From Octopus vulgaris (lineage: Eukaryota): DNA of 64,000 bases. The position numbers and the translations under genes are program-made. The notes below the pieces were generated by a model, which saw nothing but the letters and a program-made list of their open reading frames with translations, did not search any database and had not been told where the DNA came from. Where the stretch lies: positions 27,404,001 through 27,468,000 of the forward strand of contig OX597825.1 of NCBI GenBank assembly GCA_951406725.2. The letters are read 5' to 3'. Below, one piece after another: positions 1 through 64,000 of this stretch (the first letter of the stretch is position 1; each line of letters starts with the position of its first letter).

Positions 1-2757
1 TTAAACTGCTTCTGTCAAAAATTTACGGGTATGTAAAATATATAGATTCATGTTTGAATTGCTTAACAATATCAGTTTCTGAAGTACATTCTGGTACATT
101 TTATTACTTCTAATTGCTAGAATGCTATCCCTATTCTCACTTCTGTGGGCTATCAAAACCCGTATTCGTTATTTAGTAGGCCTACAGCTTACAGCTTTGA
201 AACAGTTTTCTACTATACAAGAATGAGAGGAGAAAAAGCTCAAGAAATAATTTTTACATAGCGAAAGCGGTGTATTGTAATCACTCATCTATGTTTGATT
301 GTGTGATTTCAAAATTACTGGCAAACGGCAGGACGGATTTTCACTACCTTAGACAGAACTACTCATTGGGTGAGTGGCTCGAAGTTATGAACATTTGATT
401 TGATTATCTTTAAAAAAAATGAACTTAAGAATTCCAGATAAGCAAGTAGTCATATTATTTTGTTCACTTTCTTTTTCATATGAATCGACACTCGTCTGCG
501 TGCGTGTAGATCATGATGCACCTATGCGCATAGAAAAGTGTGCGTAGATACATACATACATACATACATACATACATACATACATACATACATACATACA
601 TGCATATGCAGTTGCGTTTGAATGTGTGTTTTGTCTGCGCGTACATGTGTGTGTATGTGCGCACACTGAAGGATTCAAAGATTTCGTTTATTTACGAGTT
701 GATTTCTTAATTTCACTGTAGTATGAATACATATAATGGTAATACACAGAGAAAACTCAGTTCAATTAAAAACCATGGGGAGGCAATGTATTGTACGCCA
801 CACTAGAATTTGCGAAAACATTAATCTGCGCGCAAGGTATGCATCGCTTCCGATATCTTTGTTTATTTTTATTTATGATGTCTCCACTATAAATACATCT
901 TGTAATTTGAAATATTGGTATTCCGATCGTTAACATGTACCACTCCTGCTGTCAACTGAAACAACACTGGCGTAGTAATTTAAGAGTTTGCTCTCAACCA
1001 TTTTGAAGATGGACATTCTAGTATTAGTTTCTTTTTGCATGTGCATATCTTAGCAACAACTTTTTATGCTCTTGAAAACTGACGCCATATATTTTAAGAA
1101 AATGGTGTAGTTTTTCTTGGAGCTTACGAGAGATACAAATGCACCTGCACTATGCATTTCGACTTGCTATTTAAACGGGTACGTAACATCGGGGTAAGCT
1201 AGTTGTCAACCACAAGGACAATAACAATGACGGCAACACAAACAATATTAATAAATCTCGAAATGTGAATAAGTAAATAAACAAAACTGAACACACACCA
1301 TCCATGCACATAAAAGGCTGCTGATGTAGTAAGAATCCTTGTGTAATTACGTAAACCAATAGTAAATTAGTTGGCCGTGACATTTAATTAGGTATTAAAA
1401 AGTGGTTGTAATAGAAAAGGGGCGCCGATTGCAAAAATGTTTGGAAATCAGTAGATTGCAGCTCTAAGGAAAATAATTCAAGTCGACTCTACTTCCTTCG
1501 TTTGTATATCCAGTAATGTACCTGTCCACTTTCTTTGTTCAGTTATTTATTTGAATTTAACGAGTTTAAAGCGGTTTCAGTGACTTCATTACGGATTCAC
1601 AACTGCAATACAGAATACAGAATATATAAATACGACGGTAACAGGTATGCGTTCCTCTATAACATTAATATCATAACGATAACAAAACTGAATGATGAAC
1701 TCTCAACGTGGACATGACATAACTGATACTACGATTCCCAGACTCATAAAAAAATAAATATTTGTCATTTTATTTTCACTGGTAGTAAATCTAAAATTTT
1801 TCGATTTACTAAACTTGTTGCTACCATCAGTCTATTCATAGATTTATAGTTCGATTTTATGCTGAACTGTAAACTTTCAGAATGTAGTTAACTGACAAAC
1901 GGCAGTTAAGATAATTTATTTTAAGTTGTAAAACAAAATATTTTACGATTAATGAGGTGAAATTAATTTGAGCTCAATTAAAATGTGTAATGTTCATCAA
2001 TACGAATGTTTCCTTGACAAAGCCACATCAAATATTACGTGACGAAATCAATGAAGCATATACTAATTGTGACAGAAACATTTGACTATAATGATAATGA
2101 AATTTAATTGCTGATGCTAAAAACGATACCAAGAGAAAACGATATTATGTTGCCAGTTCACATTACTTAAATACCGAATTAGGAATTCCACAACTTATAA
2201 GTGTACGGCGTTAGGAGATACAAGGTAAAAAATATAACATTTCGAGGCATCTCTTCGCATTTGTGGGAAATAGCTCTTAGCGTTCTTTCAGTGTATTGCA
2301 GTAAATAGCTATCAGTTTATTCTTGTGTCAAAGTTCTCACATCCTTCGTATTCAAATTATATATCTTATAGATATTTTCTTATTGCAGTTTTGTGTATAA
2401 CGACTTCTTTGTATGATACCACTTACACATGGGTAAAAGTTTAAAAACATCGCAAAAACATCACATATACAGTGATCAGATACAAATCATGATAAACAAC
2501 AGCTAATAAACTTTATCTGTAATCATGATGCCGAGAATGTTTCAACTGAAATTCTTTCAATGATCAATTTTAAAAATTAACCAGAAGTGCACTGTACAAC
2601 GAATTGGTCAGGTAACATCGTGGAAGAAAACGAGCTGGCAATAGTATTACTAAAAACAAGCTCTTGCACATGAATGTTTACTGGGTATATTATGGCATTT
2701 TCATACATACATGCAAACACACATACACACACGCACACGTACACCCCTTCCTATATG

Positions 2758-2812
<55 letters not shown>

Positions 2813-2815
<3 letters not shown>

Positions 2816-3063
2816 GAGGCATATGGCCCAGGGGTTAGAGCAGTGAACTCGTGGTCGTGGGATAGCGGGTTCAAATCTCAGACCGGACAATGTATATTTA
2901 TGAGCGAAAGACCTAAACTCCACGCGGCTCCGCCAGAGAGTAATGTTGAACTTCTGCTGACACTTTCGGCACAACTTTCTTTCACTCCTTCTTCTTGCAT
3001 CCAGCAGCTCACCTGTGATCGGCTGGCGTCCCGTCCATGTGGGAAACCTATACGCCAATGAAA
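2813..3063 (+). mobile_element. tRNA-derived SINE (family C) with V-domain-like segment
   Basis: tRNA-like head (TGGCCCAGGGGTTAG ... GGTTCAAATC). The later CCTGTGATCGGCTGGCGTCCCGTCCA resembles the V-SINE domain. Head and body are shared with 45197-45462 (-). Confidence 0.7.
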
Positions 3064-3108
3064 GAACAAACAACTACATCAATATATATTACGTATGTAT
3101 GTATGTAC

Positions 3109-3177
<69 letters not shown>

Positions 3178-4271
3178 TAGTACGACGTCATATATAACAT
3201 GATCATGATGCTTCTGCTGATAGTATCGAATATCTTTGAGAAATCTACGAATATAAATGTTGACTTTTGCTAGGAGATCATCAGCTATTTTAGGATTTAT
3301 TTAAGGGTAAGATTTCAATCTGTCTCTCTTAGCTCTGATCGTTGAATAACGTATGTAGTATTTGGTAGCAATTATCCCAGATTCATTGTTCTTAAGCATC
3401 TTTTCAGTTTCCAGTAAGCAAGATTTTCATCTGAATATTTCAGTTTTGCATAGGCTACAGCTGTGCAGTGTAATTTGGTTCCTAGCGTAGAATTTACTTC
3501 AAACAAATTTGGTTGGAATTTACCCATTTATGTTTCCATGATATACTACTGGCAAAGTTTGATATCTTTCAAAACACCAGCGCTTTATTGTTTCCCGTTA
3601 CCAGGGAGAAATGTTAGCAGACTGCAGTTGCATCCGACTTGCACTTCTGTTATATACACTACAATTAGAATTAGAAATACATAGCTTTTGATAAAATTTA
3701 TAATATAAATATGCATGATCGTTCTCCATATAAAATATTCCAGCAATTGAAAGTTTCGGATAGAAATCTAAATCCGACACGAGAGACAGTAGAATACATG
3801 GAAACTGTATGTGACTATCCGTATAATAAAATCATTCAGACGGTTTTAAATATAAAGGAAGGCAGAAATGTACTAAAATGCAATTCATTTTATATCAAAA
3901 GTTATGAACAAATCAACGCGAAAGTACCTCAAAGTGAGCAATGCGGAATTAAATTCCTAGTGACATACTTATTAGGTAACGCTACATATGCATACTCCAC
4001 ACGGTGCATGATAGTTTTAACGAAGTATTCTTCACCATAGCTCTTCACAGGTTTTCATAAATAGTGTATGTTTAGCACTTAGTTAATAATTCTATACATT
4101 GAAAATGCTGTTAGGTTCAATATCATTCATGTTTTTAGACGTTAATTGCCTCTGATCCTGCACAGAATATAATTAAATGAACTCCAGTTCCAATTGAAAT
4201 TTCGTTTCAGATATTGATACAAAAGGATTCTATGCTAGTCAATGTTTATTTTTATTATTAATATAATAGGG

Positions 4272-4700
4272 GGATCTTTTCGGTTTGTACGGCAGTTTTT
4301 AACATAATTTCTAGGTAAATAAAAACATTTTAAACTTCGTATACTGGTAGAATATGTTTATAAAACATCTTTTTCTCTTGGCTTTATTGAGAAAATTCTA
4401 TAGTTTGTAAGATATTTGTTGTTTTTTTTCTTCAATTTCTGCAATTTCAACCAATCAGTGAGGCCTTTTGCTGTATGAATATGTCCCTCGTTTAAGAAAC
4501 AGAATGGGTTTATTTACATTTGTGAATAAAAGAAGATACCCTTCCCCCACCCCTAACCCTAACTAACTCTAACCAACCATAACCCTAAAAGAGATTGAAG
4601 TAGATTGAAATGCAATAGATCGATTCTAGGGTCATAATTATGGGTGACAATTTCATAAGACACCGCTAGAAAAAAACTGCTGTTCAAACCGAAAAGATCC
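4272..4700. mobile_element. Non-autonomous DNA transposon (MITE), Merlin-like
   Basis: ~29-bp TIRs GGATCTTTTCGGTTTGTACGGCAGTTTTT / AAAAAACTGCTGTTCAAACCGAAAAGATCC and an exact 8-bp TSD TAATAGGG (4264-4271, 4701-4708). GG termini with an 8-bp TSD fit Merlin. Confidence 0.85.
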
Positions 4701-5517
4701 TAATAGGGTTTTATTTGCGAGTAATTTAACTGTTATTTCTAGAAGTTCTAACAGTTTTATTTTCTCCTCTCATTAAAATAGTTAAACATTGTTCTTTTTC
4801 AAAAGCAAATAGATAATTTTTAGTTCTGTGTTTCTTTCTAAATTCCTCGTTATCTGAATTACTCGTAATAAACTGATATAAGTTATATTGATTCTAGAGA
4901 CTTAAGTACCAACATTGACTCTCAATAAGTCTGTGCGATTAAATAAATCAGCAGAGAAACACAATTTGAACAAACACTTCGGATTTAATCTTAAGCTCAG
5001 AATATAGAAGTGTTAAAGAAGACTGTAATGTATTTCACCATCCCTCTGCAGTTTGTATCAATTGATATTCTAAAGACTATTTCACAAATAGGCCAACCGG
5101 CTTTATCAGTATTTGAATAACGGAAAAAAAAATGTGATTTCCTTGTCACGTAGTTATTTTATTTATTTATTTATCATGATATTACATTCAGGGGAAACTA
5201 ACTAAAATTGCTAGGCGCTTCAATCAACTTCCACCTTCATTCCGAGATTATTTTCACAAGTACAAAATGTGATTTCGTGATTGAAATATAAGATTTATTG
5301 AATAAATACCGAAGAGTTTTCATTCTTATCGTTGCAATTTCGGTGTTCGAATCCCGCTTGTAGCGACGTAGTATTTTATTCGTCATCTATCTATATGATA
5401 AGTAACAATGACATTCATACTTCGATTCTGTTCTATGAATCATGTATATATTTTTTTTATTATGATGCTCATGTGAGATAAAGCAGTTTACACTGGTTCT
5501 AACAGACTGATATCGTA

Positions 5518-5968
5518 GTTTCTTATTTCTTTGTTGTCCACAAGGGGCTAAACATAGAGGGAATTAACAAGGACAGACAAAGGAATTAAGTCGATTACAT
5601 CGACTCCAGTGCGTAACTGGTACTTAATTTATCGATCCCGAATGGATGAATGCCAAAGTCGACCTCGGTAGAATTTAAACTCACAACGTAACAGCAGACG
5701 AAATGCCGCTAAGCATTTCGTCCGGCGTGCTAACGTTTCTTATTTCTTCACTGCCCACAAAGGGCACAGAGGGGACAAACAAGGAAAGAAAAACGGATTA
5801 AGTAGCTTATATCGACCCCAGTGCGTAACTGGTACTCATTTAATCAACCCCGAAAGGATGAAAGGCAAAGTCGACCTCGGTGGAGATTGAACTCAGAACG
5901 TAGCGGCAGATGAAATGCTGCTAAGCATTTCGCCCGGCGTGCATAAGTTTCTGCCAACTCGCCGCCTT
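5518..5968 (-). mobile_element. tRNA-derived SINE family A, tandem dimer
   Basis: Two units of the core GTCGACTTTGCCTTTCATCCTTTCGGGGTCGATAAATTAAGTACCAG in reverse orientation, flanked by an 11-bp TSD CTGATATCGTA (5507-5517, 5969-5979). Confidence 0.9.
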
Positions 5969-6384
5969 CTGATATCGTATTTTGCAATCAACGTATGCCC
6001 GTCTTATAAAAGTATGCAAAATGTTAGTTCAATTTATTTGCAGCTATCGCTTTGCTAAGACTGGCTTATTTGTGAAGTACCAATCACATTCTGCTTATGA
6101 GAATAGAGTTCCGTTCGACAGAATAAAGAAACGTTTTACGGTAATTATTTCCGATTTTACGATATGAGCTCAAATCCAATCGTGGCCAATTCAGTACTTC
6201 ATACGACCGGAGGAGATGAAAGGAAATACCTAGGTGTTCTTGCTATTGATGTCATGGACTGCACATACACCACTTAAAATTACTAATTTTGGGTGTCAAG
6301 CACAAACAGAAATAAGCAGAAATAACGACAGCATGCGAGTATAGAATGAACTGAGCGCCGGTGATATCTTTTAATTCATGTATA

Positions 6385-6609
6385 AAGTGGCGAGATGGCA
6401 GAGACGTTAGCACACCGGTCGAAGTGCTTCGTGGTATTTTGCCCGTCGCCACGTTCTGAGTTCAAATTCCGTCGAGGTCGACTTTGCCTTTCATCCTTTC
6501 GGGGTCGATAAATTAAGTACCAGTTTCGCACTGGGATCGATGTACTCGACTTAATCCGTTTGTCTCTCCTTGTTTGTCCCGTCTATGTTTAGCCCCTTGT
6601 GGTTAATAA
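6385..6609 (+). mobile_element. SINE family A monomer
   Basis: Head GGCGAGATGGCAGAGACGTTAGC, B-box-like GAGTTCAAATTCC, conserved core, tail GCCCCTTGTGG. Confidence 0.9.
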
Positions 6610-6759
6610 TACTTCATGTATTTCATAGCTTTAAGATATGAATTCAAACAACCATAACAGATCAGAAATATAAATATCTCTAAATCACGAATATGGTTAT
6701 AATCGACTAAATTCACTTGCAAAAAATCTGGTAATAAGGTCAAGAGAGAAATTATAGGA

Positions 6760-6798
<39 letters not shown>

Positions 6799-6913
6799 GC
6801 AACTTCTACTACTACTACAACTACTAATACTACTACTACTACTAGAGGGATATAGGTGAGAGATCGACTATATAAAAGAAGCAAACTAACTATTTAAGAA
6901 TAATTCTAGACGT

Positions 6914-7076
6914 AGGCGTAGGAGTGGCTATGTGGTAAGTAGCTTGCTTACGGACCACATGGTTCCGGGTTCAGTCCCACTGCGTGGCACCTTGGGCAAG
7001 TGTCTTCTACTATAGCATCGGGCCGACCAAATCCTTGTGAGTGGATTTGGTAGACGGAAACTGAAAGAAGCCCGTC

Positions 7077-7127
<51 letters not shown>

Positions 7128-7437
7128 TAAATTAGAGACAAAACCACTATTAGGCAAATCAAACAAAGAAAAACTTAAGCCAATACATATGATTAATTTA
7201 TATATGTGTGTGTGTGTGCGTCTATGTTTGTGTGTTGTGTTTGTCCCTCCCCCATCATCGCTTGACAACCGATGCTGGTGTGTTTATGTCCCTGTAACTT
7301 AGCGGTTCGGCAAAAGCGACCGACAGAATAAGTACTAGGTTTACAAAGAATAAGTCCTGGGGTCGATTTGCTCGACTAAAGGCGGTGCACCAGCATGGCT
7401 ACAGTCACATGACTGAAACAAGTAAAAGAGTAAAAGA
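6914..7437 (+). mobile_element. tRNA-derived SINE family B (CORE-like), with expanded internal (TA)n and a short insert
   Basis: Near-identical to 49803-50223 and 62090-62510. Contains ACCTTGGGCAAGTG (CORE-like) and ends GACTGAAACAAGTAAAAGAG. Confidence 0.9.
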
Positions 7438-8019
7438 CTAAGAATAAGTGATGAAAGCAGCATTTGTACTGAGAAGTAATGTTAGTCGCCACATAAACAC
7501 AGGTGTTCTCTAGGTACAAAAGAGATTTTCCCGGAGTTGGAATAGCAGTATAGTCGGTTCCTAGGGAACACCCGTATTTAGGTAGCGATGAAAAATTACT
7601 TCTCAGTGTAAATACTGTGTTTATCTCTTATAGAGTTATTTAAATCTAGGTAATTTGCTTTTTCCTAGATCAGTGACAGTATGTGTATTATTTTCTACAT
7701 ATTGCTAGCTTGAGTGAGCCATTGCTATGTCTAGCAGCGGAGTAACTATCACCGAGGGTAATCATAAAATGATCGAATCCGAAAGATCTGGTAGTCACTC
7801 TCGGCTTGTAATGTATATCGAGTGCAGAGTGTACAGAATAAACAACCGGATGAGGAGTCCTTCAAGATCTCAAACATCAGTATCGTCGGTTCCTGCGGAA
7901 CACTACTATTTAAGTAGAGATAAATATTATTTATTTATCTATCTATCCGCGATAGGTATATATTTTCACTACTTCCACTCATTCATATTCTCCTTTCTCT
8001 TTCTTCTTCTTCTTCACCA

Positions 8020-8134
8020 TTATCATCATCATCATCATCATCGTCGTCTTCTTCTCCTTTTCTTCTTCTTCTTCTTCTTCTTCTTCTTCTTCTTCTTCTT
8101 CTTCTTCTTCTTCTTCTTCTTCTTCTTCTTCTTC
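8020..8134. repeat. Compound (CAT)n/(CTT)n microsatellite
   Basis: Directly visible trinucleotide runs. Confidence 0.95.
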
Positions 8135-8497
8135 TGATCCACCTTCTACTTCTTAACTTTATCACTAATGCTTTTTAGTTTAACACCTACGCAAGTTCTA
8201 TAAACAAACATTTCAATAGAAATATTCTCATGAATTGAACAGCGACTGCTAGCCGCCACTGACCATTCAAAATACGACAATCAAGGCACTCCCAAATTTC
8301 CCAACCCCTTCTCCTCATCATCCTTCTTCTTCTTCTTCCCTACCAAGAATTCACAACGACCTCGAACCCACAAGTGTAAACAAGAGAGACAGAAAGGCAG
8401 GAACAAGGAAAATGCCACTTATATTTGAACACTATACAAATATTCTTTTAAAAAAAACTTTTCTTTTAATTTTTCTAAATTTAATTATTTAATCGTT

Positions 8498-8537
8498 ACA
8501 GTTGAAAAGGTCTCAAAATGAGCGAAACCGGTACTGA
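8498..8537 (+). ncRNA. Degenerate minimal hammerhead ribozyme motif (Penelope-type)
   Basis: CAG-TTGAAAA-GGTCTC..GAGC-GAAACCGGTA-CTG: stem I CAG/CTG and palindromic ACCGGT after GAA, but the CUGANGA core is mutated. Confidence 0.4.
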
Positions 8538-8622
8538 AATGTTCTTTATAAAATTATTTTAGCATTTTCTATCTTGACTTGTTTTTTCATATATATCAAC
8601 TCGTGTGTTCCTTTTCACCCTT

Positions 8623-8682
<60 letters not shown>

Positions 8683-8683
8683 C

Positions 8684-8909
8684 ATTGCAGCGAGGAAGGT
8701 GTTTGTAAGCCATTTAAGAAACACACAAAAGCCGTTCGATTCACTTCAACATTTACAAAAATCCGTGCTGTATCTCTTTTTTGTCAGTGAACAGGTCGGG
8801 GTCTTAAAGCGACGAAAATATTTTGACAAATTAAACGTAAATGTTGAAGTGAATCGAACGGCTTTTGTGTGTTTCTTAAATGGCTTACAAACACCTTCCA
8901 CGCTGCAAT
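8684..8909. repeat. Long inverted repeat (foldback) between (TA)n tracts
   Basis: ~73-bp near-perfect arms 8684-8756 / 8837-8909 with an ~80-bp spacer. Confidence 0.9.
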
Positions 8910-8964
8910 TGTTTTCGTTTCAGCACACGATCTCAGATCAAATCATTTGCTATGCAGGTACATC

Positions 8965-9004
<40 letters not shown>

Positions 9005-9208
9005 GTCGCGAGTATGGAATCGTTTGATAATATTCATTGTGCAATTTATTTTGTACCAAAATCATCACATTTTCCTCATAAATAATGTGGCAATAAACAC
9101 AGAGGAGACGAGGGCCAAACGGCATGCTTTCTGTTAAGAATATATGTAATGATATATCTATCTATGTAACTATCTGTCTATCTATCTATCTCTCTTTCCA
9201 CATATATA

Positions 9209-9269
<61 letters not shown>

Positions 9270-9590
9270 GCATATATATATACACACATATATATTGCAG
9301 TTTAATTCGTATTAAAGGAGACAGGGTTCCTTAGGGGAAGAGGCCTCCGATAGCGGATAGGCTCCGTTAGGGGACAGGCACCGCTTGCGCCTTGCAAAAG
9401 TTGAAGTAGCATGGACTCCGAATCAAATTGTGTTGGATAATACATGTAACTGCTAATCAATGTGTTAAGAGCCCTTTTCATTCGATTGTCCACTCACATG
9501 TATATATATATGGGGGATATTATTGTTTATAATAATATCAGTGACTTAGCATGAGTAAAAACCCATAATGGTATAAAAATTATCAATAAA

Positions 9591-9862
9591 TAATCAAGGG
9601 TACTAATAAGCAGTACCGACATGCTAAATGTAGCACTCAAAATGAGCAAACAACAAATTTTCACTTAAACACAAATGTGAAAGCGGGAAAATAAAAAAAA
9701 AATTTTAAACCACGTACCAATGACGAAAATAATCGAAAATTGAAAAAGTCAGATTTACCCGTATCTCCCTGATTTCGAACATTGTGAAATACTCTTTGTT
9801 CATCTTCAGAGAGTCTTACTATATTTAGCATACTGGTACTGCTTGTTAGTACCGTTAATTAT
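9591..9862. repeat. Inverted-repeat element enclosing a degenerate hammerhead-like motif
   Basis: ~42-bp arms (GGTACTAATAAGCAGTACCGACATGCTAAATGTAG / CTATATTTAGCATACTGGTACTGCTTGTTAGTACC). The minus strand at 9763-9815 reads CTGAAGA-TGAACA...TGTTC-GAAA. Confidence 0.6.
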
Positions 9863-10221
9863 TGTTAATTACTAGTTTCAGCCCAAGGGTGAGGTTATGC
9901 TGGCGGACCGTTCTTTATATATATATAGGCTTTGTAATAAAGCCCCCGTCCGGGACGAGACAATTTTTCCCACGAGAGTTCCGGTCCCCAGTAAAGTAGT
10001 CATTTGTATACAGCCAATCAGAGCTCAACTTGACATTGCCATGTTAACAAACGCTGGCATTCCTTGGCGATCTTCTATTACCATGCGAATCTTTTATTAT
10101 GCTCTCACTCATATGCCAATATCATTGCTACCGAACACGTACGCTTGTTGGAGGTAGGTTTGAATTACTATAGTAATGAAAGGTAATGTTTTGTACGAAT
10201 ATGAAAGCACGGAAATAACAC

Positions 10222-10352
10222 TCGGCCGATGTCGACTCTGCCTTTGATCATTTCGGGTCGACGATTTTAATTACCAGTGGCGTACTGGGGTCGATCTAAT
10301 TGACTGGTTCCCTCTCCCAACCTTTTGGGCCTTTTGAGTTGAGTAGAAAAGA
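10222..10352 (+). mobile_element. SINE family A-related fragment with alternative tail (A')
   Basis: GTCGACTCTGCCTTTGATCATTTCGGGTCG core followed by a CCCTCTCCC...GAAAAG tail. Confidence 0.7.
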
Positions 10353-11519
10353 ATATTTGTAAACAAGGTGCTATGTGGCTTGTAATTTTATTTCATGTAA
10401 ATAAGTCTTATTTAGCTGTTATTTTTAGCACACCTTGCAACCACCAGTGTTTAATGCGTTACAATTTTTAACAGAAAGATTTAGAAAAATTATATGAAAA
10501 TCCTCCGATAATTTTCTTACACATAAATAAATGTTTATGTTAATTTAAAAGAGAAGAACAGTTAGTTTAAAATCTCTGAGCGAAATGTTGATAAATAAAA
10601 TTTAATTTAAAAGATTTATCAAGAAATTGTTATTTAGCTGTTATTTTTATCACACCTCACAGCCACCTCATGCTCAATGACAAAATGAAACAAGCATTAA
10701 CCTAGATGGAGAAGTTAATGTCTGCCAGTAGAGAGGGAAATGTAAGGAATGCATGGTGCTGACTAGAAAGGAAGAAAATATGAAGGTGGCTCTGCTCTGA
10801 TTAGCTATATGCAAATGAGCTCGTTATTGGGATCCGGAACTCTTGTAGAAAAAAAATCGAGTCTGGAGCTGTAGTTGAAGATGGTCGTCGTAGCTGAAGA
10901 CACCAATCTGTTTAACTGAATCCTGAACCATAAGATCTAAAAATCAAGCTTTTTGCACAACAGCCACGCCTGCGCTTTCATGCAGCCACGACTGGTATCG
11001 CTAAAATCCCAAAATACGAATTTCATCTCTTATCCAGAAAGAGAAAGTAATCTATTTCACAGCTACATTAGATACAGAGTACGTCATATAAATGAATGAG
11101 CTTCGTCAATTTTTTTCGGAACATTTATCTGTTATAGTTGCACGTATTTTCGTTGTCAAAGGAATTCACGGTAGAAATTATGAACATTTAATATTTAGCA
11201 AGAAAGTATATACTTGAGGAGAAAAAATATCATGAGAATTACGTAAACGATTATTTTGAGATATAGTGAAGTAGTAAAACAATATAGATTTAATTTACCA
11301 TTACGTTTCCCATATATTTCGATTCGTACGCTAATAAAGTGGAAATGCAAAGGACGAGAGTGAAACAGAAAAATATAAATGAGTAAACCATATGAAACAT
11401 TAATAGTTATGTTATATCAATTTGTGCATCGATTTACTATATCTTTCAAGAGTCTATAAAACTGAAAATAGTCAATTTAATTGTTTTCAGTGATTGACAG
11501 GAATTCTATAACAAAAAAG

Positions 11520-11583
<64 letters not shown>

Positions 11584-12606
11584 CTTTCATATACAATCTA
11601 TTTTACGAGTTTAACGTTTGTAAATGGACACTAGAAAAATTGTTCACAGAATCGGAGAATAATATTATATCGATGTTTTGAACTTCTTTGAAACAATAGA
11701 AAAATTGTAAATGAATGAAAAACATGAAATATTCATAGAAATATGTTTAAACAAAATGTAGTGCATATAATTTTTTAGGGTTTTAAAAGAAAAGATTAAA
11801 CGTTAAAGAAGTTATGGTGTGGGAATAAATAAAATTCTATACAACGAAAGATTTTTTTTAGAATATGTTGCAAATATGTAACATAAAATATATATTGCAT
11901 TGTGCCTATCTTCGTGTACGTGAAGATTGCTACAATTCTAAAGAAAGCTCATTAATAATTCTCTCTTCATATATTTTATACAGAATAAACAGCCAAAATA
12001 AACCCATTCACATTCTTAATACCTCTTGCTCTACGTGCACTCAGTAGTAGAAGCTATTATAAAATGAGATCTAATGTTAGCTCTTTAAAGATGGGGAAAT
12101 TTGCATTGCATAGAAGGCGATTAATACGTTAAGCATATAAGCATAAAATATGTTTATGTAATTATAACTTTCTTAGACCACCTGGTAAACCACAGGTGAA
12201 TTTTATAGCAGTTTTCAAGAAATTGTGTGCAGCAAAATCGAAAATTTATTATCTTTTGAAAGATATCCCAATGAGAAACAACAATGATTCTGTGGATTTG
12301 TTCAAACTTCTATAAATATCGTAAATGCTTTCGAAAAAATTGGATTCTTTCAGAAACGTATGTTACTACGAACTTATATATGTCTGATCGCCTGGGACGA
12401 TTAGGGATAACTCTGTCGGATCAAATGTTAAAAAAACATAGATCTCTTCTGCCTATAATCTGCCTGAAATGTTGCTCAATGGAGAAAAGTAACTCAGGAG
12501 GTGACATTTTAGGTAAGGTATATGAAATCATATTCACAATGAAAACTTCAAGACCTAAAGCAATTAAACTGAAATAGAATATCGAAAGCAAGGTAGTTAT
12601 TTCTCT

Positions 12607-12994
12607 GCGAGCTGGTAGAAACGATAGCACGCCAGGCGAAATACTTAGCGGTATTATGTCTGTTTTTATGTTCTGAGTTCAGAGTTCGCGAAAGGTCGAC
12701 TTTGCCTTTCATTATTTCGGAGTCGATAAATTAAGTACCAGTTACGCACTGGGGTCGATGGTAATCGACTTAATACCTATGTCTGTCCTTGTTTGTCCCC
12801 TCTGTGTTTAGCCCCTTGTGCGTAATAAAGAAATAGGTATTACGTCTGTTTTTATGTTCTGAGTTCAGAGTTCGCGAAAGGTCGACTTTGCCTTTCATCA
12901 TTTCGGGGTCGATAAATTAAATACCAGTTACGTACTGGAGTCGATCTAATCGACTGTCTCCCTCCCCTAAATTTAAGGCTTTGTGCCTAACATA
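12607..12994 (+). mobile_element. SINE family A / A' hybrid dimer
   Basis: The first unit ends AATAAAGAAATA. The second starts GGTATT at 12836 and ends with the alternative CCCTCCCCTAAATTT tail. Confidence 0.85.
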
Positions 12995-13443
12995 GGATTT
13001 TTTCCCCCGTTTTTCAGCTACTGTTTTCGAAAAGACAAACTCCCGTCCACCCCAACCGCACATTTTCTCGCAAATTATTATTATTGCTTTTTTTTTGCCC
13101 AAAACCCAGCTTTTCGGATACGGAGATTGCGGGAAATAGCCAACATACGGAATTTTGAATTTTTTTTGAAATTTTGAAAACCAGTACAAACGCACGAACG
13201 ATGTTATAAATAACAATGATAAATGAAATATACACCGCCGATGACAAACAGCAACAGTAATTTTATTCAGCTGAATGCACGGCATTGATTGGATGAAATT
13301 ACCGAAATAATGCAAATTTAACACGAAATAACTTCGTAAATAGTAACTTTTCTCAACAACGCTAAGAGTATAAAATGTTCTATATGACACATTCTACCAG
13401 CATATGAAGATTAATCGAGCTGTCCATGAAAAGGAAAAGATTC
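12995..13443. mobile_element. MITE related to 4272-4700 (opposite orientation, more decayed)
   Basis: Termini GGATTTTTTCC / GGAAAAGATTC. Internal motifs ATTCTACCAGCATATGAAG and TGATTGGATGAAATT are reverse-complement matches to the 4272 element. Confidence 0.55.
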
Positions 13444-13467
13444 TTAAATTAAACTAGTTGCTTAGTA

Positions 13468-13680
13468 GGGTCGATATAATCGACTGGCTCCCTCCCCTAA
13501 ATTTCGGACTTTTGCCTCGAGTTGAAAAGAATTTATTGAGTAGTTAAGGTGGCGAGCTGGCAAAATTGTTAATAGGCCGGGTAAAATGCTTTGTGGCATC
13601 TCGTTCACTTTGACGTTCTGAGTTCAAATTCAGGTCGACTTTGCTGATGAACCTTTCCCAATCGATTAAATAAGTAGCAG
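13468..13680 (+). mobile_element. SINE family A/A' fragments
   Basis: GGGTCGATATAATCGACTGG...CCCTAAATTTC tail followed by a new head AAGGTGGCGAGCTGGC. Confidence 0.7.
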
Positions 13681-14620
13681 TATATGAGAGAGAGAGATAC
13701 ACGCTTCGTCAGAGTAAGTTAGTGTATTTATTATATGAGAATAACAATTTACAAAACTTCTGGCCATTTGTCTGTAGGTAAAAATCTGCATTTTAGAGAT
13801 TAAGCCCCTCCGACGTATACGGAGAGTATGGATAACAAAAATCTAGTCCATCATATACGGACAACAAGGCTAAAAACAATGACGTAGTTTTGATCATTGT
13901 AGCTTTCTGAAACATCCCTGCATTAGCATGTTATTTTAGTTAGGAAAACTTAGTAATCATTAACTGGGACAGATTCTATTTAAATATTGCAAGTTTTTCT
14001 ACGGTACGATGCATTAATAATAGTTTGCTTTCCTCTCCACGTAGCTTCCAAATGTCCAGTAAGAGGGGAACAGTAACTGGATGGTCAAAGCAATCATCCA
14101 AGAAACTCTAAAACTTTTCCACTTTAAAACTAGTGCTTAATAACTACAACTACATATTGTGAACGAAACGAGTTAACACGAAACTGAACTAAAACGACTG
14201 GAATGAATAATGAAGATACGTCGTACATATTAAGTTTGCCGAAAGCTCGCTAACATTTTACCGCAATCGCACTCGAACTGCAAGGCTAAAACTTTACAGC
14301 TTCAGATCTCAAGATCTTTATCAAGTTTCGTTAATTATGGTATTCATTCCTGAGAAAATCCATTCTATGTTCTTTTATGCCGCACTATATTTCATCCATC
14401 CAGGCTTTGCATTTCCTATCTATTGTTATCTATTCTTTGCTACCCCATTTGAAGGTAAGTTCAATGATTTTCATTATTAAACTCTTTACCAAAGCTTTTC
14501 ACCAAGCTATTGAATTCTCTGGAATTTTATAACATAATGCAATAATAGACGAGTCTCCTAACTTACCCCACCCACTCTCTCTTATCCACTCCTTTTTCGC
14601 CCGCCATACTCATATCTTAG

Positions 14621-14687
<67 letters not shown>

Positions 14688-14846
14688 GTACGTACATACA
14701 TATGTGTGTATGTGTGTGTGTGGGCACTGGTTTGCATGATCATATAAAATGTGTATATGTGGATAAATGTGGGTATTTTTATGTGCAAATATGTTTGTGT
14801 GCGTTTTAGCATGCGTATGTTGGTGTGTATGTATATAGCTATCCAT

Positions 14847-15117
<271 letters not shown>

Positions 15118-15543
15118 TTGCATCTTACTATCAGACTTTATAATCTTATATTCTCCTTTTTATATTTCTTATATATTCTTTCCATAAATACAAATCTATT
15201 TCTATAAGAGCTTATTGCTTTAGCAAGTCTTTGTTCACAAAATACTCTTTGCTTACTAAAGTGAATGATTTTTCGAAATTTCTCATATCTACATTGTTTT
15301 GTTCTCTCAAACATTCAGCTACTTGCAAGTTCTTAATCAAGAAATATCTATGTATCCTCCGGTTTATTTCTTTCAGCTTGTTTCTAAAGATAGCCAAAAC
15401 AAACAACGTTGGTTATCGTATTTGAGTGAAAAGAGTTTGTCTTATAATCTCTTCCGCTATTTTACTAAATTGGACCGCGAATAAACAAAATGAAGCGTAA
15501 AAGTTTATTTATGTTTTCCATCTTAATGTAACGACTAAAAATA

Positions 15544-16422
15544 TTAAAATATAGAAGTATGTTAATTTATTTTTTTGTTATATTTGGAAGTACAATATTA
15601 GTGTATTGTATAAACTGTTTTATCCTACATTTTCTTCCGTGTTTGTTTTTGAGGAGAATATGAAAAAAAAAGTAAAAGTTTGACATCGGAAGGTCATAGA
15701 AATGGCAAATACTCACATCCTCTATTTTGCGGTTTACATTCAAGAATTTGTATGTGTTGTACTTTAAAATATAGAAGTATGTTAATTTATTTTTTGTTAT
15801 ATTTGGAAGTACAATATTAGTGTATTGTATAAACTGTTTTATCCTACATTTTCTTCCGTGTTTGTTTTTGAGGGGAATATGAAAAAAAAGTAAAAGTTTG
15901 ACATCTGAAGGTCATAGAAATGGTAAATACTCACATCCTCTATTTTGCGGTTTACATTCAAGAATTTGTATGCGTTGTACTTTAAAATATAGAAGTATGT
16001 TAATTTATTTTTTGTTATATTTGGAAGTACAATATTAGTGTATTGTATAAACTGTTTTATCCTACATTTTCTTCCGTGTTTGTTTTTGAGGAGAATATGA
16101 AAAAAAAGTAAAAGTTTGACATCGGAAGGTCATAGAAATGGTAAATACTCACATCCTCTATTTTGCGGTTTACATTCAAGAATTTGTATGCGTTGTACTT
16201 TAAAATATAGAAGTATGTTAATTTATTTTTTGTTATATTTGGAAGTACAATATTAGTGTATTGTATAAACTGTTTTATCCTACATTTTCTTCCGTGTTTG
16301 TTTTTGAGGAGAATATGAAAAAAAAGTAAAAGTTTGACATCGGAAGGTCATAGAAATGGTAAATACTCACATCCTCTATTTTGCGGTTTACATTCAAGAA
16401 TTTGTATGTGTTGTACTTTAAA
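15544..16422. repeat. Tandem repeat, 4 copies of a 218-220-bp unit
   Basis: ATAGAAGTATGTTAATTT recurs at 15551, 15771, 15989 and 16207. Units differ by a few substitutions and homopolymer lengths. Confidence 0.97.
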
Positions 16423-17791
16423 GATGTCGCACCGATGTTTATTATATGAAGCTACGTTTATTTTTAACTATTTTCTCCCAGACAATAGTCAAAGATTTTT
16501 ACGTATTAACCTAAATTCTTATGGTGCCAGTTTTACTTCGTTAATATGTAACAAAAATTAACATCATAGTTGTTTACTTTTTATGGAATTCTAACCGCGA
16601 TGATCGAAAATTAAATGGAATCACACTCTGTTGTCAATAAAATTCACGTTATATTTCGCCTCTTTATGTTACCATCACCTTCCTTTGACATTGCAGAGAC
16701 GATCGAGAAAGTGAAAACTTGAGCAATGAGATCTCAAAACCTAAAGACATAAATTTCTTATAAATAATAACATGGAACGAAGCAGGGCATAGAGATTCGG
16801 GCAATATCAAACAATAAAATTCTTCAACAAGACACACTCTCACATACACTAAAACATACACATAAACACATTCAAACATGTATATGTGTATTCGCATGTG
16901 TGTGTTTGTGTGTGTAAATCGGACGTGGAGGCATTTGCAATATACTGTTCCTGGGGTTGTTGAGACTTTACAAATGTGCTCCATTTCAATTTCATATCTT
17001 TTATCTCCTTGTATTAGATATATAATATAATGAAGCAGGGGAAGATAATATATACACGACACACTGCTATTACATTTACAAGAGACTCAACTCTTTATAT
17101 CAAAGTGTCACAGTGAACTGTTACCAACACGAACTGCCAATCGCTCACAGTTCTTTAAAATAACAGCCCAGGCCAACTTTAGTAACATGGGTGTGGTCAA
17201 AATCCTTCCACATCACCCCTTTTTAAAATCAGACACCTCTATGTCCTCGTCATTTGAGAATTGAACGCCGCTCTAAATTTTAATATCTCTTACCTTTAAG
17301 TGTCTGTAAGGAATACATTAGTGTTCTCTTCTGTAGTATTTTCCTTCTCTTTGGCCCTTAGGTTCGGTATTACTCCACCTGGGCAGCGAGAAACTGGCTA
17401 CATCAAACCACATATTTGCTTTAAGTCGGCAAGAGTAAAGAAAAGTTCTCTGACGCCCAAATTCCCTTCTAGTCATCAACTACCTCCGAATGGCTAACAT
17501 TAATAGTTCGGCATACTAAGCATTGATAATTTTCGCTAAGTTTTCCTATGAGCCCGGATCGTAGTTTCCAGGATATTCTAGGATCATATTGTTCAACTTC
17601 AAGCTAGAAGAAAAGTCAACATTCACATTATCTTCTATGATCTAATGATGATAATATCCCTGTGATTGCACTTTATGACTTGACAGGACCAGCTCCTCTA
17701 TCCTAACGCCTCATATGAAGCAGGCTAAAACATCAAATTATACAGAGATCATCATCATCATCATCATCGTCGTCGTCATCATCATCATCAA

Positions 17792-17826
<35 letters not shown>

Positions 17827-19613
17827 TCATTATAGTCTATATTTTAGAAAGAAAATTGATGGTCTTTGTTTGATAGGTGTGAACTGGCTTTTCTAACAAT
17901 AAAGAGGTAAATATTTCAGAATACCATTCACTCTAAAACGTAACCTTGGAATAATTAGGGGTAACATTTATTTCAAAAAGACAAAGTTTTAAACGTCAAT
18001 TGCTCGAAATTTTGAGGAAACCTCAGTTCACTGTTGTGAAGCAAATATACTGTATCTGAAGATTTTAATAACCTTATATTTTAGAGAAAGATTAAATAAC
18101 TGAAATTATGCAGAATTATCTACGATTGAACTTGTATGCAGATCGGAGAAAACAAATATGTCGCAAATATATATAAAACAAAAGCAATACGTCAAAATAC
18201 CTTTATGCATAATCAAGGAAAATTATTTTTATTAATAGTAAATGAGAAAGTGATTATAGAAATATACTACAATTGAAATAACATAACAATTTCCCAGTGG
18301 GGAAATGCAAATACGAAATACATTAATGCGACGATATCATTTAGATTTTATTATTCCGTAAACATCATAGATATGCATATATGTACGTTTGTGTGCATGC
18401 ATCTATGGATACATACGCACGGACATAAACACTTACACGCACACCACAGACACACATATATGTATACATATATACGGTCATAAACACATACATACATGCA
18501 TAAATACATTTATACATTCATGCATATAGTAGAATCATTTTGAAATAGATTAATAAAATGAACTACGTTGAAAATTTGCTTGTTATTTTCTTGAAACATA
18601 AATATGATAATTACAATGTAATATCAAGTATATGTAATACGTTTCCCATTTAGGTTTCTTCCCATTTTTAGATTACAAATAATATGACAATGATCTTGGA
18701 TAAATACATGTGGAATGAGATGACTATATATTTATGGATGTCTGAATACAATGCAAACATATTTACCAAAATTGGTAAGGGAACAAAAAGACACACACAC
18801 ACACATACACATGCAAACACACGCACACATATGCATACATATTAGACGAAACAAACCAGCAGACACACACCGACAAACGGAAGTCTCAGGGCTAAAGAAG
18901 AAAGATGAATTTTTAATGTTTATATAAGGATTAACTAAAGTTTTGCATCATAAACACCAGAATTTCCAGTAGATTTCAGCTAGTCTTCCATAAACAACCT
19001 CGTGTATGTATGTATGTATATATATGTTTATGCTGATATATGTATGTATGTACATGTATATATGTACGTGTATATATGTGCGTGTTTGTATTTGTGGTGT
19101 GTGCGTGTATGCATGCGCGCTTATTAGTGCGTGATTAATTACTTATGATATTCATTAGATTAACTATATTGGTCATTGTACCTCCCAGCGTTTCGATATT
19201 ATTTTATATCGCAGAGCAGATTATTGAGAATTTGGCTGAGATTATATGAAGAGAAACTTATATGTTTCAAATCCCCACGTCTTAGGGGATAGCAAATGAA
19301 TTACATTTCTATATTGCCTATATGTATTAGAGGCGATTTATAACTGAGCAAGTTATTTATTTTTTGCCCTGCAGTTATGATCCTTGACAACTTGTAGAAA
19401 ACAAATTCAGCAAATGAGAAAATATGCAGCCAATCAATGAAGAGATGCAATTTCCAAGCTCGAGACATCTCAAGCATATTCTTTTATAAATATATATGTA
19501 TGTATGTAATTATTTGAGGGAATATTAATCCTAACTTACAGGGAAAACTTCAATTTAGAAACACAAATAAAATTTCACACAATATAATATATATATATAT
19601 ATATATATGTAAC

Positions 19614-19972
19614 ATTAGAAAAAACACCTTTTATGAATTCAAAATTAACAATTAAATTACATCATCTAGGAAATTACATATAATAGAAATATTAAAATTA
19701 AAATAACAATAAAATACCAATGATTAAGTAAATTGCAAAAAATTAATAAAAACGTATATCATTGGTAGAATAATATTATACCAATTATATACGTTTATAT
19801 ACCAATTATACCAATTATTACCAATTATATACGTTTTTATTATTTTTTGCAATTTACTTAATCATTGGTATTTTATTGTTATTTTAATTTTAATATTTCT
19901 ATTATATGTAATTTTCTAGATGGTGTAATTTGATTGTTCATTTTCAATTGATAAAAGGTGTTTTTTTCTAAT
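19614..19972. repeat. Long AT-rich inverted repeat (foldback)
   Basis: ~155-bp arms (19614-19767 / 19818-19972). The spacer is made of repeated TACCAATTAT units. Confidence 0.9.
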
Positions 19973-21406
19973 TTTTTATATATATATTTTTTATTTTTAT
20001 ACAGAAACATATTGTTACACACAAATATCTATATAATAATCTGATTGTTCGTTCGCCCGTTGTACATTAGTTAGTTAGAGAGGTGGAGGAGGAGGTGGAG
20101 GTGGAGTGAGTGAAAGAAGAGAGGAAGAAGTAAAAATAGTGATTAATATTAATATAGTAATGACAAACGGTTACGTGGATATGTTGAAGGTAGAGGCGAA
20201 GAAGTAGAAAATAAGACGATGGGAGAAAAAGAGGGAGAGAGAAGTGTTATCGACGTACATTGGAGTTGGAGAAGGAGCGCATATTACGCGGTTAAAACGT
20301 TAGCTGAAGGGAAATATAGATAGGGAGAAATAGACAGGAGAGGCTGTTATATTGGGAGCAAGAGAGAGAGAGAGAGAGGGGCAGAGTGCGGTGGTGGTGG
20401 TGGTGGTGGTGTTGGTGATGGTGGTGGTGGTGGTTTAGGTACTGCTGTAGGTTTGCTGATATTGAAAAATTTATTTGTGATTGTTAGTGAAATTTTTGTA
20501 ATTTTTCTTAACTTATAATATATTCTGTAAGCTGTAATTCTTCATTCACCGAATAGCACTAAGAAATAGTGGTAGTTTCAATAAAAGTTAATGAAAAGAA
20601 AAATATTTGGTCCATTGGACCAAGCTGGTAATTAGTGATATATATTGTCTCTGGTAGACCAAGGGTTAAGTAACGTTTCAGTATCAATCTCACCACCATC
20701 AGTATCCCTACCGTGATCCCAGGGTTTGTTTTACCTTCATATCTAACGACTTGAAAATATAAATATACAACACCACTGTCGATAGGAACGAAGATAATGT
20801 ATGCATTCCTGCTTATAACCACTTCATGTTGCTCATATTTTACAGATTGGAGATTTATGTATAGCTATAAGACAAATATTTCAAGTGAAATATTTAAATA
20901 TTTAAATAATTTCAACAACCAAAGATTAAATAAATATACATATATGTATAAACAAAACAACAAAATAAAAAATTGTGATATAAAAATTAAAACAAGAAGA
21001 AACAAAGAAGAAAATATAAATTAATTATTTGGCTAAATATTTAGTGAAACTTTACAAACTTATTTTTACACAGACAAAACTAATAAAATGAAATAATGTT
21101 AAAAAATAGAACAAAATTTTGAAATAAATTGAAAGAATCATTTTTAAAGAAATGTTTGTAATGAAAATTGAAGTGAAATATCTTGGGGCTAATGAATACT
21201 TAAAAGAGAAAAAAAGGGGGTTCTCGGTTTTGATATTCTGACACATCTATCCATAGAATTATATCCCAGTCAAAACATGTAGACAGAAAGAAGAATGAAG
21301 TAAACGTTAATAAACACACGCTAAACACCATTAGCAGTTCTGTAATTATGATAATAATGCAAAAAGTATTAATAATAAATAAAAGAGGTTTTTCTTCTTG
21401 CTGTTG

Positions 21407-21628
<222 letters not shown>

Positions 21629-22815
21629 GGCAAATTGATTAATGTTGACCAATTTCTCTTTATTTAATTTCTTGCCTCAAATTATATTTTGGCATTTTAA
21701 GTGATTCAGTAGATATTTTTCGCTTTATTTTTTGCTTTTCTTCTTTTCCATTTGTGAGCGTATTTGTGTGCGTCTGTGCGTACGTACGTGCATATGTGTG
21801 TATATATGTATGTGTGTGCGTGCGTATGTGTTTGATTACCAGACTTTAAGTGCGCTCCAATTCACCAGACCTATTCGTAAAATCTATACTCTGGTGTTTC
21901 AGAGTTTGAAGCAGACTTCGTATTATTAATACTAGCATCATTTATGTTTTAACAATTATAACGTGATTGAAAAGTCCTCCCATTTCCATATATTTAAATA
22001 AATTCTTCAGTATTATATTATTTACTAATTATTATTGCAACTAACTTGCCATCGAAAAATATATTTTCTAATTCAATTTGGATATTTTGTTTATAGTAAC
22101 GATTTTTAATTGCTGTTTACTGTATACGCGTCCCTAACAATACATTGAAGAATAAGTCACCAATTAGTAAAACCCTACTTGGAAAAAACTGAAAAGTTCT
22201 GAATGCACTGGAAAAATGAAAGAAGCAAAAGCTTGTAAAATTCATTCGCAATGACCCTTTCGTTACATATATTTGGCAGTTTTAGCTCATGACACTCAAA
22301 TTGTTTTCAAATTCTTACCAATGCAGTTTTTGATATTTTCCTGAAATATATAGTGTGAGTGATAATTCTTCAATTTTTGTTTATTAATAACATGGCGTAA
22401 TATTTTGTCATTAACGATTATTTAAGTTTGCTTCATTATTTAGTTTGATTATCAGGTTAGAAAAGTGTTAGTCAGAAAATAACTGATGTTAATGCTCCGC
22501 CTGACGATAATAACTTTAAAGGTTTTTCTTTAACTAAATTTATATTTCGTGAAATAACACTTGAAATAAATCTCTTATGTAAAACATTTAAGATGTTATC
22601 ATAGCTTGGTGTATGACAATTTTGAACCACAGAAAACATGACTAAATTTATATTAAATTATGAAGGAACTCGAATTGAATAAATATTAGATACTGCGGAT
22701 ATTCAGATGTACATTACGAATTTGTATGAGTTTAATATTCTTCGCTCAGGAATCATGAGTATATATACCAATTACACATTGTAAAGCATAAAAGTTTTCA
22801 CGCATACATTCCTGC

Positions 22816-22892
<77 letters not shown>

Positions 22893-25173
22893 ATATATAT
22901 AGGTATTATATACTTAGATTTATATATACACATGTGTGTGTGTGAGTGAATCTCCCTAACTGTACCCAACACAGTTTTAATGGACTTGTAAGAAACGAGG
23001 TGCGAACGTTATCTTCACGCAAGAATGATACCCATAAACCATTCCCCACGTGAGACACAACGATTCCGACAGTCATATTGCAGTTGGCTGACAGATTCTA
23101 CCGAACCCGGAAAAAGGAGAAAAGTACCGATGGGCTATGGCATCGTTCCTGTCGACCTTTTTGTTGTTTTTTTACACAGCTTATGTTGATACTTTGATAT
23201 AAGACACGAACCGATGTTATTTACATTACAGACACATCTCAGACCCTTATACTAAAAGCGGGCAACTAATAATATACTTAATTCATGACCACCTGAGCAA
23301 AATAACAAATGCTTATTTTTGATCGAGAGAGCACTTTTATAATTCCTTGTCGTGGTTTGATTGTTACCGTATAAGATTTGACGATTTTTATTTCAAATTT
23401 TACAAAAAATCAAATTGGAAATCTAACTGTATCGTTGGACAGAATATCTAGCGGTATTTCTCCCGACTTATTAATTTCGGAATTTAAATTTCACCGAGGT
23501 CAGCTTTGCTGTTTAGCATTCCGCGACCCGTAGAATCCACTACCACTCATGAACTAAAGTCGATAGTATAGATGAACCTCTTTCCTCAAAATTTTCTCAT
23601 TGGGCTATACATTAATACCACTTTAAAATAAAAAAAAGTATCTGCTTTAATATGTTAACTGAAGAAAACAAAGTAAGATAACAATCAAAGTGCAAGGTAG
23701 AAAGCATCGAAATACTTGTTTCAACTCTCTGTACATCGAGTTCAACTTTGCTGTTCATTCTTTCAGGACATCAAGGAAAGGTCACAGTTCAGTGTTCTTT
23801 TTGTTTTGAATTCAAATGATACCACAACCTACTTGGGTCCTCGACATAACATATCATTCATTTTAACACCTACATCTGATCCCTTCGATGCATTTAGCAC
23901 AGCTCAATTTGATGCAAACATTTGAACGAGGTCACTAGGATATCTTTGTTTCACCATCTAAGTAGATTCTGTGGATGTATAAAAGAGTTATTGGCACTGC
24001 TCTTCCTCATTACTATAATGTAAGAATAACCCTGATTAAAAAAGTATTCGTAGCATCAGTGAAAAAAGTATAAAATAATGTAATTTCATTTGAAAATCTC
24101 TTTCCTTTATCCGTCGGTAATACGGTACTATATTGATGCAAATATATGTGTATGTAGCTTTCTTAGATGTTAGACTCCGTCAAAAAACTTCACGCTCTTA
24201 CATATAAATCGGAAGGCAGTATGATATTTATTTGACAGCAAATTTTAGAGTAATTCAACTTGATTAAAAGTAGTGTACTGTAAGGTGGGAAAAATTCTTG
24301 ATTTGTTAAATGTATTCACACAGATTTAGATGTACGGTGAATTGACAGGAAATCTATATGACCATTTACTTGAGTCGATTTAATGAAACTGCATACGGAA
24401 GACATAATAAGATTCTCCAGAGAGTCCTCGGTCTAATATGAATTGTCAGTATTCTGTCATTTGGTGTGAATGCAGTTTTATTCATGTGTGAAAGATGTCA
24501 GTAGCTTCTGAAAGAAAATCTGTTTTTACACTGAACGACACTCTTGTATTTCTTTTTATGTTTTGTGTTTTTTTTTTCATTACTTTCAAGTAAGTATATT
24601 ATGTTTGGTAAAATGTTGGCTGTTAAACAGACAATCGTCAATGTATATCAATGAAGTTTATCCTAATGTCCACTGAAGACCTTTAATAAAAAGTCTGCTG
24701 GCTGTCACGCATCAACTATATTTACGGTCACTTTGTCTTGTGTTTAATGGTAATGTACATTTTTGTATATGAGGGGTTTTGTTGCTCAATGCGATCATCT
24801 ATTTTAAGGCTGTAAAATGTCATAACGAGATTTAAGTGCTCTATCTACTATTTAGAACTACACTCATTGGCCCCGAGGCTAGATAACTTGTAGCTGGTCT
24901 CCTATGTTTTACTGCCAAGCTCCATGGAAGATATGATGAACCAGGTCTAGAACTGAATTCTTGCCCTGGCGATTTCTTCGTTATAACAACGACGTTATCC
25001 AATGCGTCTTCTTGTAAAGACTGTAGAGTGTGTGAGAGTGTGAGCTTCCAAGCTCCCGCGCGCGCATTTTTGTGTGTTTGTATATGCGCGACCATTTGAT
25101 CAAGTCCCTTCCTTGCGAAAGAAAATGATCAATTCACAAAAATATCGGCATCTGCTCAATGATTAAAATATAA

Positions 25174-25216
<43 letters not shown>

Positions 25217-25217
<1 letters not shown>

Positions 25218-25590
25218 CTCTATATATAAACGGCAGTTTGTCTGTGCGTGTTTCTGTGTGTCTGTTTGCTTGTACCCTCACCCTGACCACGGCCTTTCAA
25301 CTGATTCTGATGAAACTTGACACACAATCCCAATGTCATAATTCAAAACTAACGCAGCCTCGTGATTTTGAAAAGTTTCCGCTTCTGAAAAAACACACAC
25401 AACGCCCGGTCTCGGGAATCGAAACACGATCCTCCGACTGCTAGTCCGCGCCTCCATCACTTTTTTAACTCTCAAAAAAAATTTACCATCATTTTTTATA
25501 TTTTTTATATATTTTTATATTATATACTATATATAAAATGCTTTATAGTTATTATCCCTTATAATACCTGAGCAACGCCGGGCGATACTG

Positions 25591-25594
<4 letters not shown>
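25217..25594 (+). mobile_element. Non-autonomous Helitron-like element containing a SINE-C head fragment
   Basis: 5' TC start (TCTCTATATATAAA..GTCTGTG), 3' hairpin CCTGAGCAACGCCGGG then ACTGCTA(T) in place of CTAG. 25390-25458 matches the SINE-C head on the minus strand. Confidence 0.6.
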
Positions 25595-25648
<54 letters not shown>

Positions 25649-26000
25649 ATTTTACTTGTTTTAGTCAGTCTTTTAAAGTTTTAAATAAGCACAATTAAAC
25701 AAAAACCAAAAAAAACAATCATTACTATAAAACATATTTGTTTATACTTTTACTTGTTTCAGTCAGTTTTATGTCTCTCTTTCTCTCTATCTCTCTATCT
25801 CTCTCTCTCTCTTGTGTCTATCTTTCTCTTTTTACGACGATTCGGCATAAGCTGATGTTAACCACACGTATATCTTAATTCCTGGGAGTCCTGAACCGAT
25901 CCACAACCCGTGTAGATATATACGTAGACACAACACAGATACATACACACACAAATATATATGTGTATGTATGTACGCATGTATGTATGAATGTATGTAT

Positions 26001-26040
<40 letters not shown>

Positions 26041-26370
26041 GAGGCCTTCTAAGTTGCTTCCAAAACATGGTTCCTAGTGCAGTTCCACTGCGTAGCATCT
26101 TAGGTGAGTGATTTCCACTATAGCCCCGGGTCAACTAAAGACTTATGAGTGGATTTAGTAGAGGGAGATTGAAAGAACTCCTGCCGTACATATGTATATA
26201 TCTATGTATGTCCTTATGCTTGTGCGTGATTTTATTTTTGTGCTTGTCCCCACCATCTTTTGATAAGCCTGTGCGTTTTTCTTTTCGTCCGTGTAACCTA
26301 GAGGTTCAGCAAATAGGAGGTTGTCAGAATAAACAAACAAATTTAGAAAATACGTAAAAGGTTCCATTTT

Positions 26371-26529
26371 ATTTACATTATTTACAATTGACGGACATTT
26401 ATCCTCATCTTGTTTGTTGTGAACACAAAGTTTCGGCTTAGATACCCTCCAGCCTTTATCAGGTGTCTTGGGGAAACTTCGAACCTGGGTTCTCATTCCT
26501 AAGGTATTTTTCGATGCTGTTGTTGTTGC

Positions 26530-26593
<64 letters not shown>

Positions 26594-26741
26594 GTTGTTG
26601 TTGTTGTTGTTGCTGTTGTTGTTGTTTCTGTTATTGTTGTTATTATTATCATTATTATTATTCAGGTCACTGCCTGGAATCAAATTCTGAATCTTGAGGT
26701 TAGTAGCCCGCGCACTTAACAACTACGCTGTATGCCCGTGG
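26371..26741 (-). mobile_element. Solo Penelope terminal-repeat unit: tRNA-like head + (AAT/AAC)n + hammerhead
   Basis: The head (26661-26741) matches 32074-32122 downstream of the GIY-YIG relic, the tail (26371-26417) matches 31559-31605, and a hammerhead motif lies at 26423-26466. Confidence 0.8.
26423..26466 (-). ncRNA. Minimal type I hammerhead ribozyme (mutated copy)
   Basis: ACAC-CTGATAA-AGGCT ggagggtatcta AGCC-GAAAC-TTT-GTGT. Stem I is ACAC/GTGT and stem II is GGCT/AGCC. The core carries G8>A, so this copy is probably inactive. Confidence 0.7.
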
Positions 26742-27331
26742 TTCGATTTATGCCTCCAAACCCTTCAATGCCGTGCCCCAGCATGGCCACATCAAATGAC
26801 TGAAATAAGTAAGACTGAAAAACAATTTCTTTGGTTTAATTCTAAAATCCTTCGAATTTTCGTAACAATTATTGATTTGTTTCTATACTATATCACAGTT
26901 CCTCCTTAGTTTATCTAAGTGCATGGATTTCGTTTTAAACCCTAAGTTCTGTGGATATGTGAATTACTTCTTCAAGCGATTATTTTTGTGTGTTTTCTAA
27001 CGCAGTTTTCATAAAGTCGTAATATTTTCATCTTTTTCTAAACTCAAATAGTAGTATTAAATTTCTACTTCTGTAATAACTCTCAGAATTATTTCATTCT
27101 TTTCCATATACTCAGTATTTTCATGTTGCCCAAGGTATTTTTCGACGATTTTTATTCTTTTCTTTTCACATTATTTCATAGTAGAATTTTTAGATGTTTA
27201 GAAATTTACGACTATGAAATTTTTCTACAATTATTAGGCATAGGAGAAATTTTTCGTCATATGTCTGTAAATTTCATCAATATTTTACTTTTCCATCAAA
27301 AACTAAACATATAATAGTAATAATAATAATG

Positions 27332-27422
<91 letters not shown>

Positions 27423-27424
<2 letters not shown>

Positions 27425-27932
27425 TGGCTCTCGTGGCTTCTAATCTTAACTGATTGGAAGTGTTACCATGTACATTATTTTGTCTTCGTATAGAAGATGG
27501 GCTACTGCAAATATTCTGCTAAATACCACAGATTTGCTTATCAATTCTTTCACCATAACCACTTAAGCATGTCCCTTAGTGGCTGACGATACTTGCATCT
27601 CTGATCACGAGCAGAAGTAAAGGGGAGCAGCATAGCAATGCGTTGAGAGGGATTCTTTGGGGTTTGAATAATTCACCTCTGGAAACATGGGTGCTTCGTT
27701 CAACATCCTTAAACAGAACTTATTCAGGAACCTTTTGAGCGGGAAGGGATACTCGACCAGAAGAAAATTATAACTGGGCCCCACCTGCAAGGTCATGATA
27801 TGAAATCACAATATCGCGCATATATGGTTGTGATAAATGTACCTTATCATACGCGTAGGCACGATGGATATGCCGGGCTTCGTATTTTTTACCCCAGTGT
27901 CACTTTGTTGGCATGTACTGCTCTCTCGCTCA
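27423..27932. mobile_element. Dispersed ~0.5-kb non-coding element flanked on both sides by (AAT)n
   Basis: Colinear and highly similar to 55117-55563. Both copies sit inside (AAT)n tracts. Confidence 0.85.
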
Positions 27933-27946
27933 GTAATAATAATACC

Positions 27947-27977
<31 letters not shown>

Positions 27978-28039
27978 TCGAAAAATATATATACCAAGAT
28001 AAAACATTGTACATCAAGAAGAAGGAAAAGAAGACGTTG

Positions 28040-28122
28040 ATGATAATGATGATGATGATGATGGTGATGGTGGTGGTGGTGATGATGATGATGATGATGA
28101 TGATGATGACGACGACGACGAC

Positions 28123-28155
<33 letters not shown>

Positions 28156-28478
28156 TTATAAGTAGAAGAAAAAGAAGAAAAAGGAAGAAGAAGAAGAAGA
28201 AGAAGAAACAGAAGAAGAAGAAGAAGAAGAAAAAGGAAGAAGAAGAAGAAGAAGAAAAAGGAAGAAGAAGAAGAAGAAGAAGAAGAAGAAGAAGAAGAAG
28301 AAGAAAGGAAGAAGAAGAAGAAGAAGAAGAAGAAGAAGAAAAGAAGAAGAAGAAGAAGAAGAAGAAGAAGAAAAGAAGAAGAAGAAGAAGAAGAAGAAGA
28401 AAAAGGAAGAAGAAGAAGAAGAAGAAGAAGAAGAAGAAGAAAAAAGGAAGAAGAAAAAGTAGAAGAAAAGAAGAAGAT
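28040..28478. repeat. Compound (GAT)n/(GAC)n/(GAA)n microsatellite
   Basis: Directly visible, and explains the low-complexity ORFs at 27800-28612. Confidence 0.95.
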
Positions 28479-29879
28479 GGATCAATAGAGAAATGGATCG
28501 ATCGATAGATACATAGAGAGCGAGAAAGAGAGAGATCGAAAGGTAGATGTTCATGTAAACATGTATTTATATTTCCCCGATAAGTTCTTTTTCTTTTTTT
28601 CTTAAGAGTCATAATTTTAAACTAATCTCTTTTTCCAAGCAATAATCGGCGCATCTAGCGGTGCACATTTCCGCATTCAATTCTTTGACTCGTCATTCGT
28701 TTCGATTTTTATTTGGTTCTCAAATATTTCTTCAGAACTTACGAATAAATCACTAGGTTTATAGAAACCTAACTATAAAAACCATTCTCTATATCCACAC
28801 GCCCACACACATATAAACATACTTATTTACGCATATAGGCACATAATATATATATATGTAAGCGTATATATATATGCATGCAATCTCACACTCACATATG
28901 TTAATGTTATAACGTATAGATGTATGCTTGCGTGTATGTACGTGTGTTATATCTCTGAGATACAGATCTACATTGATATTAAATGTGGTTATCTGGTACA
29001 ATAAACATTAACATTAATAGCTCTAAATACGTGGGGACAAGTTCAGTTGACCCATATCTTTAATCTCTGAAGTAATTAAATCTTCTCTTAAGTGACCATC
29101 AAGTTGATAATAAAACTCATCGTATATCTTAAGCAAAACCGATGTGCTTTCCCTGTAAGCTAAGCATTGTTCACTGTTTACCATAGCAATAACACTATCT
29201 GTGAGGCAGTTATTTCAACAGCAATAAGTTCTTGGTGCTCCGCAGAAATTTGACTGACATAAAACTGTCAGTCATGTTTCCTACTTCATCCGTATCCAAG
29301 GACTATTTTATTATCTATTAATAAATGCAATTCTCGTTTCCTGTTACGCTTAGATTTGTAAATCTTATTTTAAAATGAAATGAGAAATTTCTAATATTCC
29401 GCTACTAGAACAAAGCGTTTAATCGAAAAATACAAAGTGTGCTAAGAAACAATATATTGAACGACTATATACTATGCTATATAAATATTCCAGGGCTTGC
29501 AATGTACTGTCAAATAAAACGGCATGATTGCATTATGTGATGTTATTTTAGTGTTGTATGATGAATGAATGTTGATACGACCGTGTAGAACTGCAAATAC
29601 ATGCAGAGGAAACAAAATAGTGTTTTGCAGTTTTTTGTTTCACTCTTGACAACAGTAAGTGAAGTTGCTTGAATGATATATCTAGTGGTAGTATATCTGG
29701 AGATTAATAGTTCATATCCTAGGATTTGCTATTGGTATTTCCCCATGTACTGTGAAGCGTATGCATTATTCTACTCAACATCTGTTGATACTCCTACGAG
29801 TATCATACCGCAAGTCATGCAAATGAGTATGTTTCTATTAACTCACATAGATCGTTCAGATCGCATATATTTGTAGAGT

Positions 29880-31460
<1,581 letters not shown>

Positions 31461-31469
31461 CTTCAGTGA

Positions 31470-32122
31470 TACTGGATGTATCCCCCCAACACCTGAGAAA
31501 TTGAGACGACACGGGTGATGAGAGACTTCCAGTATTTTAAGGTAATTTTTATCTACATTATTTACATTATTTACAATTAACGGATAGTTTTCCTCAACTT
31601 GTTTGTATCTCCGAAAAGATACAAAAGATATGCGGCCCATATGATATCAAGACCGTAATTAAAACTAATACAACACTTCGCAAATACCCCACTCGAGTAA
31701 AACAACCAAGAGAATATGACTAAGAACTGCGTGTACACCATCCTATGCAGCTGTGGTAGGTTATACAAAGGTGAAACACGTCGCCCCCTCAATATAAGGG
31801 TAGAGGAACATGGAAAAGATGTGACACGAGGAGGTATTGATAAATCATGTATGGAAAAATGGAGACCACTTCCCCCTGTAGGATGAAGTTAAAATAATAG
31901 ACAGAGAACACTACTGGAAAATATGAAAACTAAAAGAAGCAGCACATATGCTAGGGCACAATAACCTCCTAAGCAGACCGAGTGAAGATATGAGCAGCAT
32001 ATGGGAAATGGTATTCAGGAAGGATAGGAGAATATTATATAGTTATAAGCCCTAAAATTCAGTCCATAATTACCCACGGGCATACGGTGTAATGGTTAAA
32101 AGCGCGGACTACTAAGCCCAAG
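31470..32122 (+). mobile_element. Penelope-like element 3' fragment: GIY-YIG endonuclease relic with an inverted terminal-repeat piece at its 5' side
   Basis: 31716-31846 encodes MTKNCVYTILCSCGRLYKGETRRPLNIRVEEH, followed by VKIIDREH..KLKEAAHM..NLLSRPS. A tRNA-like segment lies at 32074-32122 and an inverted tail copy at ~31559-31605. Confidence 0.85.
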
Positions 32123-32144
32123 TTATATATATATATATACAAAC

Positions 32145-32213
<69 letters not shown>

Positions 32214-32225
32214 CACAGACACACA

Positions 32226-32266
<41 letters not shown>

Positions 32267-32289
32267 TATACATACATATATGCATACAT

Positions 32290-32322
<33 letters not shown>

Positions 32323-34761
32323 TACATATATATATATAATATGTATGTATGTTTGTATATATTTTTCACTCGGAAATTGTTTGGGAATATCTTGTAATGT
32401 AATTTTATATAATTTGTAACTGTGTACAAATATAGCGATTCCAAGTCATACCTAACATTGTAGGAAAGATTACAAATTCTACGACCAAAATAATCTAACC
32501 TCAAAAATACTACATCTCTTTTATCCATTTAATTTTTCAATCAACGAATTTTTCTCTAGTTTCTGGAAATATCCTAATTATCATAACACCGAAAACATCG
32601 TCTCTAAATTTGTATTTCAATTGAAATCACTAAAGAAGTATTTTATTTTTTAAGCAATTAAATAATGATTCTAAAATAAAATATATTTAAGATCAAAGAC
32701 AAGCTATTCGTCTAAGTTTCATTGAAATAGATTCTAAATATATCGTTAACGTTTATTTGGGATTTGTTTTTCGTTCAAATATGACAAATATGAGGCAGTC
32801 AGAATGAATCTCAAACATGACATTTTGTTTGTTTGTTATCTCTGTTCTCTGATTCCGATATTTCTAATTTGGTGTTCGGGAGAAGGAAATTGTTACAGTG
32901 CGTGTCTGTTATGTAAATAGTTCTTTGTGTGCTTAATCATCTTAATTCTTTTATCTCTCTGAAAGGGAAATGAAGTTAGCGAAACATTATCGAACGAAAA
33001 TCGTTCCTTTGAGACAGCTGCTGACTGTCGCTTGCAATAAACCATTGGTCGTATTCTGTCAGAAAGGAAATTGGTTTTATATTACGAATACGAACTGCAA
33101 TTAGGGATATTTGGACGGAATCAACAGGGCTTATTTTCTTGTAATCTATGGCTAAGGAATCCAAAGTTACCGTCTTCGCTAAGAAAGCTGCTCTAATAAT
33201 AATCAAACTGAAATGTTTTTCAATCATGTGAGTAGGCGTAATGTTTGCTTCTCATCACAGTAAAATTTACTTTGCGAGTTATTGTTATTGTAGTGAATTA
33301 GCTTCGGCAGGCATCAAATATACGCCGCACATCAACTAAGAGATTTGGTATGTTAGTACCATATTTAATGGTTTATTTCATTTAAATTTTTGAAAATGTC
33401 TTGAAAATATTTCAAGTAAAAGAATGACTTCAAATACACTAGGTAAATATAAATGATCACACAATATATGATTTATAATAAGTTATTACATATTGGATAC
33501 GGTTTTCACTGATAGCCAATACAGTGTATGTGTGTGTGTGCGTGTGTGTGTCTGTGTGCCTATGTATGTATGTACAGCTTCATGTAAGCAGACACGCTAC
33601 ACAGACGTATGTTTGTATATATTTACATATGTAAACGTTAACGTTAATTTGGGAATTGTTTTTCGTACAAATATGACAAATATGAAGCAGTCGGAATGAA
33701 TCACTTTCAAATAACGGGTATTACAATTGGCATTGTAGTAACAGCATGTTCGCAGTAACATATGATATATACCGGCATACGGCGGTTAGGCAGTTAGCTA
33801 AGCAGTGTAGTACTGTAGCAGATGTGACTGTAGAAGTCACTCTTTATCTAGGACAATGCCAAGTGTATTATAAGTGCAGCATATATATATATTGAGAATA
33901 ACATTACTTTCGTCATTTTTCAGGAAATGATTATCATAAAAAACTAATTTATAGCATTCAACTAATATAACTTGTTGGTGAACAATTATTTACTTCTGGA
34001 TGGAGTTAATCAGAATGGAATGTCATTCTTTTCATATAGCTTACTGATTGATCATCTTTTGTTAATTTATAATAATTAAATATGGTGCTTTTTAGGTCAT
34101 AACTCCACTAAATATGAGTTTTAATGTTACGATTGCTTCTACAGCTAGAATTGAAAATAACGTTTAACGTTTTCTGTCTTTCCTTTTAGTTCTTTTTGCG
34201 GCAGTGTTGATGCTATGCTACGGTTACTCGTTTTGTAAAGGTTTTCCTTCGGTTCTTATTCATAATGTTGATGCTGTATCACCACAATTCTATCTACATG
34301 ATTAATTCAGCCAAGATGATTGGAAGAAAAACCACGTGGCTTAATATTGGTTCTGTCTAGAGAAGATCATTACATCAATTATAATAAACAGCTGCAATTG
34401 TTAAGTTTCACTCAGCTCTTGTTAGGTGATTGTTTATTTACCTAACGAACTGACTAAACATTTGTTTTATTTATTGGATAATCAATGAATTTACTGTTTG
34501 CCAAAGTCCTTTCATCGCTATTTACGGCCTCATCAATGACATATTCTCTTTCCTCTTAGTCTCTTCTGATTTTGTCGCTTTTATTTCAAAACATAAGCTC
34601 ACATTCACTATCTTGCAAGCCATATCAAGAAACAGAAAACACGAAATAAATAATATTCCACGCTAAATATGCGACTCTTCACGTCAAGTGGTACTTTAAT
34701 ATACCATTGAACAAAAAAAAAATAGATAGTTAACATATTCACAGAAGCTTTGCTTCTATGA

Positions 34762-36412
34762 TTAGTAGTTGATGTAAGAGCCATTTTGTTTGACTACCTC
34801 AATGCGTCTGTTAGTAGATTCAGCCAGTGTTTGTTAGCAGAGGGCAGGACTGCCTTAGCAGAGTCTTTTATTGCTTTCCAAAGTGTTTCTGTAGATGTGT
34901 GCAACTTGCCAATCTGGTAGGTCTTATGTTTGAGGATGCTCCAGAAATTCTCGCTGGAATACAAATCTGGAAAACAGGTTGGCCACTTCGTTAAAGTTTC
35001 TGCTTTGAAGCCCAGTGAGGAAAGAGGACCTCTTTGGTTCTCTTAGCAGCATGTGTTGGGGCCTATCGTGCATAAAATTAACCTTGCTAAGCTCATATAA
35101 TGGCATCTCATCAAACCAGTCAGGATATACTTAATAAAGTTACAATATGTGATAGCTTAATCTTCATACATTCTGTCACTTTAAATGGACCAATCATTCT
35201 GTCTCCCATGATGCCAGTCCATAACATGACTCCTCCTCTTCCTTCTGGCTAACGGTGTAAACGCACGTGAGCGGGGTTGTCATAAAACACCCATTCCTTA
35301 ACCCAAACATCAAGCCCCTCTAGTGTGGCTCGGTAAGGCGGCGAGCTGGCAGAAACGTTAGCACGCCGGGCGAAATGCGTAGCCGTATTTCGTCTGCCGT
35401 TACGTTGAGTTCAAATCCCGCCGAGGTCGACTTTGCCTTTCATCCTTTCGGGGTCGATTAAATAAGTACCAGTTACGCACTGGAGTCGATATAATCGACT
35501 TAATCCGTTTGTCTGTCCTTTCTGTGTTTAGCCCTTTGTGGGTAGTAAAGAAATATGTATTACGTCTGCCGCTACGTTCGGAGTTCAAATTCCGCCGAGG
35601 TCGACTTTGCCTTTCATCCTTTCGGCGTCGATTAAATAAGTACCTGTTATGCACTGATGTCGATATAATCGACTTAATCCGTTTGTCTGTCCTTGTTTGT
35701 CCTCTCTGTGTTTAGCCCCTTGTGGGTAATAAAGAAATAGTTACTCATCAGAGAACAAAATATGATTGTCATCACTCTTCATATACATTATATCCCATTC
35801 TAACCGAGCTTTTTGTGTTTGGGAGTCAACGGAGGCTTGCACGCAGGTTTCTTCCCTTTGGCCAAGCTACCAATTACTTTATTTCTCTCTTGTTTTGTAG
35901 ACATCTTCAATACCAGCGTCTTTAAATAAATTTTTACTAGTACATCCGAGATGATTTTTAATTAAGCATCGCTTGAGAAGGGAAATATCTGACGCTGTGA
36001 CTGCTCGGTACTTACCGTTATCACTGATCTCTTTCCGATACTTGGGATTTGTAAATTTTTGTAAATTTTGTAAATAGAGAATTGTTTTCACATGACGACC
36101 TAATTTCTTGGTCAATTTATCTGCAGAATTGGCTTTACTTATTTCTTTTAAAATCTAGTGCCTCTCATAGTCTATAAGATCTTTTCCACACCCCGTCATT
36201 TGAAATCAATATTATGACTATTAATTCTGTTCACTTCAAAGAGAAAATTGTTGATTAATGGAAATTTTTTAAAAAACAGCAAATATTAATTTTTTTATAC
36301 AAACCAAAATCAGCGTACTGTACTATCATGTAAATGTTCTTCAAAATACCACGGGTAGTTATTTAGAAAATCTAAAAAAACCCATCATGGACTATTATCT
36401 CGGTTCTCAGTA
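34762..36412 (-). pseudogene. Decayed Tc1-superfamily transposase split by a SINE insertion
   Basis: RLEW..ILFSDE|RATLEGLDVW..GGVMLWTGI..GPFKV..FMHD..WPTCFPDL.SSENFWSILK..NGSYINY*. Start region near 36199. Confidence 0.85.
35335..35740 (+). mobile_element. SINE family A dimer inserted in the Tc1 transposase
   Basis: Full head AAGGCGGCGAGCTGGCAGAAACG. The second unit begins after AAAGAAATA at ~35556. Confidence 0.9.
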
Positions 36413-36424
36413 TATATATGTATA

Positions 36425-36496
<72 letters not shown>

Positions 36497-36561
36497 CATG
36501 TATGCATGTATGTATGTATATGTATATATGGCTACATATTTATATATATGCGTGTTTGTAT

Positions 36562-37432
36562 ATAAATAATGTGTTTTTATACTTCTTTTATTTTTCAAAA
36601 TTAAGATAAACATGTTTCTAAATCTAAAATATACTCTGCTTCATTTTCTACAATTCCCTTCCGTCTATCTGGTAGATTTGCAAAGCTCCTATTCCAAAAT
36701 TCACTTGTCCGTGACGAAAAATACTTCTCCAGTACTGTTCTGACCTTGTCCATAGAATTCATGTTTTCCATCCAAGTGATTTAGAAGACTGCAGTATACA
36801 TGATAATGAGACGGGACAATGTCTGGCGAATATCGTGGGTGGAGCATCGTTTCCCATTCAAACTGATCCAGCCTTTGGAATGTCATTCTCGCTGTATGTG
36901 GCTGTGTATTATCCTGATTGAGGAATACCTTTCCTCTTGAAAACAAAGATGGTCGTTTTTCTTCTAACACTGGCATGAATGACCCGTTGAATGCCCAATT
37001 CGAAGCTTCTCTGCTAGTTCTTCAACAGTTACGATGTGATTTTGTTTCACCACGGTTTGCAGGACGTACAGATCTTCTAGGACGAAGTTCATCTTCTAGG
37101 TTGTAGTCTGCGGCTCAGTAATTCTGGAAACCCCGTTGAGTCTGGATTAGGCTTATTGTCCGAACCCCATATACTGCACTGATATTTCCTTCATTCATTG
37201 AACTCATAAGCCGATATATCCCGAATATGCTCCTTTGTCACTTCCATTGTAGAACTGAAAATATAATTGTTAAAATCTAACTGCATTCTCCAAAAAATGG
37301 ACTAAGAATAAGTACAAGGTAAAATTACTACCTGCTTTTATAGCACGTTGATGGAGGTAGATTATTTCGTTACCCTCCGACCTTTAGTTCATGTAATTGA
37401 GAAAACCGCATTATTTATAGGATGACCCAATA
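36562..37432 (-). pseudogene. Internally deleted mariner element
   Basis: N-terminus MEVTKEHIR..EFN..VYG..LEDE.RPRR (ATG ~37247), C-terminus QDNTQPHTA..LHPRYSPDIVPSHYHVYCSL. TIR TATTGGGTCATCCTATAAATAATGCGG at 37406-37432, with a partial copy at ~36562. Confidence 0.85.
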
Positions 37433-37434
37433 CA

Positions 37435-38650
37435 TACACAAGCAGAACAGAAGTAAATATACACCACATAAAACATGTAACATGTAAAGGTTTATAATTG
37501 TTTTTTATTAATTGATAATTTTATGTTTCAGGTTCTATATGTGACTATTTAAAGAAGCCTTGGAATTGTCTGAATTTTGCAGAGGCTGTATTGTAGGTCA
37601 TTTTGAAGGTGGACATAGTTAGCATAAAACCATAGAGAACATTGGGATCTCGTTTTCTACAGTTAATAGAATGATTGTGCAATTCACCAGAGAGGAGAAC
37701 GAGTCAACAGCAACTCGCCCAGATCAACCAGGGCCCTCTGACAGGACCTTCACTTTGTTAAGAGAAGTATGGGGGATAATCCTCGTTGCGAGGCCCCTGA
37801 CATAGGAAACTAGCTGACGTCAGTCCCAGAACTGCGATTAGGTATATCCACACACTATGGCAAAGCAGCAAGAAGGAAGACAGTTCTTCGCCCAATCAAT
37901 ATGAAACGGAGAAAAAATTGTGCCAGTGAGATGGTTGAGAGGCTAGTAGCATTTTGGGATGCTGTCATATTCTCTGATGAGTCCAGATTTCCTGTATTTT
38001 CTGACAGTGATCACGTGTGGGACTGGAGAGTCTATGAAAAATTTTTTATGTGAAAAGATCGCAACCAACAATGAAACACGGCAGCTATTCTGTGATGCTC
38101 TGGGGAGCAAAATGGAACAAAGGTGAATCTGAGCTGGTGGAGTGGGAGGGAAACATAAACTAAAGTAAATATGTGTCCATATAGCAGAAACGACATTTTT
38201 CAATTTTTTCCAGTAATGAAACGATTAAAAAAGATCTATATTTATAGACCATAGGGTTCCTTGTCGTACAGCTAAACTGACACAAGAATTGTTGGACGAA
38301 AATGGCATGAACAAGCTTCCATGGCCAAGCCAGTCACCAAATATGAACCCCATTGAACACTTCTTGGACATAATGAATAGGACATTTCATAAAAAGAAGA
38401 AATCATTTTCAAAGTCAAATCTTTTGAGATTATAGCATGAAACTTGACAAGAATTCCGCAAGAGAATATTCGTTATTGAATCAGTAACAGGCCTAAAAGG
38501 GTCTTTGCATTGAAAAAGGCAAAGGGCATGTCTACTAAATATTAAATATTTACTTCATAATAATTATTTAATAATTTGAATGCATAATTTCAGATTCAAA
38601 TAAATTTTCATGATTGTATTAACTTCTATTTATTCTGCTAGTCCGTGTAT
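37435..38650 (+). pseudogene. Decayed Tc1-like element
   Basis: FWDAVIFSDESRF (~37952-37990) and LPWPSQSPNMNPIEH (~38316-38360). Imperfect TIRs TACACAAGCAGAACAGAAGTAAAT / ATTAACTTCTATTTATTCTGCTAGTCCGTGTA. Confidence 0.85.
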
Positions 38651-38654
38651 ATAC

Positions 38655-38694
<40 letters not shown>

Positions 38695-38846
38695 GTATGT
38701 ATGTATGTATGTATGTATGTATATATGTATGCATGTATACATATATATATATATGTATATATGCATATATACATATATATATGTATGTATATATGCATCT
38801 ATATACATATGTATGTATAAATATATGTATAAGCACACGCACACAC

Positions 38847-38921
<75 letters not shown>

Positions 38922-39240
38922 TATAATATGTCGTATATGCGTGTGTGTATATGTGTATGTATTTATTGTGTATATAGTGTCTACACACTATATTGTCGGG
39001 AAAATATCTAATTGTACTGAACGCTATGACAATGTTGGACTGCATAAAAAATAAGAAGAAGTACAATAAAATAGTAAATCTCGCAATATAAGCACATCGT
39101 GTTCAGTAAAAATAGCATAACTGTTAACTGTAACTGAATATATGATAAGACTTCGCAAATAACACGAAGCTATATAATTTTCTGGAAACACAAACCAATA
39201 CAACAACGACAGTGCAGCAATACGAATTTAATAGATTGCT

Positions 39241-39476
39241 CAGAAGGCGGCTAGCTGGTGGAACCGTTAGCACGCCGGGCGAAATGAATAGCCGTATCTC
39301 GTCTGCCGTTACGTTCTGAGTTCAAATTCCGCCGATGTCGACTTTGCCTTTCATCCTTTCGGGGTCGATAAATTAAGTTCCTGTTACGCACTGGGGTCGA
39401 TGTATTCGACTAAATTCGTTTGCCTGTCCTTGTTTGACCCCTCTATGTTTAGCTCCTTGTGGGTAATAAAGAAACA
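39241..39476 (+). mobile_element. SINE family A monomer
   Basis: Full head, core and tail, with a 12-bp TSD TAATAGATTGCT (39229-39240, 39477-39488). Confidence 0.92.
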
Positions 39477-40249
39477 TAATAGATTGCTTATTAATAATAC
39501 ATTCATATATGTATTATCACAAAGGAAGAATACCGTATTGTATTAAAAGAATACCCTGAAAACTTTTCAGAGAAAGGAGCAACACATCTTCAATATTTCT
39601 AATAATTTTGTCTGATTGATAATCCCCATCACCACAATCCTTTTCCGTATTCTTATTAATTCATCAAGCGCCTCGTGGTGCATGTAAGCAATTTAAATGT
39701 TTGTTCGAGCGGCATATGCGATTTAAAATCTCGCCATTTTAATATTCCTTTGACAGTAAAAATTCAGAGCTCCTAGCAGAAATTTAGCACAAAAGGTAAC
39801 AAGGTTTCAACACTGTTGCTTTCTACAATTAGGACCAAACTCGATGCATAGTATAATAAAATATGTTGGCCATATTTTTCCCTCCGTCTGGAAACAGTAC
39901 TAAAGTTTTCCAATTCAACTAATCTTACCACTGATATTTATTCAGTCGATTAGTTCCTTAAATTATAAGCAAATTGGCCAGTGTAATGATAAATATTTTA
40001 TTCCGTAGGGATATGAATACCGTGTGAGTCAGCTTCACGAGAAAATTCATTAAATGAGGTCAAATTATAGAATATCTTTTTGAATGAATATAAGTATAGG
40101 TACAAAAGGATATGTCTCGGTGTGTTGGTGTGTCTCTGTGCATATATATATATATATATATATATAGGGAGAATTCACAAAAAAAAAGACGTAAACAGGT
40201 GGTGTAGACAACAAACAGATGTATTAGTATAACTCTTGGGAAGTGAAAA

Positions 40250-40287
40250 GTTTTTCACGTTTCGAGCCTACATTCTTCCACAGAAAG
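40250..40287 (-). ncRNA. Degenerate hammerhead-like motif in a (TA)n-adjacent repeat fragment
   Basis: TTT-CTGTGGA-AGAATGTAGGCTC-GAAACGT-GAAA. The core deviates from CUGANGA. Confidence 0.35.
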
Positions 40288-40379
40288 AAACAAGGAGAGA
40301 AAATAAAGAATATGTAGTGGCTAGCGATCTAACATGGCGGATACCAGGACTTTTGGTATAAAGCCAGAAATATTTTGTG

Positions 40380-40536
40380 AGGTTACATCGAGCCCAGTGT
40401 TCCACTGTTCGACCCCTGAATGAATGAAATGCAAATTTAACTTCGACGGAATTTGAACTGACGAGGTGAAAACGGAAGAAATTGCGCTAAGCATTTTGCC
40501 CGGCGTGCTAACGATTTTGCCAGCTCACCCCGCCTT
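40380..40536 (-). mobile_element. Decayed SINE family A
   Basis: GCTAAGCATTTTGCCCGGCGTGCTAACGATTTTGCCAGCTCACCCCGCCTT is the reverse of the head. Confidence 0.75.
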
Positions 40537-41906
40537 TAGCATATTAAATATTAATCAATAATCATTACGTAGATTATTTAACGTCTGGTGCTCCATTATG
40601 AGAAACGTAAATACAAAGTTAGCGGAAGAGAGAATGATTAGAAATTGCTGGAGATCAAGGTATTTTATAATTAATTTATAATTTATAAAATTAATATTCC
40701 AGAGCAGTGAATAATTGTTTTATTTCAGCTTTTATTTGATTATAATAATTACGTAATTTTTTTTTATATTTGAATAGCATAACAGTTAGCATAGTGTTGG
40801 TAAGAGATCAATATATATTCCTGAGGCTAACACAGCCCAAGGCTTCCATAATGTTTTAGGTGACCTCCTTCATCGAAACAGAGATATTTTATAAATAACC
40901 CTATACTACACACATCTTGTGATTTCCTGAAGCACTAAACCGAGTAATGTTTTGTGCGAGTGCAATCAACTACGGGACTTAAATGTTTGAATCACGTCTT
41001 TTGAAAGATATCTTGAAAATAAGCAATACTTTAATTATAACCAACATGTATTTTACAGATACAGAAGCCTCTTGAAACACCATCTTCTGCACAATAATCT
41101 CGATGAATTGTGTATTATACTCACGAAAACTTAATTATCTCGACTTTGGCAAACATGTCAGCGTGTATGAATAATTAAAAAGATGAAAATAATTTATAAA
41201 CACAAATTTACATAAAATTAAAATCCGAATAATTTTCTGGTTGCCAATGGTTTGGTATGTGTTGATTGTCTAAAACCAAGAGTGTTTTAACAATGTGTCA
41301 TTTTAGAATCATTAATACTTATAATTACTCGTTTGGATACAAATACGAATATACAATTATAAGAAAAATAAAATAATGATAATTATAAGGAACAAAATAA
41401 TGATGTATTTCGCTAAAAAATATTGTTACCCATCCCTTAATACGTTGATGCTTACTACTGTCATGTAGCTTATAACGACTTCACTTTAACGTCATATATA
41501 TTATGTAATCACAGAGTTAATATGATTAAGTACCAATCCTAAATATTAGAAAGCACTCATGAAATATAGAATAATATTGCATAAACATTTAAGAACTTTG
41601 GCAGAAGTTTATTTATTCAATAATATCATAAATTCTGAATAAGCTCATACTAAAATTTTTAAAATTTGTAATGACAAAAGTTACGAAAACTTTAACTCTG
41701 AAGTTATTTTTCGTAACATCGGGAAATAAATGTTAGTAATTTTTAGATCGCAGTCCACATTAATCTGAATGATATATGCACGATTTATGCGACGACGTGT
41801 ATCACATAACCTGTACAGTATGACTAAGAAAAAGCGGAAGATTTTTTGGTGATTTTTCAGTAGAGATTCTTACAAATAAGTCTTTTATATTTTACCTATT
41901 TCAGTC

Positions 41907-41978
<72 letters not shown>

Positions 41979-42564
41979 ACTAATATCGCAAACACAAAGT
42001 TAAACAATATACACGCCTGATTCATTATATTTCACATGCTCCGAAACAACCGAACGGAGGATGGTTTTGCCCTATAAAAATGTTCTTAGGAGAAGCATTT
42101 TATAGGCAGCACGAATGAAAACATATTAATCTCTGAATGACGCCACTGATGCGTAGGTTATGTGCATTTGTGTTATGTTGCATGCCCTCAGCGACGAATA
42201 CCGAATTAGCGAATCTGTCCTTGACTGCCGAATATGAAAGATATTCGGTCTGCATAAGAACAGAAAATAGTATCCCTGCCGACATGCTCGAAGTTTCGTA
42301 AAGGTGTATGAAAGAAACTAGAATCGTACGAAGCAGCGTTGAATTATCGTCCTTAAACGCCTGCGAAAGGGGCATTCAGTATTCGTAGCTGATGAGATGC
42401 AATAATGTAGTGTCACGTTCGTCCCACGATCCACTGGCGTAATATATGTTTACACATATTACCGGTGAGAAAAATTTTTTACTGACAATATTACAGCAGC
42501 TAAAGTTATTTGCAGGTACGAGTAAACACGAACGCGTTAACTAAGTTTGTATATGCATATAAAT

Positions 42565-42718
42565 TCTAATTTTACTCAACACATTTTGCTATCAGATCCA
42601 CGCATACTTTGCAGCGATCTTTCAGTTTTTCTAAGTACTGTAAAATAACGCGGGAGGCTGAGCCTCTAACCTGGCCTTTAGCAATATCCCTAAAACCAGG
42701 AACTTTTCAGCACCCCTG
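42565..42718 (-). mobile_element. Mariner-derived non-autonomous fragment
   Basis: Terminus CAGGGGTGCTGAAAAGTTCCTGG followed by the C-terminal relic LEKLKDRCKVCVDLIAKCVE*. Confidence 0.6.
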
Positions 42719-44339
42719 GTATTGACCTTCGTTTGGTAAGAAAAATTACAGAAAGATAAACAATGTATATCAGTGAGGTTCACCTTGACCTTAGTTTCAT
42801 ATTATTTTAGGGTCAAAAAAGAAAGTATCGACATAATGCGTTATGCTACTGATTTTCGCAACTTCACATCTAAATTCGTCATCAAAGGTAATCAATAGCG
42901 TATCGAACATCAAAATGATTGGAATATATCTGCAATAACAATGTTACTAAGCAATATCGACACGCAAACGTTGAATTTGTCAATGAAGATAGCTTTCACA
43001 AAATTCTAAACTCTATAAATAAACGGAAATCGGCTACAAGAAGTAACTAAGTTAATGATGTCAAACTTATGAGAATAAAAGGAAATAAAAGTAGCTTACA
43101 AACTTCGAAAAGATTGAAGAAAGGAAGATGATTTTAAAAATGCGTGGATTTCTTTTGAATATTCATTTAGCTTTATTCCGAAAATCATAAAGTAATATTC
43201 AGCAGATTTAATTTGCTCCGAACGATTAGAATTAATACGGATGACATTTGATTAATTAAACATTCTCTTTCGGTGAAACATGATGATCACGCTTACGCAC
43301 AGTTTATCAATGTATACCAGCGTACAAAAAATACAAACAAACATGTAAACCGTAAAACGAAATGCATTCAAATAACTTAAACAATGATTATTTCTGCAAT
43401 ACATGAGCCAGAATATGTGACAATAACCATCCTACATTAATTATTACATATGTTTCAAAATTCCAAAATCTGCTTCTTTCACAACATAACAATTTAATCA
43501 GTACTGTAATAATGCAGAAAGGTGGAAGATCATTAACTAATAAATTTAAGTTCACATACACACACACACGAGACGGAAACATATTCTTATAGATTATTGA
43601 TGTTATTTACCAAAGGACTTAGTCATAAAATGTTAATTGAAGGAGTTTCAATAGAATCCCCTGCCTGTTTAGTGTTTGGAATATTTTATGTGTGATTTAG
43701 GAAATAAACTTGTCCAGCAGAAAAATTAAATACTAGATTACTAAATACCCTTGAGAATTTCAAAATATTAACGCTGTTATAGAAATGAAACCAGCCGGCT
43801 CATAGAATTAAAAATGGAATATCAAAAGAATTTAATCCTTGGATGTTAGATTTTCAAATTAAATCAAACACGCACACCACATATTTTAAACAACATATCT
43901 GTATAATGTATTCGCTTGCACATAATTAGTTTCTCAAAGGACAAATATGCAGAACATTTATTACATATGAAAACCACTAACGATATTGTCCCCCTCATAA
44001 TTCTATGAAAATAAAAGAGCAAATTAGTTTCACAACTCAAAAAGAAACTTGAACATGTTTCGATCGAATGTAAAAACAAAATTATTGTACACAATCAATT
44101 AATGTTGTTATAACAAATCAAGGAAGAAGACTGCAAATAAAAGATGTAAATGCCATGAGTATAGTTCACTATATGGCATTTGTCAATAAGAATTCGTTCA
44201 AATATTCCTTTCCAGTGCGATTACATTAAGCGAACGTATCGCCGTAGGAATATTCATTACAGAAATGATGTACAGTACCTTAGTGAGTTCTAAAACAACC
44301 CACTCAATTGAAGGTAATGAATAACTAATTGCTCGACTA

Positions 44340-44735
44340 CATTGCTTTCAATTTTTGGTACAAGTCCAGCAATCTCAAGAGATGTGTTAAATCGATTACA
44401 TCGACTACAGTGCTCAACAGGTATTTACTTTATTTCACTCGTACGTATGAAAGGCAAATAGACGACCTCGGAAGTATTTGAAATCAGAAGGTTGAGAGGG
44501 ACAAAATACCTATTTCTTTACTACCCACAAGGGGCTAAATACAGAGGGGTCAAACAAGTACAGGCACACGGATGAAGTCGATTATATCGACCCCAGTGCG
44601 TAACTAGTACTTAATTTATCGACCCCAAAAGGATGAAAGGCAAAGTCGACCTCGGTGGAAATTGAACTCAGAACGTAACGGCAGACGAGATACGGCTACG
44701 CATTTCGCCCGGCGGGCTAACGTTTCTGCTAGCAC
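44340..44735 (-). mobile_element. SINE family A / older-variant hybrid dimer
   Basis: The minus strand reads ...GTAGTAAAGAAATA|GGTATTTTGT... at ~44510, and the downstream unit is more diverged. Confidence 0.8.
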
Positions 44736-45159
44736 ACTAACATAAATTGTTAGACCATATTGGGAACGTACAGAAGAACTTAGTATATTTGATATATTAG
44801 TTGATTTTATAGTAAAAGGTTTTTGTGAAGTACCTGTCTACTGCATATCATTGTTAAATACTGAAAAAATAAAACAGGAATATTTCGAAAATAAAGTTCT
44901 ACGTATTATACTTTTCTTTGAATGAAGTAAAAAGCATTCTGAAATTGTAAAACATACTGGAGTAAATATAAAGGGAAATGCCACATGCAACAGAAAGAGT
45001 AAACGAAAAGTGATTTAGACTATGAAAAGATAGTTTTATGGAATGCGTGTTTTTTTTTCGGGCGTGTGCCTGAGTATCAGCTGGGTTTAGTTTATGTATG
45101 TATGCTTTTACACGCACGCACACAAGCATGCAGAAACACGTACACAGACAAACACACAC

Positions 45160-45567
<408 letters not shown>

Positions 45568-45829
45568 TAGGTGAATGAATTATCCTATGTTTATCGTCAG
45601 CATGGAAAATTCGTTTAACCGAAACCTGGGTAGCGAATTCACGTCACAAACACGGTTGAAGCGACCTGTCCAAGGGTAGAAACTCCGGGTTCAAGTGCAG
45701 AAATTTGTGTGTTGTATATGAATAAATGAAAGAATGGAGTTGAGAGTAAAGGAATTTTGTTAACATCGTTCGACCTCATTCTTTCATTTATTCACCCCCC
45801 CACACACACATATATATATATATATATAT

Positions 45830-46580
45830 AAAACAGGCAATAATCTTGTAGCTCTTCATCGGCAAGACTTGAAAAAATATAGACAAATGTGAAATGGGTA
45901 CAGTGAACTCACCATGATGAGTGGAATATCCAACGTTTCAAGTTCAATCCCTCGTCAGTGGGAAGGGCAGATAAAATGAGAAGAAAAAGAGAAAAGAGAG
46001 TTAATATCCTCCCAACTTGAAAAACTGGCTCCAACTGATAATGGACGCAGAATAACAGCGGCTACTAACGTGAAATATAAGTTATAAGAAAGGATATGCA
46101 GAAAGGAGATGGAAAAAGGTGATGGAGAGAGTAGATAAAGAAAAGTATATACGAGAATGTTGCGGAGAGAGGGTGGAAAGAAGATTCAAAAGTGTAAAAG
46201 AATTAAGAGGAGGAAAAAACGTTAATTCATAGCTGTTGGGGATATTGTACCTAGATCAAATATGAGATGTTACTCCATTCGTTTCCTAGAGAAGTGGGGG
46301 TCTGTGGTGGAAGGCGATGCCACACACTGATAAATGTGCAATAGAATGATTCACAAGGTGGAATTACAACCGTGTTTCGTGGTCTGGTGTTGGGTGCATG
46401 TCTTCTTCCTTCTTTCTTCTGTTCCCTGGCCTCTTCGATGTATCTCCAGCGAGTGTCAGCCAGTGACTGACTGACTTGTCAAATCTTTCCCTTGAAGTGG
46501 GTGGCGACAAGTTGGCTTGGCATACGTACTATTATGCTTCTGATGTGTTCGCCAAAGCGATGCCCAAGCCGTCGCTGATG
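45830..46580 (-). mobile_element. Second Penelope-like relic (GIY-YIG C-terminal part plus downstream region with hammerhead)
   Basis: The minus strand at ~46490-46575 encodes RRLGHRFGEHIRSI..QLVATHFK (cf. RRLxxRFxEH..VAxHF). The hammerhead lies downstream at 45929-45962. Confidence 0.65.
45929..45962 (-). ncRNA. Minimal hammerhead ribozyme motif with intact core
   Basis: CCCA-CTGACGA-GGGATTGAACTT-GAAACGTT-GG: canonical CUGANGA and GAAA with palindromic AACGTT. Stem II relies on G-U pairs and stem I is short. Confidence 0.65.
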
Positions 46581-46779
46581 GCACTATCGAAAAATCTACG
46601 TTACGTGTTAATTCAAATAACAGTGCAAAGAAGCAAACGAATTTAGTAGAGCAACATACAAATGTATTATGTGTGTTGTTATCCCTAAGTGTGGCAGTTA
46701 TTCTTTTGGTAACTTTTTACCGGAACGCTAAGTTAGGAACACTTTAAAAATCCGACACGGGTTGTCGGTGGATGACATA

Positions 46780-46962
46780 CACCTCTCCCAACACACACAA
46801 ATGCTCAGCGGACTTCTTACTGCTTCACTCTACCAACTTTACTAACTAGGCTATGGCTGATTTGGAGCTATAGTAGAGAGCAGATACCCAAGGCTCTGCG
46901 CAGTGAAATTGAATCCAAATGCATGCTGTTGGGAGGCAAACTTCTCACTACGCAGCCATGCT
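46780..46962 (-). mobile_element. Decayed SINE family B 5' half
   Basis: GCTATAGTAGA..CCCAAGGCTCTGCGCAGTG..CTACGCAGCCATGC is the reverse of the head and CORE. Confidence 0.65.
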
Positions 46963-47122
46963 CGATTAGCGAATAAAGGTACATGCATGTCAAGGTGAGA
47001 TTACGCTTACACATATGTAAATTCGTATAGGTGTTAATATTCATGCTTATGTTTACCAAATTATATTTGGTAGAATGAACCATAACTTTTATGTATGTAT
47101 GTACGTATCTTTCTATCTATCA

Positions 47123-47198
<76 letters not shown>

Positions 47199-47285
47199 GT
47201 CTATCTCCTCACTTATTCGTCTGTCTATTTATCTGTCTATCTATATATTTATCTAGCTACCTATCTATCTATCTATCTATCTATC

Positions 47286-47382
<97 letters not shown>

Positions 47383-47983
47383 CTTGTCTGCCTATCTATC
47401 AATATATCTATCTAACTATCGCTCTATCTGACTGTATATCTATCTATCTAGCTATCTCTATTAATCTATGCATTTATATATAAATACGTGTGTGTACGTG
47501 AGCGAGGTTTGCATACGAACGTGTATTTTTGCGTGCATGCATATATGTGCAAATGTACATAGGTTTGTTAAAGTGACTAGGTGGAATTTATATATGTTCC
47601 AATGAGCGTAAATATATAAGCTTTTGAGTAGACATTTTGAAATAAGTGTGCGAATGTTTATATTGAAATTCATACACGTATAATTTCATACAGTCACGTT
47701 GTACGTATCTACTTAATTTGCTTAATACTTGTAATAACTAATGTTATGAATAGATTTGCATAATTTTAGTTACACAGTTATGTATTTTAATTTTCGTTCG
47801 TTGAGATACATTCCTATGTTTATTTAAACTGACAGATATCTATCTTGAAATATAAGCCATGTTACATTATGTATGTATGCAGCATGAAATGTATATAAGC
47901 ATACAGAAACACACGTAGATATTTATATGTTACTATGTATGTGTTAATGTACGTATGTTTGCATCTCTCGCACTCTCTTTCAC

Positions 47984-48026
<43 letters not shown>

Positions 48027-48128
48027 ATATACATGTATATGTGTGCATGTATATGTGTATGAATGTAAATAAACTGTGTCTGCCCGCTTACACGCATACC
48101 TGCCCTCATATAGAATACATATGCAGAC

Positions 48129-48164
<36 letters not shown>

Positions 48165-48175
48165 AGTGTATATAC

Positions 48176-48216
<41 letters not shown>

Positions 48217-48443
48217 TCTATATACATATATGTATGTATATGTATATATATATAAATACATATATGTATGTATATGTAACAATAAATGCATATATACAAA
48301 ACAGATAAATATCGATAGGTAGGTGGGTAGATACGTGCCTAGACATACATACAGTTACTTACACAGATACATACATATATACATATATACAAACATTCAT
48401 AGTTGCACTAATAAACGAAGAATCTAATACGTGACTATGTACC

Positions 48444-48487
<44 letters not shown>

Positions 48488-48603
48488 GTAGGTATTCGTA
48501 TATATTTGCATTTATGTATCTTTAGAGATTCATATATATCTAAATTTATCAATATTATATACGTGAGTGTATATTTGCACATATGAATATAGGTGTGTGT
48601 ATG

Positions 48604-48658
<55 letters not shown>

Positions 48659-48689
48659 ATATATCTATATATGTTTATATAAAGATAAT

Positions 48690-48721
<32 letters not shown>

Positions 48722-48734
48722 TTATATAAAGATA

Positions 48735-48779
<45 letters not shown>

Positions 48780-49213
48780 ATATATACATACACCCTCCTA
48801 TATTCATACGTGCACATATACACACATATATATAATATTTATAAATAAATAAATATATAGATAGATATATATATATATATATATATACCTTTATATAAAG
48901 AGAGGGAGAGAGAGATGAATAGAAAGAGATGTAGAAAGAAGGACCTAGAGAGTGTGAGAGGGGGAGAAAGGGGGGAGAACCGGAGTGCTGCGAATACAGA
49001 GGAAAAGAGAAGTTGATACTTTCATGTCAGGTAAGGATAGAAACACTATGGAAATACTTTTCAATTAGACTTTACGTTTTTCGCGAGATGTTACGGACAT
49101 GTCTTTAATAATTCAATTATTCTATATTTAACCTGTATTAACATCTAAATCTGACTGTACAATTCAGTTATATTTTGAATACCTTAAATCTGTAAATTTA
49201 AAAATATTATGTG

Positions 49214-49247
<34 letters not shown>

Positions 49248-49649
49248 CGTAGAGATACAGAGAGAGAGAGACGATAAAGAGAGAAGAGAGAACGATACAG
49301 AAGATAAAGACATAGATATATAAATATACTGACATGCACACATATGCATTTATACGTATGTACGCCTATGCACGTACAGGCATTGAATAACATTCACACA
49401 TGCGTACAGCTATGCATGCATATTATTTGTGGTGCAAATGTACATATACTTAGGCACTTAAACACTTCGAAATAAATATTAATCTTTAATTTTTAAAATT
49501 TGAAATATGATTTTATATTTCCTAACTGAATTGTATAACCTCTTGCAAAAATTTATAAGAAATTCAATTATTTATTGCCACCTTCTAATCGGATTCATGC
49601 ATTCAGAATAATGAGCATATTACTATAGAAAAAAGTGCATATATATATA

Positions 49650-49693
<44 letters not shown>

Positions 49694-49766
49694 TGTGTAT
49701 GTGCGCGTGTGTGTGCATTGATATATATATATAGATATATACATATACATACATATACATATATAC

Positions 49767-49802
<36 letters not shown>

Positions 49803-49803
<1 letters not shown>

Positions 49804-50223
49804 GGCGCAGGAGTGGCTGTGTGGTAAGTAGCTTGCTTACCAACCACATGGTCATGGGTTCAGTCCCACTGCGTGGCACCTTGGGCAAGTGTCTTCTACT
49901 ATAGCCTCGGGCCGACCAAAGCCTTGTGAGTGGATTTGGTAGACGGAAACTGATAGAAGCCCATCGTATATATGTATGTATATATATATGCGTGTGTGTG
50001 TTTGTGTATCTGTGTTTGTCCCTCTAGCATTGCTTGACAACTGATGCTGGTGTGTTTATGTCCCCGTTACTTAGCGGTTCGGCAAAAAGAGACCGATAGA
50101 ATAAGTACTGGGCTTACAAAAGAATAAGTCCCGGGGTCGAGTTGCTCGATTAAAGGCGGTGCTCCAGCATGGCCGCAGTCAAATGACTGAAACAAATAAA
50201 AGAGTAAAAGAGTAAAAGAGTAA
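49803..50223 (+). mobile_element. SINE family B, full length
   Basis: Near-identical to 62090-62510, with a (GTAAAAGA)n tail. Confidence 0.92.
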
Positions 50224-50250
50224 ATATAATATATGTAACATATAAATATA

Positions 50251-50489
50251 AGAGAGTGACCATGTGGTCTACTCTAGCACTAAAAATAGATCCGCAAGTT
50301 TTCAGCCACAAAAGAAATTGTTTCCGTTGAAAGTTAGCACTACTACCAGCGCAAATGAACAGGGTGTTTTATTTGCCCTGTTCATTTGCGCTGGTAGTAG
50401 TGCTAACTTTCATCGAAAACAATTTCTTTTGTGGCTGAAAGCTTGCGGATCTATTTTTAGTGCTAGAGTAGACCACATGGTCACTCTCT
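50251..50489. mobile_element. Palindromic MITE / foldback with TA flanks
   Basis: ~115-bp arms AGAGAGTGACCATGTGG...AACAGGG / CCCTGTT...CCACATGGTCACTCTCT, ~10-nt loop, few mismatches, TA on both sides. Confidence 0.9.
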
Positions 50490-50587
50490 TATATTCATGT
50501 ATAAAATGTATCATAATACTTGGTGGTAAATGGATGTACTATTAAATTAGTATCCAATTTTCTCACCCTTATCGGTTAATATATGTA

Positions 50588-50650
<63 letters not shown>

Positions 50651-50731
50651 TAATCCAACAAGAAAACACAGAAAAAAAAGAGGAAAAAAAGAGAAAAAAA
50701 CACAGCAACGCAGGACGTGGAACAATTAAAG

Positions 50732-50784
<53 letters not shown>

Positions 50785-50786
<2 letters not shown>

Positions 50787-50897
50787 GAAAGAATGGAGTT
50801 GAACGACGATTTAACAAAATTCCTTTATTCTCGAAGGCTGCATATTCCTAATTCCGAAGGAATAAGTGGTGCATTATGCCGCCTTCTCATCAGGAAA
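50785..50897 (-). repeat. Repeat fragment shared with 45725-45790, carrying a partial hammerhead-like motif
   Basis: AATGAAAGAATGGAGTTGA..AACAAAATTCCTTTA is shared with the 45.7-kb copy. The minus strand reads CTGATGA-GAAGGCGGCATA...TATGCAGCCTTC-GAGAA, so GAAA is not intact. Confidence 0.5.
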
Positions 50898-51034
50898 AAC
50901 AAGGAACTTATGTCAGCATCAAGATGAACAAAAGCTCTTAGATGACTGCCCATACGGAGCCCATAGCGGTACTTGTTCCTTTATAATAATAATGATGATG
51001 ATGATGATAATAATAACAACAACAACAACAACAA

Positions 51035-52275
51035 TTAGAGAATTAGAGAAACGTGCATCAAACATGAAATGTAAAAAGACCTGTATAAGAAAAAATACAT
51101 GAAAATTGAAGCAGATACCTGAGAAGTAACAGAAAAATTTAACCAGGGTTTATCAACAAAAAACGTGCTGCGTACAACAGTGCCGTAAACGGAAACGCTT
51201 CTTCGAAGAAAATGGAGTATTTAAGAAAAACACGAGAAGATTTTACAGAAAGTTAAACCAAAATGAAATCGATAGATGACATGCCAACAACATCAGAGAT
51301 TCAATAATACTGGGAATGAATATGATGCAAACCATAGCAACACAAAAAATTGATCAATGGATATAGAGAGAAAGAAGGAGCAGGATAATACCACAGGTAT
51401 GGCTCACCATCATAAGCCAAGGGATCACAGACTCACTTTGGACTACCAGTCGGTGGAAAACCCCAGGGATACACAAAGTTCCCAAATTAAGGCTGCAGCA
51501 CATTACCAGTATCCTTACACACATAGCAGCAGCATTTAATTTATTAATAATCAAGGCAGAATCAACACCAAACTGGATGCTTCAAGGAGAAACTGCTCTA
51601 ATTACCCAAAACAAAGACACCATATTCCCCTTAAAATTTTAGGCTCCTAACATGCATATCAACGTACAAACACTCACGTCAGTCATCTATAATCGGCTTA
51701 TAATAGACCTGGAAAGCAGAAATGTTTTACCAGAAGAAGAAAAGGCGTGCTAGAAAGAAATGGATGGTTCTAATGAGCAACGTCTGGTAAACCGACCATT
51801 ATAGAGGACTGTAAGAAAAAAAAGAGACAAACCTTAACAAGGCTTTGAGTGATTATCAGAAAGTGTTCAACAGTGTTCCACACTCATGTATACTGGAATA
51901 TCTTCGCACAAATAGATTGACTCCGACACTACTAAATTATTTCAACCATGCAATGGCAAACTGGAAAACCAGATGACACTGAAAGTGAACCAAAAGTTAT
52001 TAAGACCTGCCCTATACCCATAAGAAGCAGGATTTTCCAAGCAGACTTACTATCATCCCTGCTTTTCCGACTTGCTCTGAACCCAATAATAAACTTTTTA
52101 AACGAAACCAGCATGCTATGGACAAACAATAAATCATCTATAAAGGAACGATTTAAAGATTTCACTAAAAATGATACCATGCAACAGAGAAACCTTCAAA
52201 AAAGTGTTCGTAGCTTCAGCAAGGATATCAGGATGAGTATGGTGCTGGACAAGTGCGATGTAATTCACAAAAGAC
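51035..52275 (+). pseudogene. Decayed R4/Dong-like non-LTR reverse transcriptase
   Basis: RRFYRKL, WKTPG, PNWMLQGETALI, YKTLTSVI, LPEEEKAC, DYQKVFNSVPHS, RIFQADLLSSLLFRLALNP and FSKDIRMSMVLDKC. The YxDD motif is missing. The relic follows an (ATA/ATG/ACA)n tract. Confidence 0.8.
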
Positions 52276-52619
52276 ATTTAGTCTGCTTATTGAATTGTAC
52301 CAATTGAACAATATTTCATCATTTGTCTTCCTCAGTGTGAAAATGGAAAAATGCCCCACAAAATTCAAAATATGAACAGGAATATTCCCGTGTTCCCTTC
52401 TAGTAGACAAAATGACCACCAGGAAAAAGAAAAAAGAATGCAGAGCACTTGTCTATCTTCTTTTGTGTAAATGAGATGACATTTTCCTATCATTTTATTT
52501 ATTCCCACACCTCGTCTGATTGTAACATTATTTCTCTCAACTTCATTGTGTTAATTTATAACTCTGATTTCAATAATTGACAGAGAAGATTGGGTAGAAT
52601 ACATTTTTTGACAATTTTT

Positions 52620-53200
52620 CAAAAGATGACTCAGATGCTTCCATCCCTCATCGCAGTGAACATTGAGGTAAGGAAGAGAAACATGGTGATCAAAAACAGT
52701 TTTCGACCTGATTTGGTGCTTAAGAAAATTAATTTTGGCACAAAATCAAAAGTATTCTGAAGATAGAAACGTTTTTGCCATGGATTAAGACGCCATCTAG
52801 CTACTCTAAAAAATTGGCTGTGCAGTATTTTTAGCAGCTGCTATTGGGGTGCAATGGGAGAACTTTTTCGAACTTCTCGTATATCTTTACAAGACCGTAA
52901 GATACAGGTGATCTTTTATCTGGGTGCTAAATCCAGAATTCAATCACATTTATGAAATTGTTGCCCTCCATTTCTAAAATTATGCTGTCAAGTTCCTCTA
53001 TGTAGGGTTTGGATCAACAGGTATTTTTTTTTTATATGAAGAAGTTTTAAGTGACAAAAGTTCTTCATAAGCCGAAATATACTCACCCTAGTCAGTCAAT
53101 TACTACAATAGCACGTCCCTCATCTGCCAATTTCATCACAAGAGAATCATTGTTAGCTGGACTATGGAGTGCGTTACATTGTGAGATTTGAGGTTATGTC
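52620..53200 (-). pseudogene. Decayed Penelope-like reverse transcriptase
   Basis: Minus-strand relics NNDSLVMK.ADEGRAIVVID, YKKIPVDPNP, PVSYGLVKIYEK, P..PI, TFDFV and YLNV..DEG match the PLE RT motif order ADKG..VV / FYGLPKIHK / RPI / DT.DF / SLYTNIP..EG. Confidence 0.7.
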
Positions 53201-55021
53201 TATGTGACAACATACATAAGATTCTTGAAGTGTTAACGAACATCCCTTCTGAACTTCCTCTTAATACCAACTTGGATATTTTAAATCCAGTTATGTCAGA
53301 TTCAATCATTATTTTCCATAAACATGGATTTTTCTGACTCCGCGCTGCCATCTTCTTTTAGAAAGAATATTCCTTCATCTTGTGACGGCGGACGAACTGA
53401 TATATTTGTGTTTTATATCGTGTTTTCTGGAGTTTTATACTGTATTTTCTTGTTTGACATTAATCCCTCTGGAGTCAATAAAAAAGGAACCTAAGAGCCG
53501 GCTATGCTCTGGGTTCGATATAATGTTCTGTTCTCTTCCACTTAGAAATATCTGCGTAGGTGACTAAATTAGAAACAAATATAGAAATGCTGCTTCAGAA
53601 AGCTAAGTACTCTAAGTAACTATAAAATACATTGAAAGCACTACCAGTGTGTGAATCATTAGTAGTTTATTAACTAGCACAATCGAGCCAATATTAACGA
53701 CATCAATGGCAATGTTACTGCTCGATGAAAGAAATCTCCGATTCTACACGATGTTCGTTGAGAATTGTCGCTTACAGGAACCTTTGAAGAAGACGCATTA
53801 CAAGAGAATACAAGAATACAAGAATACAAACTTAACAGCTATTGTGTTTCAAAGCAAACAATAACATGAAAGATTTAGAATAGTTACGATCAGATTTCTG
53901 CAACTATATCATGACCAAGAAGTTGTAAATAGAAAGAAAATAAATTAATAACTATAAATATATAAAAGCAACGTGCAAATGGTTGTATATAACGTGCGTG
54001 CGATTCTGTGTATGTTTTTCTGCATGCATCATACAAAGATATATATATATAGTAATAATATAATTATTCTATGTTCGGGTTGACACCTTGTAGCATGCCG
54101 TTTAAAACCTGTCCACAGCATTCGGTTACCTGATGTTAACAACACTATGGAGGTATATGCCACTGGATTTACTTCAGGAATTCATTTGTATCCATGGAGC
54201 TATTTATAAAAAGAACGATAGGCAGGAAATAGAACTCACATGACTCTTTATTCAGAAGCACTGCGTTCATTTCGACGCATCATGCACCAGTAATCTACAG
54301 GTAGTATGGTGTTCATTATAGAGACGTAAAGAATGCGACACTAAATGAAATGAAATGTATTGTTATTATAGATATAAGCGAAACGGCAAATAAAACGCGA
54401 ACTACTTTTTGGAGTAGATAGATAGGTGGGTATAGGTATATATGTAGAAATCTATTAATATACTTATATACATATCCAACGTTAGGGAATGGAGTAGATA
54501 AAATTCAGGCTACATTTGCATTCTAGTTAGCAGAACATCGAAGGTAGTAATTACTCAACAAGGTGTACTCCACTGGATATTCATCAAACTGAAGATACCT
54601 TGGTTAAATTAAAGTTACCTTGTCGTGAAGGGATCTCAAAATTTCTAGCGAATTAACTTGGGATCGCTTGATACCATTGTAACCCTCATTTAACTAAGGT
54701 GTCTTCGGCCTGATGTGTAGCTAGTGGAGTACCTCTCGTAGACTATTTACTGTTTCCGAAGTTCTGCTAGCAAGGAAATATATGTAGCCTGGGTTTTACT
54801 CACAAAATTTGGGTTTTTATTCGCATACATAGCAACCCCAGTTGCTAAATGTAAACTGTAAAGTAACTTTTCTCGAACTATCAAACTTCGAGATGGGAAA
54901 AATTCACAACCTTATACGCCAATAAACCACTATTTGTACCTGGAAGATTTTTTATACCGTCTACGGGCAACTCAAAGGTTACAAACTCCCTAAACCTGAA
55001 TCTTTGGATCTTACCTTTATA

Positions 55022-55116
<95 letters not shown>

Positions 55117-55119
<3 letters not shown>

Positions 55120-55562
55120 TTCTGCTCAATACCACAGATTTGCTTGTCAGTTGTTTGACCGTAACCAGTTGAGCATGTCCCTTAGTGGCTGACGATATGT
55201 GCATCTCTGATCACGAGTAGAAGTAGTGGGGGAGCATCATAGCCATGTGTTGAGAGGGATTCTTTGGGGTTTGAATAATTCACCTCTGGAAACATGGGTG
55301 GTTCTTTCAACATCCTTAAACAACCCTTATTCAGGGACCTTTTGAGCGGGATGGGCTACTCAACCTGAAGAAATTTCTAACTGGGCCCCACCTGCAAGGT
55401 CATGAGCTGTTTATCTTGATATGAGATCACCATGTCGCGCAAATATGGTTGTGATGCATGTGCCTGGTGTACCCTTATCAGACGGGTAGTCATGATGGGT
55501 ATATTGGGCTTCGTATATTTTACCTCAGTGTCACTTTGATGACATGAACTGCTCTCTCACTC

Positions 55563-55563
<1 letters not shown>
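55117..55563. mobile_element. Second copy of the (AAT)n-flanked element
   Basis: Matches 27512-27932 and is flanked by (AAT)n on both sides. Confidence 0.85.
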
Positions 55564-55595
<32 letters not shown>

Positions 55596-55761
55596 AAGAA
55601 GAAGAAGAAGAAGAAGAAGAAGAAGAAGAAGAAGAAGAAGAAGGAAGGAGGAGGAGAAGAAGAAGAAGAAGAAGAAGAAGAAGAAGAAGAAGAAGAAGAA
55701 GAAGAAGAAGAAGAAGAAGAAGAAGAAGAAGAAGACGACGACGACTCAGTAACAAATCAAA

Positions 55762-55945
55762 GCGGTATTTCGTCTGCCGTTACGTTCTGAGTTCAATTTC
55801 TGCCGAGTTGGTCTTTGCCTTTCATCATTTCAGGGTCGATTAGATAAGTACCACTTACGCACTTGCTTCTATGTTATCAACTTAATCCCTTTTGTCTGTC
55901 CTTGTTTGTGCCCTATATGTTTAGACCCATGTGGGCAATAAAAAT
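55762..55945 (+). mobile_element. 5'-truncated SINE family A
   Basis: GCGGTATTTCGTCTGCCGTTACGTTCTGAG..core..GTGGGCAATAAA. Confidence 0.85.
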
Positions 55946-56783
55946 AAATAAATAAATATATGTGTATGTGAGTGTTTGTACGTATGTGTGTGTAAACGCA
56001 TGCATTTAACAGGCAGAGAAACTTTTGTAGTTTCGTTGGTTTATAGTGGTTCACTTTTATACTATCGTTGTATTGAAACTAGCTTTGGTGTAACAGCAAT
56101 AATCCTCATCAATAATTTGCAATATATTTTACCACTTCTAGTGAAAACTGTAATTATTTGTCAGATGCAAGTTTGTCTTCATATCCTGTGTGAAATAGCT
56201 CAGACATTTTAAAAATTTTATATGAATAACCTAATCAAGTCTACGTAGCATGATTATTATTAAAATTGAAAAAAATTAAGCAAACCTTTAATGATCCAGT
56301 CTCGCAGATGATAACTGATTTCTCAAATTAGGTAATTATTTTCAGTCTCGTCTTTCTCTTGCTTCCGCTATCAGACATTTAGAATCTATTTGACTTTAGT
56401 TACAAATAATTTCTGAAATGCTGCTATTGTTTGTGTTGATCTATGCTAGTTTATTTTTATTTCACTGTCTGCACATATAATCTACATTTATTTAAATTTG
56501 CTCACGTAATAAAGTATACATAGAAATTCGAATAATCTTGAGTTATTTCCTATGACTATATCTGTTATATTTTATGAAAGCAGCTTCGAAAATTTGATAC
56601 TTCTACGGTAAAACTTCACGAACCTCTCACATAACAAGTGAGATTTCTTTTAGCTTGATGGACTATATTTCTTATCTAAACATGACCTGTGACAAGTAAA
56701 GAAACGCCTCAATCATTATACAAATCTGAGGTCATTTTATGTGATTATGTATTGACCTACCTATCTCTCCCACTTTCTCTTTG

Positions 56784-56862
<79 letters not shown>

Positions 56863-57034
56863 GTTACGTCCTGTGTGTGTGTGCATCTGTTTGTGTGTGA
56901 ATGAGTGTGTGTTATGTGTGGGTGACATATCATTTCAGATGTTAATAACCGTGGATGGGAATAATGACTAAGTCATGTTGGTTATTCGCTCAATATTATA
57001 TAATGGACGAAAAACGGTACTCAGGCTGAATCGC

Positions 57035-57228
57035 TACCACGCTGGACGAAATTATTAGCGGTATTTCGTCCGTCGCTGCGTTCTGAGTTCAAATTTCAAC
57101 GAATTCCACTTTGCCTTTCTTTCATTCGGGGTCGATAAAAGAAGTGCCTGTTGTGCACTGGGGTCGATATGATCGACCCATTCCCCTTCTTCAAATTTCA
57201 GGCATTGTGCCTATAGTAGAAAAGATTA
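57035..57228 (+). mobile_element. SINE family A' (alternative tail)
   Basis: TAGCGGTATTTCGTCC..GGGGTCGATAAAA..CAAATTTCAGGCATTGTGCCTATAGTAGAAAAG. Confidence 0.75.
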
Positions 57229-57342
57229 TGTAATTGATAACATAGTAAATGGTTTCCGCTATGTTTACTAGTGTATTTGATTTCTCAACCAAAAGTCTAT
57301 GCTCACACACATACGGACACACACACACACAAGCACTCACAC

Positions 57343-57378
<36 letters not shown>

Positions 57379-57764
57379 ATACATATATTTATATATATAC
57401 ATAAATATATATTCATATATATATATACATATACATGTATGTATATATTTATATATATATATATGTATATATAAATGTATATAAATATATATACATACAA
57501 AGACTCATATATACATACATATAAATATATATATATATATATGTACATAATTATTGAGTTTGAAAATGCAGAGATTCAGTGGATATGAATTAATTTATTA
57601 ATTATCATTGTCTACAATTCTTTAATTGTACATCCCATTTAAATTACAAAACATATATAAATATATAAGTTTGCATTTCAGAATACCTTAGGTGGGATAT
57701 ATTTCGGACATGAAAAAGGATATTAGATATATTACATTTTGATCGGTTGAAATATTTCAATAAA

Positions 57765-57815
<51 letters not shown>

Positions 57816-58145
57816 CGAAAGAAGACTCTAATGAGACGCAAAATTAAATATATATATATATATATGTATATATAAATTAATAAATTTAAATTAATAAATA
57901 AACACTTCGATAAACTGAGATGTGTTTTCTCTTCGAACGCATCACCGGCGCAACAACAACAACAACCTCAACAACAACAAACTCAGCGGCAACAACAACA
58001 ACAACAGCTACAGCAACAACAACAACTTCAGCAGCAACAACCTCAGCGGCAACAACAACAACAACCTCAACAACAAACTCAGCGGCAACAACAACAACAG
58101 ATACAGCAACAACAACAGGATGAACCACTCCTCGATTCATCTACA

Positions 58146-58946
58146 ATGGCCGATTTGCTAAACGAAACGATTGACCCCCCAGTCATCAGGGTCACACAGC
58201 AGGAAGCACGACCTCTTCCTTTCACTGCCCCAGCAGCTCAATCATCATCATTGTCAACACCATCTCCTCTGCTTACTACTACTAGTACAACTCCAACTAT
58301 GTATCGACAAACATCTTTGTCTTGGAATCGACCTCCTCAATCATTACCACTGTCAACATCTCTTCTACCTACTACTACTACTACAACTACTACTACTAAT
58401 GCTATCTCAAGGAATTTACCTCCTACAGGTCACAAAGGTCGCCAAAACTTCAACAAACTATCATCTACACCTTTCACAACTCACACACACACACGCACCT
58501 ACACACCCACTCGAAACCCCATCATTTGCCGATATTCTCTTCGCCATAGACTGTGCACTGATAGAGACTGCAAATTCACCCATTTACCTGGAACAAAACG
58601 CTCTATCCCCACAAACTACAACAGCAACCACCATAATACAATACCACCACAACCACCAATATCTCAAACAAGGAATCCCCAAATCTGCCGCTATTCCCAG
58701 CGAGACAGATTGTGTCTGCACAGGGATTGCCCCTTTACCCATCTCCCAGGGACTCGTCGGACATTTAAAGATAACCACTCACATAAAAATAGCCGCAGCC
58801 ACAGTCACCTGCGGTTCCCTATACAGGAAACCACCTCTTCTTCCTCTTTTTTAGCTATGATGAATCTAGCAAAAGAACTGGAAAAAAACATCCGAGCATT
58901 CACCCACCACCATCCACCACAAATACCCCACTGCACATGCCATTAA
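58146..58946 (+). CDS. LINE ORF1 protein with two CCCH zinc fingers (frame open upstream to 57876, including polyQ)
   Basis: CRYSLRHRLCTDRDCKFTH (58527-58583) and CRYSQRDRLCLHRDCPFTH (58686-58742), with Thr/Pro/Ser-rich linkers. Confidence 0.8.
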   Translation: MADLLNETIDPPVIRVTQQEARPLPFTAPAAQSSSLSTPSPLLTTTSTTPTMYRQTSLSWNRPPQSLPLSTSLLPTTTTTTTTTNAISRNLPPTGHKGRQNFNKLSSTPFTTHTHTRTYTPTRNPIICRYSLRHRLCTDRDCKFTHLPGTKRSIPTNYNSNHHNTIPPQPPISQTRNPQICRYSQRDRLCLHRDCPFTHLPGTRRTFKDNHSHKNSRSHSHLRFPIQETTSSSSFLAMMNLAKELEKNIRAFTHHHPPQIPHCTCH

Positions 58947-61900
58947 AAAGCAATCAAATAAACAAATCACCAAAAGAATTAAAACCATCCACTCTCGCCT
59001 CAACATTTCTGCTTAATGCCCAAGGCATCAGCCCTTCCACCAATACACAAAAATGGAAGATAAGATTCCTGGAGGACTGGGTCGAGCCCCATCCAAACCA
59101 CAGCCCTTTCTTCGTCCTCACTGAAACCCATCTTAGTGACCTCCACTTGGAAGCCGAGGTCAAAGTTAAAAATTTCAAAACCATTCGTGCTAATCGTGCT
59201 GGCAGAAGAAAGGGTGGGACTGCCATTTATGTCCATGATTCATTCTCAACAGAAGCCATGAACATATTTTCGAATGGATACTGCGAAGCAGTTGCTGTAT
59301 TCAGTCAAACCAACAACTTAACAGTAGTTGGGCTCTACAGACCACCCCAAACGCCCCTACCATGCTTCAAGGAATGCCTCAACAGCATAAAGTGTTTCAT
59401 TCAGCAGTGTCAACCTGACAACATTTTAATGATGGGAGACTTCAACCTTCCCGGGGTTGACTGGTCTACAAACAGTCTGCCGCCAGGTTCTTCTCTCTCA
59501 ACCCCTGACAGGGAGGCAGTGGAATCGCTTCTTGACTTCATGGATGACTTTTTCTTGTCCCAACTGGTACTCGAACCAACGAGATGTCACAAAAACGTCT
59601 TAGACTTAATTTTTAGCAATCACACTGATACTATCCACAATATTGCAGTGGAGAAAACCCTACTCTCCGACCATGACATGGTTCTCTGTGATCTGAGATT
59701 TCACTGGCCAAAATGCAAAACAAATGTCATCCCTCCTGTTCATCCATTTGACACTATGGATTTCCACAATGCAAACTGGGAAGCGATCAATAATGATCTT
59801 GCACAAGTCGATTGGTCCTTCACGCACACATACACACCCACTAACATTAAAAAGTCCTGGCAGTCACTTGTAGACATCATCACGAACATATGTGCAAGAC
59901 ACACCCCATTAAGATCTGCAAACAAATCTAAGTATCGAATCCCTAGAAATAGAAAATCTCTCATAAGGAAAATTAAAAGAATCAACAAAAAGATCATCAT
60001 GCTGAAATACTGTCAACAGCAACACACCAACCTGACTGCCATCTCGTCGCTAGAGATTAAAAAACATAAACTCCAAAACAACATGATGTCTATCATCAAT
60101 AGTCAGCGAAGAGCTGAAGAGGCCTGGGCCATTGAGAAGATCAAACTCAATCCCAAAGTGTTCTTTTCATTTGCAAAAAAACAGAGAGTCACTGGTTCTA
60201 CTGTTGGCCCTCTGATTGATGAAAATGGTACTCTTCAAGACAATGCCAAAACCATGGGAGAGATATTGCAGAAACAATATTGCTCTGTTTTCAGCAATCC
60301 TGATATGACTGATCTGGGCTGTATCAGTGATGTTACTCCCCAATACACTTTATCGGACATAACATTTGACGCTCCTGATGTCTTAGCAGCAATAAAGGAA
60401 ATGAAGCATAATTCGGCAGTAGGTCCCGATAGGTTCCCTGCTTGTGTCTTGAAGATGTGTCAAAACCAACTTGCACCCCCTCTAGCCAATCTGTGGCGGA
60501 ACTCACTGGATGCTGGATATATACCAGAGGACCTTCTATCCCAGTCTGTTGTCCCAGTTTTCAAAGGAAACAAATCGCTTGCCGTGAATTACCGTCCAAT
60601 CTCACTCACCTCTCATATCATCAAGGTATTTGAGAGGGTGCTGAGATCGCGTATGACTCACTTCCTTGAGAGGCATAATATGCTGAACCCCAACCAGCAT
60701 GGATTCCGTAATGGGAGAGATTGCCTGACGCAGCTACTGCATCATTTTGATGACATTTTGAGAGCCTTGGGAGAAGGTTCCAACACTGATGTCATCTACC
60801 TTGATTTCAGCAAGGCCTTTGACAGGGTTGATCATAAGATCCTTCTGAGAAAGCTGTCCAATATTGGTGTCACTGGAAAGTTGCTGCAGTGGATCAAGTG
60901 CTTCCTGTCTAACAGAACCCAACATGTGGTAGTCGAAGGAGTCAAATCCAGCCCAGCCAAAGTCAGCAGTGGTGTCCCACAAGGCACTGTGTTGGGCCCA
61001 CTTCTCTTCATCATCTACATAAATGATATTACTGATACCATCAAACACAGTAACATCAGAACCTTCGCTGATGACTCCAAGCTCCAGAAGGTCATCAATG
61101 GCGTGGATGACCGAATAAACCTTCAGTCAGACTTACTGGCTGTTGTCCAATGGGCGGAAAAGAATAACATGTTGCTAAATGAAGACAAATTTGAACTGAT
61201 CCACTTTGGAAGGGAGGACGCTCTGAAACGCCCATACTCTCTTCCTTCTGGAGAAATTCTCATGGCATCCAACAACATCAGAGACCTGGGAGTAACAGTG
61301 GACAACAACATATGCTGGGCTACACATATAAGCAGCAAAGTTGACATGGCCCGCAGAATGTGTTCCTGGATTCTCAGAACCTTCCAGTCGAGAGATTCCC
61401 ACGCTATTATCCTTCTCTTCTCCACTTTTGCCCGACCCCACCTTGAATACTGCTGTCCACTGTGGTCTCCCTACACAAAACAAAATATTATGAGAATTGA
61501 AGCTCCCCAAAGGTCAATCACAAAAAAGATAGATGGCATGTCAGACCTTGACTACTGGGGTAGACTAGAGAAGCTGAAATTGTATTCACTCCAACGACGC
61601 CGTGAATGCTACATTATCTGTATGATGTGGAAAATATTCCACCAGCACTGTCCAAATGATGTTGGCATCACCTTCAAAATGCATCCAAGGCTTGTACCAC
61701 GTGCCATCCGTCCACAACAAAAATCTAAATCGCATCACATAACGACAATACGGTACAACTATTTCACCTCAATTGGACCTGCTCTCTTCAACATTACACC
61801 AGGGCACGTCAAAAAAGAAACTGACCACACAAAATTCAAGAAGTCTTTGGACAAATTCCTTCAAACAGTACCGGACAAACCACCCACACCCGGATATGTC

Positions 61901-61951
61901 TCCGCAAACAATAACTCTCTGCTCGAATGGGCCTTGGTGCCCAAATCCTGA
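58937..61951 (+). CDS. LINE ORF2: APE endonuclease + reverse transcriptase (1004 aa)
   Basis: APE motifs LLNAQG, LTETHL, GGTAIYV, YRPP, GDFNLP, LDLIF, SDH. RT motifs GPD, YRPISLTS, QHGFR, DFSKAFD, GVPQGTVLGPLLF, FADD, DLGV. CR1-like C-terminus LEYCCPLWSP, LYSLQRRR, FKKSLDKFL. Confidence 0.97.
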   Translation: MPLKSNQINKSPKELKPSTLASTFLLNAQGISPSTNTQKWKIRFLEDWVEPHPNHSPFFVLTETHLSDLHLEAEVKVKNFKTIRANRAGRRKGGTAIYVHDSFSTEAMNIFSNGYCEAVAVFSQTNNLTVVGLYRPPQTPLPCFKECLNSIKCFIQQCQPDNILMMGDFNLPGVDWSTNSLPPGSSLSTPDREAVESLLDFMDDFFLSQLVLEPTRCHKNVLDLIFSNHTDTIHNIAVEKTLLSDHDMVLCDLRFHWPKCKTNVIPPVHPFDTMDFHNANWEAINNDLAQVDWSFTHTYTPTNIKKSWQSLVDIITNICARHTPLRSANKSKYRIPRNRKSLIRKIKRINKKIIMLKYCQQQHTNLTAISSLEIKKHKLQNNMMSIINSQRRAEEAWAIEKIKLNPKVFFSFAKKQRVTGSTVGPLIDENGTLQDNAKTMGEILQKQYCSVFSNPDMTDLGCISDVTPQYTLSDITFDAPDVLAAIKEMKHNSAVGPDRFPACVLKMCQNQLAPPLANLWRNSLDAGYIPEDLLSQSVVPVFKGNKSLAVNYRPISLTSHIIKVFERVLRSRMTHFLERHNMLNPNQHGFRNGRDCLTQLLHHFDDILRALGEGSNTDVIYLDFSKAFDRVDHKILLRKLSNIGVTGKLLQWIKCFLSNRTQHVVVEGVKSSPAKVSSGVPQGTVLGPLLFIIYINDITDTIKHSNIRTFADDSKLQKVINGVDDRINLQSDLLAVVQWAEKNNMLLNEDKFELIHFGREDALKRPYSLPSGEILMASNNIRDLGVTVDNNICWATHISSKVDMARRMCSWILRTFQSRDSHAIILLFSTFARPHLEYCCPLWSPYTKQNIMRIEAPQRSITKKIDGMSDLDYWGRLEKLKLYSLQRRRECYIICMMWKIFHQHCPNDVGITFKMHPRLVPRAIRPQQKSKSHHITTIRYNYFTSIGPALFNITPGHVKKETDHTKFKKSLDKFLQTVPDKPPTPGYVSANNNSLLEWALVPKS

Positions 61952-62035
61952 ACTGAAAGACTTCACCAGGTGGTGCTATTAAGTTAGACATGGCCTGGGC
62001 CAATACTGGCCAAAACCTTTCTAAGTTATTCTAAG

Positions 62036-62089
<54 letters not shown>

Positions 62090-62092
<3 letters not shown>

Positions 62093-62510
62093 CGCAGGAG
62101 TGGCTGTGTGGTAAGTAGCTTGTCTATCAATCACATGGTTCCGGGTTCAGTCCCACTGCGTGGCACCTTGGACACGTGTCTTCTACTATAGCCTCGGGTC
62201 GACCAAAACCTTGTGAGTGGATTTTGTAGACAGAAACTGAAAGAAGCCTGTCGTATACATGTGTGTATATATATGCGTGTGTGTGTTTGTGTGTCTGTGT
62301 TTGTCCCCCTAGCATTGCTTGACAACTGATGCTGGTGTGTTTATGTCCCCGTTACTTAGCTGTTCGGCAAAAAAGACCGACAGAATAAGTACTGGGCTTA
62401 CAAAAGAATAAGTCCCGGGATCGAGTTGCTCGATTAAAGGCGGTGCTCCAGAATGGCCGCAGTGAAATGACTGAAACAAGTAAAAGAGTAAAGAGAGAGA
62501 GTAAAAGAGT
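62090..62510 (+). mobile_element. SINE family B, full length
   Basis: Same head, CORE and tail as 6914 and 49803. Confidence 0.92.
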
Positions 62511-63501
62511 TATATATGTATAACGAAAGAAAATTGAAGAAGTATATGGACAACGGTACGTTCTACACATCAATACTGGACCTGTAAAAGGGAGAGTAAC
62601 TCCATACAGAGAGGTGAGCCCTTGGGCAAGTGCTAGCAACCCCTAACCCTCTCTTCCGGTCGTCCGGTTACTGGGTTGATAGAATGTCGTTGGAGAACTG
62701 ACAGTGTTGAAGTCGTAGAAAAATGCCTTGCAGCTTATTACGGCCCAGCGGAATTTCTGTAACATCAGAAAGCGGTTGTGTGTCAATCAGCAAATGAGGT
62801 GCTACTGTGGGACAACCTAGTCGTCGACCATGCTCACTGACATTTGATGTGGAGGCCCAGTGATGCAGATTGCTGGGGACACAAAATCCGCTGCATTACC
62901 GTCCAAAGTCATTTTGTCCGGAGATTGGGAAAGAATAGTTAGCGCTCTCTGATATATATATATATATATATATATAATGATTAAAGGAAACCATATCATA
63001 TTTTGGTGTGTGTGTGTGTATAAAGACTTAACATCATATAAGATAATCCTACGATTTTAATAGTAAATCGAATCGAATTTATCGGTGTTTGATATTTGTT
63101 TAATCGTCTTTCGAACAAGGAAAAAAGATATTACTGAAATATTACCACTGCATCACTTGAGCGCTATATTAAAGGTCGATATATAAAACACTTTTATATT
63201 GGGTGATATAAAACGAAAAGAACTAAGATGTGGTACTGGTAAACAGAAAAACATTTCTATTCCATAACAGACTTCGTACTCATTAAGTGGAATAGTTAAT
63301 AAGTTGCCGCCGGTAGGATGTAGAATAGTTAAGAATAAAAAAAAATACAATCAAATGAACTTGTCACATCGTAAAATGTTTGAATATACAATGAAAATAA
63401 ACAATATTTTAAAATATCATCAAAGCCAATGAATAATTGTATAAACTCTGGAAAACAACACGTTCAGGCATACAAATCACAGATATCAGTATATATCAGA
63501 A

Positions 63502-63537
<36 letters not shown>

Positions 63538-63937
63538 TGTATGTGTTTGTCTGTGAGTGTATGTATATATTTATGTGTATATTTATGTATGTATGAATAT
63601 GAGTATCAGGTGTCTACGAGTACGTATGTGATAAGAATATATGCATATATTAACGCCTGCATATGTACAAGTGTGTACGTATCTGTTTATCAATGTATAC
63701 GCTTCTACTTTTTGTACGTATGAGTATGTGTGTTTGTGTATGTGTGTGCGTGTTCTTGTGTGTGTGTGTGTGTGTGTGCGTGTGTGTGTGTGTGTGTGTG
63801 TACACGAGGCGTGTTTATGTAGTTTGTTTCTTTTTTAAGGAAATCTGATAAAATTGTCACAACTTATATTCTGTTTAATTCTCTTCAGAAATATTTTAAA
63901 TAACACAACTTGACATTTATTATGAGATGAGATAAAC

Positions 63938-63970
<33 letters not shown>

Positions 63971-64000
63971 TAATAGGCATGATAAAAAAATATTCAGACA

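Follow-up and report, generated by a model that had tools for sequence, protein, structure and literature searches.

A Penelope-like element of the octopus with a tRNA-derived head in its terminal repeat, and the short SINE-like copies that share it

The short unit at 26371-26741 of the window (the whole stretch of octopus DNA analysed here, 64 kb long) is a copy of the terminal repeat of an autonomous and abundant Penelope-like element (PLE), and this terminal repeat opens with a tRNA-derived head. The family as a whole is a real and abundant PLE, now decayed, in which the terminal repeat is the unusual part. Its short copies resemble SINEs, and are probably by-products of the full element's own RNA, not members of a separate SINE family.

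On the minus strand, the ~370 bases of the unit read leader, tRNA-like head, (AAT/AAC)n, and a tail with a minimal hammerhead (Table 1). The earlier note on this DNA, made from the letters alone, had described this layout, and all of its parts were found where it had placed them. The 3' end of the tail falls in the first of two 3' end zones preferred by the family, and the inferred RNA start of the family lies 2 nt upstream of the leader remnant. The unit has neither an inverted arm nor a clear target duplication. It is a dead copy, decayed in both promoter boxes and in the ribozyme core: the core carries two changes, at G8 and G16.2, with CUGAUAA replacing CUGAUGA (G8>A) and GAAACUUU where the family has GAAACGUU.

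Table 1. Features of the short unit, its host SINE and the PLE relic, in positions of the window
Feature	Position	Strand	Basis or remark
Older host SINE, 5' part	26054..26370	+	Flank matches and empty-site alignment
Short unit, a single PLE terminal-repeat copy	26371..26741	-	Leader, tRNA head, microsatellite and first ~126 nt of ORF with hammerhead
Leader remnant before tRNA position 1	26738..26741	-	4 of 6 nt
tRNA-Arg(ACG)-like head	26663..26737	-	89% to family majority
A box	26730-26720	-	3 changes in window copy
B box	26685-26676	-	2 changes in window copy
(AAT/AAC)n spacer	26518..26662	-	~145 nt in window copy
"Tail": short 5' UTR and start of PLE ORF	26371..26517	-	ATG at 26496
Minimal type I hammerhead within ORF	26422..26467	-	Family majority, fold and alignment; features as given in the part of PMC4209133 used here
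Hammerhead stem I	26467-26463/26426-26422	-	
Hammerhead core	26462-26456	-	GAAA at 26434-26431; predicted cut after 26427
Older host SINE, 3' part	26742..26812	+	Flank matches and empty-site alignment
Inverted piece of the same tail, at 5' junction of PLE relic	31558..31606	-	Alignment
Broken 3' end of PLE ORF, endonuclease region	31607..32048	+	Family stop at about 32046-32048
23-nt spacer, 6-nt leader and first 45 nt of tRNA head (32078-32122)	32049..32122	+	

ARAGORN detected no tRNA anywhere in the 64-kb window, and Rfam gave no tRNA or hammerhead match in 24000-35000 or in four other copies of the family. The window hammerhead folds as drawn, yet shuffled sequences fold just as well (z -0.06). 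It is thus the family majority sequence and the alignment, not a match in a library, that establish the tRNA and hammerhead motifs. A second ATG lies directly 3' of the hammerhead cut site (window 26369-26410, minus strand; family tail positions about 110-180). Excising a 38- or 47-nt GT..AG stretch after it would bring it in frame with the ORF, possibly as an alternative start or a tiny intron, and no splice joint for this stretch was seen in RNA-type contigs.

The sequences bordering the unit on its two sides align to consecutive segments of an older SINE, as found in other copies within the window (49833-50089 and 50150-50199; 6957-7100 and 7379-7425), and the rejoined empty site, with the unit removed, aligns to other copies of that SINE. 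The unit is therefore nested inside the older SINE, as had been proposed; we take this host to be a CORE-type SINE, judged by a motif in it. A PLE relic is present further along the window. The tail of the unit matches it at 31606-31558 (89.8% over 49 nt, E 1e-13), inverted relative to the endonuclease relic, and directly after that relic, 32074-32122 aligns with the head (81.6% over 49 nt, E 1.5e-8). The earlier note had recognised both the inverted tail before and the same head after this GIY-YIG relic. In the relic, the remainder of the terminal repeat is missing beyond the head piece listed in Table 1. Another repeat occurs in the window as ~200-nt copies in both orientations, 81-89% alike (5524-5972, 6384-6609, 35557-35743, 39240-39474, and 44507-44733).

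The parent element was reconstructed from a genome of 2.8 Gb in 227 contigs. Its monomer consists of a 6-nt leader, the tRNA head with A and B boxes, (AAT)n, the ATG, the hammerhead, an 837-codon ORF for reverse transcriptase (RT) and a probable endonuclease, and a 23-nt spacer, after which the next leader begins. In keeping with the Penelope terminal-repeat origin that had been suggested for the unit, the head comes after the stop codon of the ORF, and the tail continues into the ORF. All 29 other loci found with the endonuclease end have the head ~30 nt after the stop (the query for these loci included part of the head), and 26 of them continue via (AAT)n into a full hammerhead tail. The long copies also have the tail upstream of the ORF, in direct orientation and running into it, so that the repeat forms the direct partial tandem of a PLE pseudo-LTR (pLTR); inverted 5' arms are present in 46 of 89 copies. 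The majority sequence of 25 long copies has a single open frame of 844 codons, 837 of them counted from the tail ATG, and this frame passes through the hammerhead. The "AT-rich tail" is therefore coding sequence, namely the first ~160 nt of the 837-codon ORF with the hammerhead included. An intron as a requirement for opening this ORF was rejected, as the ORF is open without one.

The family protein contains an RT domain (Pfam RVT_1, E 1.4e-10), and a homolog with 58% RT identity (P0009) has the same hammerhead-encoded N-terminus. The RT of the family protein is 44% identical to that of an Anolis protein of PLE architecture and 38-44% identical to those of echinoderm, lamprey, and insect proteins, and on this similarity we place the element, putatively, in the Penelope/Poseidon clade. 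Pfam gave no GIY-YIG match in the family protein, nor in the Anolis homolog; the GIY-YIG/CCHH motif region aligns by eye with PLE-type homologs, and a 46% relative carries PF01541. A genome search with a distant homolog returned 30 of 30 loci of the same family, so this search supplied no control PLE from within the genome.

Exact 20-mers were counted in the whole genome 9,064 times for the tail, 5,148 times for mid-head, and 3,429 times for the head start (CpG degenerate), compared with 865 times for a stretch 12-32 nt upstream of the head on the ORF side and 884 times for one 117 nt further upstream. At 5-6% divergence, these counts correspond very roughly to 30,000 tails, 16,000 heads, and 3,000 ORF ends genome-wide, with both arms of inverted inserts counted.

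The head resembles tRNA-Arg(ACG). A self-designed degenerate tRNA pattern had 34 genomic matches, and the eight that were fetched were all called tRNA-Arg(ACG). The family head agrees with genomic tRNA-Arg(ACG), the one tRNA covered by this comparison and the one picked via that pattern, at 53 of 73 positions from base 1, with a score of 35 vs a mean of 7 and a maximum of 19 in 1,000 shuffles. The A and B boxes are intact in the family majority and fit the Pol III consensus. The family therefore has a tRNA-derived head with both boxes at its 5' end, as a SINE2 does, and its majority sequence contains CUGAUGA and GAAA as well as the two boxes, each of which the earlier note had named as a feature whose absence would speak against its reading. 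The cloverleaf fold of the head has been lost, with acceptor and T stems that no longer pair. An HDV-like ribozyme reading of the head was rejected by eye, as it lacks the P1.1/L3 pattern. Among 38 other PLE loci, in metagenome contigs with enough downstream DNA, none has A and B boxes after the ORF, so PLEs do not generally have such a tRNA head. A different repeat begins (window 2818-2841) with sequence similar to the head's first 25 nt (84%, E 0.14), and the head may have reached the PLE through a SINE and not straight from a tRNA gene. Nineteen of the tRNA-Arg(ACG) pattern matches form a cluster at G000:C2:211887720-211907118, many of them ~206 bp apart; one was fetched and confirmed.

The hammerhead of the family majority has the core, stems I and II, an extra base after position 9, G10.1-C11.1, and a palindromic 15.2-16.2, which are traits given for minimal PLE hammerheads in the part of PMC4209133 used here. 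The full core of this predicted ribozyme is retained in 24 of 85 copies. The commonest non-CpG core variant affects the free position 7, occurs in both groups of copies (10/47 and 6/40), and is also a conservative codon change. The 3' ends of 76 copies fall mainly in two zones ~35 nt apart within the ORF start (35 at ORF +119..+136 and 32 at +156..+166), 50-95 nt past the cut site, and only one lies at the cut itself. Hammerhead cleavage thus does not set the ends of the inserts, and the earlier description of the copies as self-cleaving units, of which the window copy even has a mutated core, found no support. The two zones correspond to the optional 30-40 nt 3' tail of endonuclease-bearing PLEs. 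This matches the anole PLE, where priming takes place internally, at one site ~111-118 nt into the ORF and at another 30-40 nt downstream of it, and where hammerhead cleavage is dispensable (PMC11167929, the part used here). The copies are dispersed monomers or inverted pairs and not the hammerhead-delimited tandem units of retrozymes. Rare tandems exist in L170, L171, and L172; the one in L170 (oriented, about 1500-2370) is a retrozyme-like array of about three units, each made up of the tail and the initial 75 nt of the ORF body.

The 5' ends were read in 89 loci that come from the earliest of the 5,148 mid-head matches, in order of position along contig C1, with L080 left out as the same locus as L081. 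Fifteen copies begin inside the head, 59 at -8..+8 of its start, two at +20 and +26, and 13 in the ORF, while 0 of 89 begin at +8..+19; two of the 89 (L198 and L218) were found on reading to be ORF-linked with small deletions. The rate of 5' ends is 0.067 per nt at the head border vs 0.003-0.009 elsewhere. Randomly distributed 5' ends and an inconsistent linkage of tRNA segment and hammerhead had been named as findings that would count against the proposed unit, and neither was encountered, since 59 of 89 ends lie within 8 nt of the head start and the head is joined to the hammerhead tail in 76 of 89 copies. Among the 59 head-start copies, 22 are without a detected inverted arm, 22 have an arm from the head, and 15 an arm from the tail.

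Further junctions involve the same border. Among 30 loci with tail-ORF junctions, there are eight directly oriented ORF-to-head jumps, six of which arrive at +4..+6, two of them through a common junction; deletion of the spacer as the source of such jumps was rejected (0 of 20 junctions). Of 60 loci in which two A's precede the leader, 20 have varied upstream sequence, which is never the ORF end. In L362, L366, and L367, the head's first 20-28 nt occur twice in a row, and the second copy begins at the leader G, as expected of a template jump at an RNA 5' end. The evidence points to the leader G as the first base of an RNA; this G lies 13 nt ahead of the A box, where Pol III would be expected to start. 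Direct repeats of 6-12 bp flank the non-inverted units L204, L229, and L208, a few bases from the 5' end (read by eye), and are possibly target-site duplications.

We regard it as fairly probable that there is RNA with its start at the head, likely synthesised by Pol III from a putative promoter, and that the PLE RT primes within this RNA and copies it back. In such a mechanism, the RNA would start at the G six bases before the head, and the PLE protein would bind the ORF start on this RNA and prime within it at a nick in the genome, as in vitro work has shown for the PLE of the anole (PMC11167929, the part used here). Priming in the 5' repeat would copy back ~300 nt to the RNA 5' end and yield a short unit, while priming in the 3' repeat would yield ORF-bearing copies, randomly truncated. 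The cDNA end would often fold back or jump, which would give rise to the inverted arms, and the templates would be uncleaved at the hammerhead.

Alternatively, the tRNA segment may be a passive passenger, left by an old SINE or tRNA insertion, in an element whose RNA is made by Pol II or by read-through, with the step at the head caused by palindrome fold-back or RT arrest. A palindrome does straddle the head start, and 17 of 37 intact leaders that are not ORF-linked form perfect palindromic junctions. Inverted arms are carried by 46 of 89 copies, including 37 of the 59 head-start copies. Palindromes at the 5' ends of pLTRs are also known from rotifer PLEs without tRNA heads, for which self-priming has been proposed (PMC3846280, the part used here), so fold-back explains part of the 5'-end pattern. 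However, the 22 non-inverted copies and the 15 with an arm that starts far off in the tail end at the same border, the direct jumps and the short head duplications also hit the leader G, and none of the 89 copies stops at +8..+19, where the outer half of the hairpin sits. The border also lies at the distance from an intact A box at which a Pol III start is generally expected. We therefore consider a mere passenger unlikely, and continue with RNA starting at the head as the preferred reading.

Whether the short copies propagate on their own was assessed with 56 short vs 44 ORF-linked copies, with L198 and L218 counted among the latter. L199 and L084 were omitted as likely duplicates; the flanks are almost identical within the pairs L196/L199 and L083/L084, which probably arose by segmental duplication. 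After correction, 0 of 239 sites are diagnostic (best P 0.028), and the two groups have the same majority sequence. Tail divergence is 5.3% in short vs 6.1% in ORF-linked copies (P 0.22), and the tree of the 68 long-enough copies is mixed, with 19 label changes vs 21.8 when shuffled (65 of 500 as low). This tree is star-like and of limited power, so a SINE master identical to the PLE repeat would stay invisible in it. With majority sequence, age, and tree shared by the two groups, the separately propagating SINE-like family of the earlier note found no support. Its model, which treats the short copies in the genome as true SINEs that Pol III transcribes and that the PLE protein re-mobilises in trans, seems to us improbable. 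In its favour are the excess of short over ORF-linked copies (~5:1), the A and B boxes and the lack of T4 runs in the short copies, and their apparently longer spacer (median 36 vs 23 nt). One deleted mini-tandem is moreover present twice with different flanks, namely in L171 and L172 (G000:C3, about 3.76 and 4.76 Mb), which share a deletion junction from ORF body position 220 to the leader. Against it, this mini-tandem has only two matches genome-wide, and the groups differ in neither diagnostic site, age, nor place in the tree. The ends of the short copies also coincide with the priming sites, but the PLE of the anole required RNA as far as ORF +172 (PMC11167929, the part used here), so most of them may lack part of the binding signal.

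It is very improbable that the RNA 5' end arises by processing, through an RNase P-like cut at the tRNA-like segment of some longer transcript: a share of the 5' ends does lie at -3..0, adjoining tRNA position 1, but several of these reflect CpG decay in the alignment (by eye), many ends keep 3-7 nt of leader beyond position 1, and the acceptor and T stems no longer pair.

In the preferred reading of RNA starting at the head, the least certain part is Pol III, rather than Pol II, as the maker of this RNA, together with the length that it reads. Use of the putative tRNA-type promoter by Pol III is likely. The 2.65-kb majority monomer contains no sense-strand T4 run, vs 28 runs of at least four A. 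This absence has P 0.012 by base shuffle, 0.055 by dinucleotide shuffle, and 0.029 with synonymous codons; G4 runs are likewise absent from the monomer. Among controls, 0 of 15 long intact PLE ORFs and 2 of 39 stretches of at least 1.5 kb are free of T4. The absence of T4 hints that Pol III could read the whole element, and is suggestive only. Contigs of four presumed-RNA runs contain copies of the family but reveal neither a start, a strand nor a splice joint, and weigh neither way on start or polymerase. A far bolder version, possible but one that we would not expect to hold in full, is that an autonomous coding retrotransposon swapped Pol II for a captured tRNA promoter, and that its 2.65-kb monomer, purged of TTTT, is transcribed whole by Pol III. 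Full elements and SINE-like stubs, the latter in tens of thousands, would then come from one RNA; a SINE would be arising within its own partner, which could serve as a model for the origin of SMalpha-type promoter-plus-hammerhead repeats. If Pol III does read the whole ORF, this would contradict the expectation, argued for the autonomous partners of TRIMp3 elements in the part of PMC10886601 used here, that autonomous retrotransposons need Pol II, and how an uncapped RNA gets translated would become a question.

PLE transcription and the reason for the fixed 5' borders of PLE terminal repeats are poorly known. The octopus family is a sharp case, with a putative tRNA-type promoter exactly at the border, a candidate start mapped, and thousands of copies that record RT stops; in such a genome, thousands of apparent "SINEs" can be PLE stubs. 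Ohshima and Okada reportedly described tRNA-derived SINEs of octopus, named OK, OR1, and OR2, in 1994. These are similar in their tRNA-derived heads and come from what is probably the same animal group. OR1 and OR2 are classed as CORE-SINEs (PMC4824008, PMC4758252, PMC5804259, in the parts used here); unlike them, the unit passes from the head directly into (AAT)n and PLE sequence, and the ~60-nt CORE body is absent, as judged from structure.

Among PLEs, those of the Penelope/Poseidon type, for example PAc of the anole, similarly have a single ORF with RT and with a C-terminal endonuclease, the latter a probable feature of the octopus protein (PMC11167929, PMC4209133, PMC8557442). In anole PAc-type PLEs the ORF likewise begins at the minimal pLTR hammerhead, and 5' truncation, inverted 5' arms, the optional 30-40 nt tail, the two priming sites, and a cut that is not at the insert ends are shared as well. 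The octopus PLE differs from described PLEs in that an A/B-box module of tRNA origin and (AAT)n open its pLTR. The promoters described for PLEs, as given in the parts of the same three papers used here, are of Pol II type, with the TSS and an intron in the pLTR and TATA/Inr-like motifs.

Short hammerhead sequences derived from PLE pLTRs, often as monomers, are also found as the non-LTR retrozymes of animals, which differ in their tandem arrays giving circular RNA and are said to be promoterless (bioRxiv 10.64898/2026.07.22.740005; PMC7761336, in the parts used here). The main text of the retrozyme preprint (bioRxiv 10.64898/2026.07.22.740005) mentions no tRNA module, and no mollusc was sampled in it. 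The TRIMp3 elements Cassandra, Helenus, and Ajax similarly have a small-RNA-derived Pol III promoter inside a terminal repeat (PMC10886601, the part used here), but these are non-autonomous LTR elements, whereas the octopus repeat belongs to an autonomous element of a different retrotransposon class.

The earlier note knew of no description of a tRNA module combined with a hammerhead, but a Pol III promoter with a hammerhead in a SINE-like repeat is known in SMalpha/Sjalpha (PMC6765202, the part used here). No description was found of a tRNA module in the terminal repeat of an autonomous PLE. A PLE with a tRNA-headed repeat was not found in the literature; Repbase, SINEBase, the PMC13282606 library, and the preprint supplements lay outside this search and may hold the family. 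The schistosome SMalpha/Sjalpha repeats are, like the octopus unit with its putative promoter, short and dispersed, with a type I hammerhead downstream of a Pol III promoter, but these are non-coding and tandem or multimeric, with an active hammerhead that liberates them by self-cleavage (PMC6765202, PMC8490949, in the parts used here). In contrast, the octopus module lies within an autonomous coding PLE, its minimal hammerhead is inside the ORF, and its inserts are not bounded by the cut. The family thus connects the terminal repeats of PLEs with Pol III/hammerhead repeats such as SMalpha.

Follow-up and report, generated by a model that had tools for sequence, protein, structure and literature searches.

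The mechanism by which ORF2 is translated from bicistronic LINE RNA is called unclear in two published accounts (PMC3708506, PMC5009743). According to the former, ORF2 of SART1 needs an overlapping UAAUG stop-start. ORF2 of Zorro3 is described as needing its own first ATG (PMC1965478), and for elements of Paramecium a +1 shift or reinitiation has been suggested (PMC5405496). The nearest precedent in print for the arrangement described here is found in TRE5-A and TRE3-A of Dictyostelium, APE-type non-LTR elements in which, according to the legend of a review, a -1 frameshift is required for ORF2 (PMC5911963). The shift site of HIV-1 gag-pol is given as U_UUU_UUA, and A_AAA_AAC and U_UUA_AAC are listed among the most shift-prone heptamers (PMC5009743). 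In the open-access literature searched we found no animal LINE with a described slippery site; older subscription papers on CR1-like elements, the primary papers on TRE5-A and Repbase reports lie outside it and may already suggest one.

We analysed a stretch of 64,000 nt of Octopus vulgaris DNA (the window). It holds one LINE at about 57880-62040 flanked by (TA)n tracts, and no second copy of the element was found in these 64 kb. The features are listed in Table 1. ORF1 is made up of a poly-Q stretch, an S/T-rich tract, two CCCH-like repeats and a C-terminal helix starting with S-F-L. Pfam zf-CCCH gave no match in the window; it is on record for the relatives P0130, P0134 and P0137. With an ORF2 of APE followed by RT, no Pfam match to RNase H in ORF2 and a 3' tail of short tandem repeats, the element is an APE-type LINE. 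On the basis of its motifs we tentatively take it to be a CR1 element. The CR1 lineage within the Jockey superfamily likewise has an APE-RT ORF2, a 3' tail of short repeats and a variable ORF1 (Metcalfe and Casane, PMC4120745). Neither CCCH nor frameshift nor overlap occurs as a word in the main text of that paper. PHD or GDSL-esterase domains are present in ORF1 of relatives, and the PHD-like part seen in many of them is missing from the window ORF1. In the runs X9 and X2, family contigs meet the window sequence at 57889 and continue for 288 letters ahead of it, and the 5' end of the window copy may be cut off by the (TA)n tract.

Table 1. Features of the LINE copy and of its ORF1-ORF2 junction (positions in the window).
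Feature	Position	Strand	Remarks
ORF1	57876..58946	+	stop to stop, 356 codons; first ATG 58146 (candidate start)
CCCH-like repeat 1	58515..58595	+	C-x8-C-x4-C-x3-H, then LPGT
CCCH-like repeat 2	58674..58754	+	second of two repeats
-1 frame open upstream of heptamer 1, window copy	58793..58846	+	family contigs: TAG at 58820-22
Slippery heptamer 1, T TTT TTA, ORF1 phase	58847..58853	+	conserved; predicted -1 shift site
ORF2 as entered at heptamer 1	58847..61951	+	1034 codons, no stop
Weak predicted stem-loop 3' of heptamer 1	58854..58897	+	-8.7 kcal/mol with heptamer included; not above shuffles
4-bp hairpin of the initial annotation	58854-58870	+	inside the predicted stem-loop 58854..58897
Heptamer 2, A AAA AAC, ORF1 phase	58883..58889	+	not conserved, probably incidental
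First in-frame ORF2 ATG overlapping the ORF1 stop (ATGCCATTAA)	58937..58946	+	possible second route to ORF2
APE endonuclease domain	59009..59677	+	Pfam Exo_endo_phos_2; LLNAQG (Asn 59015), LTETHL, LYRPP, GDFNL, LDLIF, SDHD
Reverse transcriptase domain	60581..61297	+	Pfam RVT_1, E 3e-30; FADD motif
3' tail, two TTCTAAGTTA units	62019..62039	+	short tandem repeats; (TA)n microsatellite next

Next to the 3' (TA)n tract of the LINE lies an interspersed repeat of ~410 bp (62091-62500), presumably a SINE by its looks, with copies of 73-93% identity at 49804-50212, 6915-7434 and 26065-26251 of the window. Eight further long open frames lie outside the two LINE ORFs; in the seven that were scanned (150-271 codons, window 12917-48338), Pfam gave no match above a cut-off.

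The initial annotation had proposed that two slippery heptamers could fuse ORF1 to ORF2. Both are found where it placed them and in ORF1 phase, and the -1 relation of ORF2 and the overlap at the ORF1 stop are likewise as it described them. In the window copy the -1 frame is open from 58793 to 61951 with its first ATG 144 nt after 58793. The ORF1 stop follows 100 nt past heptamer 1, and 56 codons of open -1 frame lead from heptamer 1 to the first conserved Asn of the APE domain. Two in-phase heptamers in 51 positions have a P of about 0.012 (element background, 13 in 4064 nt); AAAAAAC occurs three times within the element and TTTTTTA once. Synonymous resampling left the -1 frame open from the heptamer to the ORF1 stop in 48% of draws. 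Taken by itself, the window copy makes a modest and thin case for frameshifting.

Contigs from 4 of the 24 listed runs were compared with the window over 57850-59500. The contig of organism A (X9) spans 58511-59500 with 21 differences and no gaps, that of organism C (X17) 58717-59198 with 15 differences and no gaps, and the frames are kept in both. A DNA contig of organism A is gap-free over 58845-58957, and in the run of organism B (X2) the junction lies outside the contig coverage. Since the contigs of two organisms are gap-free, the -1 relation is a trait of the family and no homopolymer error. None of the 15 differences of X17, all of which are listed, touches the heptamers, the ATG or the stop, although at 97% identity this contig says little about selection. 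The family contigs carry T58822G. As this creates a TAG in the -1 frame at 58820-22, the open frame of the family begins at 58823, which is 8 codons ahead of heptamer 1. Hence the open stretch of 144 nt that had been noted upstream of the ATG exists in the window copy but is peculiar to it. In the junction peptides put forward initially (..SSFLSYDESSK.. or ..SSFFSYDESSK..), family copies have Asn at the first Asp.

Queried with the ORF1 C-terminus, a first protein search had no match and a later one yielded 18 proteins; a profile built from those yielded 109, with named matches from the ctenophore Mnemiopsis leidyi and from Seison nebaliae. Following the last CCCH repeat, F-L or F-F starts a helix-like segment in 94 of 121 ORF1 proteins. 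By the rule applied, the remaining 27 lack this motif: 10 have K-N-D or a similar motif in its place, 4 have no CCCH match and 13 have neither motif (some truncated). The K-N-D-like proteins are P0025, P0031, P0041, P0042, P0050, P0059, P0066, P0068, P0072 and P0103; their K-N could be encoded by A AAA AAC/U, which would represent a turnover of the slippery site. The residues E, Q, K, M and W are rare in front of the F (2/41 clusters, compared to only 10/82 in an ORF2 control), a pattern that a helix cap would equally give.

Nucleotide sequences of relatives were obtained from a metagenome scan by the CCCH motif alone, which matched 49 stretches, 9 of them confirmed as loci. In all nine T TTT TTA stands in ORF1 phase and encodes F-L. 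Eight of these loci extend to the APE domain and represent five families (L001-3, L005, L006, L007 and L008/9), with 56-79 codons from the heptamer to the first conserved APE Asn. An independent set came from an RT-motif scan of prokaryote genome bins (best 80 of 395 loci), in which the junction was not a selection criterion. CCCH ORF1s were found in three of these best 80 loci and have T TTT TTA (L035), T TTT TTG (L031) and A AAA AAC (L018) at the junction. In each of the three the run lies 3-7 codons past the -1 stop and ORF2 is at -1; the site of L018 is weak when taken alone (P 0.13). The 395 animal-type LINE matches in bacterial and archaeal bins, many of them in a few bins, most likely represent contamination with host DNA. 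When 95 sequences were pooled, 59 had an APE match and 13, including the window, a CCCH match.

Altogether an in-phase slippery run is present in 12 of 12 CCCH loci from eight families (10 T TTT TTA, one T TTT TTG, one A AAA AAC), 11 of which are strict X XXY YYZ heptamers while the remaining one has G as Z. ORF2 is at -1 in all 11 loci that reach APE. There the open -1 frame begins 0-21 codons 5' of the run and remains free of stops for 48-79 codons 3' of it up to the Asn. These elements are distant from each other: APE identity is 29-36% to the window where compared and 29-46% among the five families and the window. Given x-F-L and the respective codon use, the heptamer has a P of 0.003-0.05 per family and a joint P of 4e-9 for the five families without the window, and control F-L pairs elsewhere in six of the elements use the heptamer codons in 1 of 26 cases. 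The open -1 overlap has a joint P of 5e-8 over five families in synonymous resampling. Judged from these alignments and codon statistics, heptamer 1 is conserved beyond the needs of the protein. The comparative check proposed at the outset is thus borne out for T TTT TTA, as heptamer and open -1 frame are kept in distant relatives, many without an ATG. Other searches added no relative: an APE-query genome scan confirmed 0 of 16 candidates, and viral contigs held no relative detectable with APE or CCCH queries. An ORF2 query gave five weak RT-like matches in viral contigs, which were not used. From the Atlas search came a single lead, a cluster in which 10% of the members have zf-CCCH.

An in-frame ATG before the APE Asn is absent from L001-3, L005, L008/9, L031 and L035, i.e. 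from five of eight families; in L008/9 the first Met lies 182 codons into the ORF2 frame. It is present in the window, L006, L007 and L018. The conserved terminal Cys of many ORF1s was considered as a hidden ATG and rejected, for in L001-3, L005 and L006 it reflects an overlap with the codons for L-L-N of the APE domain. Many relatives therefore have no usable ORF2 start, so ribosomes likely slip back by one base.

A 3' stimulator of frameshifting usually follows after a spacer of 5-9 nt, and cases without a stimulator exist (PMC5009743). The region 3' of heptamer 1 in the window folds like its shuffles (z -0.24 to +0.35), and its duplex is equalled or bettered at 85% of control positions. Structure is likewise weak in L008/9. 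Stems are predicted in L005 (8 bp at +8), L007 (12 bp at +7) and L011 (strong, at +8, behind a GDSL-esterase ORF1) as well as in L001-3 and L006. The z values mostly lie between -1 and -2, and the sole fold test beyond -2 is that of L005 (-2.6). In the consensus fold of L001-3, built from three near copies, one of 29 pairs is compensatory, which is no evidence for it. Any 3' stimulator in the window family is thus putative, and frameshift efficiency in this family may be low. Three elements that had been put forward as frameshift signals were rejected along the way. The hairpin of GCTA with TAGC is too weak as a stimulator (-2.0 kcal/mol) and too close, starting 0 nt after heptamer 1. The second heptamer, of the type used by MMTV in gag-pro, lacks conservation: P0021, the nearest relative by ORF1, has LAKEIQRS at this place. 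The third is the 144-nt open stretch discussed above.

Based on the invariant codons, the fixed phase, the opening of the frame at the site and the five of eight families lacking an ATG, we consider it likely that ORF2 of this APE-type LINE is reached by a programmed -1 ribosomal frameshift at T TTT TTA giving ORF1-APE-RT. The CCCH-APE-RT fusion suggested by the initial annotation is supported by the comparison in this form. The slip itself, the fusion protein and a ratio resembling that of Gag and Gag-Pol are what we infer. The tRNAs on UUU and UUA would slip back one base at U UUU UUA (58847-53). The majority of ribosomes would continue to the ORF1 stop and produce ORF1p alone, whereas a minority, slipping at Phe-Leu, would read through a low-complexity linker of ~56 codons into the endonuclease. 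The product would be a fusion of ORF1 (CCCH), linker, APE and RT, and the slip would set a ratio like that of Gag to Gag-Pol. ATG 58937 may offer a second route to ORF2 in the window copy.

The likeness to HIV-1 gag-pol extends to the same heptamer in the upstream frame, a polymerase gene at -1, a nucleic-acid-binding protein upstream and, in several LINE relatives, N-F-L-G or D-F-L-E at the site. In contrast, the window element is a non-LTR element without a protease to cut the fusion, its copy has no clear stem-loop at 5-9 nt, and its shift is predicted from sequence. TRE5-A and TRE3-A, as far as the review legend allows a comparison, differ by being amoebozoan and by another ORF1 and a C-terminal zinc finger. 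SART1, Zorro3 and L1 share the bicistronic LINE RNA, and the window copy, too, has an ATG at the ORF1 stop. Unlike for SART1 and Zorro3, five of eight related families here are without a usable ATG, and the overlap reads ATGCCATTAA.

The latter point bears on termination-reinitiation. The lineage could frameshift while the window family itself makes its ORF2 mainly by reinitiation at ATGCCATTAA, the heptamer being a relic or of minor use, which we regard as unlikely. The window copy does have a usable ATG, located 26 codons before the Asn and unchanged in the X17 contig, its 3' structure is weak, and stop-start coupling has been shown for SART1 (PMC3708506). P0021 ends with QCWH and, going by its protein sequence, could hold a -1-frame ATG as well. 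However, with 56 codons to the Asn the heptamer is in its usual family position, and the overlap differs from the UAAUG of SART1. Three of the seven differences to X17 between heptamer and ATG are silent in ORF2 and change ORF1, against one of seven silent in ORF1, numbers too small for a test. Because the five ATG-less families have no in-frame ATG before the Asn, reinitiation is unable to serve them. Coupling at the overlap, offered earlier as an alternative, may give the window family a second or even its main route to ORF2. In mammalian LINEs AUG-independent initiation is thought likely for ORF2, and polymerase slippage and frameshifting can share sites (PMC5009743). Either process as the way to ORF2, be it AUG-independent starting of the kind put forward for mammalian L1 or polymerase slippage at the T run, appears extremely unlikely here, as neither accounts for an X XXY YYZ that is in phase and invariant. 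Moreover, the T run is just 6-7 long, and among the gap rows listed none falls at the run, bearing in mind that contigs drop rare variants.

A pyrimidine run followed by AG might also act as 3' splice site, in cis or for a spliced leader, and give a separate or fused ORF2 mRNA. A long pyrimidine tract indeed precedes the AG in the window; both here and in 9 of the 12 loci AG directly follows the T run (TTTTTTAG), and L007 reads TTTTTTACAG with AG 3 nt after the run. However, in L031 the T run is in phase and the next 23 nt contain no AG, and L018 is without a T tract. Splicing would work in any ORF1 phase, with TTC CTA as well as with TTT TTA and without a -1 relation, and ATG-less families would be unable to use a spliced leader. 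No donor-like site was found in window 57876-58847. Donors are present in 5 of the 7 other loci scanned, all in phase for rejoining ORF1 and not ORF2, so that none of the eight sequences scanned offers an ORF2-phase donor. The contigs of X9 and X17, runs which we guess to be RNA, extend across the junction without splicing, and 0 of 15 among the joints listed lie at 58855. The splice acceptor that had been suggested is therefore very unlikely. This leaves a single-ORF element broken by a one-base homopolymer loss or an assembly error, or an F-L that is kept for the protein with its codons arising by chance. Runs of T6 and A7 are error-prone, and in the gene-called proteins P0013 and P0016 helix and APE share one frame. 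Yet the contigs of two organisms are without gaps, the -1 relation recurs in 11 of 11 distant loci, and ORF1 continues past the site in the conserved helix; the joint P of 4e-9 speaks against chance codons. The reading as a broken single ORF is largely refuted, and we give this whole explanation hardly any credence.

In an RT tree of unnamed loci the window falls inside an eight-row CCCH clade (SH-aLRT 100). FastTree places L031 and L035 apart from this clade. Because an AU test does not reject a single CCCH clade (p 0.157; no outgroup, 30 of 87 RT sequences, only labelled ones), we claim no swap of ORF1 for these two loci. LINEs with a GDSL-esterase ORF1 (L011, L014, L015) also have a slippery heptamer at the ORF1 end and ORF2 at -1: T TTT TTA at L011:480-486, and T TTA AAC plus a stop at L014:4872-4878 and L015:3635-3641. 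A different type of junction with ORF2 at -1 is seen at L039:1518-1611, L045:258-366, L051:332-428 and L084:136-244. In these loci an ATG, mostly in GGGGGAATGG context, follows 5-6 codons after the frame opens, with ~80-90 nt left to the ORF1 stop. ORF2 is at +1 in L017, L025, L044, L056 and L082, and a PHD-like domain is fused to ORF2 in eight loci.

A wider reading would be that -1 frameshifting is old and widespread in animal CR1-group LINEs, under CCCH as well as GDSL-esterase ORF1s, with U UUU UUA, U UUA AAC and A AAA AAC replacing one another as the site, and that the active enzyme is an uncleaved ORF1-APE-RT fusion joining the ORF1 particle via its own ORF1 part. To this we give slightly better than even chances. 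The seven-base site is conserved across families of 29-46% endonuclease identity, many of them without a start codon. If the proposal holds, a wide group of animal non-LTR elements would use programmed -1 frameshifting, and ORF2p of those LINEs would be a fusion with ORF1. Seemingly frameshifted copies of those families should then not be annotated as broken.
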